Positions 1-64,000 of a stretch of DNA of 64,000 nt are shown in pieces. Origin of the DNA: Methanobacteriota archaeon (GTDB lineage Archaea; JAADCQ01; Methanopyri; Methanopyrales; Methanopyraceae); contig JAMOPO010000015.1 of NCBI GenBank assembly GCA_027064425.1, positions 128,001-192,000 on the forward strand. The letters are read 5' to 3'. The notes below the pieces were generated by a model. The model was not told the origin of the DNA. It saw only the letters and a list, made by a program, of their open reading frames with translations, and searched no databases. Position 1 is the first letter of the stretch. Each line of letters begins with the position of its first letter. A program made the translations under genes and the position numbers.

Positions 1-493
1 CGTGCTCGAGAACAACCTCCGGGTGGCGGGCCTGGGGAGGGGGTTCGACGCCGTCGTGATCTCGCACGAGCATTGGGATCACACGGGCGGCCTGGGGGCG
101 GTGGAGGCGGAGCGAGTGGTGAAACCGGGCGGGGACGAGGTGGACCTGCTCGACGGTGCGATCGTGGCGACGAGGACGTTCGAGGGGGAGTACGAGGGCG
201 AGCCGATGCCTGAGCGGTCGCTTATCGTCGGCGACTTGGCCCTGATCGGGTGCTGCCACTTCCGGCTGGAGGAGCTGCTGGAGGAGTACGAGCCCAGGAT
301 GGTGCTGGGCGGCCTCCACCTGATGGGCCGACCGAGGAGGGAGCTGGATCGGGTGGTGGAGGCGCTGCTGGATCACGGGGTCCGGCGGGTATTCCCGTGC
401 CACTGCACGGGGATCCCGGAGTCCTCCTACCTGGCGAACCGGGTGGGTGGGGAGCCGGGGTACGTGCCCATGGAGCTGCGGGTGGAGCTGTGA
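1..493 (+). CDS. MBL-fold metallo-hydrolase (5'-partial)
   Basis: SHEHWDHTGG, GCCH, GGLHL and PCHCTG motifs. Confidence 0.85.
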   Translation, partial: VLENNLRVAGLGRGFDAVVISHEHWDHTGGLGAVEAERVVKPGGDEVDLLDGAIVATRTFEGEYEGEPMPERSLIVGDLALIGCCHFRLEELLEEYEPRMVLGGLHLMGRPRRELDRVVEALLDHGVRRVFPCHCTGIPESSYLANRVGGEPGYVPMELRVEL

Positions 494-550
494 CGGTCCC
501 CTAAGGGACGCCTCCCCATCGGGAGTCGGGCCCCGCCCAGTCCGGTCATC

Positions 551-612
551 CCGCCTCGGACACCGCCGTTCCGGTCATCAAGTCCCCAGTGGGGGCGTCT
601 CATCATCGGCGG
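551..612 (-). ncRNA. C/D box sRNA
   Basis: Minus strand: ccgcc-gATGATGA-gacgcccccactg-GGGA-ctTGATGA-ccggaacggcggtgt-CCGA-ggcgg, with a 5-bp terminal stem. Confidence 0.7.
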
Positions 613-646
613 AAGCAGGGGGTGCGGGCGCGAGGCGGTTCGAGAC

Positions 647-750
647 GCGCCGGATGATTCGAGCTCGCGGGATTGTCAGCCGCCGCGGTACGTGCCCGAT
701 CATCCGGCGCTCCCGTCACGAGCGGCAGGCCTCATCATCACGTCCCGACC
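647..750 (-). ncRNA. Possible second C/D-like or structured sRNA
   Basis: TGATGATGA at about 732-740 and CTGA at 676-679 on the minus strand; 12-bp perfect inverted repeat at 647-658/699-710. Confidence 0.35.
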
Positions 751-768
751 CGAGTCCGGCCCGTCCGG

Positions 769-2079
769 CTAGCTCACCTCGATCCGGGCGATGAAGAAGC
801 CGTCGGTCTGATGCAGGTGGGGCCAGGTGCGCCGGGCCTCGGGCATCCGGATGCCCGGGGAGGCCCAGTCTAGGGGCGGCTTGCGCAGTTCCGCGTCCGG
901 GTACCTACGGAGCAGCCGCTCGATCAGGCGCTCGTTCTCGGTCAGGGTGATCGAGCACGTGGAGTAGACGATCCGACCGCCGGGCTTGACGAGCTTCATC
1001 GCGGTCTTGAGCAGGTCCCACTGCAGGTGGGACCACTTGGTCGGCTGCCCGGTCGTGTCGATGTCCCACCGCTTCTCGGGCTTGGAGTACACGGAGCCGG
1101 TGCCCGTGCACGGCGGGTCCACGAGGACGAGGTCCGCGAAGTGCTCGCCGAACTGCTCGGGCGCGTCCCGGGCGTCCATTCGGTAGGTCTCCACGATGTC
1201 GTCAGTGTGGAACTGCTTGACGCGCTTCTGCAGCGTCTTGAACCGCTTCGGGTGCATATCGATGGCGATGATCTCGCCCTCGCCCTCCATGAGCTGCGCC
1301 ATGTGCGTGGTCTTGCCGCCCGGGGCCGCGCACAGGTCGACCACGGTCATCCCCGGCTCCGGCTCGGCCGCGTGGGCCACGGCCGCCGACGCCTTCGTCT
1401 GCGGGAAGACCATGCCCTCCTCGAACTCCGGGGTCCGGATCACCGGGGTGTCCGCGGACACGATGCGGAGGACGTCCGGCAGGTCCTCGTCCTCCTCCGC
1501 CTCGATGCCGTGCCGCTCGAGCCGCTCGATGGCCTCGTCGGTGTCCGCGACGAGGGTGTTCACGCGGACGTAGCGCTCGGGGGTGCCGTTGCAGGCCTCC
1601 AGGAAGCGGCGCAGCTCGGCGAGGTTGCGGAAGGCGGGTCGAACGAGCTCCACGTACCACTTCGGGAAGTTGTGCTCGGCGGCCAGCCGGGCCAGCGGGT
1701 CGGTGATCCGCCGGATCACCATGTCCGGATCCACGTCCTCAACCTGCCGGAGGATCGCGTTGGCGAAGTCCGCGTCCTTGCGTCCCAGCCGGTCCTTGAC
1801 GATGTCGACCACGACCTTGGTCACGGGGCCTGGGTGCTCGCCGCGCCAGTGGATCTCCCAGGTGCCGACGCGGAGGGCGTTGCGGAGGACGGGGTGGAGC
1901 TCCTCGACCGTCGTCCCCTTCAGCACCTCGTTGAGCACGAGGTCCACGTTGCCCAGCACGCGGAGGAGATCGTGGGCTAGCGCCTGAATGAACCGGCGCT
2001 TGGAGCCCGTGACGTCCTGGAGGACGTTGCGGAGGGCGGCCTTCAGCGAGTGCTTGTTCCGCTCCATGTCGAGGAGCAC
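769..2079 (-). CDS. RsmB/NOL1/NOP2 RNA m5C methyltransferase with NusB-like N-terminus
   Basis: DLCAAPGGKT, LVDPPCTGTG, VYSTCS, TDGFFIA motifs; start uncertain. Confidence 0.92.
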   Translation of the reverse strand: MLLDMERNKHSLKAALRNVLQDVTGSKRRFIQALAHDLLRVLGNVDLVLNEVLKGTTVEELHPVLRNALRVGTWEIHWRGEHPGPVTKVVVDIVKDRLGRKDADFANAILRQVEDVDPDMVIRRITDPLARLAAEHNFPKWYVELVRPAFRNLAELRRFLEACNGTPERYVRVNTLVADTDEAIERLERHGIEAEEDEDLPDVLRIVSADTPVIRTPEFEEGMVFPQTKASAAVAHAAEPEPGMTVVDLCAAPGGKTTHMAQLMEGEGEIIAIDMHPKRFKTLQKRVKQFHTDDIVETYRMDARDAPEQFGEHFADLVLVDPPCTGTGSVYSKPEKRWDIDTTGQPTKWSHLQWDLLKTAMKLVKPGGRIVYSTCSITLTENERLIERLLRRYPDAELRKPPLDWASPGIRMPEARRTWPHLHQTDGFFIARIEVS

Positions 2080-2125
2080 GTCGATGAGCCGCTCGATGAC
2101 GAAGCGGATGGGGAGGGGGACCCCC

Positions 2126-3643
2126 TTACTCCGGTGGGATGGTCATCAGGCGCTCCCGAGCCTTCTTCGGCCCGAGCCGCTTCACCGTCCGGCTGTACGC
2201 GTAGTAGAAGATGAACGGTCCCGGCACCATCAGCACGATCCACCAGTAGAAGCTCTGCGGGTCGCTGATCGCGATCTCGCCCAGGAACAGCAGGCTCAGC
2301 ACCGTGCCGATGGCTCCCAGCCACGGGATAGCGCGCTTGGTCTTGTCGCCGAGCGGCGCCTTCTCGTAGATCTCCGGCCTCACGAACTTCCAGACGACGC
2401 CCGTCATGCAGATGAACAGGTACGTGAACAGCAGCGCCACCGTCGTGATGTCCACGGCCTGCAGGAACTCTCCGACCGTCCAGACGAGCACGACGGAGGC
2501 GATCATCAGGATCGTGAGCGCCCAGTGCGGCGTCCCGAACCGCCGGTGGACCTTGGCGATGAACTTCGGGAACATGCCGTCGTAGGCCCAGGCGAACGTC
2601 ATCCGGCTCGTCGACAGGAACATCGGCGGCAGGTCGCTCAGCAGGGCGATCGCGGCCACGAACGCCACGTACCCGGCCAGCGCCGACCCCCAGCTCGGTG
2701 ACAGGGTCTTCAGGACCGGCGCGATGGCCTCGGGCACCGTGAAGTTCGAGCCCGCCTTCTTCGCCAGCACGGCCTTGGCGTAGATGTATTCCCACGGCAC
2801 CGCGTGGTACACGGCGGCCGAGTACAGCAGGTAGTACGCCGTGATGATGCCCAGCGCGATCAGCATCCCTCTGAACACCGTCTTCTCCGGGTTCTTGACC
2901 TCACCAGCCGCCTGCGTGCCCGTCTCGAAGCCCACGTACGCGAACACCAGCGTGGCCGCGGCCGAGAAGATCGCGCTCAGCGATCCCGTGTTCTTCGGTA
3001 GACCGCCCGCCTGCGCGACCAGCGACTTGACCGCCGAGCTGCCTCCGATGGCCTTCAGCGTGAGCTCCGGTGAGCCCGCGAAGCCCGCGGCAACCACGAT
3101 CGCGAAGCCCGTCAAGAGGATGAAGAACATCGTGTCGACCACAACCTCGTAGATGCGGATACCCAGGACGTTAACGAGCCACGTGAAGATGATGATCGCC
3201 GTGGCCACCTCCAGCGTGTGCGAGTTCAGCCACTTGGCCGCGCCCGGCGCGCCCCAGAACTTGCACATGGCCGCGAGCAGGGCCACGTCACCGATGGCGA
3301 TCGCCACGAACGCGCCGATCTCGCCCACGAACCGGCTCCAGGAGCTGAAGAAGGCCAGGAACGGGTCGAACAGCCGGCTCACGTAGGTGTAGTGCCCTCC
3401 GGCCCGGGGTACCGCCGCGCTCAGGGCCCCCGCCACCGAGCCAGCGATCAGGCTCGGGATCGCGCCGATCAGGAACGCGAGCGGGACGTAGGGACCGACT
3501 CCCGGCGCCTTCGCCTGAACCATGCACGTCAGGACGTTGATGCCACCACCGATCACCGTGCAGCATATGGTCGAGACGAACCCGAGCATCGTCAGCTCTC
3601 GTCGTAGTCCCGCCTTCTCACGCTTCACCTCCTCTTCTGCCAA
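2126..3643 (-). CDS. APC family amino acid permease
   Basis: About 12 TM segments; PRAGGHYTY, FAYVGFE, EVKNP motifs. Confidence 0.92.
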   Translation of the reverse strand: MAEEEVKREKAGLRRELTMLGFVSTICCTVIGGGINVLTCMVQAKAPGVGPYVPLAFLIGAIPSLIAGSVAGALSAAVPRAGGHYTYVSRLFDPFLAFFSSWSRFVGEIGAFVAIAIGDVALLAAMCKFWGAPGAAKWLNSHTLEVATAIIIFTWLVNVLGIRIYEVVVDTMFFILLTGFAIVVAAGFAGSPELTLKAIGGSSAVKSLVAQAGGLPKNTGSLSAIFSAAATLVFAYVGFETGTQAAGEVKNPEKTVFRGMLIALGIITAYYLLYSAAVYHAVPWEYIYAKAVLAKKAGSNFTVPEAIAPVLKTLSPSWGSALAGYVAFVAAIALLSDLPPMFLSTSRMTFAWAYDGMFPKFIAKVHRRFGTPHWALTILMIASVVLVWTVGEFLQAVDITTVALLFTYLFICMTGVVWKFVRPEIYEKAPLGDKTKRAIPWLGAIGTVLSLLFLGEIAISDPQSFYWWIVLMVPGPFIFYYAYSRTVKRLGPKKARERLMTIPPE

Positions 3644-3665
3644 CTCGATGACCCTGCGACGTCTA

Positions 3666-3696
3666 GAATTCGGTCGTAGTTTTATTGAATTCGGTC
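3666..3696 (-). promoter_or_regulatory. Permease promoter with two direct repeats flanking an AT-rich box
   Basis: GAATTCGGTC at 3666-3675 and 3687-3696 around TTTTATT. Confidence 0.55.
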
Positions 3697-3701
3697 AGCC
3701 G

Positions 3702-4298
3702 TTAGGATTCGGATTTATTCTCACTAAGAAGTCCGCGGGACTTCAGCAACCGGTAGGCCTTGCGTACGGCTTTCCTGATCTTATCCCGGTGCCCCAGCCC
3801 GCCCAGCGCCTTGGCGGCCTTCCGAATGCTGCCGCACTCGATCAGCAGCTCCAGCAGCTCCCGCTCGCGCGGCGAGAGCGGGATGTCCTCCTCCAGCGCC
3901 TTCTTGGCGATCTCGAGCGGGTCGTGACCGTCGTAGGGCAGGTGCTCCGACAGGATGGGCTCGTCGAACTTCTCCACCCACTCGAACTCGATGATCGTCA
4001 CGATGTCGTCGTCCTTAAGGTCCGGGTAGTGCTCCTTCAGCGCCTTGATCAGCTCCTCCCGGTTCTCGAACCCGTCCAGCTTGGCGTCCCGATCGGTCAA
4101 CTCGCTGACCTTCTTCGTCCGGACGTCCGTGATCCGGACCTTGCCGTACACGTACCCACCGCAGTGCAGGAAGACCACCTTGCCCGGCCGCGCGCCCCTG
4201 ACGTGGCCCACGCGGATGGTGGCCTTCTTCTCGCCCCTCAGCAGCTTGTCCTTGTACTCACCGCTGATCTCCAGGTGCTTGGAAATACCGTAGGTCAT
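3702..4298 (-). CDS. ASCH domain protein with C-terminal HTH-like region
   Basis: GEKKATIR and DAKLDGF ASCH motifs; GSIRKAAKALG. Confidence 0.85.
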   Translation of the reverse strand: MTYGISKHLEISGEYKDKLLRGEKKATIRVGHVRGARPGKVVFLHCGGYVYGKVRITDVRTKKVSELTDRDAKLDGFENREELIKALKEHYPDLKDDDIVTIIEFEWVEKFDEPILSEHLPYDGHDPLEIAKKALEEDIPLSPRERELLELLIECGSIRKAAKALGGLGHRDKIRKAVRKAYRLLKSRGLLSENKSES

Positions 4299-4340
4299 GG
4301 GGAGAGGGGCCCCGGCAGCGTGGTTGGAGTTAGCGCGAGG

Positions 4341-4952
4341 CTAGCGCGGCGGCGGGCCCTCGAAGTCCTCCGGGTCGTACTCGAACTCTTCGTCCTCCTC
4401 CAGCCGCCCCAGCTTCTTCAGCAGCTCGCGCGCCAGCAGCCAGTAGACCAGCGCCAGCGCCTTCCGTCCCTTGTTGTTCGTCGGGATCGCCAGGTCCACG
4501 TTACCCGTGAAGTTGTCCGTGTCGCACAGTGCCACGATCGGGATGCCCACGCTCTGCGCCTCCACCAGCGCCTGGAAGTCGGCTCGTGGGTCCGTCAGCA
4601 CGATGATCTCCGGCTCCACGTAACCGTCGTACTCCGGGTTCGTCAGCGTTCCCGGCACGAACCGGCCCGGGATGGCCATCGCGCCCGTCGCCTCGGCGAA
4701 CTTGGTGATCGGCTTCTGACCGTAGTACCGCCGGGACACGACCAGGATCTCGTCCGTGTTGTACATCGAGAGGAAGTTGGCCGCGATCCGGATCCGCTCG
4801 TCCGTCTTCCTCACGTCGATCACGTGCAGCCCGTCGGGCCGCGTCCGGTAGATGAACGGCTCCATGTCCTTCGTCTTCTGCTGCGTGCCGATGTGCACGC
4901 CGGCCGCCAGGTAGTCGTTCAGCGGCACCAGCAGGTCGTCGTCCTCGGCCAA
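4341..4952 (-). CDS. rps2: 30S ribosomal protein S2
   Basis: [28 protein letters not shown]. Confidence 0.98.
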
Positions 4953-4989
4953 GGGTTCTCACCCCCAGACCACGGTACCGTTACGGCCT

Positions 4990-5181
4990 TTACATCTCCA
5001 CCTCGATCGCGCCCTCGGGACAGGCCTGCTCGCACAGACCGCAGCCCGTGCACTCGTCCTCGTTCGCGACGACCGGCTTATCGTCTTCCTCCTCGAGCAC
5101 GTCCATTGGGCAGGCCTCGATGCACTCCCCGCACTCGGACACGCCCAGGCACGACTCGTGGTCGATGACCGGCCTCGGCAT
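4990..5181 (-). CDS. 2[4Fe-4S] ferredoxin
   Basis: Two Cys-rich cluster motifs, including CTGCGLCEQACP. Confidence 0.92.
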   Translation of the reverse strand: MPRPVIDHESCLGVSECGECIEACPMDVLEEEDDKPVVANEDECTGCGLCEQACPEGAIEVEM

Positions 5182-5195
5182 GCCCCTTGCACCCC

Positions 5196-5378
5196 TCAGC
5201 GCTCCCTGATGACTACGACTGGAATGACCCCCCTCTCGAACTCCTTTTTAGCGATTTCCAGCGGGCTCTCGCCCTCCTCAACCTCCACCATCACCGGCGA
5301 CCCCATCGAGATCTGCAGGGCCCGCGCGCCCAGGATTCGCGTCACCTCGAACCTCGTCAGCTCCTCCATGCGCTCCAT
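5196..5378 (-). CDS. rpoK: RNA polymerase subunit Rpo6 (K)
   Basis: LTRFEVTRILGARALQISMG; start approximate. Confidence 0.95.
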   Translation of the reverse strand: MERMEELTRFEVTRILGARALQISMGSPVMVEVEEGESPLEIAKKEFERGVIPVVVIRER

Positions 5379-5506
5379 CTCCACGCCCCCCGGACGGCAG
5401 CCCGTGAACATGAGTGCACGAGTCGTGAACCCAGTCTCCCCTCGAGAACGCGATACGGTCAACTATCGATAGGGTCCGGCGACCCGGCGAGGGGACGCCG
5501 GGCGAG

Positions 5507-6613
5507 TTGCGTGACGGGTTCGAGGTGGACCCGGCGGAGCTGCTCCGGGATCTCGTGGCCACGCCCAGCGTGACGGGGCGGGAGGACGACGTTCGGGACC
5601 TGGTTGTCGAGGTCCTGGACGAGCACGGCGTCCCTCACGAGGTGGACGAGATGGGCAACGTCCTGGCCGGCGAGCGGGGAGGCGTGCTGCTCAACGCGCA
5701 CATGGACACCGTTCCCGCCGGGGACGGATGGACGGTCACCGATCCCTACGAGCCGCGCGTCGTCGGCGGTCGACTGTACGGGCGCGGGGCCGCGGACTGC
5801 AAGGGCGGGCTGGCCGCGGCCGTGTCGGCGGTGGTCGAGGCGAACTACGAGGGGCTGCCGCTCTGCCTGCTGGCGACCGTGGGCGAGGAGTCCCCGAGGG
5901 AGGACGATAACGGCACACTGCACGCGTGCCGCAGAGGTCTGGACGCGCTGGGCGGCATCGTGTGCGAGCCCACGGACGAGGAGGTGCACGTGGGCGATCG
6001 GGGCAGGATCACGCTCGAGGTCGTCATCCGGGGTGAGAGCGCCCACGCGTCCACGCCCGAGAAGGGGAGGAACCCCATCGAGGCTGCGGCCAGGGTGGTG
6101 GAGGAGCTCTCCCGACTGGCACCGTCCCGGTGCCGGGTCCGCGGGGTGGGTCGCGTCGAGTCGTCGTTAAGCGTTACGCGCATCGAGGCGGGCGGACCCA
6201 GCAACGTGATCCCGGACGAGTGCCGGCTCACGGTGGACTACCGGGCCATCCCCGGGGACTCCGTGGAGGAGGTACGGGATCGCGTGGAGCGGGCCGCCCG
6301 CAGGGCCGCGCCCGGGTTCGACGTGGAGGTTAAGGTGAGGTCCGCCTCGCGGGCGACGGCGGTGGACCCGGACTCCCGGGTGGTCCGGTGGGTGGTGGAG
6401 GCGGCCCGCGAGGAGGGGCTCGAGGGGGAGCTGGGGTTCAAGCTCGGTCACTGTGACATCGAGTACCTAGTCCACGAGGCCGGGCTCGACTCCGTGATCT
6501 TCGGACCCCGGGGCGGGAACATTCACGGTCCGGACGAGTGGGTGGACGTGGAGAGCGTGCGGCGGTGCGCCCGGGTGTACCTCCGGGTGAGCGAGCGCGC
6601 GGCTCAGACCTGA
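5507..6613 (+). CDS. M20 family metallopeptidase/deacylase (ArgE/DapE-like)
   Basis: NAHMDTV, GRGAADCKGG, GEE, HGPDE. Confidence 0.9.
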   Translation: MRDGFEVDPAELLRDLVATPSVTGREDDVRDLVVEVLDEHGVPHEVDEMGNVLAGERGGVLLNAHMDTVPAGDGWTVTDPYEPRVVGGRLYGRGAADCKGGLAAAVSAVVEANYEGLPLCLLATVGEESPREDDNGTLHACRRGLDALGGIVCEPTDEEVHVGDRGRITLEVVIRGESAHASTPEKGRNPIEAAARVVEELSRLAPSRCRVRGVGRVESSLSVTRIEAGGPSNVIPDECRLTVDYRAIPGDSVEEVRDRVERAARRAAPGFDVEVKVRSASRATAVDPDSRVVRWVVEAAREEGLEGELGFKLGHCDIEYLVHEAGLDSVIFGPRGGNIHGPDEWVDVESVRRCARVYLRVSERAAQT

Positions 6614-7671
6614 TCGGGGACGAGTAGGTCGAGAACCAGCTCCTCGAACTCCTCTCGCATCCGCAGCGGGTCCGCCGCTGGGTAACCGAACTCGGCCTCG
6701 ATCTCCCGGCAGAAGCGGCGCACCTCGGACTCCGAGTGGCCCTTACCGTTGACGCTGATGAACTGAACCCGCGCCCCGGTGAGCATCGTGGCGACCTCCG
6801 CCGCGTCCTGGATCTTGTCCCGAAGCTCCGGCCGGGTGGCAAGGACCATCTTGTCCGGATCGCTGCCGAGGAGGATCGTGAGCGCCGCCAGCGCCCCGCC
6901 CCGGCCGGTCCCCACCTCCAGCGGGTCCGCGGTGACGCCCGTCTGGGCGCCCACCAGGATGACGTCCGGCTCGTACTCCTCGTCCAGCTTCTTCACCGCG
7001 CCGTACACCGTCCCGGCCGCGTGCGCCATGGGCAGGACCTGCGGGATCACCATCGCCTCGCAGCCCGTGAGCAGGCTGCTCGGCTCGGTGCCGACGCTCC
7101 GGACGTCGACGCCCTCCTTCTCCATCGTCTCGCGAATCACGTTGAGCGTGGTGAACTTGCCCGTCCGGCGCCCGGTCCCGACGATGGAGACGACCTCCGC
7201 ATCGATGCCCTCCTCGCGGGCCCGCATCCCGTACTCCAGGTACTGCAGGTACAGCTCCGGGTCGCTGGCGTCGAAGTACTCGACCCCGCGCTTGTGCGCC
7301 TCGAGCCTCCAGTTGGGGTCCTGGGAGACCATGTGCAGGCGGCCCATGTTGTACACGTTGACGCCCTTCGTCACCGCGAGGTCGATGACCTCCCGCCACC
7401 GGAGGTAGTGCTCGTCCTCGTCGAACACCTCCTTCGTCCAGATCAGCCACTCCGCCTCCTCCAGCAGCTCTTCGAGGTCCTCGAGCGGCCGGATCTCGAG
7501 CTCTTCCACGTCCTCGCCCGCCACCTCGGTGGTCTTCTTCCCCACCCGCTCGTCCCGGTAGTCACACACGCCAACGATCTCGATGTCGGAGAAGCGGAGA
7601 ATCCCCGCCGCGACCTTGGTGAACGGAACCAGCACGGCCTTGTCCACGCTGGGATGCTCCACGCCGATCAT
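6604..7671 (-). CDS. DUF1611-type P-loop protein
   Basis: IVGTGRRTGKFTT and ILLGSDPD; ATGA overlap with the DP1 stop. Confidence 0.7.
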   Translation of the reverse strand: MIGVEHPSVDKAVLVPFTKVAAGILRFSDIEIVGVCDYRDERVGKKTTEVAGEDVEELEIRPLEDLEELLEEAEWLIWTKEVFDEDEHYLRWREVIDLAVTKGVNVYNMGRLHMVSQDPNWRLEAHKRGVEYFDASDPELYLQYLEYGMRAREEGIDAEVVSIVGTGRRTGKFTTLNVIRETMEKEGVDVRSVGTEPSSLLTGCEAMVIPQVLPMAHAAGTVYGAVKKLDEEYEPDVILVGAQTGVTADPLEVGTGRGGALAALTILLGSDPDKMVLATRPELRDKIQDAAEVATMLTGARVQFISVNGKGHSESEVRRFCREIEAEFGYPAADPLRMREEFEELVLDLLVPDQV

Positions 7672-9290
7672 CCCCGGGGCTCGGTCTCCTCTAGATTGAC
7701 CACGGTCAGCCGCCGGCTCGGGTCCCGACCTCCCTTGCTCGGGTCGTACACTATAACCCTTCCCACGGTGGGCTCGATCCCGACCTTCCGCTGGAAGTCC
7801 GTCTGCTCCTGGAAAGTGGCGGTGGAGATCACGTCGCAGCCCCGCCAGTGGTGCAGCGCCTTGATGTGCGTGTGTCCCACGGCGAACACGTGCGGGAGCT
7901 TGTTCACCACCAGGTAATCCTCCGGGAGCGGGGCGATGGGCACGGACTCCCCGTACATCGGCACCAGGTGCCGGGCCCGGAGGCACGCCTCCGCCGCCCG
8001 ACGCACCCCGTTCGGGTCGTGCTCGGCGTCCGGCCGGCTCAGGATGATGTCGTCCAGCGACTGGCCGTGGAACATCAGGACGTCGAGCTCGCCGTGCAAC
8101 CGCACCAGGGCCGGGTTCGAGGGCAGGTGGACGCCGTCCAGCTCGGTCAGCGGCTGCGCCGGATCCGACGAGCGCAGGCTGGGCTGCGGCAGCGCCTGCC
8201 GGATCGCGTCGTGGTTGCCCGGGATGATCACAACCTCCACCCAGTCCGGAAACTCCTCCAGGTACCTCGCGAACCGCTCGTACTGTTGATCGATGTCCGG
8301 AATCTCCAGCTCGTCGCGCTGGCCGGGGTAGATGCCGATACCGTCCACCACGTCCCCGGTGACCAGAACGTACTTCACCCTGCCCGCGACGGGGTCGCTC
8401 GGGTCGTTCAGCCAGCGGATGAACCGCTCGAACAGGTCCTCCCGGAACCGCTTCGAGCCCACGTGCGTGTCTCCGATGAAGACCACCCGGATGTCGTCCT
8501 CGATCTTCGGCGCGCGGTTCTTCCGCGCCCCCTCGCCCGGGAGCACGATCTCCCCGTACTTATCCCCGACGAAGGCCACGAGCCCGCGCTGAATCTTGAC
8601 GAACGCCTTCACGCCGACGACCATTCCCGGGGCCACGTCACGCTCCACCTTCTCGAACGCCTCCGGAGCCTTGGACTTGGGCACGATCACCCGGATCTCG
8701 CCCGTCTCGTCCTCCAGCGTTATCACGTGAGCCCGCTCGGACCCACCCAGGTTCGTCACCACCCCCGCGAAGCAGTACACGCCCTCCTCCTTCCGGACCC
8801 TCATCGCCAGCTCCTTCAGCGAGTCCACCCACTCCTCGTCGAACATCCCGCGGATCTTCGGCCTGAGCCGCTCCAGCCGGTCCCGGAAGTGCTGAACGAA
8901 GCCCTCCACGCTGCCGTCCGCGGTCACGCTCTTGACCTCCTCGACGATCTCGACCTCCGCGTCCACCTCCGCCGCGGGCGGGGTCTCCGACCGCTGCTCC
9001 GCCCGGACCTCGACCTCCTCCCGGTCCTCCCGCTCGCCCTCCTCGGTTCTCTCCCGCTCTCGACCCCGCTCCAGGACCTCGTACACCTCGCCCTTGACAC
9101 CCTCGAGGAACTCGGGGTCCAGCTCGCCCGTGACCAGCTCCGCCGTGAGCACGGGCAAATCTATTTCATCGGCCCGCTCCAGCGCCTCCGGTGGGTCCTC
9201 GGACGATTCCAGCGCCTCCAGCGCCTCCGGGTCGAGCAGGACCCGGTGCTTCTTCGCCACCTCCCGGACCAGGTCCAGGCGCTCAGCCAC
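7668..9290 (-). CDS. polB: DNA polymerase D small (proofreading) subunit DP1
   Basis: DTHVGS, GDVVDGIGIYPGQ, PGNHD, FHG, GHTH phosphoesterase motifs. Confidence 0.96.
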   Translation of the reverse strand: MAERLDLVREVAKKHRVLLDPEALEALESSEDPPEALERADEIDLPVLTAELVTGELDPEFLEGVKGEVYEVLERGRERERTEEGEREDREEVEVRAEQRSETPPAAEVDAEVEIVEEVKSVTADGSVEGFVQHFRDRLERLRPKIRGMFDEEWVDSLKELAMRVRKEEGVYCFAGVVTNLGGSERAHVITLEDETGEIRVIVPKSKAPEAFEKVERDVAPGMVVGVKAFVKIQRGLVAFVGDKYGEIVLPGEGARKNRAPKIEDDIRVVFIGDTHVGSKRFREDLFERFIRWLNDPSDPVAGRVKYVLVTGDVVDGIGIYPGQRDELEIPDIDQQYERFARYLEEFPDWVEVVIIPGNHDAIRQALPQPSLRSSDPAQPLTELDGVHLPSNPALVRLHGELDVLMFHGQSLDDIILSRPDAEHDPNGVRRAAEACLRARHLVPMYGESVPIAPLPEDYLVVNKLPHVFAVGHTHIKALHHWRGCDVISTATFQEQTDFQRKVGIEPTVGRVIVYDPSKGGRDPSRRLTVVNLEETEPRG

Positions 9291-9317
9291 CTCCGGCTAC
9301 CCCCCGGGGTGAGGGTC

Positions 9318-9929
9318 GTGGCCAAGCTGACCACGCTCGCGCTGAGAGCCCTCACGGCCGCGATCATCTTCGCGACGTCCACGGCCTCGGGGTTCCTCTT
9401 CGCGATATCACTATCCGGCAAGTCGCCCGTCGACATCTCGCTGGTGACGCGGGCGGCGAGCGACCTGGCGAGGGGCGACTACGACGCGCTGAGCCGCGAC
9501 CTCATGCTGGCGTACTCCCAGTTCATGACGAGCTTCAGCGCCGGGATGAAGCTCCTTCTGGAGTACGCCGGGCTCAAGGCGAAGGAGGTCAAGGAGAAGG
9601 TCCGGGAGCAGAGGTTCCGGTACCGCGTGAACGTCGCAAACGCGCAGGACGTCTGCGCCCGGCTGACCCAGCTGACGCACGTCGACGACATCGCCGGGGG
9701 CCGGCTCCAGGTCTACGCCGACACGAGCCCGGAGCCCGGGCGGCAGGCCCACGTTCTAATCAAGGCCATCGGGTACGTTGAGCGCGTGCGCGTGAAGGGC
9801 GAGACCATCGTGATCACTTCCACCCCGTACTACATAGAGGCGGAGGCCCTCGGGGTCTTTGACCGGAACGGCGACCTGATAATCAACGTCGACTCGATCC
9901 GGCTCAGGAAGGTGGAGCGTAAGTCATGA
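9318..9929 (+). CDS. Hypothetical membrane-anchored/secreted protein
   Basis: SD GGGGTGA before GTG; N-terminal hydrophobic helix; ATGA overlap with next gene. Confidence 0.7.
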   Translation: MAKLTTLALRALTAAIIFATSTASGFLFAISLSGKSPVDISLVTRAASDLARGDYDALSRDLMLAYSQFMTSFSAGMKLLLEYAGLKAKEVKEKVREQRFRYRVNVANAQDVCARLTQLTHVDDIAGGRLQVYADTSPEPGRQAHVLIKAIGYVERVRVKGETIVITSTPYYIEAEALGVFDRNGDLIINVDSIRLRKVERKS

Positions 9930-10498
9930 AGCTCCCGCAGAGCTCGCTCGCCGGGATGAGGAGAACGGTGGCGAGGCTGTGCCGCGAGCTCCACCGGCTG
10001 GGCCTCACGGCCGGGGGCGCGGGCAACGTCAGCGTGTGCCGCCGGGAGCGCGTCGCGGTGTCCCCGTCCGGGTTCCGGCTGGCGGACGTGAGGCCGCGCC
10101 ACGTCCCGGTGATCGACGTGGAGTCGGGGGAGACGGTGGTCGGCGTCCACGAGCCCACCTCGGAGCTCCCGCTCCACCTGACCGTCTACGAGCGCGTGGG
10201 CGAGGGCGTGGTGCTCCACTTCCACTCGCGGTGGGTCACCGAGCTGGCCCACGCCGGCAAAGAAATAGAGCCGACGGAGGATCTGCGGAGGCTGGCGGGC
10301 AAGGTGGAATGGATCGATTACCACCCACCCGGGAGCGAGGAGCTGGCCGAGGCGGTGGGTCGGGTGGCTAAGAAGCCGATGGCGGCCGTGCTGGAGCGCC
10401 ACGGGGGGCTGGTCGTGGGGGAGGAGCCGCGGGAGGCGCTATCGATCGCGGAGGCGTTGGAGGAGGCGGCGCGGTTGTCCGTCAGACCTCGTCCTTGA
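9926..10498 (+). CDS. Class II aldolase/adducin family (FucA-like)
   Basis: GNVS, PTSELPLH, HFHS, LERHG. Confidence 0.88.
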   Translation: MKLPQSSLAGMRRTVARLCRELHRLGLTAGGAGNVSVCRRERVAVSPSGFRLADVRPRHVPVIDVESGETVVGVHEPTSELPLHLTVYERVGEGVVLHFHSRWVTELAHAGKEIEPTEDLRRLAGKVEWIDYHPPGSEELAEAVGRVAKKPMAAVLERHGGLVVGEEPREALSIAEALEEAARLSVRPRP

Positions 10499-10751
10499 CC
10501 TGCTCCAGCGTGGCGATCACCTGCAGCAGCACGGTCCTGGCGTACTCGGGGGTGTTCTGGTCGTTCACCACCTCCTCCAACGTGGATATAGCCGTGCTGG
10601 CCCTGACGCCGGGCGACTGCCCCTCCTCCTTCAGCGCCTTAATCGCCTGCTTGGCGGCCCGCCGTACGTTCCTGGGGATCTGGTCGTCCTGGACAATTCG
10701 CTCCTCAAGGAGCGTACAACACTGCTCGAACTTCTCCTCGTAGTCCGACAA
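10482..10751 (-). CDS. UPF0147 family protein
   Basis: D..IPRNVRRAA and DQNTP.YART signature. Confidence 0.88.
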   Translation of the reverse strand: MSDYEEKFEQCCTLLEERIVQDDQIPRNVRRAAKQAIKALKEEGQSPGVRASTAISTLEEVVNDQNTPEYARTVLLQVIATLEQVKDEV

Positions 10752-10787
10752 GTCGCCACCCCCCGAGCCGCCGGTCGCCCGTCCGAG

Positions 10788-10817
10788 GTAACCTTGAAAA
10801 AATTTTTCGGAAGTTAC
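10788..10817. promoter_or_regulatory. Imperfect 30-bp palindrome in a divergent promoter (candidate operator)
   Basis: GTAACCTTGAAAAAATTTTTCGGAAGTTAC. Confidence 0.55.
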
Positions 10818-10837
10818 GCCTCCGGGGGCTCTCCGGC

Positions 10838-11323
10838 GTGAAATCCAAGATCAATCGGGAAGTAATCGAGGTGCTCATGGACGTTTACGGCCTTACAGAA
10901 CGGCAAGCCACGGTTTCCGTTATGCGCTCCGAAGGGATGTCGTACAGGGAGATCGCCGAGGAGCTCGGGATCACGGTGTCGGGAGTCAGGAATCACTTAG
11001 AGCAGGCTAGAATGAAGATGAAAGTTGACAACGACTTCGAAATAGCACGGATCGTCGGACGGCTTGAGGTCAGCCTCGGGCCTGCCCTGGTGATCGCCAT
11101 AGTACCGGTGGAGAAATCGGAGGACGTGATCAACCGGCTGATCCAGGAGGGTGAAGGAGTGACCGAGATGACGGGCCGGGGCGGCTACACCGGCGAGGAG
11201 CAGTCCGTTCTGTTCATTATCACGGAGGACGAGGACAAGGTCAAGGAGATCATCGAGGAAGAGGTGGGCGACAAGGTCCCGATGTTCATCATGCGAACAC
11301 CGTACGCTGCGCTCGCCCCGTAG
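10838..11323 (+). CDS. LuxR/sigma-r4-type HTH regulator fused to a PII-like (DUF2179-like) domain
   Basis: LTERQ...GMSYREIAEELGITVSGVRNHL; C-terminal GVTEMTGRGGYTGEE. Confidence 0.8.
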   Translation: MKSKINREVIEVLMDVYGLTERQATVSVMRSEGMSYREIAEELGITVSGVRNHLEQARMKMKVDNDFEIARIVGRLEVSLGPALVIAIVPVEKSEDVINRLIQEGEGVTEMTGRGGYTGEEQSVLFIITEDEDKVKEIIEEEVGDKVPMFIMRTPYAALAP

Positions 11324-11340
11324 GGGGTGAGCGCCCGGGG

Positions 11341-11940
11341 ATGAACATCAAGCGGTCCGACCTGGACAGGATGGCGGAGAAGCTCCTCGCCGGGTACAAG
11401 ATGCTCGGCATTCACTGCCCCGACTGCAAGGCACCGCTCTTTCAGCACCCCAAGACCAAGGAGGTCACGTGCCCCGTCTGCGGGGCCAAGTTCGAGGTAG
11501 TCAAAGGCAAGCTGACGATGGTCGAGGAGGGCGAGAAGAGGGAGGTCGAGAAGCGAGAGGGGGAGGCCGAGAGCGCTGAGGCCGGGGCGGAGGAAGAGGA
11601 GGAGCCAGAGGAGGTCGAAGAAGAGGAAGAGGAGACCGCCGAGGAGGAAGGGGAGGAAGGCGGGGAAGAGGCTGAGGAGGCCGAGGAGTCGGAGGAGGGC
11701 GAGGAGGAGGCTGAGGAAGAAGAGGAGGCGTCCGCCGAGTCCGAGGAGGCCGCTGAGGAGGCGGGGCAGCCGGAGGTCACCGCTGAGCCCGGCGAGGTCA
11801 GCGAGAGCGACCTGAGGGACGCCGTCATGAACGTGGTCAAGGTGTGGCTCGACCGGGCCGCCAGGACCGAGGACCCGGACGAGGCCGTGCGGGACCTGAA
11901 GGTTGCCAAGGAGGCGCTCAAGCTCCTCCAGCGTCTGTAG
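11341..11940 (+). CDS. UPF0148/SSSCA1-like Zn-ribbon protein with long acidic linker
   Basis: MAEKLLAGYKML..HCPDCKAPLF...CPVC; poly-Glu tract. Confidence 0.85.
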   Translation: MNIKRSDLDRMAEKLLAGYKMLGIHCPDCKAPLFQHPKTKEVTCPVCGAKFEVVKGKLTMVEEGEKREVEKREGEAESAEAGAEEEEEPEEVEEEEEETAEEEGEEGGEEAEEAEESEEGEEEAEEEEEASAESEEAAEEAGQPEVTAEPGEVSESDLRDAVMNVVKVWLDRAARTEDPDEAVRDLKVAKEALKLLQRL

Positions 11941-13057
11941 GGTCGCCTTCGTCGGCGTAATCAACCGCCAGTTCTGCGAGCTCTGGTCAGAGGACGACGC
12001 CTGCTCGGTGCAGTTTTACGATCCGGCGGATCAGCCCGGGCCGGTGATCCCGTACGTCCGGGAGGGCCCGGGCCGGGTACTACCGCCGTTCAGGCCGCCG
12101 TCCCCCGGCTGGATCGAGGAGCAGCTGGAGGCGCTGGAACCGGAGGTGATCGTCCCCACGGCCGAGTTCGCCGCCGAACCCGCTCACCGAGCGGCCAGGC
12201 GACTCGGAGCCGAGTACGCGGGCAACCCTCCCCGAGTGGTGAGGAAAGCCAGCGACAAGTGGGAGCTCTACCGGCGACTGTCGGACTCGGTCCCGATGCC
12301 CGAGACGTCACGGGACCCATCGGAGGTGCCCGGGCGCACGATCGTCGAAAAGCCCGTAAGCGGAGCGGGCGGCCTGGGCGTACGCAGGGTCAGGAAGGAG
12401 GAGGCCGAGCCCCGGCCCGGCGTCATCTTCCAGCGGTTCCTCCGCGGTCGCCACCTGAGCGCGCTGTTTCTGGCCGACGGTTCCGACGCCGTCCTCCTCT
12501 CCGTCAACGACCAGCTGGTGGATCTCAACGGGGGCTACGCCTACCGGGGCAACCTCGTCCCCTCCCCACTCCACCTCGTGCCTCACGTGCGCCGGCAGGT
12601 GGAGCGAGTTTGCCGGGCCGTGACCGAGGAGCTGGGACTGGTCGGGCTGAACGGCGTGGACGGCGTCCTGGAGGACAACACCTTCTACCTCGTGGAGGTC
12701 AACCCGCGCCCCACCGCGGCCGTGGAGTGCCTGGCCCGGGTCTCCGAGGTCGACCTTTTGCGCGCCCACGTTTCCGCCTGTCAGGGAGAGGTTGACGTCG
12801 GTCGAGCCCGGATTCGGGGCTGGTCCTGTAAGAGAGTCGTCTACGCGCCCGAGACGGTCCGGATCGGCCGGCTGGTGGGAGCCCGAGACCTGCCCAAGCC
12901 GGGCACGATCGTGCCCGGAGGTGAGCCCGTTTGCACGGTCATCGCCTCCTCCTCGACGCCCTCAGCCGCCTCAAGGCTGGCCAGGAGGATGGAACGGTGG
13001 GTCCTCCGGAGGCTAGAGCCTGCGTCGTCGACGCCACTCACGGAGGGGTGGTACTGA
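11903..13057 (+). CDS. ATP-grasp domain protein (methanogen type)
   Basis: KPVSGAGG, YRGN, GLNGVD, EVNPR, DLP..GT....GEPVCTV; start uncertain. Confidence 0.85.
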   Translation: MPRRRSSSSSVCRVAFVGVINRQFCELWSEDDACSVQFYDPADQPGPVIPYVREGPGRVLPPFRPPSPGWIEEQLEALEPEVIVPTAEFAAEPAHRAARRLGAEYAGNPPRVVRKASDKWELYRRLSDSVPMPETSRDPSEVPGRTIVEKPVSGAGGLGVRRVRKEEAEPRPGVIFQRFLRGRHLSALFLADGSDAVLLSVNDQLVDLNGGYAYRGNLVPSPLHLVPHVRRQVERVCRAVTEELGLVGLNGVDGVLEDNTFYLVEVNPRPTAAVECLARVSEVDLLRAHVSACQGEVDVGRARIRGWSCKRVVYAPETVRIGRLVGARDLPKPGTIVPGGEPVCTVIASSSTPSAASRLARRMERWVLRRLEPASSTPLTEGWY

Positions 13058-14160
13058 GCGACGCCCTGCACGAGCTGGGACTGGACGTCGTCCTCGTCGA
13101 CGTGTACGACACCCTCGAGGAACCCCGGGAGTACCCGGTGGTCCGGCGCGCGTTCGGGAGCTACGACCTCGTCGCCGTGCCGGTTCACTGCGGCGTGGAC
13201 TTCGGGCCCGTGCGGGGGCCGAGGGTCACTCACCACGCGCTGGCCGGGGCGCTGGCGTCCGGGGTCAAAGAGGGACCGCTCTTCGAGGTCACCGGGGTGC
13301 GCGGGAAGACCACCACCGCGACGTACCTCGCGCGGATACTGGAGGAGGCCGGCCACGATCCGGCCGTATCGACGACCGATGAGTCCCCGGTGGGCCGGCC
13401 CTCGGTGACCCCCGCCCGGGTGCTCGAGGTGGTGGAGGGGTGCCGACCACCCTACGTCTGCGAGGTCTCGCTGGGAGTCACCGTCGCGGCGGACTGGGCG
13501 GTGTTCACCGGCGCGCCGTACGATTACAAGATCGCTCAGGGACGCGAGTCGGCCGTCCGGGCCAAGGTCCGGACGATCGAGGAGGCGCTGGAGTGGGGAG
13601 CGAGGGTGATCGTCGAGGCCCGAAAGGGCGTCAGAGTCGGGCTGCGGGGGCCCGGAGTGGTCCGGGTGGAGGTAAGGCCCGGACGCGCCCGGGCTCCCGG
13701 TCTCTCCCTGGAGTGGGAGCCGTTCGGGATCGCCTTCCACGACCGCTGCTTTGGGCTGGCGGCGGTCACCGCCGTGCTCTCCGGCCTGGCGGACGGGGAG
13801 GACGTGTCGGCGGCCCGGGAGCGGGGCTTCGCGCGCGGTAGGCTGGAGCTCCGAGACGGTGAGCTCGTGGACGCTCACCCCGCGGTGAACGAGGAGACGG
13901 TGGAGTACGCCCTCCGCGTCGCCGCGGATCGATGGTCGGAGTTCGGGGTGGTGATCGGGGGTGATCCGGGCGGGTACTGCGAGGGCGTGGACGTGGACCG
14001 CGTCGCACGGGTGCTGGAGCGATGGGTGAGGTCCGGTCGGGTGGTTGGGGTCGAGTTCGTGGGCAAGCTTGGGGAGGCGGTTCGGCGCCGGCTGGAGGTG
14101 GATGTGGGAGAGATTCCGCCCGGGGTGCCGGTGGTCCGGATAATCCGCAAAGGAGATTAA
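12997..14160 (+). CDS. cfbE: Coenzyme F430 synthase (MurD-like ligase)
   Basis: [41 protein letters not shown]. Confidence 0.85.
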
Positions 14161-14195
14161 GCCGGGCGCCCGGGGCGCCGGGAGGGGCGGCGAGC

Positions 14196-14669
14196 TTGTC
14201 GGACGTGCAGCGGGAGTTCGTGATGATCAAGCCGGACGGCGTCGTTCGTGGGCTGGTTGGCGAGATCATCCGGCGGCTGGAGCGGAAGGGCCTGAAGATC
14301 GTGGCGATGCAGATGATGCAGTTGGATCGGGAGACGGCGGAGGAGCTCTACGCGGAGCACCGGGACAAGCCGTTCTTCGAGGACCTCGTGGAGTACGTGA
14401 CCTCTGGCCCCGTGGTGGCGATGATCGTCGAGGGGCGGGAGGCGGTTAAGGTGGTCAGGAACATCATCGGAGCCACCGATCCAGTGGAGGCGGACCTGGG
14501 CACGATCCGGGGGGACTTCGCGATGGACATCGGTCGGAACGTGGTGCACGCGGCGGACTCACCGGAGTCCGCGGAGCGGGAGATCAAGGTCGTGTTCGGC
14601 GAGGACCCGCCGATCGTGGAGTACGAGCGGTGCGACGAGAGGTGGCTGTACGAGGAGAAGAAGGAGTAA
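14196..14669 (+). CDS. ndk: Nucleoside diphosphate kinase
   Basis: [22 protein letters not shown]. Confidence 0.97.
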
Positions 14670-15965
14670 CTACAAGAGCCGCTCCAGGTGCTCGAGGAAC
14701 TCGTCCAGGCGGTCCGCGGGGATCTCGGCCCCGGCCGCCCGCTCGTGCCCCCCACCCTCACCGCCGACCTTCTCCGCGGCCTCACTCGCGAGCTCGCCCG
14801 CGTCCGCGTCGCTGCCCTCGGGACACCGGACTGAGACCTTGACGGTCTCGTCATCCAGCCTCGAGACGCCCACCACCACCCGATCCTCGTTCTCGCACAC
14901 GATCTGAGAGACGATCCCGATCACGGTGGGCGGGATGTCCAGGCTACACCCGTCGATCAGCAGGTAACCGTCCCGCTCCTCCACCCCTCGACCCCGCTCG
15001 AGCTTGGACAGGGCCTCACGGATCACGGCTTTGTGCTTCCGCCGGAGGCGCTTGGCTCGGTCGAGGTGGTCCCAAGAGCCCATCGCGACGAGCAGACCGA
15101 TCCAGCCCTCCCCGTACCGACCGCAGGAGTTGAGCAGCGTCGCCGTCTCGAGCGGGTCCTTCAACGCCGTGAGTGGGCGCTCGTCGCGGAACACGTGAAT
15201 GTATCCCATCCGTCCGTTCAGGTCCGTCAGCCGGGAGTGCTCCTCCACGATCTCTGACTCCTCCTCCCCCGGGATGTCGACCGGAGGTCGGTCCAGCTCC
15301 CCGAACCTCGACTCGAGCGCCCGTCGCACGTCGGGCCCGGAGAGCGTCTCCACGATCTCCCCCACGGTCATGGTGGCGCGGCCGAACGTCCAGTAGGCTG
15401 GGTCCCGAGGCTCCACGATCTCGGCCTCCTCCCCGTCTCGCTCCGGGATTCGGTTCAGGCCGCGGACCCCTCGCCGGTCCGCCTGGTTGTCCCCGTAGGC
15501 TCCCACCAGGGCCGCCTTGGGCAGCTCCGTCCGCTCCAGCTTGACGAGGGTCTTGCACAGCAGGTAGGTGACGGTGGACGCGGAGGCCTCAGTCCCGCCG
15601 TCGAACCCGCACTCGCGCGGGTTGACTAGGGTGACGTTGCTGGGCACCTCCTCCGAGACCTCGTGGTGGTCAACGACCAGCACGGGGTCGTCCGCGGAGA
15701 GCTTCCGCAGGATGCCGCTCCCCATGTCCAGGATCACCGTCGGTCCGTCGATCCCCTCCTTGAGCACGTCGGACTCGTTGTCCAGCACGCGGATCGCGGC
15801 CGGGATCTCGAGGCAGCGCAGGGTGAACGCCAGGATGGCACCGGCGGAGAGACCGTCCGCGTCGTTGTGCGTGTAAACCCGAAGCGCGTGTCCCTTTAAC
15901 TCCGTGAGCAGGTCGGCCCCCTCGCCCAGGAGTCTCTCCAGCTCGTCCCAGCGGCTCTCGCTCAA
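14670..15965 (-). CDS. RecJ-like DHH/DHHA1 nuclease
   Basis: HNDADG, DMG, DHH, GGGHERAAG. Confidence 0.9.
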   Translation of the reverse strand: MSESRWDELERLLGEGADLLTELKGHALRVYTHNDADGLSAGAILAFTLRCLEIPAAIRVLDNESDVLKEGIDGPTVILDMGSGILRKLSADDPVLVVDHHEVSEEVPSNVTLVNPRECGFDGGTEASASTVTYLLCKTLVKLERTELPKAALVGAYGDNQADRRGVRGLNRIPERDGEEAEIVEPRDPAYWTFGRATMTVGEIVETLSGPDVRRALESRFGELDRPPVDIPGEEESEIVEEHSRLTDLNGRMGYIHVFRDERPLTALKDPLETATLLNSCGRYGEGWIGLLVAMGSWDHLDRAKRLRRKHKAVIREALSKLERGRGVEERDGYLLIDGCSLDIPPTVIGIVSQIVCENEDRVVVGVSRLDDETVKVSVRCPEGSDADAGELASEAAEKVGGEGGGHERAAGAEIPADRLDEFLEHLERLL

Positions 15966-15989
15966 GGTATCTCCCCTTTTCACCCCCTG

Positions 15990-16016
15990 GAATCGTTAAC
16001 TGGCTCGTAACAATTC
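15990..16016. repeat. 27-bp palindromic element, copy 1 (downstream of rps15)
   Basis: GAATCGTTA-ACTGGCTCG-TAACAATTC. Confidence 0.8.
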
Positions 16017-16031
16017 GGGCCGGGGGCCGGC

Positions 16032-16481
16032 CTACTCGACGTGCAGGGCCTCCGGGTCGTACTTCCAGTCCTTGGGCAGCTTGCCCTTCCGCTTGTAGTA
16101 CTTCACCAGTCGGTGGATCTTGGACTCGATCAGCTGCAGTCCCCGCTTCGAGTGCAGGTCCTTCGGGTGCCGCTTCAGGTGCTCGCGGAGCCGCTTGGCC
16201 CGCCGGATGAGGTTCAGCAGGTCCTCCGGGATCTCCGGCGCGAGCCCGTGCTCCTCCAGGATCTCGGTGATCTTCTTACCCGTAATCAGCTTCACGTCCG
16301 GGATCCCGTACTCGTCGCGCAGCTTGATGCCGATCATCGAGGGCTCGTAGCCCTGCTTGGCCAGGTCGACGACCAGGCTCTCCACCTCCTCCGGCGAGTA
16401 CTCGACCCACGAGGGCGGGGTCACGCGCGGTGGCCGGGTTGAGCCTGACTTGCCCTTGTCCCGGGAGTGCATGCGGGCCAT
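16032..16481 (-). CDS. rps15: 30S ribosomal protein S15
   Basis: MARMHSR..GKSGS; [11 protein letters not shown]. Confidence 0.98.
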
Positions 16482-16484
16482 GGC

Positions 16485-17048
16485 CTATCGCCCCGCGTGG
16501 CGCTTGAACCATCTGGCGAACCTCTCGAGAGCCCGGGCCCTGTGCGACATTTTACATTTTTCCTCAACGCCTAGCTCGGCGAACGTTTTTTCTTGACCCT
16601 CCGGGATGAAGATCGGATCGAACCCGAAGCCCTCCTTGCCCCGGGGTTCCTCCGCGATCCTGCCCTCGATCTCGCCCGTGAAGGTCACGGGCTTCTCGCC
16701 CGGCTCGCAGTAGCCGACCACCGAGATGAACCGCGCCGTCCGGTCCTCCTCGCCCTCGAGCAGCTTCAGGATCCCCTCGTTCCCGATCGTGTCGAACACG
16801 TAGGCGGAGTACGGACCCGGGAACCCGTTCAGGGCGTCCACGAACAGGCCCGAGTCCTCGACGATCACCGGCTTGCCCAGGGACTCGGCGCAGTACCGGG
16901 CCCCGTACGCCGCGATCTCCTCCAGGCTGTCCGACTGCAGCTCCGGGTAGTCCACGTCCACGCGCTCCGCCTCGATCCCGTGATCCTCGAGGATGTCTCG
17001 CATCTCCCGGAACTTGTCCCGGTTTCCGGTGGCGACGAGGATCTTCAA
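16485..17048 (-). CDS. rdgB: Non-canonical purine NTP pyrophosphatase (Ham1/RdgB)
   Basis: ATGNRDK, EDSGL, GFPGPYS, GFGFDPIF, SHR. Confidence 0.95.
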   Translation of the reverse strand: MKILVATGNRDKFREMRDILEDHGIEAERVDVDYPELQSDSLEEIAAYGARYCAESLGKPVIVEDSGLFVDALNGFPGPYSAYVFDTIGNEGILKLLEGEEDRTARFISVVGYCEPGEKPVTFTGEIEGRIAEEPRGKEGFGFDPIFIPEGQEKTFAELGVEEKCKMSHRARALERFARWFKRHAGR

Positions 17049-17132
17049 CCGGCCGCCCCCCACCCAACGTTTAAATTCCGAGTGCAGTTCGGCTTGCAGC
17101 CCATTGGAGGACCGCTGGGGGTCGGTTCGGCA

Positions 17133-18929
17133 TTGAGTGAAGACAAGCGGGTAATCAGGCAACCGATAATATCGGTGCTGGGACACGTGGACCACGGTAA
17201 GACGACGCTCCTGGACAAGATCAGGGGCACGGCCGTTGCCGCCAAGGAGGCTGGTGGCATCACTCAACACATCGGCGCGTCGGAGATCCCGCTGGACGTG
17301 ATAAAGGAGATTTGCGGTCCCCTGCTCGAGCAACTCGACGTGGAGATCACGATCCCCGGCCTCCTGTTCATCGACACGCCCGGCCACGAGGCCTTCACCA
17401 ACCTCCGCCGCCGCGGCGGCGCCCTCGCGGACATCGCGATCCTAGTCGTCGACGTCATGGAGGGCGTCATGCCGCAGACCGAGGAGGCGCTCCGGATCCT
17501 CCGGCGCTACAAGACGCCGTTCGTGGTCGCCGCGAACAAGGTGGACCGGATCCCGGGCTGGAAGTCGCACGAGGATGCGCCCTTCACGGAGTCGTTCCAG
17601 AAGCAGTCCCCGGAGGTCCAGAAGCGGCTGGAGGAGAAGATCTACGAGCTCATCGGCCAGCTCCACCAGCACGGGTTCCAGGCGGAGCGGTTCGACCGCG
17701 TCCGCGACTTCACGCGCACGGTGGCCATCGTGCCCACGAGCGGGATCACCGGTGAGGGCATCCCCGAGCTCCTCATGGTCGTGACCGGACTCGCCCAGCG
17801 GTTCCTGGAGGAGCAGCTCAAGATCGAGGTGAGCGGACCCGGCAAGGCCGCGATCCTGGAGGTCAAGAAGGAGCCGGGTCTAGGCCACACGGTGGACGCG
17901 ATCCTCTACGACGGGATCATCAAGACGGGCGACAAGATCGTCATCGGTCACCCGGAGGAGCCGATCGTCACCCGGGTCCGCTCGCTGCTGAAGCCCAAGC
18001 CGCTGGACGAGATGCGCGATCCAAGCGACAAGTTCCGGAAGGTGGACGAGGTGAGCGCCGCGGCCGGTGTGAAGATCAGCGCCCCCGAGCTCGACCGGGC
18101 GATCGCGGGCGCCCCGCTGCGGGTCGTCGGCGAGGACGAGGACGTGGAGGAGGTCGTGGAGGAGGTGCAGCGCGAGGTCGAGGAGGTCACGATCGAGACG
18201 GACAAGGACGGGATCATCATCAAGGCGGACACGCTGGGCACGCTGGAGGCCGTGGTGGGTGAGTTCAAGGAGAAGGAGGTGCCGATCCGGCGCGCCGACG
18301 TGGGCGACATCACGAAGGAGGACGTGATCGAGGCGCACGCGGTCGCCGAGAAGGACCCGCGACTGGGCGTGATCGTCGGGTTCAACGTGGGCATCACCGA
18401 GGAGGCCAAGGAGCTAGCGGACGAGTACGACGTGGACATCATCGTGGACGACGTGATCTACGAGCTGGTCGAGAAGTACGAGGAGATGATCGAGGAGCGG
18501 ATCAAGCGGGAGCGCCGCAAGCGCCTCGACGAGCTCGTTCGGCCGGGCAAGATCAAGGTCCTGCCCGGCTACATCTTCCGCCAGAGCAAGCCGGCGATCG
18601 TGGGCATCAAAGTCCTCGGCGGCGTCATCAAGCCCGGGTACCCACTCATGCGCGAGGACGGCCGGGAGCTGGGCGAGATCAAGCAGATACAGTCACACGG
18701 TGAGCCGCTCGAGGAGGCCAAGAAGGGCGACGAGGTCGCCATCTCGATCGAGGGACCGATCGTGGGCCGGCACTTCGACGAGGGTGACATCCTGTACACC
18801 GACGTGCCCTCGGAGCACGCGAAGCAGATGTTCGAGGAGTTCTGGGACCTGCTGACCGAGGACGAGAAGGAGGTGCTGAAGGAGATCGCGGAGATTAAGC
18901 GCGAGGAGGACCCGTTCTACGGGACGTAA
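17133..18929 (+). CDS. infB: Translation initiation factor aIF5B (IF-2), no intein
   Basis: [27 protein letters not shown]. Confidence 0.98.
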
Positions 18930-18937
18930 CCGGCCCG

Positions 18938-18993
18938 GCCGATGACGAGAAACCTGGGCACGGACGGATGAAGAGCCGCGTCCTAGCGGAGGC
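18938..18993 (+). ncRNA. C/D box sRNA
   Basis: gcc-gATGACGA-gaaacctgggca-CGGA-cggATGAAGA-gccgcgtcctag-CGGA-ggc; two 12-nt guides. Confidence 0.8.
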
Positions 18994-19346
18994 TACCTCA
19001 GCAGCGGCAGATCGCCCGTCACGCGGTCGATCTTTTTCTCCCGCTCCGGCCCGATCCCCACGCACGTCACCGTGCCGGGCTCCAGCTCGGTCAGCCCGGC
19101 GTCCTTAACCAGGAACGCGGGCAGGCCCTGCTCCTTCGCCCGCTCGTACCGCTCCAGCAGCTCCTCCTCGTCCTCACACCTCACGACGACCTTCTTCTGC
19201 CCCTCCTCCAGCCACTCGTCCACTGGGGCCCCCATCTCCCTGGCCCGCAGGAGCGCGCCCACGGCCGCGTGAGCCACCTGAGCCGCCAGCTTGCCCCGAC
19301 TCAGGTCCAGGTCGCCCCGGACGACGATCACCTGCTTGTAGGCCAA
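18993..19346 (-). CDS. pth2: Peptidyl-tRNA hydrolase Pth2
   Basis: GKLAAQVAHA, GQKKVV, DAGLTEL.PGT. Confidence 0.97.
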   Translation of the reverse strand: MAYKQVIVVRGDLDLSRGKLAAQVAHAAVGALLRAREMGAPVDEWLEEGQKKVVVRCEDEEELLERYERAKEQGLPAFLVKDAGLTELEPGTVTCVGIGPEREKKIDRVTGDLPLLR

Positions 19347-19355
19347 AGGGCACCA

Positions 19356-19416
19356 CCCTCGGCTGAGAGGAGTCTCTTCACGCGAGGGGTCCGCCCGTCA
19401 GCTCCTCCTCATCGGG
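19356..19416 (-). ncRNA. C/D box sRNA
   Basis: ccc-gATGAGGA-ggagctgacggg-CGGA...gTGAAGA-gactcctctcag-CCGA-ggg. Confidence 0.8.
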
Positions 19417-19461
19417 CCCGACCCGGAGGCGAAACCTTATTTATATTGAATCTCCGGTCAA

Positions 19462-19517
19462 CACGCCGCGAGGAGACGACGCCAGGATGAGGATGAACCG
19501 ATGAGGGGGTGCGAGTT
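19462..19517 (+). promoter_or_regulatory. rpl7ae 5' leader with K-turn motifs (autoregulation candidate)
   Basis: GGATGA-GGATGAA-CCGATGA-GGGGG directly at the SD; TTATTTATA box at about 19437-19445. Confidence 0.6.
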
Positions 19518-19892
19518 ATGGCTGACAAGCCCATGTACGTGAAGTTCGAGGTGCCCGAGGAGCTCGCCGAGAAGGCCTACGAGGCCCTCGAGATCGCCCG
19601 AGATACCGGCGAGATCCGGAAGGGTACCAACGAGACCACCAAGGCGGTCGAGCGCGAGCAGGCCGTGCTGGTTCTGATCGCCGAGGACGTCGACCCGGAG
19701 GAGGTGGTCGCCCACCTGCCGGAGCTGTGCGACGAGAAGGGCATCCCGTACGTTTACGTGCCCAGCAAGGACGAGCTGGGCGCCGCCGCGGGCATCGACG
19801 TGGCGGCGGCGAGCGCCTGCATCATCGACCCGGGAGAGGCCAAGGACCTGGTCGACGAGATCATCGAGAAGGTCGAGGAGCTCCGGGAGTAA
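19518..19892 (+). CDS. rpl7ae: 50S ribosomal protein L7Ae
   Basis: [23 protein letters not shown]. Confidence 0.98.
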
Positions 19893-19921
19893 CCGGGAAG
19901 CGCCTCCCTCACGCCCCCGCC

Positions 19922-19948
19922 GAATCGTTAATCATCTCATAACGATCG
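19922..19948. repeat. 27-bp palindromic element, copy 2 (downstream of rpl7ae)
   Basis: GAATCGTTA-ATCATCTCA-TAACGATCG. Confidence 0.8.
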
Positions 19949-19996
19949 CCGCACGCGCTAAGAAGCCTCGCCCCAGGCCCTCCTCGGGGTGCGGGC

Positions 19997-21436
19997 TTGA
20001 CGGAGTACGAGTTCGGCTGCCTGATCGGCGGGGAATGGGTGGAGGGCGAGGAGGAGATCCTCGTCCTCAGCCCCTACGACGACTCGGAGGTCGGTCGCGT
20101 CCTCGTCCCGCGTGAGATCGACGTGGACGGGCTCGTTAAGCACGCCAAGGAGGGGCTGAAAAGCTGGAAGGAGCGCCGAACCTACGAAGTCCGGGAGGCG
20201 CTCGAGGAGGCGGCGCGGCTGGTTAAGAAGCACGAGGAGGAGCTCGCCCGGATCATCGCGCTGGAGGGTGGCAAGCCGATCAGGGACGCCAGGTTCGAGG
20301 TGCGGAGGACGGCGGAGGTCCTCCGGCTGTGCGCGGGAGAGGCCGAGCGGATTTGGGGTGAGACGCTCCCGGGCGACGCTCAGCCCGGCCGCGTCTCCGA
20401 GGCCATCCTCACAGTCCGGGAGCCCGTGGGCGTCGTCCTCTCAATCACCCCGTACAACTTCCCGCTGATGCTCCCCGCGCACAAGCTGGGACCCGCGCTC
20501 GCCGCCCGATGCTCTATCGTGCACAAGCCCGCCACCGAGACGCCACTGTCCTCCCTCAAGCTCGCAGAGCTCCTGCTGGACGCCGGGATCGACGAGAGGG
20601 CGCTCCAGGTCGTGATCGGGCCGGGCCGGGAGCTGGGAGAGCGGTTGGTGAAGGCCGACTTCGATGCGCTCTCCTTCACGGGCAGCCGGGAGGTGGGAGA
20701 GCGGCTGCGCGAGATCTCGCCGATCCCCCGGATGACGCTGGAGCTGGGCGGGAACGATCCGGTCATCGTTGACGAGACCGTGGAGGACGTGGAGAAGGTC
20801 GCCGAGTCAGTCGTTCAGGGGGCGTGCTACCACGCGGGCCAGGTCTGCATCGCCGTGGAGCGGGCCATCGTCGTGGAGGAAGTGTACGACGAGTTCGTGG
20901 AGGCGGCCGCGGAGGCAGCGGAGTCCCTGAAGGTGGGGGACCCGCTGGACGAGGACACGGACGTGGGTCCGCTCATCAACGATCACGCGCTGGAGAAGGT
21001 CCTGAAGCACATCGAGGACGCGGTCAACCGGGGCGCCGAGGTGGTCACGGGCGGCGAGCCCAGGGAGCGCCGGCTGCTCCCGCCCACGGTGCTCTCGGAC
21101 GTGCCCGAGGACTCCCTGATCGCCCGGGAGGAGACGTTCGGCCCCGTCCTCCCGGTGATCCGGGTGAGGGACTTCGACGAGGCGCTCCGGGTGGCTAACG
21201 CGACCGAGTACGGGCTCCACGCGGCCGTGTTCACGAACCGGTTGGACCGGGCGGTCAGGGCCGCGAGGGAGCTCGAGGCGGGCGGGATCATCGTCAACGA
21301 GCTGACCATCTACCGGGCCGACTACATGCCGTTCGGCGGCGTGAAGGGCAGCGGGGTGGGTCGCGAGGGCGTCCCGTGGGCGGTCCGCGAGTTCACCGAG
21401 GAGAAGACGATCGTGCTGGGAGGGGAGGGCCGGTAG
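19997..21436 (+). CDS. NAD-dependent aldehyde dehydrogenase (lactaldehyde dehydrogenase-like)
   Basis: ITPYNFP, FTGS, LELGGND, GQVCIA, EETFGP. Confidence 0.93.
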   Translation: MTEYEFGCLIGGEWVEGEEEILVLSPYDDSEVGRVLVPREIDVDGLVKHAKEGLKSWKERRTYEVREALEEAARLVKKHEEELARIIALEGGKPIRDARFEVRRTAEVLRLCAGEAERIWGETLPGDAQPGRVSEAILTVREPVGVVLSITPYNFPLMLPAHKLGPALAARCSIVHKPATETPLSSLKLAELLLDAGIDERALQVVIGPGRELGERLVKADFDALSFTGSREVGERLREISPIPRMTLELGGNDPVIVDETVEDVEKVAESVVQGACYHAGQVCIAVERAIVVEEVYDEFVEAAAEAAESLKVGDPLDEDTDVGPLINDHALEKVLKHIEDAVNRGAEVVTGGEPRERRLLPPTVLSDVPEDSLIAREETFGPVLPVIRVRDFDEALRVANATEYGLHAAVFTNRLDRAVRAARELEAGGIIVNELTIYRADYMPFGGVKGSGVGREGVPWAVREFTEEKTIVLGGEGR

Positions 21437-21495
21437 GGGTCGGCAAAGCCGGCCTTACCTCATCCGGCTCGGCCCCAAAGGTCCTCCTCATCCCC
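21436..21495 (-). ncRNA. C/D box sRNA
   Basis: gggg-ATGAGGA-ggacctttgggg-CCGA-gccggATGAGGT-aaggccggctttg-CCGA-cccc. Confidence 0.8.
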
Positions 21496-21559
21496 CCTCC
21501 CGCCGGATCCTGAACGCTTATTTTCGAACCGGTGGGCGGCCCTCCGGGGGACGACCGGC

Positions 21560-23221
21560 TTGCGGAGCGATGAGATCCGGCGCGGGGTGGAGCGCGCGCC
21601 GCACAGGGCGCTGCTCCGCGCGTGCGGGCTCACCGACGAGGAGCTGGAGGGAGACGGCCCGTTCATCGCCGTCGTGAACACCTACTCGGAGGTCATCCCG
21701 GGCCACGTTCACCTGGACAAGGTCGCGGAGGCGGTGAAGGAAGGGATCCGCGCGGCCGGTGGCGTCCCCTTCGAGGTCGAGACGATCGCTCTCTGCGACG
21801 GGATCGCGATGAACACCATCGGGATGAAGTACTCCCTGCCGAGCCGCGAGCTCGTCGCCGACTCCATCGAGACCGTGGTGGAGGGGCACCGGTTCGACGG
21901 CTTCGTCGCGGTCGTGTCCTGCGACAAGATGGTCCCGGGCGCGCTGATGGCCGCGGCCCGGCTGGACCTGCCCGCCGCGGTCGTCACGGGTGGCCCGATG
22001 GAGCCCGGCCGGGTGGACGGGAAAAAGGTGGATCTCATCGACGTGTTCGAGGGCGTCGGAGCGCTGAAGGAGGGGGAGATCACCGAGGAGGAGCTCAAGG
22101 AGCTCGAGCGCAGGGCCTGCCCCGGACCGGGCTCCTGCGCCGGCATGTTCACGGCCAACACGATGGCGTGCATGACCGAGGTGCTAGGCCTCTCCGAGTT
22201 CAACTGCGCGGCGACGCCGGCCACGGAGGCCGAGAAGCTCCGGATCGCGAAGCTCACGGGCATGCGAATCGTGGAGGCGGTTAAAGAGGGAGTCACGGCT
22301 CGAGACGTGCTCACCCGCGAGGCCTTCCTGGACGCGATCCGCGTCGACATGGCGCTGGGTGGCAGCACGAACACCGTGCTCCACCTGCTCGCGATCGCCC
22401 GCGAGGCGGGCGTAGATCTATCCCTCGACGACTTCGACGAGCTCAGCCGGGACACGCCGCACCTCTGCGCGATGCGGCCGGGCGGTCCCTACACCATGCG
22501 CGACCTGTACGAGGCCGGCGGCGTACCCGCCGTGATGAAGGAGCTGTCGGACGACCTTCACCTCGACCGACCGGACTACTCCGGCCGCCCGATGCGAGAG
22601 CGCGTCGAGCGCGCCGAGATCAGGGACCGGGACGTCGTCCGGCCGAAGAGCGACCCGGTCGAGGAGGAGGGCGGGCTCCGAATCCTCTACGGGAACCTGG
22701 CGCCCAAGGGTGCCGTGATCAAGACGGCCGCGCTGTCCAAGGACATGTACGAGCACGAGGGCCCGGCCGTCGTCTTCGACTCCGAGGAGGAGGCTACCGA
22801 GGCGATCCTGGGCGGTGAGGTGGATCCCGGTGACGTCGTGGTGATCCGCTACGAGGGTCCGGCCGGTGGACCGGGAATGCGTGAGATGCTGACCCCAACC
22901 TCCGCCCTGTGCGGGATGGGGCTGGACGACTCGGTGGCGCTGGTCACGGACGGTCGGTTCTCGGGTGGGACCAGGGGCCCGTGCATCGGGCACGTGTCGC
23001 CCGAAGCCTACCGTGGCGGGCCGATCGCGGTCGTGGAGGATGGCGACACCATCCGCATCGACGTTCGCAAGCGAAAGCTGGAGGTCGACCTGGAGGAAGA
23101 GGAGCTGAAGGCGCGGCTCGAGGAGTGGGAGCCGCCGGAGGACGAGGAGGAGCTCTCCGGGTACCTTAGGCGCTACCGGGAGCTGGTCCGAGGCGCGGAC
23201 GAAGGGGCCGTGCTCCGGTGA
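21560..23221 (+). CDS. ilvD: Dihydroxy-acid dehydratase
   Basis: [35 protein letters not shown]. Confidence 0.97.
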
Positions 23222-23811
23222 CCCTCGGGGAGCGCACCGAGCGGGGTCGTCGGATCGCCGAGCGGAGCCTGGACCGATGGACCGAGCGGCTGGGTGAGCC
23301 GAAGGACCTCGAGGACCTCCTCGCCCTCCGCCTCACCCACGCTACCTGGGACCCGTTCATCGCCGAGACGCTCCGGGTGGTGCCCTCCGAGAGGGAGGTG
23401 GTCCGAGGGATCCGGCGAGCGGAGCTGGTGGCGGTCGACGTGAGGATGGTGGCGGCCGGGATCCGGCGCTCGCTGGACCGGCTTGGACTAGAGGCCCGAG
23501 TGGCCTCCGAGGAGGGGGCCGAAAGCGGCGGCGACACGGTCACTGGGGACGGCATGCGTCGGATCCTGGAGGAGCACGAGAACGTCGCCGTGGTCGTGGG
23601 TAACGCGCCAACGGCCGCTGAGAAGGTGGGAGAGTACCGGGACTCCGTGAGCGTGGCGCTGCTCTTCCCCGTGGGCCTCGGCTCGGTGGAGGTGAAGTTC
23701 GAGGGGCTGGACTGGGGAATCCCGCTGGTCACGAACCTCTCCGTGCGCGGCGGTACGCCCTTGGCCGTCGCGGCCTTCAACGCCCTGGTCGACTACGCGC
23801 TCGAGAGCTGA
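23218..23811 (+). CDS. cbiC: Precorrin-8X methylmutase-like (CbiC/CobH)
   Basis: [33 protein letters not shown]. Confidence 0.75.
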
Positions 23812-24284
23812 GATCGGAGCTCTCTGTCGGCCTCCTTCACCTCCTCTCGCAGCTTTTCAGAGTACTCCTCCAGGAACTTTTTCACCTTCTCATCTTCCAG
23901 CGCCAGGATCCGTAGGGCCAGCAGCGCGGCGTTCTCACCCCGGTCGACGCCCACGGTGGCCACCGGTACCCCGGGCGGCATCTGCACCGAGGACAGCAGC
24001 GCGTCCATGCCCGACAGTTTCGCGTCCACGGGCACGGCGATCACGGGCTTGTTCGTCTTGGCCGCGATCACGCCCGGCAGGTGCGCCGCCAGCCCGGCTA
24101 TCGCGATGTACACCTTCACCTCCTCGTCGTGGTCCTCGATGATCTTCTCCAGGTACTCAGGTGACCGGTGGGCCGAGGCCACCCGAACCTCGTAGCTGAC
24201 GCCCGCCTCCTCCAGCACCTTCACCGCCTTCTCCGCCACGTCCCGGTCGCTCGGGCTGCCCAGGATGATGAGCACGTCCACCAT
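23793..24284 (-). CDS. purE: N5-CAIR mutase
   Basis: [28 protein letters not shown]. Confidence 0.97.
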
Positions 24285-24297
24285 CCGCCGCGACCCC

Positions 24298-24846
24298 TCA
24301 CACGCTCGTGAGCATCTTCAGCACCTTCGGACCCAGGTAGTGAGCGATCGCTGACTTGACCGTCTCGGACTGTGCCACGTACCCCAGGAAGAGGAACCGA
24401 AGGAACCTGCCGGTGACGACCGCGCTCACGAACAGTCGCAGGTCCATCTCAACCAGTCCCGCGCCAATCGTGAACGGCTTGAACGGGATGAACTGGAGAA
24501 GGCCCGCGAGGAAGACGGCCGCCCAGGCGGTGAGCCAGTGCTCCGTCAGCCTTCGCTCCGCCTTGATCAGCACCGCTTCGCCGACGAGCTTGAGGGCGAT
24601 GGGTCGGCCGCCGTAGTAACCGATGGCGTAGCCGAGGAGGCTGCCGGCGATGGACGCGAGCGCGACCAGGCCCGCTAGCGTCCACGGGTCCATCTTCAGC
24701 GCGTACGGGAACACGAACGGTTCCGGCGGTACCGGCAGCACGCTGCACTCCAACGCCGTGATCAACAGCATCCCCGGCAGCCCTACCGCCCGCTCGAACT
24801 CCATGAAGTAGGCGATGAGTTGCTCGGAGAGGCCCAGCGACCCCAC
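24298..24846 (-). CDS. DedA/YqaA (VTT domain) membrane protein
   Basis: [35 protein letters not shown]. Confidence 0.88.
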
Positions 24847-24850
24847 TCGA

Positions 24851-26101
24851 TCACGCCCCGAACTTCTCGATCAGGTCGGCTAGATCCCGCAGTACATCCA
24901 GCAGACGCATGCCGGAGAACCTGCCCAGGCACCCTCGAGCCACGGAGATCTCGTCGAATCGGTCGACCTCGTCCCGCCGGGCGTCCTCCGTCCAGATCGC
25001 TACCGGCACGGGATCCGCCGTGTGGTCACCCACGGTCACGGGGGTCGTGTGGTCCGCGGTCAGGCACACGACGGTCTCGCCCGGGTCCACCTCGTCCAGT
25101 ATCCGACCCACCAGGTCCCGGTCCATTCTCTCCAACATCTCCACCTTGCCCTCGAAGTCACCGTCGTGGCCCATCTCGTCCACCGCGTTGAAGTTAACGA
25201 GCACGAGGTCATGGTCCTCCAGGCACTCAAGAGCCAGCTCCGCCTTCCTGCGGAGATCCGTGTCCCTCCGTCCCGTGATCCGCTCGTCCTCCGGCACCGT
25301 CATGCCCAGCATCCGACCGATCCCCTTGATCAAGGAGGCGCCCGCCACCACGGCGCCGCTGACGTCGTACCGCTCCTCGAACTCCTCCACCTCCCTCAGC
25401 TGTCCGGCTCCCCGCGGCAGGATCGCGTTCGCGGGCGGCTCACCCCGCTCCCGCCGCTCCTCGTTGATAGGGTGCTCCTCCAGCACCTCATGCGCCTGCC
25501 GGACGAACTCGTTGACGATCTCGGCCGTCCTCTCGGCCGCGGGGTCGCTCGAGGTCGGTTTCACCTTCTTCACCGGCCGGCCCGGCCGCTTGGGATCGGC
25601 GTCGGTCACGTCCGCGGACAGGTCCTCGCCGCGAAGGACCAGCACGGCCCGGTGCCCCACCGCCTCCCGAAACTCGAACTCGACCGGCAGGTCGACCTCC
25701 TCGTTGACCGCCTCGGCCAGCTCGGGCGTTCCCTCGTCCTCGCTGATCCTCCCGGCCCTCCGGTCCTCGACGATCAGCTCACCGTTCTCCTCACGCACCG
25801 TCGCGAAGTTGCACCGGAACGCCACGTCTCCCGGTCTGACCTCCACCCCAGCACCCAGGGCCTCGAGAGGGCCACGCCCGGGGTACACCTCGAACGGGTC
25901 GTACCCCAGCAGGGCCAGGTGGGCGGTGTCGCTGCCCGGTCGAACCCCGGCCCTGATCGGGTCCATCAGGCCCGTCGACCCGCGCCGAGCGAGCTCATCC
26001 ATGTTCGGGACGTCCGCGGCCTGCAGCGGCGTCTCGCCTCGGTCCGGGTCGAACCGGTCGGCCATCCCGTCACCCACGATCAGCACGATCTTCCTGCCCA
26101 A
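24851..26101 (-). CDS. apgM: 2,3-bisphosphoglycerate-independent phosphoglycerate mutase
   Basis: GDGMAD, PGSDTAH, GRGPLEA, GHDGD, TADHTTP. Confidence 0.95.
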   Translation of the reverse strand: MGRKIVLIVGDGMADRFDPDRGETPLQAADVPNMDELARRGSTGLMDPIRAGVRPGSDTAHLALLGYDPFEVYPGRGPLEALGAGVEVRPGDVAFRCNFATVREENGELIVEDRRAGRISEDEGTPELAEAVNEEVDLPVEFEFREAVGHRAVLVLRGEDLSADVTDADPKRPGRPVKKVKPTSSDPAAERTAEIVNEFVRQAHEVLEEHPINEERRERGEPPANAILPRGAGQLREVEEFEERYDVSGAVVAGASLIKGIGRMLGMTVPEDERITGRRDTDLRRKAELALECLEDHDLVLVNFNAVDEMGHDGDFEGKVEMLERMDRDLVGRILDEVDPGETVVCLTADHTTPVTVGDHTADPVPVAIWTEDARRDEVDRFDEISVARGCLGRFSGMRLLDVLRDLADLIEKFGA

Positions 26102-26111
26102 GTCGCGACCA

Positions 26112-26179
26112 CCCTCAGCCGCTCCCGTGGTCGTCACGGAGGCCCTCCACTCTCGGCGTGCTGTATTCACATCATCGGG
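26112..26179 (-). ncRNA. C/D box sRNA
   Basis: ccc-gATGATGT-gaatacagcacg-CCGA...gTGACGA-ccacgggagcgg-CTGA-ggg. Confidence 0.75.
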
Positions 26180-26204
26180 CGCGTCGGAACCAGCTTACTA
26201 GTTA

Positions 26205-26942
26205 TTAACGGATGACCGTCAGGTCCGGCGGCGGGACGAACTCCACCTCCACCTCGAACTCGCTCCGAACCCGACGAGCCAGCTCCTGCATCCCCGGGAT
26301 CTCGCTGTACTCGTGACCCAGCTCCACCACGGTCACGCCCAGCTCCAGAAGCTCCGCACGGGTGTGGTACTTCACCTCGCCCGAGATCACGGCGTCGACG
26401 TCATCCGCCTCGTCCACCACCTCGCTCGGGGCCGACCCGGGGACCACCAGGACCGTTCGGACGTCTTCCCAGTCCCCGTAGACCGTGGTCAGGGGAGAGA
26501 AGTTCCGGAGCGCGTTGAGCAGCTCGTCCGACGGGCCCCGAACCTCGCACACGCGGCCGAGCTCGTCGCAGGCCGTGTCCACGACGCGCAGGTTCAACCG
26601 GCGGGCCAGGGAGTCGGCGACGCCCCCCTCCGCCCGGTCCCAGTTCGTGTGGGCGGCGTAGAACGTGGCGTCCGCCTCCAGCACCCGGCGCAGCACGGTG
26701 TAGGTTCGGCCCGTGATCCTCCTCGGCGGCTTCAGGAACATCGGATGGTGCGTGATCGCGAGCTCCGCCTCCCTTGCCTCGTCGACGACGTGCGCCACGT
26801 CGAGGCCCACCACAACCCGGTCGACCTCCCGAGAGAGACCGTCCGGGGGCGCCACCTGAACCCCTGGGTTGTCCCAGTCCTCCGCGAGGTCCGGCGGCGC
26901 GAGCTCCTCCACGAACTCCAGGACCTCCTCGACCGTGGGCAC
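26205..26942 (-). CDS. Nif3/DUF34 dinuclear metal-binding protein
   Basis: AEDWDNPG, THHP, AHTNWD, GEVKYH, GHEYSE. Confidence 0.92.
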   Translation of the reverse strand: MPTVEEVLEFVEELAPPDLAEDWDNPGVQVAPPDGLSREVDRVVVGLDVAHVVDEAREAELAITHHPMFLKPPRRITGRTYTVLRRVLEADATFYAAHTNWDRAEGGVADSLARRLNLRVVDTACDELGRVCEVRGPSDELLNALRNFSPLTTVYGDWEDVRTVLVVPGSAPSEVVDEADDVDAVISGEVKYHTRAELLELGVTVVELGHEYSEIPGMQELARRVRSEFEVEVEFVPPPDLTVIR

Positions 26943-27014
26943 GGGACGCTCCCCGGGCGGGGCCCGGGAGAGGTTATTCAAACATCTCCCGCGGGGCGCT
27001 CCGGGGGGAGCCCG

Positions 27015-29286
<2,272 letters not shown>

Positions 29287-29312
29287 TTAAAGGTTTGTTG
29301 GGGGGAGAGGGG

Positions 29313-29882
29313 TCAGGACTCGCCCCGCTCCTCACGAGCCCTCTCCGCCCTCTTTTCTAACTCTTCCGCCCACTCGGCGAGCCTGTCCGCGAGCTCCTCC
29401 AGCTTCTCCTTAAAGGCGCTGTAGTAATCCTTCGCGGCCTTGACTAGGAACAGTCCTCCCGCACCGAGCCCAACCACCAGCACGAGGATGCTCAGCAGGG
29501 CGCCCAGGCCCGGCAGGGAGACGACCAGTGGCGACAGCATCACCGCCGCCAGGACGGCGATAATGCCAAGAATCAGGTTGTACGTCGCGGTGCGAACGCT
29601 CTCCTCGCGCTGCCCGAGCACCAGCTCCGAGACGAGATCAGAGGCGGCCTCCGCGATGGGCTTCAGGTGCCTCACCACCTGGTACAGGAAGTAGAAGAGC
29701 AGCAGTACCACGCCGATGGTCACGAGGGTGTTCACCGGGACGCCTATTCCCGGCAGCGCTGATCCCAGGGAGGACAGCATCGGGACGATCAGCTGCGCGA
29801 GCACCACGGTCAGCGCGGCGCCCAGCCCGTTGGTGAGGACCGGGACCGCGTGCTCCCGGATCTCGTCCGCGAGCTCGCCCAA
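29313..29882 (-). CDS. Hypothetical 4-TM membrane protein
   Basis: Four hydrophobic segments and a charged tail. Confidence 0.75.
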   Translation of the reverse strand: MGELADEIREHAVPVLTNGLGAALTVVLAQLIVPMLSSLGSALPGIGVPVNTLVTIGVVLLLFYFLYQVVRHLKPIAEAASDLVSELVLGQREESVRTATYNLILGIIAVLAAVMLSPLVVSLPGLGALLSILVLVVGLGAGGLFLVKAAKDYYSAFKEKLEELADRLAEWAEELEKRAERAREERGES

Positions 29883-29934
29883 CCCCGAACACCCCTAGCC
29901 CCCGACCGCCGCGGAGTAAATAAAGTGGTCGATT

Positions 29935-30648
29935 TCATGCCAGCGCCTCGACGAGCTCCCGGACCAGGTGGCTGCGAACCGTCCCGCTGTCCCGGTCGTT
30001 ACCCTCGCACGCGGCGCCCCGAACGCCCACGATGTCCGCCCCAAGCTCCTTGACCTTGGGCATGTCCTCCCGCTTGAGGGAGCCCGCCAGCGCCACCTCC
30101 AGCCCGTGCTCGTGGGCCAGATCCACGAACTCGCCCACCTCCTCCTCGCTCATGAAGTCGAACAGACCCTTACCGTCCTTGACCGCCGTATCCACCATCG
30201 CCACGTCGCACTCGGACTCCGCCGCCACCTCCGGCACGCTCATCGGGTCCAGGCTGCCGACCCGGTGCGCGTCCGCGTAGCCCGCCGCCACGACCCGCGT
30301 GGAGTACCCGAACTCCCGCACGGCCCGGGAGCAGGCCCGCATGACTTCAACGGCCTCTTCCTCCGTCTTCACCCCGTAGAGCCCGACCTTCGCGTAGTCC
30401 ACGCCGATGGAGGCGACCCCGAGCACGGCCTGAGCCACCGTTCCCGGCTTGTACGGCACGTCGCCTACGGTGGCGCTGACCTCGCGGTCCTCCGGCACGA
30501 CCTCCAGGATCTCCCGGATGATCCAGGGCATGTTGGCCCCGAGCGAGCCCTCCTTCGGGTTTTTCACATCGATAATGTGAGCGCCTCCCTCCACGGCCTC
30601 GATGGCCTCGTCCCGGTCAACGGGGCTCACTAATAGCCTCGGGCGCAT
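29935..30648 (-). CDS. mfnB: (5-formylfuran-3-yl)methyl phosphate synthase (methanofuran biosynthesis)
   Basis: IIDVKNPKEGSLGAN, DTAVKDG, ALAGSL, GVRGAAC. Confidence 0.93.
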   Translation of the reverse strand: MRPRLLVSPVDRDEAIEAVEGGAHIIDVKNPKEGSLGANMPWIIREILEVVPEDREVSATVGDVPYKPGTVAQAVLGVASIGVDYAKVGLYGVKTEEEAVEVMRACSRAVREFGYSTRVVAAGYADAHRVGSLDPMSVPEVAAESECDVAMVDTAVKDGKGLFDFMSEEEVGEFVDLAHEHGLEVALAGSLKREDMPKVKELGADIVGVRGAACEGNDRDSGTVRSHLVRELVEALA

Positions 30649-30729
30649 CGGGCCGGCCCCGGCCCGGTCCGGAGGTTCACCCTAAATAGCTCCTTTGGGA
30701 CGGCCGAGCTCGAACCAGGGGTTGACGCC

Positions 30730-31284
30730 TTGAAGCGTGCCGCGGTAGCGGCCCTGCTGCTCTGCACCGCCCCCGCCGAGGCCCAGGTCCTGACGCCGGA
30801 GGACGTCGCCAAGCTTCCTTACAGCCACCCGGTGATCGTGGACTGCGTCATCGGCCCCGCCGAGGCTGAGTCCCCAGGGGACTACGCGAGGATCGTGTGG
30901 GTGGACCCCATCACCCACGAGCGCCACGTCCGTGACAAGGTCCGGATACACGTCTCCGGGCCCGCGCTCCTGAACGTGGCCGTCGCCTCCCCGCGCCGAG
31001 CCGGCCGCTGCGACCTCTCCGTGGTGCTCGACGGGAGGACGATCCTGCAGCGGAGCCTGACCCTCGATCCCAACTCGGTGCTGCAGGAGTCCGTGGAGCT
31101 CCCGCTGAAGGCGGGCGTCCATTACCTGCAGATCGAGCTCGCGTCCCCGGATGGGGGCGACCACGTCTCCTGCCGGCTCGAGGTGGTGTGGATCGGCGGG
31201 AACAGCGGTAGCGGCCACGCGCCCCTAACCACCGAGGTACTCGCGCTGGGGACGCTGCTGGCATGTCTAAGGAGACGATGGTGA
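30730..31284 (+). CDS. Secreted/surface protein with C-terminal TM anchor and basic tail
   Basis: Signal peptide MKRAAVAALLLCTAPAEA; ends ...LALGTLLACLRRRW. Confidence 0.7.
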   Translation: MKRAAVAALLLCTAPAEAQVLTPEDVAKLPYSHPVIVDCVIGPAEAESPGDYARIVWVDPITHERHVRDKVRIHVSGPALLNVAVASPRRAGRCDLSVVLDGRTILQRSLTLDPNSVLQESVELPLKAGVHYLQIELASPDGGDHVSCRLEVVWIGGNSGSGHAPLTTEVLALGTLLACLRRRW

Positions 31285-33026
31285 TCCTGGCCGAGAAGCC
31301 GAGCCTGGCCGCCACGATCACCGGCTTTCTCGGCGGAAAGTGGAGAGGCCGACGACTGCTGGGGTACGCTCACTACCGCGGCCGCCGGTTCGTCGTCACC
31401 AGCCTCTCCGGCCACGTGCTGGAGTGGTGGCCCAAGAACGACCCCGGCTTCAACCACCCCGACTACTTCCCGGACCCGGAGGAGTTCGAGGTCCGACCGC
31501 TCGAGGAGAAGAGGAAGTTCCTGCGGGCGGTCGAGTACGCCGTCTCGCGGTACGCCGGCGGGCGGGCGGACCGGGTGATCGTGGCGACCGACAACGACCC
31601 GGAGGGCGAGCTGATCGGGTGGGAAGTTCTCGTCTGGCTGCGAAAGCGCGGGAAGCTCGATGAACCCGAGCGGGCCCGACGCATGCGGTTCTCCGCTTAC
31701 ACCAAGCGGGACATCCTGAGAGCCCTCGAGGAGGCCCTACGAGGCGAGCGCGTGAATCCGAGCATGGCCTACTCCGCCCTTGCTCGCACCATCGCCGACT
31801 GGCTCTACGGGATCCCGCTGACCCGAAAGCTCTCCCAGGGCAGCGATGGGATCATCTCCGTGGGCCGGGTCCAAACGCCGACACTCAAGCTGGTGGTCAA
31901 GCGGGAGCGAGAGCGCGAGGAGGCCAAGAAGAAGCGTCGCCACTACTGGGTGCTCGTCGCGGACACTCCCGCCTGCCGGCTGAGGACGGAGGAGAAGATC
32001 CGCGACCCTGAGAAGGCCCGCCGGCTCGCGCGGCGGATCCGCGAGCTGGAGGTCGTCCGCGTCGAGCGCGAGCGGAAGCGAGTACCACCCCCGCCCCCGT
32101 TCAACCTGACCGACCTGCAGCGGGCCGCCGGCAAGATCCTGAAAATCTCGCCGAAGAAGGCCCTCGACACGGCCCAGCGGCTCTACGAGGAGGGCCTGAT
32201 CACGTACCCCAGAACGGCCACGAACAGGTACCCGCCCACCTTCAACCACGACGCCCTACTGCGCAAGCTGGAGCGGGCTCACCCGGGCGCGATGGCGGAC
32301 TTCCGCCGGGCCGGGCGGCGCGGCAAGCCCGTGTCCGGTAAGGAGTACGACGGTGCTCACCCGCCCATCACCCCGACCGGGGAGCGGAAGCGCGTCAAGG
32401 ACCGGCTCGGGACGCTAGCCTGGAAGCTCTACGACCTGGTCACCCGGCGCTACCTGGCCACGCTGTCCAGGGACGCCGAGGTGCTGGAGTGGAAGATCGT
32501 CGCTCGGGACCCTGACACGGGCACCAGGTTCGTCGCGGAGGGCAAGGAGGTCAAGTTCGAGGGCTGGTACGCGGTTTACCCGTGGGAGAAGCCGAAGGAG
32601 CGAAGGATGCCCAGCGTGCGCGAGGGGCAGGTCCTGCGGGCCCGAGTCCGGGCCGTGAAGCGGAAGGAGCCGCTGCCGCCGCGGTACTCGCAGTCGCGGC
32701 TCGTGGCGAAGATGAAGAAGCTGGGGCTCGGGACGGAGTCCACCCGGGCGGAGATCGTGAAGAAGCTCTTCGACCGGGGGTACGTGAAGCGATCGGGTCG
32801 AGGGATGAGGCCCACGCGCCGCGGGGAGCGGTTGATCGAGGTGATGGAGGAGAAGATCCCCGAGCTGGTGAGCGTGGAGCTCACGCGCCGGATCGAACAG
32901 AAGATGGAGGAGATCTCGGAGCTGCCGCCCGAGAAAGCTCGAAAGCGAATGGAAGAGGTCACGAGGGAGGTAAAGCGAGCGGTCCGGAGGAACGCGAAGA
33001 AACTCGACGAGGTTCGGGTGGTATAA
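31263..33026 (+). CDS. topA: Type IA DNA topoisomerase (Topo I/III), no C-terminal Zn ribbons
   Basis: LAEKPS, ATDNDPEGE, SVGRVQTP, LITYPRT, GLGTESTR. Confidence 0.95.
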   Translation: MSKETMVILAEKPSLAATITGFLGGKWRGRRLLGYAHYRGRRFVVTSLSGHVLEWWPKNDPGFNHPDYFPDPEEFEVRPLEEKRKFLRAVEYAVSRYAGGRADRVIVATDNDPEGELIGWEVLVWLRKRGKLDEPERARRMRFSAYTKRDILRALEEALRGERVNPSMAYSALARTIADWLYGIPLTRKLSQGSDGIISVGRVQTPTLKLVVKREREREEAKKKRRHYWVLVADTPACRLRTEEKIRDPEKARRLARRIRELEVVRVERERKRVPPPPPFNLTDLQRAAGKILKISPKKALDTAQRLYEEGLITYPRTATNRYPPTFNHDALLRKLERAHPGAMADFRRAGRRGKPVSGKEYDGAHPPITPTGERKRVKDRLGTLAWKLYDLVTRRYLATLSRDAEVLEWKIVARDPDTGTRFVAEGKEVKFEGWYAVYPWEKPKERRMPSVREGQVLRARVRAVKRKEPLPPRYSQSRLVAKMKKLGLGTESTRAEIVKKLFDRGYVKRSGRGMRPTRRGERLIEVMEEKIPELVSVELTRRIEQKMEEISELPPEKARKRMEEVTREVKRAVRRNAKKLDEVRVV

Positions 33027-33029
33027 ACC

Positions 33030-33731
33030 ATGGTGGAGGCCGAGAAGGCCAAGATCCGGCGGAAGGTGTGGCAGGAGCTGGAGGAGTCCGGTGAGGCGGC
33101 TCCGCCGTTCCCCATCGAGGGCCGGATCCCGAACTTCAAGGGCGCCCAGCTCGCGGCCAGGAACCTGACCTCGACCGACGACTACGAGGACGCGGACGTG
33201 ATCAAGGTCAACCCGGACTCACCGCAGCGCCCAGTTCGGGAACGAGCCCTTCGGGACGGCAAGACGCTGATTATGCCCACGCCGCGCCTGCGCCGGGGCT
33301 TCCTGGTGGTGAAGAACCCGCGTAACCCGCGCCGGGCTTCCACCATCGGCGGGGCGTTCCAGGAGGGTCGCCTCGCGATGCCCGACGAGCTGCCCGCGCC
33401 GGACCTGGTGGTGGCGGGCTCCGTGGCGGTGGCACCGGACGGGGCCCGGCTGGGCAAGGGTGGCGGGTACTTCGACCTCGAGTGGGGTATCCTGGCCGAG
33501 CTAGGGCTGGTGGACGAGGACACGCCCGTTCATACGACCGTCCACGACATCCAGGTGCTGCCGGCCGGCGAGATCCCCATGGAGGAGCACGACGTTCCCG
33601 TCGACGTCGTTCACACGCCCACGGGGACCAACGAGTGCGACCGGAAGTACGAGAAGCCGGAGGGGTTACTCCGGGACCGAGTGAAGGAGAAGCTGGATGA
33701 GGTGAAGTGGTTGCGAGATTACCTGGACTGA
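33030..33731 (+). CDS. 5-formyltetrahydrofolate cyclo-ligase family (MTHFSD-like)
   Basis: GRIPNFKGA, KVNPDSPQ, GARLGKGGGYFD. Confidence 0.9.
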   Translation: MVEAEKAKIRRKVWQELEESGEAAPPFPIEGRIPNFKGAQLAARNLTSTDDYEDADVIKVNPDSPQRPVRERALRDGKTLIMPTPRLRRGFLVVKNPRNPRRASTIGGAFQEGRLAMPDELPAPDLVVAGSVAVAPDGARLGKGGGYFDLEWGILAELGLVDEDTPVHTTVHDIQVLPAGEIPMEEHDVPVDVVHTPTGTNECDRKYEKPEGLLRDRVKEKLDEVKWLRDYLD

Positions 33732-33772
33732 TATCCCCAGACTAACCGCTGCTAACGGACTGCGCGTCCGAG

Positions 33773-34951
33773 CTAGTCGGCCGAGTCGGCGATCACGTCC
33801 GCGAGCTCCGTGAGCGCCGTCTCCAGCTCCTCTTCCTCGATAACTAGCGGCGGCACCAGCCGGATCACGTCTCCCGAGGTCACGTTCACTAGCACGCCTC
33901 GGTCCAGCATCTCTCGCGCGATCTCCTCGGCCCGGTCCTCGTCACCGACCTCGATACCGATCATCAGACCCTTGCCTCTGACCTCCACCACGTGATCCTC
34001 GATCTCCGACAGGATCTCCATCGCCAGCTCTCCCTTCCGCTCCGCGGCCTTCGGCAGGTCCTCCTCCAGCACCGTGCGCACCGTGGCCACCACGGCGGCG
34101 CACGCCAGTGGGTTGCCGCCGAACGTCGACCCATGGTCCCCGGGCTCGAAGGCCTCCGCAACCTCTTCCCGGGCGATCGTCGCGCCGACCGGAACCCCTC
34201 CCCCCAATCCCTTGGCGAGGCAAACGATGTCCGGCACGATGCCCTCGTGCTCGAACGCGAAGAACCTCCCGGTCCGCCCCATTCCCGTCTGGACCTCGTC
34301 GACGATCAGCAGCGCCCCGTACTCGTCGCAGAGCTCGCGCAGCCCCTTCAGAAAGCCCTCCGGCGGAACCCGGACGCCACCCTCGCCCTGCACCGGCTCC
34401 ACAATAACCCCGGCCGTGTCCTCGTCGATGGCCTCCTCCACGGCGTCCAGGTCGCCGTAGGGTACGTGTTCGAAGCCTGGGACCAGGGGCTCGAACGGCT
34501 CACGGAACTCGGGTTTCCAGGTCGCGGAGAGCGATCCCAGGGTGCGGCCGTGGAAGCCGTGCTCAAACGCGATGAACTTGGTGCGGCCCGTGTACTTCCG
34601 GGCGAGCTTGATCGCGCACTCCATGCTCTCGGTCCCGGAGTTGCAGAAGAAGACCCGGTTGAGGTCCCCGGGGGCCGTCTCCGCGAGGAGCTTCGCGGCC
34701 TCGGCCTGGGGCTCGTTGTAGTACAGGTTGGAGCAGTGGATCAGCCGGGAGGCCTGCTCGGTGATGGCCTCCACCACGGCCGGGTGGCAGTGCCCGAGCA
34801 CGTTCACCGCGATCCCGGCCACGAGGTCGATGTACTCGCGCCCCTCGTCGTCCTTCACCCGGGCTCCCTTACCCTCCACGATCGTGATCGGAAACCGGGA
34901 GTAAACGTCCATGTGGTACTCGTCCAGGATCTCCTTCGCGTTCAGGATCAC
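33773..34951 (-). CDS. argD: Acetylornithine aminotransferase
   Basis: GFHGRT, EPVQGEGG, DEVQTG, AKGLGGG, HGSTFGGNP. Confidence 0.93.
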   Translation of the reverse strand: MILNAKEILDEYHMDVYSRFPITIVEGKGARVKDDEGREYIDLVAGIAVNVLGHCHPAVVEAITEQASRLIHCSNLYYNEPQAEAAKLLAETAPGDLNRVFFCNSGTESMECAIKLARKYTGRTKFIAFEHGFHGRTLGSLSATWKPEFREPFEPLVPGFEHVPYGDLDAVEEAIDEDTAGVIVEPVQGEGGVRVPPEGFLKGLRELCDEYGALLIVDEVQTGMGRTGRFFAFEHEGIVPDIVCLAKGLGGGVPVGATIAREEVAEAFEPGDHGSTFGGNPLACAAVVATVRTVLEEDLPKAAERKGELAMEILSEIEDHVVEVRGKGLMIGIEVGDEDRAEEIAREMLDRGVLVNVTSGDVIRLVPPLVIEEEELETALTELADVIADSAD

Positions 34952-35850
34952 TCCCCCTCCAGCAGGCCCAGGTCCTTCAGCACCCGCTTGAGGAGCTCCT
35001 TGGTGTCTTCCCGGGCCTCCTTTAGGGGCGGCCTCGGGGGGCTGGACGCCATGCCGACCATCTCCGCGGCCGCCTTGACGGGGATCGGGTTCGTCTCGGT
35101 GAACAGGGCCCGGTGCAGCGGGAGCAGCTTGTAGTGGAGCTCTCGCGCCTTCTCCAAGTCACCCCGCTTCCAGGCCTCGTACATCTCGACCATCAGCTCG
35201 GGGGCTACGTTGGCCGTCACGGAGATCACGCCACAGCCGCCCACGGCCAGGATGGGCAGGGTCAGCTCGTCCACGCCGGACAGCACGATGAAGTCGTCGG
35301 GGGTCTCCTCCACGAAGCGCTGAACCAGGTCCAGGTCGCCGCTCGCCTCCTTCACCCCGATGATGTGTGAGTACTCCTCAGCGAGCTTGGCGGCCGTCTC
35401 AGGGTCCAGTGAGCACCCGGTCCGCGAGGGCACGTTGTAGAGAATGATCGGGCACTCGACCGCCTCGGCGATCCGGGAGAAGTGAAGGTACAACCCTTCC
35501 TGCGGCGGCCGGTTGTAGTACGGGACCACGGACAGGATCGCGTCGGCACCCACGTCCTCAGCGTACCGGGAGAGCTCGAGCGCTTCCCGGGTCGAGTTCG
35601 AGCCGGCGCCGGCGATGACGGGAACCTTACCGTTCACCTCGTCCACAACGATCTCGATCACGCGCCGGTGCTCCGCGTGGCTGAGTGTGGAGGACTCACC
35701 GGTCGTCCCGGCCGGGACGACCCCGTGCACGCCGGCCTCGATCAGCCTTGAAACGTTCTCGCGGAGGCCTTCCTCGTCGATCCCTTTAAGGTCGTCCGTG
35801 AACGGTGTGATCAGGGCGGGAATGACGCCCTCAATGTCCACGCCGGTCAA
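34948..35850 (-). CDS. dapA: 4-hydroxy-tetrahydrodipicolinate synthase
   Basis: GTTGES, YNVPSRTG, GVKEASG, ETNPIPVK. Confidence 0.96.
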   Translation of the reverse strand: MTGVDIEGVIPALITPFTDDLKGIDEEGLRENVSRLIEAGVHGVVPAGTTGESSTLSHAEHRRVIEIVVDEVNGKVPVIAGAGSNSTREALELSRYAEDVGADAILSVVPYYNRPPQEGLYLHFSRIAEAVECPIILYNVPSRTGCSLDPETAAKLAEEYSHIIGVKEASGDLDLVQRFVEETPDDFIVLSGVDELTLPILAVGGCGVISVTANVAPELMVEMYEAWKRGDLEKARELHYKLLPLHRALFTETNPIPVKAAAEMVGMASSPPRPPLKEAREDTKELLKRVLKDLGLLEGE

Positions 35851-35865
35851 GGCGTGTCCTCCCGG

Positions 35866-36081
35866 TTACTCCTCCTCGGCCTCCTCCTTCTGCTTCTCCT
35901 TGAGCTTCATCAGGTGAGTGACGTAGCCCGCGATCAGGTTCCGGAGGCGCTTGGTCTTAGGCTCCGCCACGATCTCAACGACCTTCTTGTTGTGCTCGAA
36001 GTCGGTCGTCAGGTACTCCTCGTACTTCTCCACGATCTCCCGAGCCGGCCGCTTGACGAACGAGGGGCGGACTTTACCCAT
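35866..36081 (-). CDS. rps17e: 30S ribosomal protein S17e
   Basis: MGKVRP, DFEHNK, RNLIAGYVT. Confidence 0.97.
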   Translation of the reverse strand: MGKVRPSFVKRPAREIVEKYEEYLTTDFEHNKKVVEIVAEPKTKRLRNLIAGYVTHLMKLKEKQKEEAEEE

Positions 36082-36358
36082 CCTCCATCACCCCTCGCTG
36101 CACCCTCTTGCTGGCCTCAAGGAGCGAGTCCAGGATCAGGTCCGCGAGCGCGGGATCCAACCCCTCAGCTTTAAACCTCTCCCTCCACCTCCTCCGGAGC
36201 TCCCGCTCCCGCTCGCGGTCGGTCAGTGGCAGACCCTCCCTGGCCTTGACCCTCCCGATCTTCTCAGCGACCTTCAGCCTGCGGATGATGGTGTCCAGGA
36301 GATCCTCGTCGATGTCGTCAATTTGCCGCCTAAGACCCTCGAGCGCGCTCAAGACCAA
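36074..36358 (-). CDS. Chorismate mutase (AroQ type)
   Basis: LRRQIDDID, R...A.KIG..K, DRERE; start approximate. Confidence 0.9.
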   Translation of the reverse strand: MVLSALEGLRRQIDDIDEDLLDTIIRRLKVAEKIGRVKAREGLPLTDRERERELRRRWRERFKAEGLDPALADLILDSLLEASKRVQRGVMEDG

Positions 36359-37169
36359 CGACCCGCGCCCGAAGCGTTCTCCCCAGTTCTTCCCACTCAT
36401 CCTCTACGGCCTGGGCGTCCGAGCCGGTCTCGCACAGGGCCACGTAGGCCGGCCCGGTGCCGGATAACCCCGCCGCTGCCGCCCCGGCCTCCAGCGCGTC
36501 CACCACGGGGTCCAGGTCGTGCCCCAGCAGGGGACAGTACGCGGCCGAGTTGATCAGCATCGCCGACCGGTAGTCGCCGGCGAGCGCTCGCTCGAAGGCT
36601 GCCTCCGCCACCGGAGCCACCCTCTCCAGTCGCTCAACGTCCACCTCCCTGGTCTCCACCCTTCCTCCGGGGAGGAGGATCACCGCGTGATCGTAGGGGG
36701 GCTCGCGCAGGTCGACGATCCTGCGCTCGTCGTTCAGCGTGAGCACGATCCCGCCCAAAAAGGAGGCGCAGGCGTCGTCGTAAGCTCCCGTCGCCGTCAC
36801 TCCCGCCCTGATGCTGGCCTCGACCCCGAGCCGGACGACCTCGATGGGCTCCGGGTCCTCCCCCAGCGCCCGGAGCAGCGCCTCGATCACGGCGTTCGAT
36901 ACGGCGCTGCTGCTGGCCAGGCCCACCGCCACCGGGATCTCCGAGTCGATCTCGATGCGGAAGCCCACGTCCTCACCGGTCCGCTCCCGCACCACGTCGG
37001 CGCAGTGCTCGACGAGCGACGTGTCGTCAACGTCCGTCCTGACCTCGTCCTCGTCGGCCACCTGAGCACGGACGGTAACCTTCAAATCAAGCGCGAAGGC
37101 GCACCCCTTCTTGGCGGAGATGGCGTTGACGATGGTGCCGGCGGCGTAGGCGCTGCCCCGTCCCGGCAC
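36330..37169 (-). CDS. aroK: Archaeal shikimate kinase (GHMP)
   Basis: IPVAVGLASSSA, TGAYDDA, GLSGTGP. Confidence 0.93.
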   Translation of the reverse strand: MPGRGSAYAAGTIVNAISAKKGCAFALDLKVTVRAQVADEDEVRTDVDDTSLVEHCADVVRERTGEDVGFRIEIDSEIPVAVGLASSSAVSNAVIEALLRALGEDPEPIEVVRLGVEASIRAGVTATGAYDDACASFLGGIVLTLNDERRIVDLREPPYDHAVILLPGGRVETREVDVERLERVAPVAEAAFERALAGDYRSAMLINSAAYCPLLGHDLDPVVDALEAGAAAAGLSGTGPAYVALCETGSDAQAVEDEWEELGRTLRARVVGLERARGS

Positions 37170-37189
37170 GATACCACCCCGGCACGCTC

Positions 37190-37368
37190 ACTAGAGCCCG
37201 AGCGCGGGCCCGCCCCGGCGCGGCAGGCGGTGGGGAGGTGGCTGAGGGCCGCCGATGATCCACCGTTCAACGGTCGGGGCACACGGGCGATGAGCCCCGC
37301 TGGCCCGACCGGGCGGAGTTGGGCTCGCGCCCGACGATGACGCCCCGGTCCCGTCGGGCGGGGTACAG
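37190..37368 (+). ncRNA. H/ACA-like guide RNA, possibly multi-hairpin
   Basis: Hairpin 37212-37283: gccccg/cggggc lower stem, ggtgg-CTGA..ATGA-tccacc K-loop, ACA 16 nt below the upper stem; further hairpins end in ACG and ACA. Confidence 0.6.
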
Positions 37369-37821
37369 TCACTCCTTTGGTTTCTCCAATCGCTCCATGA
37401 CGAACTCGCACTTCTCCTCGTCCACGTTGATCTCCTTCATGCGCATCTCCTGGTTGAACGTCTCCTCGGTGGCCTTCAGGATGAAGGAGGCGAACGGGCA
37501 GACCACCGGCACCTTGTCGCGCCTCAGCAGCGCCCGCTTCGCGTCGGAGAAGGGGCACTCGACCACCGTCACGCGGATCTCGTCCTCGGTCTCCTCAACC
37601 TCGACCGCCTCCACCGAGTCCAGCTTCTCGAGCACGTCCTCGATGTCGTGGGCCAGTGACTCCGCCGTGTCCCCTGTGATCTCCAGCAGCTCCTCGTCCT
37701 CAATGTGCTTGAGCATCGCACGGCCGGCGATCCGGTTGAGTGCCAGTGCCATCTTGCCATGCGTCTCGTAAAGGGCCTCTTGCAGCCCAATCACGAAGAG
37801 CTTTGATACCTTCTTCACCAT
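37369..37821 (-). CDS. V4R/methanogen output domain protein
   Basis: VVECPF...VVCPF...CEF Cys pattern. Confidence 0.7.
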   Translation of the reverse strand: MVKKVSKLFVIGLQEALYETHGKMALALNRIAGRAMLKHIEDEELLEITGDTAESLAHDIEDVLEKLDSVEAVEVEETEDEIRVTVVECPFSDAKRALLRRDKVPVVCPFASFILKATEETFNQEMRMKEINVDEEKCEFVMERLEKPKE

Positions 37822-37830
37822 ATCCCCGCG

Positions 37831-39180
37831 CTACCCCCTTAGCACGTTTCTTATAACTCTACCGAGCTCCCCACCTATTCTCGGGATGCGGCCGCTCTGG
37901 ATGTCCTCGAGCACCTCCTTCATCATCTTATAGTGGTTTAAGAGTTCTATGACGTCCTTCTCGGACGTGCCCGAACCGATCGCTATCCTCCTGATTCTGG
38001 ACTTGTTCAGGATCTCCGGGTTCTTCAGCTCCTCCTCGGTCATCGAATCCATGATCACCTTGTACTTCTTCAGCCGCTCCTCCGTGATCTTGGACAGCTC
38101 CTTCGCCCGGCGCCCCGCACCCATTCCGGGCACGAGCTGTAGCAGCTTATCCACGGGCCCCATCTTGCTCAGCGCCTCAAGCTGCTCGTACAGGTCCTTC
38201 AGCGTGAACTCGCCCTCCAGGACGTCCTCCTCTCCCTCTTCCTCCTCCTCAAGCATCTCCTCCGTGCGCCGCAGCAGCTCGTCGATGTCGCCGATGCCCA
38301 GCAGCCGCGCCACGAAGCTCTTCGGGTTGAACTCCTCCAGGTCGTCCAGCCGCTCACCGGTTCCAATGAACTTGATCGGAGCGCCCGTCCTGGCCACGGC
38401 CGAGAGCGCTCCGCCTCCCTTCGCCGCCGTGTCGAGCTTGGTCAGGATCACCCCCGTCAGCGGGACCGCCTCGTGGAACGCCTCCGCGTGATCGCCCGCC
38501 TTCTGACCCACCGTGGCGTCCAGCACCAGCAGCACCTCGTGCGGCTCCACCTTCTCCGCCATCTCCTTGAGCTCCTCGATCAGGTCCTCGCTCAGCCGAT
38601 CCCGGCCCGCCGTGTCGATGATAATCACGTCACACTCGTCCTTGAGCGCCTCGACGCCCTTGACGGCCATCTCAACGGCGTCGTCCGTGTCCTCCGTGTG
38701 GACGGGGGCCCCAACCTCCTCGGCCAGCTGCCGCAGCTGCTCGTCAGCCGCCGGTCGGTAAGGGTCCGCGCAGACGAGGCCGACCTTGAACCCCCTCCGC
38801 TGCAGGTACCGGGCCAGCTTGGCCGCCGTGGTGGTTTTACCCATTCCGTAGAGACCAACCAGCATAATGACGTTGACGTCACGGGACGGGTCCACGTCGA
38901 GCTCCTCCGTCTCCTCACCGCCCAGCAGCTCGACCAGCTCCTCGTACACGATCCTTAGCAGGTAGTCGCGCTTGGGCACGCCGGCGGGCGGCTCCTCCTC
39001 CAGCGCCCGCTTCTCGATCCGCTTGCTGAGATCCAGCACGAGCTGCACGTCCACGTCCGCCTCGAGCAGCGCCCGCTGAACGTCGCGCACCACCTCCTTC
39101 ACGAGCTTCTCGTCGATGACCGGGGCACCCTTGATCTTGTCCACTAGCGAGGAGAGACGGTCGCCCAGTCCCCCGATCAC
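37831..39180 (-). CDS. srp54: Signal recognition particle protein SRP54
   Basis: GLYGMGKTT, DTAGR, TKLD, M domain SRIRRIAIGSG. Confidence 0.98.
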   Translation of the reverse strand: MIGGLGDRLSSLVDKIKGAPVIDEKLVKEVVRDVQRALLEADVDVQLVLDLSKRIEKRALEEEPPAGVPKRDYLLRIVYEELVELLGGEETEELDVDPSRDVNVIMLVGLYGMGKTTTAAKLARYLQRRGFKVGLVCADPYRPAADEQLRQLAEEVGAPVHTEDTDDAVEMAVKGVEALKDECDVIIIDTAGRDRLSEDLIEELKEMAEKVEPHEVLLVLDATVGQKAGDHAEAFHEAVPLTGVILTKLDTAAKGGGALSAVARTGAPIKFIGTGERLDDLEEFNPKSFVARLLGIGDIDELLRRTEEMLEEEEEGEEDVLEGEFTLKDLYEQLEALSKMGPVDKLLQLVPGMGAGRRAKELSKITEERLKKYKVIMDSMTEEELKNPEILNKSRIRRIAIGSGTSEKDVIELLNHYKMMKEVLEDIQSGRIPRIGGELGRVIRNVLRG

Positions 39181-40271
39181 GCCGACTCACCCCCGGTGAC
39201 GCGCTCGACGAACCACTCCGGGGTGAACCGCTTCAGGTCGTCGTAGCCCTGCCCCACGCCTAAGTATAGGATGGGGGCCCCGGTCACCTTGGTGATGGAC
39301 AGGACCGCACCTCCCTTCGCGTCCGCGTCCACCTTGGTCAGGATGGCGCAGTCGATGCCGACGTACTCGTCGAACGTCCGAGCCTGCTCCACGGCGTCGT
39401 TGCCCGCGAGCGCGTCTCCCACGAAAATAACCAGGTCGGGCTCGAGCACGCGCTTCATCTTCTTGAGCTCTTCCATCAGGTTCACGTCCGTGTAGGCCCG
39501 GCCGGCGGTGTCCACCAGCACGACATCCTTGCCCTTCGACTCCGCGTGCTGGACCGCGTTGAACGCGACCGCCGCCGGATCGTCGCCTTTCTCGCCCTTG
39601 ATCAGCGTGACCCCGAGCCGCTCGGCGTGCTCCTCCAGCTGCTCAATCGCGGCGGCTCGAAACGTGTCCGCGGCGGCGATGACCACGGAGTAGCCGCGGT
39701 CCTTGAGCAGCTTGGCCACCTTGGCGATGGTCGTCGTCTTGCCGCTGCCGTTCACGCCGACGAACATGAGAACGGCGGGCCGGCCCTCCTCTCGGGCCTT
39801 TTCCACGACCTCGAACAGGTCGACCTCCTTCTCCGGCTCGAGCACGGAGAGCAGCGCCCGCCTGAGGCTCCGCTCGACGACCTTAGGGATCTCGGACTTG
39901 CCCTTCACCTTCTTGCCGATCAGCTCCTGCTCGAGCTCCTCCCGGATACTCTCCGCCACCTCCACCGCCACGTCGTTGCTGATCAGCTCCAGCTCGAGCT
40001 CGTCCAGAACGTCCTTAACATCCTCCCGGGTGATCATGACCTCGCGCTTGATCACCCGCTTCAGCTTCTCCTTCAGCGAGGGCTTCTCCAGCTCCTCCGG
40101 AATCTCCTCCCTCTCGTCTCGCTCCTCGGGCTTTTCGCGCTCTTCAATCGTTTCGGTTTCCTTAACTTTTCCCGGCTCGCTTTCGGCCCCCGCCTCCTCG
40201 GCCCGCTTCTCCACGCGCCTGGTGACCCTCTCCTTGACGCTGCTGAGCAGCTCCTTCATCTTTCCGAACAC
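39177..40271 (-). CDS. ftsY: SRP receptor FtsY
   Basis: GVNGSGKTTT, DTFRAAA, DTAGR, GVGQGYDDL. Confidence 0.98.
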   Translation of the reverse strand: MFGKMKELLSSVKERVTRRVEKRAEEAGAESEPGKVKETETIEEREKPEERDEREEIPEELEKPSLKEKLKRVIKREVMITREDVKDVLDELELELISNDVAVEVAESIREELEQELIGKKVKGKSEIPKVVERSLRRALLSVLEPEKEVDLFEVVEKAREEGRPAVLMFVGVNGSGKTTTIAKVAKLLKDRGYSVVIAAADTFRAAAIEQLEEHAERLGVTLIKGEKGDDPAAVAFNAVQHAESKGKDVVLVDTAGRAYTDVNLMEELKKMKRVLEPDLVIFVGDALAGNDAVEQARTFDEYVGIDCAILTKVDADAKGGAVLSITKVTGAPILYLGVGQGYDDLKRFTPEWFVERVTGGESA

Positions 40272-40296
40272 GGCTCAATCCCCCAAAGACGTGGGG

Positions 40297-40818
40297 TTAA
40301 GAGCCGCCGGAGGAGCCTCCCGTCTGCCGCTGCTGAGCGGTCTGCGGAGCCTGCTGGGCCTGCTGCGGCGGCTGGGCCAGACCGAGCTTCTCGGCCAGCT
40401 GCTGCGCCTCACGCTGCTTCTCCTGCAGCTCCTGCGAGAGCTTCTGCAGCCGCTTTTGCGCCTCCGAGCGCGCCTTCTCCAGCTCCTGCCGCCGGTTATC
40501 GATGGACTCCAGCGCCTCGTCGATCGTGCGCTCGACGGCCACGCCCGCGCCGATGCCCACGATGACCTTGTCCGTGTCCACGATCGTCGCCTTCACGAAC
40601 GACTGGGCGCCGACGGGGACCAGGACCTCCTCCTCGCCCTTGAGCTCGCGCACGCCCTTGAGCGTCTCCTCCACGCGATTCAGCTCCTCGATGGAGGACT
40701 CGATCAGGTCCAGCTGCGCGTTGATCGCCTCCATTTGACCTTGCAGCTGCTGGATCTCGGCCAGCAGGCGCTGAAGCTTCTCCCGGTCCTTCTCCTTCCC
40801 TTCCTTCTCCGCCATCAC
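40297..40818 (-). CDS. pfdA: Prefoldin alpha subunit with Gln-rich tail
   Basis: VLVPVGA, VIVGIGAGVAVE; coiled coils. Confidence 0.95.
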   Translation of the reverse strand: MMAEKEGKEKDREKLQRLLAEIQQLQGQMEAINAQLDLIESSIEELNRVEETLKGVRELKGEEEVLVPVGAQSFVKATIVDTDKVIVGIGAGVAVERTIDEALESIDNRRQELEKARSEAQKRLQKLSQELQEKQREAQQLAEKLGLAQPPQQAQQAPQTAQQRQTGGSSGGS

Positions 40819-41069
40819 TCCTCCACCCCGAGGAGCCTCCTGAGCACGGGGTCCTCGACGTCTTCCGGCTCGATCTCCTTGATCTCCTCGATCCGAATCT
40901 CCGTCCGAGACACCCGGTGCTCGCTGCCCAGCTCGGAGTACACCTTCTCGAGCGCCTCCTCCTTGCAGGTGGCCGTCACCTGCTTCCGGAAGGGCTGCTT
41001 GGGCTCGTCACCCATCCGGAACGTGCCGCGGACCTCGTACACCCTCACCTCGGGACCCTCCTCCGACAC
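40815..41069 (-). CDS. rpl18a: 50S ribosomal protein L18Ae/LX
   Basis: EKVYSELGSEH; operon position. Confidence 0.92.
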   Translation of the reverse strand: MSEEGPEVRVYEVRGTFRMGDEPKQPFRKQVTATCKEEALEKVYSELGSEHRVSRTEIRIEEIKEIEPEDVEDPVLRRLLGVEE

Positions 41070-41083
41070 GGGGCACACCCCCA

Positions 41084-41755
41084 CTACACCAGGTGAAGCG
41101 CGTCCTCGATGCGGGCGAGCTCGGGGCCGGTCGTCTCCTCCCCGACCAGGGCGCCCTTGGAGTTTACCACCAGCCCGGTCCCGACGTACGGGGAACCCTT
41201 GTTAACGGTCCCCACCTCGGCCTCCACTCCGAGAACCTTGGACACGAGCTCCAGCTCCTCCTCCGTTGCGCCCGGGTGGATCAGGGCCCCCTTCGAGTTC
41301 GCCACGCCGGCGGACCCTACCGTCTTCACCCCGCCGATCTCCGCCCGCTCCACCCGGCAGCCGAGCACGGACTCGACGACCTCGAGCGCGTGATCGTCCA
41401 GGTCAGGGTGAACCAGGGCGCCTTTGTCGTTCGTCAGGATGAGGTTGCCCACCGCGTTCATCTTCGAGGGAAGCACGTCCACCTCCACGCCCAGCTCGGC
41501 GACGGCCCTGATCTCCCGGTCGTCGGCCTGCCGCGGGAAGAGGGCCCCGTTGGAGTTCACGGCCAGCAGGGAGCCGACCAGGTTGCTCCCCGCGACGGTG
41601 GTCTTCACCACCTCTACGTCCAGCGCCTCCTCGATCTCCTTGACCACGTCATCCGGAACCCGGGGGGCGACCACCGCAAACTCCTCGGATACAGCGATCC
41701 AGGCGCCTACGTTCGGGTCCCCGCGGATCGAGGCTTTGACGACCGTCATCGTCAC
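41084..41755 (-). CDS. eif6: Translation initiation factor aIF6
   Basis: GSNLVGS, GTVNKG, TTGPEL. Confidence 0.95.
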
Positions 41756-42024
41756 TCCGCCAGCCTGACCTCGACGGTTCCATCCTCGTACTTCACCGCG
41801 CGGACCCTCACCCGGGAGGGCGGCTTCTTGATGCCGCGCTCCCAGATCTTCTCGTTCACGTCGTTCCCGATCTTCACCTCCTCCGCCTTCATGTGCCGCT
41901 CGATGAACTGTCGGAGCACCTTGATCGCCTTAGGGGCCCGCTTCTTCAGGGGCGCCTTCTTGGCGTCCCTCAGCGGGACCGTGTAGACGCGCTCCTCCAC
42001 GATCTCACCCTCGCCCTCCGCCAT
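41752..42024 (-). CDS. rpl31e: 50S ribosomal protein L31e
   Basis: [19 protein letters not shown]. Confidence 0.97.
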
Positions 42025-42037
42025 CGCAGTCGCCCCC

Positions 42038-42193
42038 TCACGGCTTCAGCTTGTTCCTCCGCCAGTGCCGCTGCTTCGGGTTCTCGATGTCTCGGCCGCC
42101 CGTCTTCGCGATCACCCAGGGCGGGACCCGCCGGTTCTGCTTGATCGCCCGCCCCATCCTCAGCTTCTTGCCCAGCGGCTTGGCCTTGGCCAT
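42038..42193 (-). CDS. rpl39e: 50S ribosomal protein L39e (below ORF-track cutoff)
   Basis: [27 protein letters not shown]...[10 protein letters not shown]. Confidence 0.95.
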
Positions 42194-42205
42194 CGGGGGC
42201 TCCCC

Positions 42206-42577
42206 CTACTTCCGCTCGATCCGGATCCGGAAGTCCTTCCTCGTCGCCTCGGACACCTGCTTCAGAATCTTCTTGAGCTGATCCTCGTCTACCTTACCGT
42301 TGAGCTGCCCGGACTGCGCCATCTGGATCAGGTAGTTCTCCACGGTCTGGGCCAGCTGCGGCCGGGCCAGGCGGACCCGGGCCAGCCTCTCTCGTGCCTC
42401 CGGGGTCAGGATCTTGCGCAGAAGCGCCCGACGCTGCGCCTCCTCCAGAGCGCGCCGCTCCTCTTCCTTACGCCGCTCCTCCTCGGACCGACCCTCCTGA
42501 GCCTGCTGGGCCTGAGCCCGACGCTGAAGCTCGAGCATCCTCTTCCTCCGAAGCCGCTCCAGTTCGGGGTCCGTCAT
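42206..42577 (-). CDS. PDCD5-like dsDNA-binding protein
   Basis: LTPEARERL.RVRLARP, ENYLIQMAQSG. Confidence 0.93.
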   Translation of the reverse strand: MTDPELERLRRKRMLELQRRAQAQQAQEGRSEEERRKEEERRALEEAQRRALLRKILTPEARERLARVRLARPQLAQTVENYLIQMAQSGQLNGKVDEDQLKKILKQVSEATRKDFRIRIERK

Positions 42578-42602
42578 GATAAGCACCCGCCCGGGCAGAG
42601 GG

Positions 42603-43058
42603 TTAGAGCGGGGACTCGAACTTGTCCGTGTAACCTTTCTCCTTAGCGATTTCGTGCGCGGTCGAGTCCACCAGCGACCGGCCCTCCGGCGTGATCACCC
42701 GGCCCTCGTCCGTCTTCTCCACCAGCCCCGCCTCCTCCAGCTGCTGCAGGATCTTCCGAATGATCGCACCGCTGCCCTTCCGGAACCGCTCCGGCCGCGC
42801 CCCGCGGTCCTGCCGGCCGCCGTAATACGTTCGCAGTCGCTCGACTCCCACCGGGCCGTCGATGTAGATCCGGCGCAGCACGGACGCCGCCCGCATGTAC
42901 CACCAGTCCGGATCCTCCGGCGGGCGCTCCTTGTGCCGCCCTGTCTTCACGTACTTCGCCCACTCCGGTGGCTTGATCTCGTCGTACTCCTTCAGCTTCT
43001 CCGCGAGCCGCTCCACGAGCTCGTGTCCCGGGACCGCGAACGCGTCGTACGCCGGCAC
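42603..43058 (-). CDS. rps19e: 30S ribosomal protein S19e
   Basis: [18 protein letters not shown]. Confidence 0.98.
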
Positions 43059-43104
43059 GGACCCGACACCCCCGCGTCGGCGCGCCCGGCCGCGTTAATT
43101 TGGT

Positions 43105-43437
43105 TTACCGGGAGAAGCGCTCCAGGTACCGCTTCCAGCCCTGCCGCGGTCGGAAGAGGACGGCCGTGCGGCCCCGAACGTCGATCAGCTCCGCGTTCAC
43201 CTTCTTGGCGAGCTCCACCGCCAGCTCCTTTCGGTCGTACTTACGCAGGATGTTTCGCTCGAAGCGGACCTTGATCAGCTCCCGCTCCTCCAGCTGCCGG
43301 TCCACCTCCTCGATGACCCCCGACGTCAGCCCGCGCTTCCCGATCCTTACCACCGGGTCCAGCATCACTCCCTTGGCCCGCAGGCGGCGACGCTCCTTGC
43401 CCGGGAGGCGCTTAACCTCCGGAGGATACTTGGTCAC
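43105..43437 (-). CDS. YhbY/CRM RNA-binding protein
   Basis: PVVRIGKRG, ELIKVRF, RGRTAVLFR. Confidence 0.92.
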   Translation of the reverse strand: MTKYPPEVKRLPGKERRRLRAKGVMLDPVVRIGKRGLTSGVIEEVDRQLEERELIKVRFERNILRKYDRKELAVELAKKVNAELIDVRGRTAVLFRPRQGWKRYLERFSR

Positions 43438-43795
43438 GACGACCCTCCCCCTCCCGCCGCTCCGCGCGGCGACGCCGTCGCTCTTTCACCTCCCGTAAAT
43501 ACGGATACCTGTATATGTACCCACACTCGAGGCACGTGACCGACACGTGCGGCATCCGGTTCTGCCGCAGCCGGACCCGGGCGGTGACACCGGGGATCAA
43601 CGGGGTGTAACAGCGCTTGCAGAAGCTCCTTCGGAGGTGCTTGGGCAGCCTCACGCGGGCCTTCATCGCGATCCTCCTGGCCAGCTCCACGTACCTGCGG
43701 GCGCGGTCCGGGTTCTCCTCGTACACCTCCCTGGCGAGGTTCAACAGCCTCTCCACGCGCTCCAGCGCGATCCTCCTGATCTCACCCCTCCTCAT
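43412..43795 (-). CDS. rnp4: RNase P protein Rpp21
   Basis: IALER, RRSFCKRC, CLECG..YRYP. Confidence 0.95.
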   Translation of the reverse strand: MRRGEIRRIALERVERLLNLAREVYEENPDRARRYVELARRIAMKARVRLPKHLRRSFCKRCYTPLIPGVTARVRLRQNRMPHVSVTCLECGYIYRYPYLREVKERRRRRAERREGEGRRDQVSSGG

Positions 43796-44846
43796 ATCAC
43801 TCCCACCTACCCCGGTCTCGGCCCAGTCGGTGCACGTTCACCCCACCGACGTCCTAGCCCGGTTCGACGGCACCCCGCTGACCCCCGCCACGGTCGACGT
43901 GAAACTCCCGGCAAGCCCGTCCCAGTCCCACCAGCCCGGGCTGAGCGCCGTGGGGTACTGGGTGGAGGGCGTCTTCGTGGGCAGGCCCGCGGGCTCCCGG
44001 GATCTCATCCTGATTAAAACGCCCAGGGCGCAGCGCGTCGAGCGCCGCCCGGGCCCGCTTCCCCTGCTCCTACCGCCGCTGGACCCGGCCCGGCACCCGA
44101 CCGAGGTCCTCCTCTGCTTGCCCGTCCGCAAAAAGGTCCTCGTCAGGCCCGCGCTGGCCGAGATCGTGCTCTCGGGATCGGACTGGACGACCCAGCTCCG
44201 AGTGACCGGAGTCACGCTGTTCGAGGGCGGGGAGACCGTGAGCGTCACTTACGTCCCCGACGAGAGCGTGGCGACGCTTACGTTCGAGGGTCTGCTCCCG
44301 AGGCCCCGTAAGGCGGCCGACAGCGTCGTGAGGTTCCTCTCCACCTGGGTCTGGCCCCGGGTCGTGAACGGGCTCATCGGGTCGATTCAGAGGGCGCTGG
44401 AGTCCAGGCTGGGGAGGGACGTCGTCGCGGCCCTCACGCCGTACCTCAACCTTCTGTTCACCGCCGTCAGGGCCGCCCTGGACAGGATCTGGGAGGCCTG
44501 CCTGGCGGACGCCGTCAAGGTGCTGGTGGAGGAGGCGGTGAGGGGGCTGGACGAGGCCCTCAAGGCGGTTTTCGCGGCCCTGTACCCCGACCGCGTGGAC
44601 CGGACCGCGCTCGAGGACCGCGAGCGCGTCTTCAAGGACCACGCCTACGGGCTGGTCGCGGGATGGCTTTCCTCCGAGCTCAGGGCGGGGTTCTACGACG
44701 CGCTCCGATCTCTGGCTCGATCGATCGAGCGGCGGACGGGGATCACGGTCCCGGAGGAGAGCGTTGAGGGGCTCGCCGGGGCCCTCTGGCGGCCGCTGGA
44801 GGTGCTGCTTAAGCTCCTGGCGCTGGACCTGATGGCGGGGTCGTGA
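43617..44846 (+). CDS. Hypothetical exported protein; start uncertain, overlaps rnp4 head-to-head
   Basis: Long ORF with signal-peptide-like AILLISPLLISLPPTPVSAQ; ends 3 nt before the next gene. Confidence 0.6.
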   Translation: MQKLLRRCLGSLTRAFIAILLASSTYLRARSGFSSYTSLARFNSLSTRSSAILLISPLLISLPPTPVSAQSVHVHPTDVLARFDGTPLTPATVDVKLPASPSQSHQPGLSAVGYWVEGVFVGRPAGSRDLILIKTPRAQRVERRPGPLPLLLPPLDPARHPTEVLLCLPVRKKVLVRPALAEIVLSGSDWTTQLRVTGVTLFEGGETVSVTYVPDESVATLTFEGLLPRPRKAADSVVRFLSTWVWPRVVNGLIGSIQRALESRLGRDVVAALTPYLNLLFTAVRAALDRIWEACLADAVKVLVEEAVRGLDEALKAVFAALYPDRVDRTALEDRERVFKDHAYGLVAGWLSSELRAGFYDALRSLARSIERRTGITVPEESVEGLAGALWRPLEVLLKLLALDLMAGS

Positions 44847-44849
44847 GCG

Positions 44850-45359
44850 ATGCTGAGCTTCCTGAAGAAGCGGGTCCTGATCGTTGGGTGCGGGAACGAG
44901 CTCTTCGGCGATGACGGGTTCGGACCGGCCGTCGTCCGGGAGATCGAGCGACGAGGCTGGTCGCACCCGGACGCCGAGGTCATCGACGCCGGGGCCGGCG
45001 CCCCGCAGAACGTGTTCTCGCTGATCGACGAGGACTCTCGGGTCGAGTTCATCGTCGTCGTGGACGCCGTGGACGTGGGCGAGGAGCCCGGGACGCTCCT
45101 CGAGTTCGGTCCCGAGGATCTGGATCCCGAGGCCCGGATTATTCCGGTCGACGCGCACGGGTGGAGCGTGGAGGCCGCCCTGCTCGAGCTGCACGAGCGG
45201 GTCGGGGTCGAGTTCCGGATCGTGGGGTGCCAGGTGAAGGAGCTGCCGATCCCCGAGATAAAGCCCGGAATGTCCGAGCCCGTGCGCCGCGCCGTGCCCC
45301 GGGCGGCGGACCGGGCCATAGAGCTGGCGGAAAGCTACCTCTCCCGCGAGACCTCGTAG
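44850..45359 (+). CDS. frhD: Hydrogenase maturation protease (FrhD-like)
   Basis: GCGNELFGDDGFG, VVDAVD, DAH. Confidence 0.85.
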   Translation: MLSFLKKRVLIVGCGNELFGDDGFGPAVVREIERRGWSHPDAEVIDAGAGAPQNVFSLIDEDSRVEFIVVVDAVDVGEEPGTLLEFGPEDLDPEARIIPVDAHGWSVEAALLELHERVGVEFRIVGCQVKELPIPEIKPGMSEPVRRAVPRAADRAIELAESYLSRETS

Positions 45360-45784
45360 ACCGCGTCCCGGTAGGACACCTCGAGGCTTCGCGCGCCGGT
45401 CGAGCAGGCCCTAACGCACTCCCCACACCCCAGGCAGGTGTCGTCGGGGGCGGGGCAGGCCTCCGCGCACCGCCCGCAGGAGACGCACCGCGCGTCGTCC
45501 ACCCGGACCCGGGCCTCGACCTTGTCCTTCACCAGCCACCTCAGCACCTCCGACGCCACCTCCCGGCCCAGCTCCTCCTCCAACAGTGGCCAGAGCCCGA
45601 ACGGCGGTGACCTACGGAGCACCCGCTCCGCCGCAGCCCTGGCGCGCTCGCTCGGGTAGTCTCCGCGGAGGTAATGGGAGACCGTGGAGACGTCCACGCC
45701 CAGCCTCTCTGCGACCTCGGTCAGCGGCATCTCACGCGACATCTTCTCGGCGGCCAACGCCCTCAGCGCGGCGGCCAGCCGCAC
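45335..45784 (-). CDS. XRE-type HTH fused to 2[4Fe-4S] ferredoxin
   Basis: LTEVAERLGVDVSTVSHYLRG; CVSCGRCAEACP and CLGCGECVRAC. Confidence 0.85.
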   Translation of the reverse strand: MRLAAALRALAAEKMSREMPLTEVAERLGVDVSTVSHYLRGDYPSERARAAAERVLRRSPPFGLWPLLEEELGREVASEVLRWLVKDKVEARVRVDDARCVSCGRCAEACPAPDDTCLGCGECVRACSTGARSLEVSYRDAVYEVSRER

Positions 45785-45796
45785 CCGAGGGCCCCC

Positions 45797-47338
45797 TTAC
45801 CTCCCCACCACCTGGAGTCTCTTCAGGGCCCTAATCAACCCGACAGCACCGACGCGATCGGCCCCACGCTCTAAGATCCTCCACTCCAGGTCACTGACGC
45901 CGCCCAGCGCGATCACGAGCAGCGCGTAGACCGCCGAGCCCGCCGTGAGGCCCGCCAGGAGCTTGAGCACCAGCCACGGGACCGTCTCCTCGAGCCACCG
46001 CGCGACCACCCAGGCTACGGCCCCCGCGAGCACCGGGACCATGAGCCACCGGAACCGGAGCTCCACCGGCGCGTTGACCAGCACCGCCCTCACGGCCAAG
46101 ATCATGGCTAGCCAGTTGGAGATCGCGGTGGCGAGGGAGGCCCCGAAGATGCCGAGGCGCGGGACGAGCAGGACGTTCAGCCCCACGTTCAGGGCCAGGG
46201 ACAGCGAGAGGATGAAGAGCGGGTGTCGCTCCTTCCCGATCCCCTGCAGCAGGCTCGCGCAGCTGCGGAAGATCACGATGAACGCCATCGCCGTGGGCAG
46301 GACGTAGAGCGCCTGCGCGCCCGGCCGGAACGGCGCCCCGAAGAAGAGCACGATCAGGGGCTCGGCCAGCGCCCCGGTGAGCGCGGCCACCGGTACGAGG
46401 AGCGTCCACATGGTCTTGACGGAGACGTGGGCGTACTGCCGCAGCGTCCTCTCGTCCCGGAGCGCCTCGGCCTCGGAGGCCGCGGGCAGGAGCGCCGTTG
46501 CGACGGCGGCGCACAGGGTCGTGGGGAGCCGGGCGATGGGCCCCGCCGCGTCGTAGAACCCAACCCACAGCGTGCCCAGAAAGTAACCGATCGCGAGCAG
46601 GTCCACGTTGGACTGGATCATGTCGGCGATCCCGGTCAGGGCGACGGGCAGGCCGAAGGTCAGCGCCTCCCGGGCGACGCGGGTCGGCGGCAGCGGCTCC
46701 CCCTTCTCCGGGACGTTCGGTAGGTGCTTCCGCCTCAGCTCGACCGCGCCGTAGGCGCCGGAGGTGATGTACGCGAGCGCGGCCGAAGCGAACACGGCGC
46801 CCGCGGGCCCGTACCCCGCGAGAATCAGCGCCGGGGCACCGCCCACCCGGGTACCCTGCTCCACGAACTGCGTCATCACGTACCCTCGCATGTCCTGAAA
46901 GCCCTGGAAGGCGCCCCGGACGCACGAGGCGAACGCCGCGAACGGCAGGCCGACGGCCGTGAGCACCAGCGGCCAGTACAGCCGCGGGTTGTGAAAGTAC
47001 CAGTTCGCCAGGTACGGGGCGAGAAGCGCGAGGATGGTGGCGGTCAGGGCAGAGATGGCGACCAGGGCGAGGGTGGGGACGCCGATGAACTGCCGGACCT
47101 TGACCCCGTCTCCCAGGGCCTGGTACCGGGACACGTATCTCGCGATCGCGGGCGGGACGCCGAACGTGGCCAGGAACATCACGATCGTCTGAACGACCAT
47201 CGTGGCCGAGACGATCCCGTAACCGTCGGGGCCGAGCAGGCGGCCCACCAGCAGCCGGTAAACGTAGCCACCCAGGCGCAGGACGAGGGAGCCGACGAAG
47301 ACCGTCAGACTGCCCTTAACGAGTCGGAGGAGGGACAA
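45797..47338 (-). CDS. Flippase (Wzx/MOP exporter)
   Basis: About 14 TMs; RLLGPDGYG, N..LVPRLGIFGA. Confidence 0.88.
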   Translation of the reverse strand: MSLLRLVKGSLTVFVGSLVLRLGGYVYRLLVGRLLGPDGYGIVSATMVVQTIVMFLATFGVPPAIARYVSRYQALGDGVKVRQFIGVPTLALVAISALTATILALLAPYLANWYFHNPRLYWPLVLTAVGLPFAAFASCVRGAFQGFQDMRGYVMTQFVEQGTRVGGAPALILAGYGPAGAVFASAALAYITSGAYGAVELRRKHLPNVPEKGEPLPPTRVAREALTFGLPVALTGIADMIQSNVDLLAIGYFLGTLWVGFYDAAGPIARLPTTLCAAVATALLPAASEAEALRDERTLRQYAHVSVKTMWTLLVPVAALTGALAEPLIVLFFGAPFRPGAQALYVLPTAMAFIVIFRSCASLLQGIGKERHPLFILSLSLALNVGLNVLLVPRLGIFGASLATAISNWLAMILAVRAVLVNAPVELRFRWLMVPVLAGAVAWVVARWLEETVPWLVLKLLAGLTAGSAVYALLVIALGGVSDLEWRILERGADRVGAVGLIRALKRLQVVGR

Positions 47339-47350
47339 CGGGGCACCCCG

Positions 47351-48247
47351 TCACTCCTCGTCCTCGTACACTGGCGTGCCCTCCTTCCGCGTCAGCTCCC
47401 GGAACGCCTCCATGATCTTCCTCGTGATCGGGCCCGGGCACTCCTCACCGATCTTCCGACCGTCCACCTTCCTCACCGGTGCCACCTCCGCCGCCGTCCC
47501 CGTCAGGAACACCTCGTCCGCCGAGTACAGCTCCCCCAGCGTGATCCTCTTCTCCTCCACCGGAATCCCCAGCTCCTCGCACAGCTCCATCACCGTCGCC
47601 CGCGTAATCCCGCGCAGAATCGTGTCCTCCGGCGGCGTGTAGACCACGCCGTCCTCCACCACGAACACGTTGTCACCCGTGCCCTCGCACACGTACCCCT
47701 CGTGGTCCAGCATGATCGCCTCGTCCGCGCCCGCCAGGTTCGCCTGGATCTTCGCCAGGATGTTGTTCAGGTAGTTGCAGGACTTGATCTTCGGATCCAG
47801 CGCGTCCGGCGGAATCCGCCGCACCGAGGCCGTGATCACCTCGATCCCCTTCTCGTACAGGTCCCCGTACAGCGGTTCCATCGGCTCCGCGATGATCACG
47901 ACCGTCGGCTCCTCGCACTTTTCCGGGTCCAGTCCCAGGTCACCCTCGCCCCGCGAAACCACCACCCGGATGTACGCGTCCCGGAGCTCGTTCGCCCGCA
48001 CCGTCTCGATGATCGCCTCCTTCATCTCCTCTTTGCTCATCGGAATGTCCAGCATGATCGCCTTCGCCGAGTCGTACAGCCGGTCCACGTGCTCATCCAG
48101 CTTGAAGATCCGGCCGTCGTACGCCCGGATCCCCTCGAACACACCGTCCCCGTACAGGAACCCGTGATCGTAGACGGAGACCTTGGCCTCCTCCCGCGGC
48201 ACAAGCTTGCCGTTCAGGTAGATGAGCTGCTCGCGCTTCTCGGACAA
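47351..48247 (-). CDS. ilvE: Branched-chain amino acid aminotransferase
   Basis: [34 protein letters not shown]. Confidence 0.96.
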
Positions 48248-48342
48248 CCCGCAACCCCCGGCCGCTGCCCGACTAGCGGGCGTTAAAACACTCTCCCTTC
48301 GCCTCCGCCCGGGAGCCGTCGACCCGCCGGGGTGGGGCGGCA

Positions 48343-49785
48343 ATGATTCAGTACATCATCCTTGAGCACGTCCTCGGCGCCGTCATCTCGATGGTGATCG
48401 AGGAGTACGTGGCGGACCTCGCAGCCCGGCGCTACGTCCGGCAGATGGCGGAGCGCGTCGTCAGAGAGATCATCCGTGAGGCGAGGAGGCGAGAGATCGG
48501 ACTCACCGACCTGTTCAAGTCCACCGGTTGGATCGTGGAGGAGGCGACCGAGCGGATCACGGAAATGCTCAGGTCCGTCGGGGTCTCGGGCGAGGACGTC
48601 GAGGAAGGCATCCGACGCCAAATCTCGGACAAGCTGTCCCTCTACGAGGTCGCGAAGGAGGGGCTCCGGACGCTCGTCTCCGAGGTGCTCGGCGGCAGCG
48701 AGGACGAGGAGAATCTCGAGTTCTACGAGTACTCCGAGAAGGTCCTGGATCGACTGATCGACGAGGCCAGCGAGTTCGTCTACCTCGCCAGCCCGTGGGT
48801 TTCCAACCCGGACAGGCTGGTAGAGGAGGGTGTTCGGAGCCTCCCGGACCTACCGGAGCGTGACCTGGAGCTCTTCCTGCTCGTGGCCGCCGACGAGAAC
48901 GAGCCAGAGACGCTGAGGGAGTGGGCGCGCTTGGGCTTCGAAGTCCGGGAGGCTGAGGGTCGAGGGGGAGGGCTAGGGATCCACTGCAAGATCTACGCCA
49001 ACGAGCGGGTGGCGCTCAGCGCCAGCTGGAACCTCACCGTCAGCAGCCTCAAGCGCCTGAGGGCTATGCGCGAGGTCCACACGGTGAATATAAAGAAGGA
49101 CGAGTGCGGCACGTGCAGCGCGAACTACGAGCAGCTGCTGACGGAGTTCTCAACGCGTTGGTCCGAGGCCAAGCAGCGTTATTTCCGCGACGAAGGGGAG
49201 AAGGGCCCCGCGATTCTCGAGGTGCACTGGGGCGACGACCGGCCGGAGCGGGTCGTGATCTACCGCGAGAACGGCGAGCGCTGGTTCACGGTCGAGCTGG
49301 GCGAAGACCACGAGGGGTTCGTGTTCAACGGTCGCGCCTACCGATACGACCCGGAGTACCGAGGGTTCGTTCCACTCGTGTTCGAGGACCGGGACCTCGC
49401 ATCCCGGGTCCTGCTACCCTTCGTCGGGGTCAGGCTGCGGGGCGTACGACCCGACCGACTCGACGTCGTCCGACACGACGTGACGTGGGAGGAAGGCCAG
49501 GCGGAGCGCGTGCGAGAGCTCACCGACGCGTGCTACGATCGGGCTCTCGTCGTGTGGGGTCTCGACCCCGACCCTGAGGAGGACTTCTACGTCGCGGGCG
49601 GGGGCAAGGCGCTCGCGGTCCGATGCCAACGACGCGGGGACGAGCTAATCGTGGATCGTGTGGACGTGATCGAGCCCGGTAACCCGCCAGGCTGGGCCTC
49701 GGGCCGACGGCTCGTGGACTTGGGCTGGCTGTACGATCCCGACACCGGGTACGGCACGCCCGCCCTGTTCTTCTACCCGGACTAA
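48343..49785 (+). CDS. Protein with a central PLD-like (HKD) domain
   Basis: [15 protein letters not shown] and [20 protein letters not shown]. Confidence 0.65.
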
Positions 49786-51128
49786 CCTCCCCGCAGCTTC
49801 GCCACGAAGAACCCCGCGGTGTCGTGCCGGAACGGCCAGTACCGGCGCACCTTGTCGTACCCGGAGAACCGCTCCCCGCGGAACTCCTTGAGGCCCGGGG
49901 AGCCGGGTACCCCCGCGTCGACCAGCTTGACGTTGTACTCCTCCAGCGCCCGCTTCACGATCGCCTCGTTCTCCTCCCAGGACACCGCACACGTGGAGTA
50001 GACCAGCGTGCACCCGTGCTCCTCCGCGATTCTCAGCGCCGGCTCCAGGATGTTCCACTCCCGTCGGGCGAACTTCTCCAACGGCTTCGGCTTCCACCGG
50101 CTGTCCGGGTTCCGGTTCCACACGCCCGTCGTCGAGCAGGGCGGGTCCACGAGGATGCGGTCCGGCACCTCCGGCAGGTCGTCCGGGGACAGTCCACGGG
50201 CGTCCCGGCAGACGGTCTCCACGCAGGTGATGCCCAGCCGACGGCACCGTCGCCGGAGGACCTCCAGCCCGCGCTCGGAGACGTCGATCGAGATGATCGT
50301 CCCCTCGTCCAGCATCTGCTCCGCCATGTGCGTCGTCTTGCTGCCCGGGGCCGCGCACACGTCCAGCACGACCTCCCCCGGCTCGGGCGAGAGCGCCGCC
50401 GACGCGCACGCCGAGGCCAGGTCCTGAACGTCGAACAGCCCCTCCCGCCAGGCCTTCGAGCCGTACCCGCGCCCCTTGACCAGGACCTTGACCTCCTCCA
50501 GGAACGTTGGTTCCACGACGATCCCGTACTCCCGGCGCAGGACCTCCTCCCCGGTCAGCGGGTCCAGCTGAAGCCGATTAATGCGCAGGTACTGCGGCGG
50601 GATCCGGTTGTTCGCCCGAAGCAGCCGTTCCACCCGCTCCCGGTCCCCGTCGAACAGGTCCAGCGCGTAGAGCACGAACCACTCCGGGTGCCCGTACCGG
50701 AGCGCGAGCCGCTCCGTCCAGGGCCGGTCCTCGAGCACCTCCTCGACCGAGACGCGCTCCACGCCCCGGAGCACGGCGTTTACAAAGTCGCCCGCGCGCT
50801 CCCCCACCAGCCGCTTCGCGATCCGCACCATGCAGTCCGTCACCGCGGGCGCGGGGTTGCCCCACAGCTTCATCTCCAGCGTGCCGACCCGGACGATCTG
50901 CTTGACGTACGGGGAGCGGATCCGCTCCGGTTCCGCCTCCGACCCCGCCCGGATCAGCTCGTCCAGCAGGTTCCGATGCTTTATAGTCTCGTAGACGAAG
51001 GCCTGGACCGACCGGCGCACCTCCCTCGGCCGGTCCCCGCAGACCCGCTCCACCGCCTCCGGGATCGGCACGCCCCGCGTCTCGATCAGCACCAGCGCCC
51101 GGACAGCCAGCAGTTGGTTCTCCAACAC
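49782..51128 (-). CDS. RsmB/NOL1/NOP2 m5C methyltransferase with NusB-like domain
   Basis: FVNAVLR, DVCAAPGSKT, LVDPPCS, VYSTC. Confidence 0.92.
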   Translation of the reverse strand: MLENQLLAVRALVLIETRGVPIPEAVERVCGDRPREVRRSVQAFVYETIKHRNLLDELIRAGSEAEPERIRSPYVKQIVRVGTLEMKLWGNPAPAVTDCMVRIAKRLVGERAGDFVNAVLRGVERVSVEEVLEDRPWTERLALRYGHPEWFVLYALDLFDGDRERVERLLRANNRIPPQYLRINRLQLDPLTGEEVLRREYGIVVEPTFLEEVKVLVKGRGYGSKAWREGLFDVQDLASACASAALSPEPGEVVLDVCAAPGSKTTHMAEQMLDEGTIISIDVSERGLEVLRRRCRRLGITCVETVCRDARGLSPDDLPEVPDRILVDPPCSTTGVWNRNPDSRWKPKPLEKFARREWNILEPALRIAEEHGCTLVYSTCAVSWEENEAIVKRALEEYNVKLVDAGVPGSPGLKEFRGERFSGYDKVRRYWPFRHDTAGFFVAKLRGG

Positions 51129-51141
51129 CAACCGCCCCTGG

Positions 51142-51897
51142 GTGGTGGTTCCCGTGGAGGTGATCAAGGTCGGCGGGGAGGTCCTGGATCGGGTCGACCG
51201 CCTCGCCGAGGCCCTCCGGGACGAGACCATCCTCGTGCACGGCGGCGGGCCCGAGGTCTCCCGGGTCATGGAGGAGCTCGGGCTCGAGCCCAAGTTCGTG
51301 AGGGGACTTCGGGTCACCGACGAGGAGACCCTACGCGTGGTGACCATGGTGCTCGCCGGCTCCATCAACAAGCGCCTCGTCGCCGGGCTCCGCGCGCACG
51401 GGATCGACGCGGTCGGCCTCTCCGGGGTGGACGGTGGCCTCCTCCTCGCCGAGAAGCGGGTCGAGCGCGTGGACGGAGAGGAGGTCGACCTGGGCTACGT
51501 GGGCGACGTGAAGGCCGTGAACGTCCGCCTGCTCCGCTCGCTCCTCGAGGACGGTCGCGTGCCCGTGGTCGCCCCGCTCGGCGTGGACGAGCGCGGCACC
51601 ATTTACAACATCAACGCCGACACCGCCGCCGGCGCCATCGCCGCGGAGGCCGAGGCGGACCGGCTCGTGCTCCTCACCGACGTCCCCGGCGTGCTGGAGG
51701 ACGTGGACGACCCCAACAGCGTGATCGATCGCCTGACGCCTGAAGAGGCGCGCGACCTCCAGCGCGAGGGTGTGATTAAGGGGGGCATGATCCCCAAGGT
51801 CGAAGCCGCGCTACGGGCGGTGGAGGGAGGATGTCGGGAGGCGATCGTGACGAACTTGTCCGGGCTGTTGAACGGCGAGGGGACAGTCATAAGATAG
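51142..51897 (+). CDS. argB: Acetylglutamate kinase
   Basis: KVGG, VHGGG, GLRVTD, NINAD, GGMIPKV. Confidence 0.95.
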   Translation: MVVPVEVIKVGGEVLDRVDRLAEALRDETILVHGGGPEVSRVMEELGLEPKFVRGLRVTDEETLRVVTMVLAGSINKRLVAGLRAHGIDAVGLSGVDGGLLLAEKRVERVDGEEVDLGYVGDVKAVNVRLLRSLLEDGRVPVVAPLGVDERGTIYNINADTAAGAIAAEAEADRLVLLTDVPGVLEDVDDPNSVIDRLTPEEARDLQREGVIKGGMIPKVEAALRAVEGGCREAIVTNLSGLLNGEGTVIR

Positions 51898-52142
51898 CCC
51901 GGCGCCTCCTCGACCGGCTGGACCAGTACCTCCGCACCCTCCCCGACCTCATCGAGCGCGCCGAGCCGGTGACCCTCGAGGGAGAGGAGCTCCTCGACCT
52001 CGCCGAGCGGTACTACCACGACGGTCGGTACTACCTCGCCCACGACCAGCCCGTCGAGGCCTTCGCCTGCCTCTCCTACGCCTGGGCCCTCCTCAAGGCG
52101 GGGAAGGAGGCGGGGATGCTCGAGCTGGAAGGAGAGGTATGA
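51831..52142 (+). CDS. DUF357 family protein (start uncertain)
   Basis: AERYYHDGRYYL...VEAFACLSYAWALL.AG. Confidence 0.8.
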   Translation: MSGGDRDELVRAVERRGDSHKIARRLLDRLDQYLRTLPDLIERAEPVTLEGEELLDLAERYYHDGRYYLAHDQPVEAFACLSYAWALLKAGKEAGMLELEGEV

Positions 52143-52193
52143 TGACTGTCATCCCGGCCGACGGAACGGATGACGAGGACCACCCGGCCGACC
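52136..52193 (+). ncRNA. C/D box sRNA overlapping the DUF357 stop codon
   Basis: ATGATGA-ctgtcatcccgg-CCGA...ATGACGA-ggaccacccgg-CCGA. Confidence 0.78.
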
Positions 52194-52202
52194 CGCCGAC
52201 CC

Positions 52203-52229
52203 ATATCGTTACGAACCTCGTAACGATTC
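52203..52229. repeat. 27-bp palindromic element, copy 3 (downstream of tRNA-Gly)
   Basis: ATATCGTTA-CGAACCTCG-TAACGATTC. Confidence 0.8.
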
Positions 52230-52233
52230 CGGG

Positions 52234-52309
52234 TGGTGCGGCCGCCGGGATTTGAACCCGGGCCACGGGCTCGGCAGGCCCGCGTCCTACCAGACTAGAC
52301 TGCGGCCGC
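52234..52309 (-). tRNA. tRNA-Gly(GCC), genomic C8, encoded CCA
   Basis: GCGGCCG-C-A-GTCT...CGGGC-CT-GCC-GA-GCCCG...TTCAAAT...CGGCCGC-ACCA. Confidence 0.97.
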
Positions 52310-52337
52310 GCCTCCAGGCACGCGCACTCCAACCCGA

Positions 52338-52997
52338 CTAAATATCTTTTTCGGCCTCCCGCAGCGCCGACTCGATCGCCGACTCCGCCTCCCCCACCAC
52401 CTCGAACCCGTGCCCCGGGAAGATCGACTCCACACCCACCGCCAGCAACCGCTCCAACGACTCGCACAGCCGCTCCCGATCCCCGCCCGGCAGATCCCAG
52501 CGACCCGGCCCGAACCCGAACACCGTATCCCCCGTGAACGCCACGTCCTCCACCAAAAAGCAGCAACTCCCCGGCGAGTGCCCCGGCGTGTGCAGCACCC
52601 GCACCTCCACCTCCCCCACCTCGATCACGTCCCCGTCCCGGAACGTGAACGACGGATCGAACGCCGGCATCGACTCCCCGAACAGGTACGCCGCCGACCT
52701 CCGATCATCCCCCTCCCGCAGCACCTCCGCCTCCGCCGGATGAATGCCCACCCTCCATCCCCGCTCCAGCGCCCGCGGTCCCGCCGCCGCGTGATCGTAG
52801 TGCGAGTGCGTCAGCACAACCCCCACGATCTCAACGTCACCGACCTCCCGAACCACCTCGCCCGTCGCCCCCACGTCCACCAGCAGCCCCTCCTCACCCG
52901 ACCGCAGCAGGTAGCAGTTGCAGTCCGGTGCCGGCGTCACTCCCTTACCGCCCACCCTGTACACCGAGAACTCCTCGCACGAGTACACCTCCAGCAA
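52338..52997 (-). CDS. MBL-fold hydrolase (glyoxalase II-like)
   Basis: THSHYDH, HTPGHSPG, FTGD, PGHG. Confidence 0.9.
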   Translation of the reverse strand: MLEVYSCEEFSVYRVGGKGVTPAPDCNCYLLRSGEEGLLVDVGATGEVVREVGDVEIVGVVLTHSHYDHAAAGPRALERGWRVGIHPAEAEVLREGDDRRSAAYLFGESMPAFDPSFTFRDGDVIEVGEVEVRVLHTPGHSPGSCCFLVEDVAFTGDTVFGFGPGRWDLPGGDRERLCESLERLLAVGVESIFPGHGFEVVGEAESAIESALREAEKDI

Positions 52998-53001
52998 GGG
53001 G

Positions 53002-53865
53002 GTGCCCCCCATCCGACCCGAGAGGCTCGCCCACCGCGCCGTCAAAAAAGCCCTCGAGCGCACCGTCTTCGACCCCGACGCCTGGATCCACGTGACCACC
53101 GTCTCCAACGACACCATCCACATTCACGTCCTCACCAACCAGCGCCGCAACGTCGAGGGCAAGGGCGGCCGCAACCGCCAGTACCTCGAGGGCTACGTCG
53201 AGGGCTACCTCGCCGCCCACGACCACCACGCCCGCGTCCACGTCAGCGTGATCAACGCCGGCCTCCGCGACGAGACCGAGGAGTTCCGCTACCTCCCCCT
53301 CGAGCGCGCCCTCAAGGAGGGCGTCCTCGACGAGAACCACCCCATCTGCCGAACCTGCCGCGAGCTCGACATCCCCTACGTCGTCCTCGGCGCCCGCGAG
53401 ATCGTCGGCCCCAACCCCGTCCTCCCCGAGCTCGTCCAGGAGACCGAGGGAGAGCGCGCCGTCGACCTCTTCACCGGCACCGGAGCCGCCGCACTCGCCG
53501 CCGCCCGCGCCGGTTACGACGAGATCTACGCCATCGACGCCAAGATTCACCCCGACGTGCGCGAGCGCCTCGAGAGCGAGGGCATCGAGGTAATCGAGAC
53601 CGACTTCCGCGACCTCGACCTCCGCGAGCTCGAGCCCATCGACCTCCTCACCGCCGACCCACCCTACGCCTCCGCCCTCGAGCTCCTCAAGAAGCTGGAG
53701 GAGGAGCGGCCCCGCGTCCGCACCGCCATCATCGCCCACGGCTTCACCGGCTGGGTCCGAGCCGTCCGCGAGATCCGCGGCTACCTCCTCGAGCTGTTCC
53801 GGGAGGTGGAGCCCGTCTCCAGGCACGGCCACGAGCTCAGCGTCTGCCGCGAGCTAAAGCGCTGA
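53002..53865 (+). CDS. SAM-dependent methyltransferase with amino-MTase DPPY motif
   Basis: VDLFTGTG and ADPPY; start uncertain. Confidence 0.8.
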   Translation: MPPIRPERLAHRAVKKALERTVFDPDAWIHVTTVSNDTIHIHVLTNQRRNVEGKGGRNRQYLEGYVEGYLAAHDHHARVHVSVINAGLRDETEEFRYLPLERALKEGVLDENHPICRTCRELDIPYVVLGAREIVGPNPVLPELVQETEGERAVDLFTGTGAAALAAARAGYDEIYAIDAKIHPDVRERLESEGIEVIETDFRDLDLRELEPIDLLTADPPYASALELLKKLEEERPRVRTAIIAHGFTGWVRAVREIRGYLLELFREVEPVSRHGHELSVCRELKR

Positions 53866-55522
53866 CCGATACCACCCGATCGACCACCCGACCACCCGGC
53901 AGGCAGCGCTCACGCACGAACCGCTCGAACGAGCCCCCTCCTCCCCGGGACCGGTGCCGCAGGAACGCGCCCGCCCACAGCCCGCGCGCCCGCTTCCGCA
54001 GCGAGTACTCGAAGGGAACCCGGGTCAGGAACCGCTCCGCGCGCTCGCCACGGAGCTCCATACTGAAAACGAGCCGATTCTCACCTGATGACGTCTCGTA
54101 AGTCCCGCCTCTGGAGACCACCGCACGTGCGCCGACTACTTTGTTCAGCACCTCATTAACTCCCTCCAGGATGCAAGGAGGGTCCTCGAACGGTGATGCT
54201 TGGGCAATGCCCACCCTCACGTCCCCCCTGTCAGTCACCGACACCCATCCATCGGCACCGAAGAACCCGGCCAGGAACTCCAACGCGACCCTATCAGGGC
54301 CGCGGCGAATCCACTCGGCCACCTCAGTCTTACCCGCCTTCCGGCCCTCCGGCACCCCGAGCTCCCGCAGCAGCGCCGCGAACCCCTCCGAGTGCACGGC
54401 TACCTCCACCGCATCCCTATCCTCGTACTCGTACCTCACCGGCGAGAGGCCCAACGTCCCGAGGTCTCGCTCCAGCCAACGCAGTCCCGCCGGCTCCCCG
54501 TAGAACTTGACCACGTCCCGCTCCAAGTGACCGTCGCCCACCGCGTAGCCCACGATCCTCGCCAGCGCCGGGATCGCCGGATCCTCCCACCGCAGCGGCA
54601 GCAGATCCAGATCCCGCAGGAACTCGAGGGCACCGTCCGAGGCGTCAACGGCCGACAGCAACACACCCCGCCGATCCACCGCTGGGGGAACCTCCACCGG
54701 GTACAGCACGACCCGATCCCCCGGCTCGAGGTCACCCAACCGGCGCTCGCCCTCCGGGGTGAGAACGCGCTGACCCTCCGGGCCCGCGAGCTCGAACCCC
54801 AGCCTGGTGCCCACGACCACGCCGGCGCCCCGGTCTCCGGCGAGACTGGCCGCCCCGTTCCACCGAGCCGGCCACCGCGCCGACAGCCTCGCCTCCCGCC
54901 GAGCGAGCTCTTCCAGAACCAACCGGGCCCGCTCCTCCCGGGGATTGTAGCGGAACCGGACCCGCGAGAGGAACCGGAGCAGGTCGCGCCGACCGCGCAC
55001 CAGCACCTCCACCCGAGCGTACCGGTAGCGCCCGGAGGAGACCGGAGACAGCCCCACCACCTCCGCGCTCACGCCCAGCGAGTCGAGCAGCTTGAGGACG
55101 TCAAGCGCCAGGAAGATCAGGCCACCCTCCCGATCCGCCCGCGCCCGAAGCTCCAGCCGCACCGGCCGAGGACGACCTCCGTCGAACCCGAGCACCTCCC
55201 CGCGCACGCTGTAGAGCCCGGCCAGCAGCTCACGCGCCGCGCTCGGATCCTCGAACACCCAGCCCGGGATCCGACCCGTGTCCGGGGACGCACCGGCCAC
55301 GGCCAGCGCGCTCAGGAGGCGAGCGTCCCGTGACTCCACGCTCGTCCACCGCTTGCCCCGCCGCACTGATGGGCTCACGCCGAACCGGCGCAGGTCCTCG
55401 AGGAGCTTCTGCGCCCCCTCGTTGGGCACCGAGAGGCGCACGCGCGACCGGTCGCCCTCACGGAGCGTTCCCCTGCCCAGCAGCACTCCGAGTAGCCTGG
55501 CGAGGACGAGCTCCAACTCCAT
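53837..55522 (-). CDS. Free-standing intein-derived protein with two LAGLIDADG (DOD) domain pairs and Hint remnants
   Basis: LARLLGVLLGRG, ELLAGLYSVRG, LARIVGYAVGDG, EFLAGFFGADG; Hint-like GTRLGFELAGPEGQRVLTPEG..RLGDLEPGDRV; SD GAGGTG + ATG. Confidence 0.8.
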   Translation of the reverse strand: MELELVLARLLGVLLGRGTLREGDRSRVRLSVPNEGAQKLLEDLRRFGVSPSVRRGKRWTSVESRDARLLSALAVAGASPDTGRIPGWVFEDPSAARELLAGLYSVRGEVLGFDGGRPRPVRLELRARADREGGLIFLALDVLKLLDSLGVSAEVVGLSPVSSGRYRYARVEVLVRGRRDLLRFLSRVRFRYNPREERARLVLEELARREARLSARWPARWNGAASLAGDRGAGVVVGTRLGFELAGPEGQRVLTPEGERRLGDLEPGDRVVLYPVEVPPAVDRRGVLLSAVDASDGALEFLRDLDLLPLRWEDPAIPALARIVGYAVGDGHLERDVVKFYGEPAGLRWLERDLGTLGLSPVRYEYEDRDAVEVAVHSEGFAALLRELGVPEGRKAGKTEVAEWIRRGPDRVALEFLAGFFGADGWVSVTDRGDVRVGIAQASPFEDPPCILEGVNEVLNKVVGARAVVSRGGTYETSSGENRLVFSMELRGERAERFLTRVPFEYSLRKRARGLWAGAFLRHRSRGGGGSFERFVRERCLPGGRVVDRVVSVSALARGRR

Positions 55523-55608
55523 CGCGAGCACCTCTCGAGACCGCGTTCGGCCGGGCGTAAGCGGAGAACGATGCGGACTGACCGCCCCCTCCGGGCTGCG
55601 ATCCGGAA

Positions 55609-55635
55609 ACAACGTTTTGAGTCTCATAACGATTT
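55609..55635. repeat. 27-bp palindromic element, copy 4 (downstream of tRNA-Phe)
   Basis: ACAACGTTT-TGAGTCTCA-TAACGATTT. Confidence 0.7.
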
Positions 55636-55644
55636 GCGGCTTTT

Positions 55645-55753
55645 TGGTGCCGCGGCCGGGATTTGAACCCGGGCCCACCGGATGGCCGAGGCCCCGCGGA
55701 CGACCCGCGGGGCCTCTTCAGTCCGGCGCTCTCCCAGGCTGAGCTGCCGCGGC
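55645..55753 (-). tRNA. tRNA-Phe(GAA) with 32-nt 37/38 intron (55684-55715), genomic C8, encoded CCA
   Basis: GCCGCGG-C-A-GCTC...CCGGA-CT-GAA-G[intron]A-TCCGG; BHB helix CTGA/TCGG with AGA and CCA bulges. Confidence 0.96.
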
Positions 55754-55848
55754 CTCGCATCGGGGCCGTCGGGGGCGGCCCGCTTTGCCTATTTAACTTT
55801 GTCGGCCGGTGGGGGCCGCGGTCGATCGGGGCGCGGGGGCGCGGGTCA

Positions 55849-56943
55849 TTGTACCTGACGAGGGAGGAGGAGCGGATCCTGGACGGCGAGGAGGGGGAGC
55901 TGAAGGCGCGGCTGTTGGAGGTGCTGGTGAAGCTGGGGGAGACGTTCGGCGCGGAGCGGTTGGTGAGGCCGGCGTCGGTGCACGTGTCGGGGGTGTCGTA
56001 CAAGACGATCGGGGATGCGGGGCTGCGGTTCCTGCGGCGGGTGGCGGAGGAGGGGCTGCGGGTGGAGGTGCCGACGAGCGTGAACCCGTGCGGGATCTGC
56101 CTGGAGGGTAACTTGAAGGTGGACGAGGGGTTCGAGCGGCGGCAGCGGGAGATCCTGGAGGCGCTGGAGTCGTTGGGCGCGGCGCCGGTGTACACCTGCG
56201 CGCCGTACCAGCAGGGGTTCCAGCCGTCGGTGGGTGACGTGCTGGCGTGGGGGGAGTCGTCGGCGGTCTTCGTGGCGAACACGTGGTTCGGGGCGCGGGC
56301 GAACCGGGAGGGGGCGCCGGCGACGGTGGCGGCGGCGGTCACGGGGCGGGTCCCGGAGTACGGGCTGCACCTGGAGGAGAACCGGGTGGCGGAGTACGAG
56401 GTGGTCGTGGAGTTCGAGCCGCGGAACGACTTCGAGTGGTCGGCGCTGGGGTACTGGCTGGGGGAGGCGGTGGACGGGATCCCGGTGCTGAGGCTGCCGG
56501 TGCGGCCGTCGCTGTCGAACGTGAAGTACCTGGGGGCGGCCGCGGCGGCGTCTGGGGCGCTGGCGATGGCGTACATCCCGGGGGTGACGCCGGAGGAGCC
56601 GCGGGTGGACGATCCGGAGCGGGTTGAGGTGGAGCGGGAGGACGTGCTCGATCTGGTGGAGTCGCGGTTCGGGAGGGAGCGGGAGGGGCTGGCGTTCACG
56701 GGGTGCCCGCACCGGGTGGACGGGGAGGCGTTCCGGTTCCGCGGGTGCGACTGCTACGTGTGCTGCCCGGCGAACGCGGTGTTCGAGGGCAGGGTGCTAC
56801 GGGGTACCTGCCCGGTGGTCGCGCCGATCGAGGAGGTGTGCGACGCGGTGTACACGGACTCGCTGAAGGCGGCGCACTACCTGGCGTCGCGGGTGGAGGT
56901 GAACGTGGGCCCGCTGGGGCCAGAAAACGATAAAAGTGAGTGA
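55849..56943 (+). CDS. Aconitase X catalytic subunit (DUF521; phosphomevalonate dehydratase large subunit-like)
   Basis: YLTREEE.ILDGE.G, HVSGVSYKTIGDAG, TCAPY, AWGESSA, GCPH, TCPVVAP, TDSLKAAHY. Confidence 0.9.
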   Translation: MYLTREEERILDGEEGELKARLLEVLVKLGETFGAERLVRPASVHVSGVSYKTIGDAGLRFLRRVAEEGLRVEVPTSVNPCGICLEGNLKVDEGFERRQREILEALESLGAAPVYTCAPYQQGFQPSVGDVLAWGESSAVFVANTWFGARANREGAPATVAAAVTGRVPEYGLHLEENRVAEYEVVVEFEPRNDFEWSALGYWLGEAVDGIPVLRLPVRPSLSNVKYLGAAAAASGALAMAYIPGVTPEEPRVDDPERVEVEREDVLDLVESRFGREREGLAFTGCPHRVDGEAFRFRGCDCYVCCPANAVFEGRVLRGTCPVVAPIEEVCDAVYTDSLKAAHYLASRVEVNVGPLGPENDKSE

Positions 56944-56966
56944 CCGCGGGGTAGGCACGGACGCGA

Positions 56967-57044
56967 GGGGCCGTGGGGTAGCCTGGTCTATCCTTCCGGC
57001 TTTGGGGGCCGGAGACCCCGGTTCAAATCCGGGCGGCCCCACCA
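56967..57044 (+). tRNA. tRNA-Pro(TGG), genomic T8, encoded CCA
   Basis: GGGGCCG-TG-GGGT...CCGGC-TT-TGG-GG-GCCGG...TTCAAAT...CGGCCCC-ACCA. Confidence 0.97.
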
Positions 57045-57051
57045 ATCCCGC

Positions 57052-57078
57052 GAATTGTTACGAGTTCCTTAACGATCG
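57052..57078. repeat. 27-bp palindromic element, copy 5 (downstream of tRNA-Pro)
   Basis: GAATTGTTA-CGAGTTCCT-TAACGATCG. Confidence 0.8.
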
Positions 57079-57079
57079 C

Positions 57080-57790
57080 GCCGTGAGGCGTTGGGAGGGG
57101 CGGGAAAAGCCAGCACCCGCCGCCTCCACCCGAGCTTTCGGGGGGCGTCGAGGCGGGGTCGCCGATCGCCCCGTCGCCGAGGACGATGATCGTCGGGGCG
57201 ACGATGACCACCGTCACGGCGCTCTTCAGGCCGAGCTCCCCGAGCACGGAGAGCATAACCGACGCCCTGAGGCTGCGAGCCGTAGCGCGGTAGCGGCTAG
57301 CTTCGGGTTGGCGCGGATCCTGTGCGAGGTGGGCTCTAACCCGCCCAGCCGGGGGCATTGTAGCACCCGTCCTGACGCGGGCTGACCGGTGCGCGCGGCG
57401 CTCCGGGCGCGTCCCGTCGTGCTGGATCCGCCGACCGCCCGCGGACGCCGCGATCCGCACGTCACCTCCTTCTCGCAGGCTCCCAGGGCCGAGGGAGATC
57501 TCAGCGAGCGTGGTCCCGCGGTACGGCGGGGGCGACGATGCGACGGTGGGCCAGCTCGGACCGGTGATCCCGGCCGTGCCGGGCTCGCTCGCGGGCAGCC
57601 TCGCGGTCTCCTCGCCCTCAGCGTCGGCCGCGACCACGGTCAGCTCGAGTACCCGGAGCGCCTCACTAGGGTCCGGTTCGCGATTCAGGGTGCGGCTGCG
57701 GGGCGACGGTGACCTGGGTGAGCGGGAGGATGGCCGGGCCCGTGCCCGGCTCTCGTCCCTCCGGTTCGGCTGAGTGTTGGTGGAGCCAGC
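57080..57790 (-). pseudogene. Possible decayed surface-protein gene
   Basis: Patchy beta-strand-like segments and a GGGGG-CWLFPPLP tail; no convincing start. Confidence 0.25.
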
Positions 57791-57792
57791 GG

Positions 57793-58632
57793 TCAGCCGG
57801 AGGCCAGCTTGGGCAGGCGGAGGATCCGGGTGGCTCGCGTCAGTTCGCGAATCCTCCACTTGGGCTTGCCGATGACGGCGCGCTGGGCCTCGCGCCACCT
57901 GTACGTGAGCCGCGCGCGCCAGGAGTCGGTCCGCTGGGCCTCGGAGCGGTAGTTGTCCTGCGGCGCCATCAGGATCGGCTTGTCCGGCTCCTCCAGTGGG
58001 TTCACCTCGGCCCACTCGGCGAGGGCCCTGAGGGCGTCGAGTCCGCGCTCGGTCACCGGGAACTCGATGGTCTCCTCGAACTTCTCGACGCGGAGTCGCG
58101 GCTCCTCCGGCGTGGTGGTCAGCCAGTCCTCGCCGGGGCAGACGTCGCGCCAGCGCATGCGAACGAGGTCCATGACGCTGACGCCGGACTCGACGATGGT
58201 CCGGAAGGGCGCCCACCAGGATGCGTCCTTGTTTTCTTTTGCCCACTCCTCGATCAAATCTACTTTACTTAAAATCTCCTTAGCCTCCTCCTCGGTCATC
58301 TCGGGGGAGGCCGGCGACCCGTACGCCTTCACGGTGAGCACGATCATGGGGTCGCGGTCCACGGCCTTCAGGGCCTTGGTGAAGGCGTACCAGCACAGCC
58401 GGCCCATCTCGTGGTCCAGCTCCATGTTCTCGACCTTGTCAACGAGCAGCCGGCGCAGCTGCCTGGCGACCTCGACGATCTCCTCGTTGTCGGCCTCCTC
58501 GAGCCACCGGAGCGGCTCCTCGTCGATGATCTCTGAGAGGAACTCGTCCAGCCTCCTCAGGGCGAACCGGTACGAGTGCCGGGTGTTATCGTTCTCCACG
58601 TCCAGCTGGTCGGCCAGGACCTCGAGGGACAT
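57793..58632 (-). CDS. Tyrosine recombinase (Xer/integrase)-fold protein lacking catalytic residues
   Basis: NTRHSYRFALRRLDEF (core-binding domain), MTEEEAKEIL, TIVESGVSVMDLVRMRWRDV (box I with R->S); ends before box II Tyr. Confidence 0.7.
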   Translation of the reverse strand: MSLEVLADQLDVENDNTRHSYRFALRRLDEFLSEIIDEEPLRWLEEADNEEIVEVARQLRRLLVDKVENMELDHEMGRLCWYAFTKALKAVDRDPMIVLTVKAYGSPASPEMTEEEAKEILSKVDLIEEWAKENKDASWWAPFRTIVESGVSVMDLVRMRWRDVCPGEDWLTTTPEEPRLRVEKFEETIEFPVTERGLDALRALAEWAEVNPLEEPDKPILMAPQDNYRSEAQRTDSWRARLTYRWREAQRAVIGKPKWRIRELTRATRILRLPKLASG

Positions 58633-58705
58633 TTAACCGGACCCCCGGGCGCGGGTCGACCGAGCTGGGAATGAGATATTTTTTCCGGGAAGGGCGAGCG
58701 GGGGG

Positions 58706-59596
58706 TTGAGCGTGGCTGAATCCGTGGAGCTATATCACGGGGATTTGTACTCGATAGCCTACAGGGCGGAGCTCGACAAGTTCCTGCCGGTGATCGGGCG
58801 GGCTAGGATCACGCCGGCGGAGCTGGCCCTGGCCGGCCTGCTGAGGAAGGGTTACAGGGTCGTGGTGAAGACGCTGGAGGGCAAGCAGCTGCCCGGCCGG
58901 CGGCGGATCGAGCTGGCCAGCGAGGTCAAGGACCTGACGGGCCGGTTCGTCGAGGAACTCGTCGAGTCGAAGCGGGCGCACCACCTGCGGCTCTCGGCCC
59001 GGTGCCTGGGGGCCCCGGTCACGCTGGAGTACGAGCCGGACTGGACGGTGAAGGTGGGTGGCCGGCACGAGGTCGACCCGGAGCGGCTGCACAAGAACCG
59101 GGCGCTGGTCAAGCTGCTGGAGTTCGTTTCAGAGCACGAGGTGGAGTTCCCGGACGTGGTCATCGACCTGGGGGCCGCCCCGGGCGGATGGTCTTCGTTC
59201 GCCGCGCAGGTCGCCGAGCACGTGATCTCGGTGGACCCGGCCCGGCTGGAGGAGCGGGTGAAGGAGCTGGAGAACGTGCACCATCTGCGCGTGACCATCC
59301 AGGAGTTCGCGCTCCCGGACATGGTGAGCGCGGCGTTCCCCGGTGAGAACGCGTGCCTGCTGTCCGACGTGTACTCGGGCGACCCGGAGGAGGACCTTTA
59401 CGGGGTGCTCCGCGTCCTGGAGAACGTGAACCTGAAGATCGAGTGGGCGCTGATCAAGGTCGCCCCCACGGACGAGGCGGAGGGCGTGGTCGAGTGGTTC
59501 CGGGAGGAGGCGGAGGACCTGGGGTTCGAGTCGGAGGAGGTGGAGCTCGAGTCGGCGAGCTCTAACGAGACCTTCCTCTACCTGACACGAGGGTAG
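58706..59596 (+). CDS. FtsJ/RlmM-like RNA 2'-O-methyltransferase
   Basis: RALVKLLE, VIDLGAAPGGWS, SVDPA, LSDV, NETFL. Confidence 0.82.
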   Translation: MSVAESVELYHGDLYSIAYRAELDKFLPVIGRARITPAELALAGLLRKGYRVVVKTLEGKQLPGRRRIELASEVKDLTGRFVEELVESKRAHHLRLSARCLGAPVTLEYEPDWTVKVGGRHEVDPERLHKNRALVKLLEFVSEHEVEFPDVVIDLGAAPGGWSSFAAQVAEHVISVDPARLEERVKELENVHHLRVTIQEFALPDMVSAAFPGENACLLSDVYSGDPEEDLYGVLRVLENVNLKIEWALIKVAPTDEAEGVVEWFREEAEDLGFESEEVELESASSNETFLYLTRG

Positions 59597-59936
59597 TCCC
59601 CTCGTGGCGGTACGGGGGCGAGCACACGCACAGGATGCGCATCGGCTCGGTGCCCTCGTTCCGGACCCAGTGCACGGTGCCGCGCGGGATCTCCACGCAG
59701 TCCTCGGGACCAACCTCCAGCGCCCGGTCGTCCAGGTAGACCGTGCCCCGACCCTCAAGGATCCAGTAGACCTCATCGAACTCGTGGTAATGAGGTCGCG
59801 TGGACTCCCCCGGTGGGATCACCGCCACCGCCAGGCTCATGCCCTTGATCTCCGAGAACTCGGGCCTCACGAGCTCGTACACCAGCGATCCGTCCAGGGT
59901 CTCGTAGGGTTCCACGTCGCGCGGGTTCCTGCGCAA
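59562..59936 (-). CDS. Cupin domain protein
   Basis: PHYHEFDEVYWILEG, IPRGTVH, CSPPY. Confidence 0.9.
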   Translation of the reverse strand: MRRNPRDVEPYETLDGSLVYELVRPEFSEIKGMSLAVAVIPPGESTRPHYHEFDEVYWILEGRGTVYLDDRALEVGPEDCVEIPRGTVHWVRNEGTEPMRILCVCSPPYRHEGTTLVSGRGRSR

Positions 59937-59944
59937 GGACCCGG

Positions 59945-60007
59945 CCCCGATGACGAGACGGGTGAGCGGTGAGCGCGGCGATGATCGGTCCGTCCATTGC
60001 CGAGGGG
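59945..60007 (+). ncRNA. C/D box sRNA
   Basis: cccc-gATGACGA-gacgggtgagcg-GTGA...gATGATC-ggtccgtccattg-CCGA-gggg. Confidence 0.75.
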
Positions 60008-60008
60008 A

Positions 60009-60068
60009 TGATCGGCGAAAGGGAGTTTCGTCATCCGCGGGGTCGGCGTCGGGAGCCCCTCCTCATTA
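60009..60068 (-). ncRNA. C/D box sRNA, convergent with the previous one
   Basis: aATGAGGA-ggggctcccgacg-CCGA...gATGACGA-aactccctttcg-CCGA. Confidence 0.75.
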
Positions 60069-60100
60069 ACGCCTCCGAACCGCCGCGGCGCGCGGGTCGC

Positions 60101-61501
60101 CTAATGTCTTACCGCCTGGCCACCCTGCCGGTGCTCGTGGGCGCTCTCCGCCAGATTTCGGGCGAAGGTCGGGTGCGACGCCGCGTGAACGTGCACGTAG
60201 GTGCCCAGGACGTTGGGCATCCCCCTCGGCTGGATCCCCTCGCGCCCGCTCATGCCCTGCCCACGCAGGATCCTGTAGGCGAAGACGGCGTCCTTTAAGC
60301 TCAGGAGGCGGGAGTAGTGGAACTCGTGACCCTTGAACACCTCCCCTTGCCGGGTGACCGGGGTGTCTCGCACGGCCTCCGCCACGGTGTAGCTGAGCCC
60401 CTGAACGCGCGACGTCATCTCCACCGAGGCGTCCAGGACGCCGACCCACCGGTACCGCTCTCCCCCGTAACGCAGCTCCCTGCACAGGTACATCATGCCG
60501 CCGCACTCGGCGTAGACAGGGGCGCCGGACTCGGCCAGCTCCCGGATCGATTCCCGGCAGGCCTCGGCCTCCTCCAGCTCTCGGGCGAAGAGCTCGGGGT
60601 AGCCTCCACCGAGGTACAGCGCGTCGGCCGAGGGTGGGACCTCCTCGTCCTTGACCGGGCTGAACTCGAGCACCTTGGCCCCGTTCTCTTCGAGCGCCTC
60701 CAGGTTTTCGGGGTAGTAGAAGTTGAACGCCTCGTCCAGCGCCACGGCCACCCGGCAGCGGTGCGGGCTAACCTCCCAGGGCCGCTCTCCCTCCTCGACG
60801 GGCCCGGCTCGGTCGGCGATGTCGAGCAGGAGGTCAAGGTCCAACTGGTCGGCGATCAGCCGGGAGATCTCCTCGAGGCGACGCTCCATCTCCCGCCTGC
60901 GCTCGGGGGTCGGCGTGAGGCCCAGGTGCCGGTACTCAACCTTCATCGTCTCGGTGCGGGGCACGTACCCCAAGACTTCCACGTCCGGGACGTACTTGCG
61001 GAGCGCCCGCCTCGCCTTGCGGTAGTGGAGCTCGGAGCGGACGTTGTTGAGAATGACCCCCTCGATCCGGGCGTTCTCGAGCCGCCGGTAGCCCAGGACC
61101 ACGGCGGCGGCGCTCTTTGTCAGGCTGCGGGTGTCGACGACGAGCACGATCGGCGCGTTGAGGACCTCGGAGACGTGGTAAGTGCTCCCGCGGATCCCGA
61201 CCGCCCCGATCCCCTCGTAGAGCCCGCGGACACCCTCCACGATCGCGAGGTCGGCGTCCCGGGACCGCCGGTTGAAGAGCCAGAGGACGTGTTCCTCGCG
61301 GAACAGGAAGGTGTCAAGGTTCCCGCAGGGCCTGCCCGACGCCAGCCAGTGGTAAGATGGGTCGATGTAGTCGGGCCCGACCTTGAAGGGTTGAACGTCG
61401 AGCCCCTCCTCGGTGAGCGCCCGGATGATCCCGGCCGTGATGAGCGTCTTCCCGCAGGCGCTGGAGGTCCCGGCGACGACTACCCGGGGCGTTGAGGACA
61501 C
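60101..61501 (-). CDS. cfbB: Cobyrinate / Ni-sirohydrochlorin a,c-diamide synthase (CbiA/CfbB family)
   Basis: SACGKT, KVGPDYID, EGVRGLYEG, RHLGL, GGGYPE, AECGG, GHEFHYS; paralog identity not certain. Confidence 0.85.
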   Translation of the reverse strand: MSSTPRVVVAGTSSACGKTLITAGIIRALTEEGLDVQPFKVGPDYIDPSYHWLASGRPCGNLDTFLFREEHVLWLFNRRSRDADLAIVEGVRGLYEGIGAVGIRGSTYHVSEVLNAPIVLVVDTRSLTKSAAAVVLGYRRLENARIEGVILNNVRSELHYRKARRALRKYVPDVEVLGYVPRTETMKVEYRHLGLTPTPERRREMERRLEEISRLIADQLDLDLLLDIADRAGPVEEGERPWEVSPHRCRVAVALDEAFNFYYPENLEALEENGAKVLEFSPVKDEEVPPSADALYLGGGYPELFARELEEAEACRESIRELAESGAPVYAECGGMMYLCRELRYGGERYRWVGVLDASVEMTSRVQGLSYTVAEAVRDTPVTRQGEVFKGHEFHYSRLLSLKDAVFAYRILRGQGMSGREGIQPRGMPNVLGTYVHVHAASHPTFARNLAESAHEHRQGGQAVRH

Positions 61502-61577
61502 CGCGACCGCCCCGGTTAAATTTGATATAGGGGTTCCTCCCCGCGCCGGCGCTCACGGGGGGAGAGCGCTCCTAGCC

Positions 61578-61772
61578 ATGAGGTGCAAGAAGTGCGGGTC
61601 ATCGCGCGTGGTTGAGTGCGAGGACGGGAAGTACACCGTGGTCCGGTGCAGGGATTGCGGCCACGCGGTGGTCCGGAAGCGTGTCGAGCCCGTGGGAACG
61701 ACGCACGACGTCATCAGCCTCGCCATCGCCGCGACGCTGGCGGTCGGCGCCATCGCCTCGGTCCTCGTGTAG
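61578..61772 (+). CDS. Small Zn-ribbon protein with C-terminal TM helix
   Basis: CKKCGS...CRDCG followed by a hydrophobic tail; upstream TTAAATTT. Confidence 0.7.
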   Translation: MRCKKCGSSRVVECEDGKYTVVRCRDCGHAVVRKRVEPVGTTHDVISLAIAATLAVGAIASVLV

Positions 61773-61794
61773 GCGGCCCGCGTGAGTGAGCGTT

Positions 61795-61961
61795 GAGGGG
61801 CGGAGGGAAGAGAGCGGTCATCGGTGGCGCGCAGCGCCTCCTCGCGGGGTCGGTGTCCCGGCCCGGTACGTGCGGTGCTCATCCCAGGAGGGGACGCCTC
61901 CGGGGTCACACCGCCCGCAGCGTACCGCTGTGACCGGGTCGGGGGACGCGCACGCCCCTCC
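61795..61961 (-). ncRNA. H/ACA guide RNA (core 61854-61943) within a larger closed structure
   Basis: Lower stem cccgacccggt/accgggccggg followed by ACA; upper stem gcggtg/caccgc with TGA/ATGA K-turn; AT-rich promoter at about 61970-61990. Confidence 0.7.
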
Positions 61962-61991
61962 GGCCGGCCTTTTTCTCCAATTTATTCCTTC

Positions 61992-63191
61992 CTACCCGAT
62001 CAGGTGCCGGACGTGCTTGATCAGCGAGGGTTTCCTCTTGACCACCTTCTTGGCTACCCTCGCCACCCCCTCGCCGCGAACCAGCTTCAGGATGTCCTCC
62101 TGGTCCAGCGCCTCCGCGAGCGCGTTCAGCTCGTCGTTGCTCATGTTGGAGAGCGCGCGGGACGCCTTCCTCGTCAGCTTGAACATCCTGCCGAACTCCT
62201 CCTCCCAGCGCTCCTGGTACTCCTTCAACCGCTCCGCGGACGGGTCCTCCTCGCTCGCAGCCTCCGCCGCCACCTCGCCCGCGATCCGACCGCACACCAG
62301 GGAGGTGTGGAGCCCGCCACCGGTGATGGGGTTCACCTGCCGGGCCGCGTCCCCCACGACGAGGATCCCGTCGTCGTACGTCCTCCCCAGCGGCCCGCAC
62401 ACCGGCACGCCACCCACGTTCAGCTCGACCGGTTTGGCCCCCTCCAGGACGTCCGAGAGGAGCTCGTGCTCTCGGATGGCCCGGTCGAGCAGCTCCAGGG
62501 CGAGTCCCGGCTCGGCCTCGGAGCCACGGATTCCGAGTCCCACGTTCGCCCGCCCGTCGCCCTTCGGGAAGACCCAGAAGTACCCGCCCGGGAAGGTCTC
62601 GTTGTCGACGAAGAAGTGGGTGGCGTCCTCCTCCACGTCCACACCGACCATCTCGTACTGGGCGCAGGTGCAGAGGTCCTCCGGCTCGAGCGGCGGGACG
62701 AGCCCCGCGCTCCGCCCGACCCGCGACTCGATCCCGTCCGCCGCGATCACCACCTCGGCCCGCACCTCGTGCACGCCCTCCTCGTCCTCGAACTCGACGC
62801 CCACGACCCGTCCCTCCTCCAGGAGGGCTCGCCTGGCGTGAGCCAGAAGCCGGAGCTCGGCCCCCTCGTCGACCGCGCGGGCGGCGAGCCACCGGTCGAA
62901 CAGCTTCCGCTCCAGGATGTACCCGTCCCCGGGCACCTCGAACCGCTCGCCGTTGGGCGCGTAGATTAGCGCCCGGGACACCTCGTTCGCGATCCACTCG
63001 TCCTGCGGCTTGATCCCCGCGTGCTTGAGCCCTCGGGCGCTGATGCCTTCGGCGCACTGCTTGGGCACGCCGATCTCGGCCCGGCGCTCCAGGACCAGAA
63101 CGTCACAGCCCTCCCGCGCGGCCGCCCACGCCGCCATCGACCCGGCCGGACCCGCCCCCACCACGACCACGTCGTAACGCTCCTCCGTCAA
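61992..63191 (-). CDS. Digeranylgeranylglycerophospholipid reductase (GGR family)
   Basis: VGAGPAG, PKQCAEG, PGGYFWVFPKG, GDAARQVNPITGGG. Confidence 0.92.
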   Translation of the reverse strand: MTEERYDVVVVGAGPAGSMAAWAAAREGCDVLVLERRAEIGVPKQCAEGISARGLKHAGIKPQDEWIANEVSRALIYAPNGERFEVPGDGYILERKLFDRWLAARAVDEGAELRLLAHARRALLEEGRVVGVEFEDEEGVHEVRAEVVIAADGIESRVGRSAGLVPPLEPEDLCTCAQYEMVGVDVEEDATHFFVDNETFPGGYFWVFPKGDGRANVGLGIRGSEAEPGLALELLDRAIREHELLSDVLEGAKPVELNVGGVPVCGPLGRTYDDGILVVGDAARQVNPITGGGLHTSLVCGRIAGEVAAEAASEEDPSAERLKEYQERWEEEFGRMFKLTRKASRALSNMSNDELNALAEALDQEDILKLVRGEGVARVAKKVVKRKPSLIKHVRHLIG

Positions 63192-63361
63192 CGCTCCTCC
63201 CCCTCGCGCAGGGCGCCGGTCGGACAGACCCGGGCGCAGAGCCCGCAGTCGTTGCAGTCGGAGGAGAACTCGGGCTTCCCTCCGGAGATCGTAACGGCAT
63301 CGTTCGGGCAGACGGCCGCGCACACGGCGCACCCGAGGCACAGCCTTTGGTCCACGATCAA
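63188..63361 (-). CDS. 2[4Fe-4S] ferredoxin (below ORF-track cutoff)
   Basis: LIVDQRLCLGCAVCAAVCPND...CNDCGLCARVCPTGA; coupled to the GGR gene. Confidence 0.9.
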   Translation of the reverse strand: MIVDQRLCLGCAVCAAVCPNDAVTISGGKPEFSSDCNDCGLCARVCPTGALREGEER

Positions 63362-64000
63362 CCTCGATCACCCTCCTCCAGGAACTCGATCACGTCCAAC
63401 CGCTCGCACTCGGCGCGAACGCCGACCAGCTCCGCCAGGCTGGGTCGCGTCCGACCCTCGTCTCCGGATATTAACTCTTTCACGTACAGCCCGGGATCGC
63501 ACAGGAACTCAACCACCGCCTCGTCGCCCTCGTGCCTGATCAGCCGCGCCTCATGCACCCGCTTGACCCTCACCTTGTCCGCCCGACGGTGTAGCACCCG
63601 CCTCGGAGTGCGCTGGTGGATCTCGCGCTCGGTGAGCTCGTTCAGCGCCTTCCGAACGCGGTCCTCCGAGACCTCACGCTCGAAGACCACCCACGCCCGG
63701 TAGCGCTTAAGCGACCGCTCGGAGAGGTCCTTAACGCGCCGCACGTCCTCGGCCTCGCCGAGCTCCAGGTCCCTGACGCGGACCTTGTTGCCGACCTCCT
63801 TCTCGATCCTCTCCTCCAGCCGCCGTAGGTCCGCGGTCCGGCGCTTCGGGTAGAGGAGCTCGATCACGAACGGGCGCCCGTTGCCCAGCATCCTTACGTC
63901 GATGTCCTCGCGACCCGCCGCGTGGAACTTGTGGTACTCCGCCAGGAACGCGTCCTTGAGCACCATCCCGATCAGCTCCTCCACCGACTCCAGGTACACC
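63358..64000 (-). CDS. pus10: tRNA pseudouridine synthase Pus10 (5'-partial)
   Basis: GREDIDVRMLGNGRPF, QRTPRRV.HRR, GLYVKEL.SGD.GRT.P. Confidence 0.95.
   Translation of the reverse strand, partial: VYLESVEELIGMVLKDAFLAEYHKFHAAGREDIDVRMLGNGRPFVIELLYPKRRTADLRRLEERIEKEVGNKVRVRDLELGEAEDVRRVKDLSERSLKRYRAWVVFEREVSEDRVRKALNELTEREIHQRTPRRVLHRRADKVRVKRVHEARLIRHEGDEAVVEFLCDPGLYVKELISGDEGRTRPSLAELVGVRAECERLDVIEFLEEGDRG

Follow-up and report, generated by a model that had tools for sequence, protein, structure and literature searches.

The transcription factor WhiA (DUF199) consists of a single degenerate LAGLIDADG double domain and a C-terminal helix–turn–helix (HTH). HO and WHO of budding yeasts are extein-less LAGLIDADG endonuclease genes derived from inteins (PMC7282806; bioRxiv 10.64898/2026.08.13.744650, in excerpt), and phages carry free-standing homing endonuclease genes such as that for SegB in the T4 tRNA region (PMC13096335, in excerpt). 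Here we describe ORF561, whose product is P0001, in a 64,000-nt window (the whole stretch of DNA analysed) from a heat-loving methanogen, an archaeon of the Methanopyraceae, and set it against these systems. Like HO/WHO, ORF561 is intein-descended, free-standing and without splicing, keeps a LAGLIDADG core and part of the Hint fold, and is predicted to have gained an extra DNA-binding module; it also adjoins a highly conserved gene and belongs to a diverse, partly decayed family with a variable endonuclease region. It differs from them in being archaeal, in its ancestry (an RtcB intein, where HO/WHO go back to the VMA1/VDE lineage; VMA intein structures match ORF561 only as a general fold), in carrying as its extra module an N-terminal dead LAGLIDADG double domain rather than a C-terminal zinc finger, in a far more truncated Hint region, and in the absence of a duplicated neighbour-gene fragment at the locus (loci of six genomes). 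The dead module resembles WhiA in that its LAGLIDADG double domain lacks the catalytic acids; unlike WhiA, it is joined to a second, intact-looking module and Pfam detects no HTH. With the phage genes ORF561 shares a stand-alone position beside tRNA genes and a patchy occurrence in relatives, but it is of the LAGLIDADG rather than the GIY-YIG type and lies on a cellular rather than a phage chromosome, and any homing by it is putative.

From stop codon to first GTG, the minus-strand frame spans 53837–55678 (613 aa). Because this frame reaches into the tRNA gene, a start at the ATG at 55522, which gives the 561-aa product, or at the GTG three codons upstream, is plausible. The AGGTG at 55533–55529 is the complement of ...GGATCACCTCC, a 16S-like 3′ end on contig C57. 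ORF561 is flanked by a tRNA gene on one side and a convergent methyltransferase gene on the other (Table 1). ARAGORN run with introns calls the tRNA as gaa i(39,32); the default settings missed it. The interval from the palindrome to the ORF561 start codon contains no AT-rich box resembling the TATA-like ones upstream of this genome's tRNA genes. Spurious long ORFs (for example, of 563 and 377 aa) overlap ORF561 in other frames and, long frames being common in ~70% G+C DNA, an uninterrupted frame says little by itself. A search of sequencing runs returned no RNA rows and five DNA rows from two studies, with shares of 0.30–0.50.

Table 1. Features of the ORF561 locus, in window coordinates
Feature	Position	Strand	Basis
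561-aa ORF (P0001), stop codon included	53837..55522	-	Translation; orthologs 88/86/83/72% identical
C-terminal Hint remnant, aa 540–556, strand preceding block F	53855..53905	-	By-eye alignment to G002 RtcB intein; AF2
LAGLIDADG double domain with D330, K395 and D424, aa 305–525	53948..54610	-	Pfam; structure alignment
Mosaic hypervariable cassette, aa 421–500, second subdomain of the intact core	54023..54262	-	P0002/P0003 comparison; pN and pS
N-terminal Hint remnant, aa 234–290, block-B-region β-strands, Gln for TxxH His	54653..54823	-	Profile match; G002 intein comparison
Helix and low-confidence linker, aa 206–233	54824..54907	-	AF2 pLDDT <50 for aa 188–231, full-length model
N-terminal pseudo-endonuclease module, aa 1–205, LAGLIDADG double domain, R17/R107, without block-D Lys	54908..55522	-	BLASTP; hhalign; AF2/Foldseek
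Shine–Dalgarno-like GAGAGGTG, 6 nt before ATG	55529..55536	-	Sequence; conserved in G003
19-nt palindrome CGTTTTGAGTCTCATAACG, generic tRNA-gene 3′-flank element	55613..55631	.	Genome scan; PMC5217627 (in excerpt)
tRNA-Phe(GAA) with 32-nt intron, directly upstream	55648..55753	-	Rfam RF00005, 44.9 bits; ARAGORN with introns

The best NCBIfam match of ORF561 is the intein-containing RtcB model (RtcB_rel_intein, NF038162; aa 237–525, E 1.8e-46), and it begins at aa 237, corresponding to profile position 153. Identity to the RtcB inteins of congeners is 42–45%, and all ten of the ten non-orthologous matches belong to the RtcB family. The tree groups ORF561 with a shorter paralog in a single clade (SH-aLRT 97); the sister group of this clade is formed by RtcB inteins, those of the genus itself among them, inside a set of 16 rows (97). 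As in those inteins (NF038162; L017 and L015 of congeners), the endonuclease fold is the same and aa 234–556 are collinear, running from about intein residue 55–75 to just before block F; on sequence comparison, this stretch is a trimmed RtcB-type intein. Unlike them, ORF561 has an added 233-aa N-terminal region and has evolved much faster, with ~0.45 substitutions per site between clades versus ~0.06 for the G002/G003 RtcB intein.

Of four features that mark an intein (Cys1 with block A, the block-B His, blocks F and G with His-Asn, and in-frame embedding in a host), ORF561 has none. Cys1 and block A are absent, with roughly the first 55–75 intein residues missing; the N terminus reads MELELVLARLLG, and upstream lies the tRNA gene, not an N-extein. 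Aligned by eye to the RtcB intein of congener G002, the N-terminal Hint remnant pairs GPEGQRVLTPEG...GDLEPGDRVV with GSEDHPVLTPEG...GEIEEGDLVV; its AF2 pLDDT is 82–96, and Pfam Hint_2 matches it at E 0.072, under the cut-off. GPEGQ lines up with GSEDH of that intein, so the block-B His is Gln in ORF561. The stretch reads GPEGQ in P0002, P0003 and G003 as well, and GPGDL, GPEGL or GPADM in P0004/G005, P0005 and G002. The C-terminal remnant, GGRVVDRVVSVS, aligns by eye with GGFVIEEVVEVKG, the strand right before block F in the congener intein, and AF2 places a strand at 545–555 with pLDDT above 90. ORF561 then ends in ...VVDRVVSVSALARGRR, where the intein goes on with VEPEYDRFYDIGV...HNFIADGVVVHN and the +1 Cys. 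With its end at the pre-block-F strand, the protein lacks blocks F and G as well as the terminal His-Asn and the +1 Cys. RtcB in the ORF561-bearing genome (G000) is uninterrupted and has no intein, so ORF561 does not represent one part of a split intein; a trans-splicing partner is ruled out, the genome holding only ORF561 and its paralog.

The endonuclease core looks intact. Within aa 305–525, Pfam finds LAGLIDADG_3 (PF14528; E 3.5e-9), and both motif helices, GYAVGDG (D330) and GFFGADG (D424), end in a metal-binding Asp. D330, K395 and D424 are kept in five of five orthologs and in paralogs. The C-terminal half superimposes on the endonuclease domain of the TliVMA intein (7qsu; VIA-align Z 18.8, rmsd 2.5 over 186 residues) and on I-DmoI (Z ~16). 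Pfam gives ORF561 no HTH family and, at E values up to 10, no zinc-finger family; its 41-aa tail has one Cys and one His.

Comparison of aa 1–205 with the C-terminal half by BLASTP (30% identity over 204 aa, E 1e-4) and hhalign (98.8%, E 9.3e-17) reveals a second copy of this core. The GDG (D330) and ADG (D424) motifs of the C-terminal half have LLGRG (R17) and YSVRG (R107) as their counterparts in the alignment, leaving Arg at both places where double-motif LAGLIDADG enzymes have a metal-binding Asp or Glu, and both Arg are invariant in five of five aligned N-terminal halves, the paralog included. On its own, this half reaches Pfam LAGLIDADG_3 only at E 0.05, under the cut-off, and a PDB sequence search with it yields nothing meaningful (best E 0.21). 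Its AF2 model (pLDDT 87.8) has PI-PfuI, PI-SceI, I-DmoI and WhiA as top Foldseek matches (PI-PfuI, E 3.9e-8, TM 0.60; WhiA structures 3hyi and 8dy9, E 2.1e-7), a fold assignment that is not fully independent of sequence homology, since the model alignment included homologues of the C-terminal half. The module is basic (net +11, pI 11). Taken together, aa 1–205 are an internal duplicate of the ORF561 endonuclease core.

Much of a sequence-only reading of this DNA is borne out by these comparisons: a 561-aa ORF with its own Shine–Dalgarno sequence, now AGGTG 6 nt before the ATG; a degenerate LAGLIDADG pair with Arg at the catalytic Asp positions, followed by an apparently intact pair, with duplication yielding four LAGLIDADG helices; and an intein origin with every splicing hallmark lost, a block-B-like stretch lacking the TxxH His and a Hint C-terminal strand. 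Two of the checks that it had proposed came out in the same direction: the phylogeny places RtcB inteins, the genus's own among them, nearest to ORF561, and structure prediction folds both halves as LAGLIDADG double domains (αββαββα) with Hint strands at both ends of the C-terminal half.

We compared G000 with five congeners, G001–G005. The ortholog is intact in two of them (G003 and G005), frameshifted in one (G002), a remnant in one (G001) and replaced in one (G004). A 2-bp deletion after GDGHLEPDVV splits the G002 copy into 367-aa and 194-aa pieces, beside which a DUF1678 gene is inserted; in G001 only aa 84–106 and 488–559 are left, in different frames. In G004 the synteny of tRNA-Pro, AcnX and tRNA-Phe ... 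methyltransferase is kept and an unrelated 504-aa ORF fills the slot; its tRNA-Phe has an intron even though the ORF561 gene is absent. The only match to ORF561 in G004 (C58, aa 100–135), antisense within a 494-aa ORF that is glutamine-amidotransferase/CobQ-like by eye, was rejected as chance. The syntenic position is fixed in four of five congeners, and two clades share the gene order at dS ~0.9. A related-locus search of metagenome contigs gave one locus, on a contig that equals G003:C46 in length and match coordinates. Each genome holds two family members at most, ORF561 downstream of tRNA-Phe and the paralog upstream of tRNA-Val. Among the six genomes the paralog was found only in G000, where its first 136 codons include no ATG, GTG or TTG, and in G002, where it is frameshifted; the tRNA-Val(GAC) that follows it is interrupted by a 37-nt intron in G000 but is intron-less in G002. 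The loci of the six genomes contain no partial tRNA-Phe or tRNA-Val copies, and the duplicated tRNA or target-gene fragments expected of WHO elements or of integrase-borne islands are absent from the ORF561 flanks; 21–27-nt matches considered as tRNA att duplications or WHO-like target fragments are T-arms of other tRNAs.

Where the gene is kept, purifying selection on it appears moderate. The dN/dS of ORF561 is 0.37–0.45 among G000, G003 and G005 (bootstrap 95% intervals 0.28–0.63, all three intact-copy pairs excluding 1); measured against the G002 pieces it is 0.25. These values are no higher than those of the adjacent methyltransferase (0.28–0.47), though above those of the two other flanking genes (0.06–0.28). 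dN is lower in the dead N-terminal module (0.061–0.079) than in the live core (0.107–0.157), and between G003 and G005 the dS of ORF561 is 0.229 versus 0.048 and 0.084 in two flanking genes. P0002 and P0003 are 62% identical in aa 421–500 and 96–98% elsewhere. Both pN (0.18–0.29) and pS (0.41–0.54) are raised in this segment; with pS raised too and pN/pS only ~0.5, positive selection was rejected and we read the segment as exchanged between alleles. The earlier label ‘domesticated’ finds no support in a gene that is frameshifted, a remnant or replaced in three congeners. Two signs had been named that together would mark a decaying relic: absent or frameshifted orthologs, which are found, and neutral dN/dS, which is not (0.25–0.45).

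The palindrome does lie between ORF561 and the tRNA, as had been noted, but its candidacy as a site for this protein in particular fails. Of its 105 hits in the genome at two or fewer mismatches, 40 lie 8–26 nt past tRNA 3′ ends (the reversed pattern gives 0), and 39 of 64 ARAGORN tRNA calls carry it at that distance; an ORF561-specific site is rejected for an element that follows tRNA genes genome-wide. The motif CGTTA(N)9TAACG has been published as a generic tRNA-downstream element (PMC5217627, in excerpt).

We consider ORF561 to be, probably, a dispensable, HO/WHO-like, extein-less gene of the homing-endonuclease type, in which the dead module serves as an extra DNA-binding part. In the history that we reconstruct, an RtcB-type intein left its intein context once and founded a family with at most two members per genome, ORF561 and the tRNA-Val paralog; that the change ran from intein to free-standing gene is shown by the Hint remnants flanking the endonuclease core on either side. 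The escaped copy shed what splicing needs (block A, the block-B His, blocks F and G, and the exteins) and retained the core, including both metal-binding Asp and the block-D Lys, and a tandem duplication of the core produced the N-terminal module, in which both Asp have become Arg and the Lys has gone. The intact core would bind, and probably still cut, a specific long DNA site, and the basic, catalytically dead module may act as a DNA-binding arm that lengthens or retargets this site, in a role analogous to that of the PI-SceI Hint/DRR region and the HO/WHO zinc finger. A long-site nuclease is a possible role. The gene would be dispensable, and selfish or only loosely useful; some lineages would keep it by moderate purifying selection and exchange its specificity-region cassette between alleles, while in others it is frameshifted, deleted or missing. 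It is rather unlikely that all of the following holds jointly: that ORF561 is an active archaeal counterpart of WHO/HO that left its intein host, lives by tRNA genes and cuts element-free alleles near tRNA-Phe; that the paralog does so near tRNA-Val, both spreading by repair-mediated copying; that the dead module extends recognition to a site about twice the normal length; and that cassette exchange in aa 421–500 reflects an arms race over target specificity.

Conserved synteny and a dN/dS in the methyltransferase range are as compatible with a useful, vertically inherited gene as with a selfish one, and on these grounds, together with the lower dN of the dead module and the conservation of R17 and R107 even in the paralog, the protein might be a domesticated host factor: a sequence-specific DNA-binder or regulator of the WhiA or HO kind, on which the G000/G003/G005 clade depends and whose dead and live modules read a long operator. 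We regard this as unlikely, given a gene that is broken or missing in G002, G001 and the G004 slot, a paralog that decays too, a cassette swapped between alleles, a live core that, unlike WhiA, keeps all three catalytic residues, and no detectable HTH or zinc finger. The same decay, in G001, G002 and the paralog, could instead signal an inert relic whose G000 frame is open only because stops are rare in ~70% G+C DNA, the protein not being made or doing nothing; the overlapping spurious ORFs and the lack of a clear promoter would suit this explanation. It is nonetheless quite improbable against a dN/dS clearly below 1 over dS up to ~0.9, catalytic and structural motifs conserved in five orthologs, and an SD-like AGGTG conserved before the start.

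LAGLIDADG maturases exist, tRNA genes are frequent landing sites for mobile DNA, and EndA and RtcB excise archaeal bulge–helix–bulge introns with no maturase involved. An RNA-directed role, maturase-like or linked to tRNA introns, is suggested by the position of both family members next to tRNA genes in which an intron is present or variably present (tRNA-Phe for ORF561, tRNA-Val(GAC) for the paralog), by the strongly basic N-terminal half and by bI3 maturase among the Foldseek matches. Yet G004 has the tRNA-Phe intron without the gene, archaeal introns of this type need no maturase, and two cases at the usual landing sites of mobile DNA are few; we hold this role to be very improbable indeed. 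For the regulatory and RNA-processing functions that the sequence-only reading had offered beside a nuclease, no direct support emerged.

In the literature searched, in part as excerpts, the route from intein to free-standing gene is not described outside yeast HO/WHO, and none of it mentions ORF561. A dead and a live LAGLIDADG double domain, giving four LAGLIDADG helices per chain, were found in no other protein. In a scan of 1.84 billion representatives, only two rows among the 150 matches listed, both orthologous, have the N-terminal module as their best stretch, P0019, which represents the paralog, aligns over two stretches, and the Atlas yielded only clusters with representatives of 247–431 aa, most with LAGLIDADG_3. 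Should ORF561 prove active, it would interest nuclease engineers as a naturally occurring hyperthermophilic meganuclease that already contains a second recognition module. The genus also has RtcB alleles with and without an intein, and these and ORF561 make up a compact archaeal system in which to study the homing cycle.

The C-terminal part of ORF561 (protein P0001, 561 residues, free-standing) derives from an intein. Pfam assigns LAGLIDADG_3 (E 3.5e-9), with Hint_2 sub-threshold (E 0.072), and the best NCBIfam match is an intein-containing RtcB model (aa 237–525 on profile positions 153–465 of 961, E 1.8e-46), whose total score falls far under the model cut-off because P0001 has no RtcB part. 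Read block by block against the RtcB intein of a congener (G002), aa 234–556 are collinear with it from ~55–75 residues past Cys1 to the strand immediately ahead of block F. Block A is missing, the block-B His is replaced by Gln (GPEGQ, for GSEDH in the reference), and blocks F and G, the His–Asn end and the +1 Cys are all gone, bearing out the extein-less, splicing-dead intein of the sequence-only reading; P0001, with none of the four defining features tested, is itself not an intein. The LAGLIDADG pair which that reading thought intact is so: 5/5 orthologs, and the paralogs as well, retain GDG (D330), ADG (D424) and the block-D Lys (K395), and the C-terminal core is to be classed, on motif and fold alike, as a LAGLIDADG endonuclease of the double-motif type.

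The N-terminal third of P0001 is, on sequence comparison, a duplicate of this core, as the earlier proposal of a degenerate, duplicated pair had it. BLASTP of aa 1–236 against aa 290–561 gives a collinear match (30% over 204 residues, E 1e-4), and profile–profile comparison of the halves reaches 98.8% probability (E 9.3e-17, 184 columns). Arginine stands at both catalytic Asp positions (R17 and R107), invariantly in 5/5 aligned N-halves, that of a 31%-identical paralog among them, and the block-D Lys is lost, so that a module with conserved catalytic residues is joined to one with Arg replacements. The halves differ in charge: mildly acidic in the live core, strongly basic in the N-half (net +11, pI 11).

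Both halves are modelled with a LAGLIDADG-type fold. The full-length AlphaFold2 model has pLDDT >90 across most of aa 235–555 and low confidence in parts of the N-half and the linker 188–231; a separate N-half model (12 aligned rows; pLDDT 87.8, pTM 0.83) is partly dependent on sequence homology because its rows included homologous C-halves. Best Foldseek matches of this N-half model are PI-PfuI, PI-SceI, the TliVMA intein, E-DreI, I-Tsp061I, I-DmoI and WhiA. The C-terminal core model matches the TliVMA intein endonuclease domain (Z 18.8, rmsd 2.5, 186 residues) and I-DmoI (Z about 16). PI-PfuI, PI-PkoII and PhoVMA align to model residues 224–561, entering at their own residues 64–77, which fits a Hint domain without its first strands.

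A word-indexed search (8000 scored candidates) returned 15 proteins at E ≤ 1e-3. Ten of them are RtcB family proteins; the others are the query itself and four orthologs (88, 86, 83 and 72% identity; 554–620 aa). Scanning 1.84 billion representatives gave 184 matches at E ≤ 1e-3; among the 150 matches listed, only two orthologous rows cover the N-terminal module as their best stretch, the paralog representative (P0019) aligns in two stretches, and the remainder align from about aa 205–240 onward. RtcB and intein domains were found by Pfam in 6/9 top matches. Of the three matches in the own genome (G000), one is ORF561 and the other two fall on the same 481-aa open frame of contig C5, a paralog that has dead and live modules and misses both Hint remnants. 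A quick IQ-TREE over aa 234–526 (34 rows) unites the five orthologs with four paralog rows in a single clade (SH-aLRT 97); its sister group consists of RtcB inteins, the genus's own included, inside a 16-row set (97). Path lengths between the same clades, about 0.45 for the free-standing genes and about 0.06 for the RtcB intein, suggest that the former evolve several-fold faster. RtcB itself is intein-free in G000 and complete with intein in G002 (L017); in the congener G003 (L015) an intein-like match, placed by the tree with that of G002, is interrupted by the contig end. The LAGLIDADG intein of RtcB thus shows a presence/absence polymorphism within the genus.

Coordinates of ORF561, its neighbours and related loci (window positions unless a locus is named; G000, own genome; G001, G002 and G004, congeners)
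Feature	Position	Strand	Remark
β-lactamase-fold gene, listed frame	52338–53123	−	
Methyltransferase-like gene, listed frame	52918–53865	+	
ORF561 (P0001)	53837–55522	−	561 aa
tRNA-Phe(GAA)	55648–55753	−	intron-bearing; Rfam 44.9 bits; ARAGORN with introns: gaa i(39,32)
Palindrome CGTTAYGA-NNN-TCRTAACG	55613–55631		19 nt
Palindrome, further copy	52207–52225		
Palindrome, further copy	57056–57074		
Paralog, G000	L003:730–2175 (G000:C5:15874–17319)	−	481-aa open frame
tRNA-Val(GAC), G000	L003:568–678		
tRNA-Val(GAC), G002	L019:1338–1412		
RtcB, G000	L021, G000:C15:313745–315118		
DUF1678 gene, G002	L023:6478–7236	−	252 aa; Pfam E 2.9e-96
ORF in the ORF561 slot, G004	L032:4929–6443	+	504 aa
Aconitase-X homologue, G001	L029, G001:C1:252816–253883		

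ORF561 does lie next to tRNA-Phe, as first read; default ARAGORN missed this tRNA gene and recovered it once introns were allowed. The ATG is preceded at 6 nt by AGGTG, which pairs with ...GGATCACCTCC (16S-like end, contig C57). A 613-aa frame from an upstream GTG extends into the tRNA gene and was rejected as the start, and no evident promoter was found for ORF561. The methyltransferase-like gene is convergent, the ends of both overlapping; further neighbours are the metallo-β-lactamase-fold gene and an aconitase-X gene, after which comes tRNA-Pro. As listed, the 5' parts of the β-lactamase-fold and methyltransferase-like frames overlap by ~200 nt; the methyltransferase gene probably starts further downstream than listed, since only from about aa 26 do the congeners match it without a break.

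The palindrome between ORF561 and tRNA-Phe is real, as that reading had it, and is not particular to ORF561. Copies stand 9–14 nt past all three nearby tRNA genes (Gly, Phe and Pro, for those beginning at 52207, 55613 and 57056), the one after tRNA-Phe being conserved in four genomes. Genome-wide, at ≤2 mismatches, 40/105 matches lie 8–26 nt beyond a tRNA 3' end (reversed-pattern control, 0), and 39/64 ARAGORN tRNA calls carry one, some calls (with kilobase 'introns') being doubtful. This distribution, together with its identity to CGTTA(N)9TAACG, a known tRNA-downstream motif of Methanopyrus kandleri (PMC5217627, in the part available), assigns the palindrome to the tRNA gene. The 60 nt upstream of G000 tRNA genes show a clear (A)AACG-TTWWWA promoter box about 30–45 nt upstream, whose AACGTT core resembles the palindrome arms. 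The tRNA-Val gene beside the paralog is interrupted by a 37-nt intron in G000 but not in G002 (exons 97.5–100% identical), an intron presence/absence polymorphism adjoining a LAGLIDADG gene.

The order methyltransferase, ORF561, tRNA-Phe, aconitase X is conserved among congeners, with intact orthologs in G003 (88% identity) and G005 (83%). Decay is patchy: in G002 a 2-bp deletion right after GDGHLEPDVV leaves 367-aa and 194-aa frames, G001 keeps only remnants (aa 84–106 and 488–559, in different frames), and in G004, the most distant congener (aconitase X 74% identical), the flanks and intron-bearing tRNA-Phe are the same and an unrelated ORF fills the slot. Pfam matches nothing in that ORF, which stands after tRNA-Phe and begins with a signal-peptide-like stretch. 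In G002 the DUF1678 gene separates the frameshifted ortholog from the methyltransferase gene, as an insertion at a point where G000 has no DNA. The G001 aconitase-X homologue is listed with one in-frame TGA, which may stand for selenocysteine, an error or a broken gene; a tRNA-Sec call exists in G000. The paralog was found in G000 and G002 only (G003 is 89% and G005 87% complete). The G002 copy carries a frameshift; in the G000 copy no ATG, GTG or TTG occurs among the first 136 codons, and the earliest start yields 345 aa that begin inside the dead module. Elsewhere the paralog is intact, as P0019 with 477 aa.

Frameshift and remnants are what an inert relic would leave, but NG86 dN/dS among the intact copies of G000, G003 and G005 is 0.45, 0.37 and 0.40 (bootstrap 95% intervals 0.32–0.63, 0.28–0.48 and 0.29–0.53), and 0.25 against the two G002 pieces (dS about 0.9), making simple decay an improbable account. 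For the same pairs the flanking genes give 0.28–0.47 (methyltransferase), 0.10–0.24 (β-lactamase-fold) and 0.06–0.28 (aconitase X), so purifying selection on ORF561 is about as strong as on its weakest-constrained neighbour. This constraint and the conserved synteny accord with a truly domesticated DNA-binding factor, as the sequence-only reading proposed, and the G002 frameshift, G001 remnants and replaced G004 slot speak against it; we give domestication a minor share, somewhat above that of the relic. An RNA-directed role for ORF561, also offered then, seems very improbable.

A mosaic cassette spans aa 421–500, where the live core has its second subdomain; the counterpart in solved LAGLIDADG enzymes bears one half of the DNA-contacting sheet. 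Two orthologs (P0002 and P0003) are 62% identical there and 96–98% elsewhere, and the nearest relative of P0003 in this stretch is a third, P0004 (77%). Both pN and pS are raised (pS 0.41–0.54 against 0.04–0.29 elsewhere; pN/pS about 0.5), so we read the cassette as an exchange of old alleles and reject positive selection; the G003–G005 dS, 0.229 in ORF561 against 0.048 and 0.084 in two flanking genes, points likewise to exchange.

The closest known kind is yeast HO/WHO, which ORF561 resembles in outline of working (PMC7282806; bioRxiv 10.64898/2026.08.13.744650, in the part available). ORF561 is not a member, because it belongs to a different intein lineage (tree), has no zinc finger (Pfam) and has no target-gene fragments found beside it. 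Extra recognition comes from the zinc finger in HO/WHO and from the Hint/DRR region in PI-SceI; in ORF561 we propose the dead LAGLIDADG module for that part. Neither a four-helix dead-plus-live LAGLIDADG fusion nor an archaeal transition from intein to free-standing gene was found in the literature searched. The live module would bind a specific DNA site and probably cut it, the basic dead module may add recognition length, and ORF561 would be dispensable to its host, as a selfish element or one of weak use. This joint reading is the one we favour, if with reserve.
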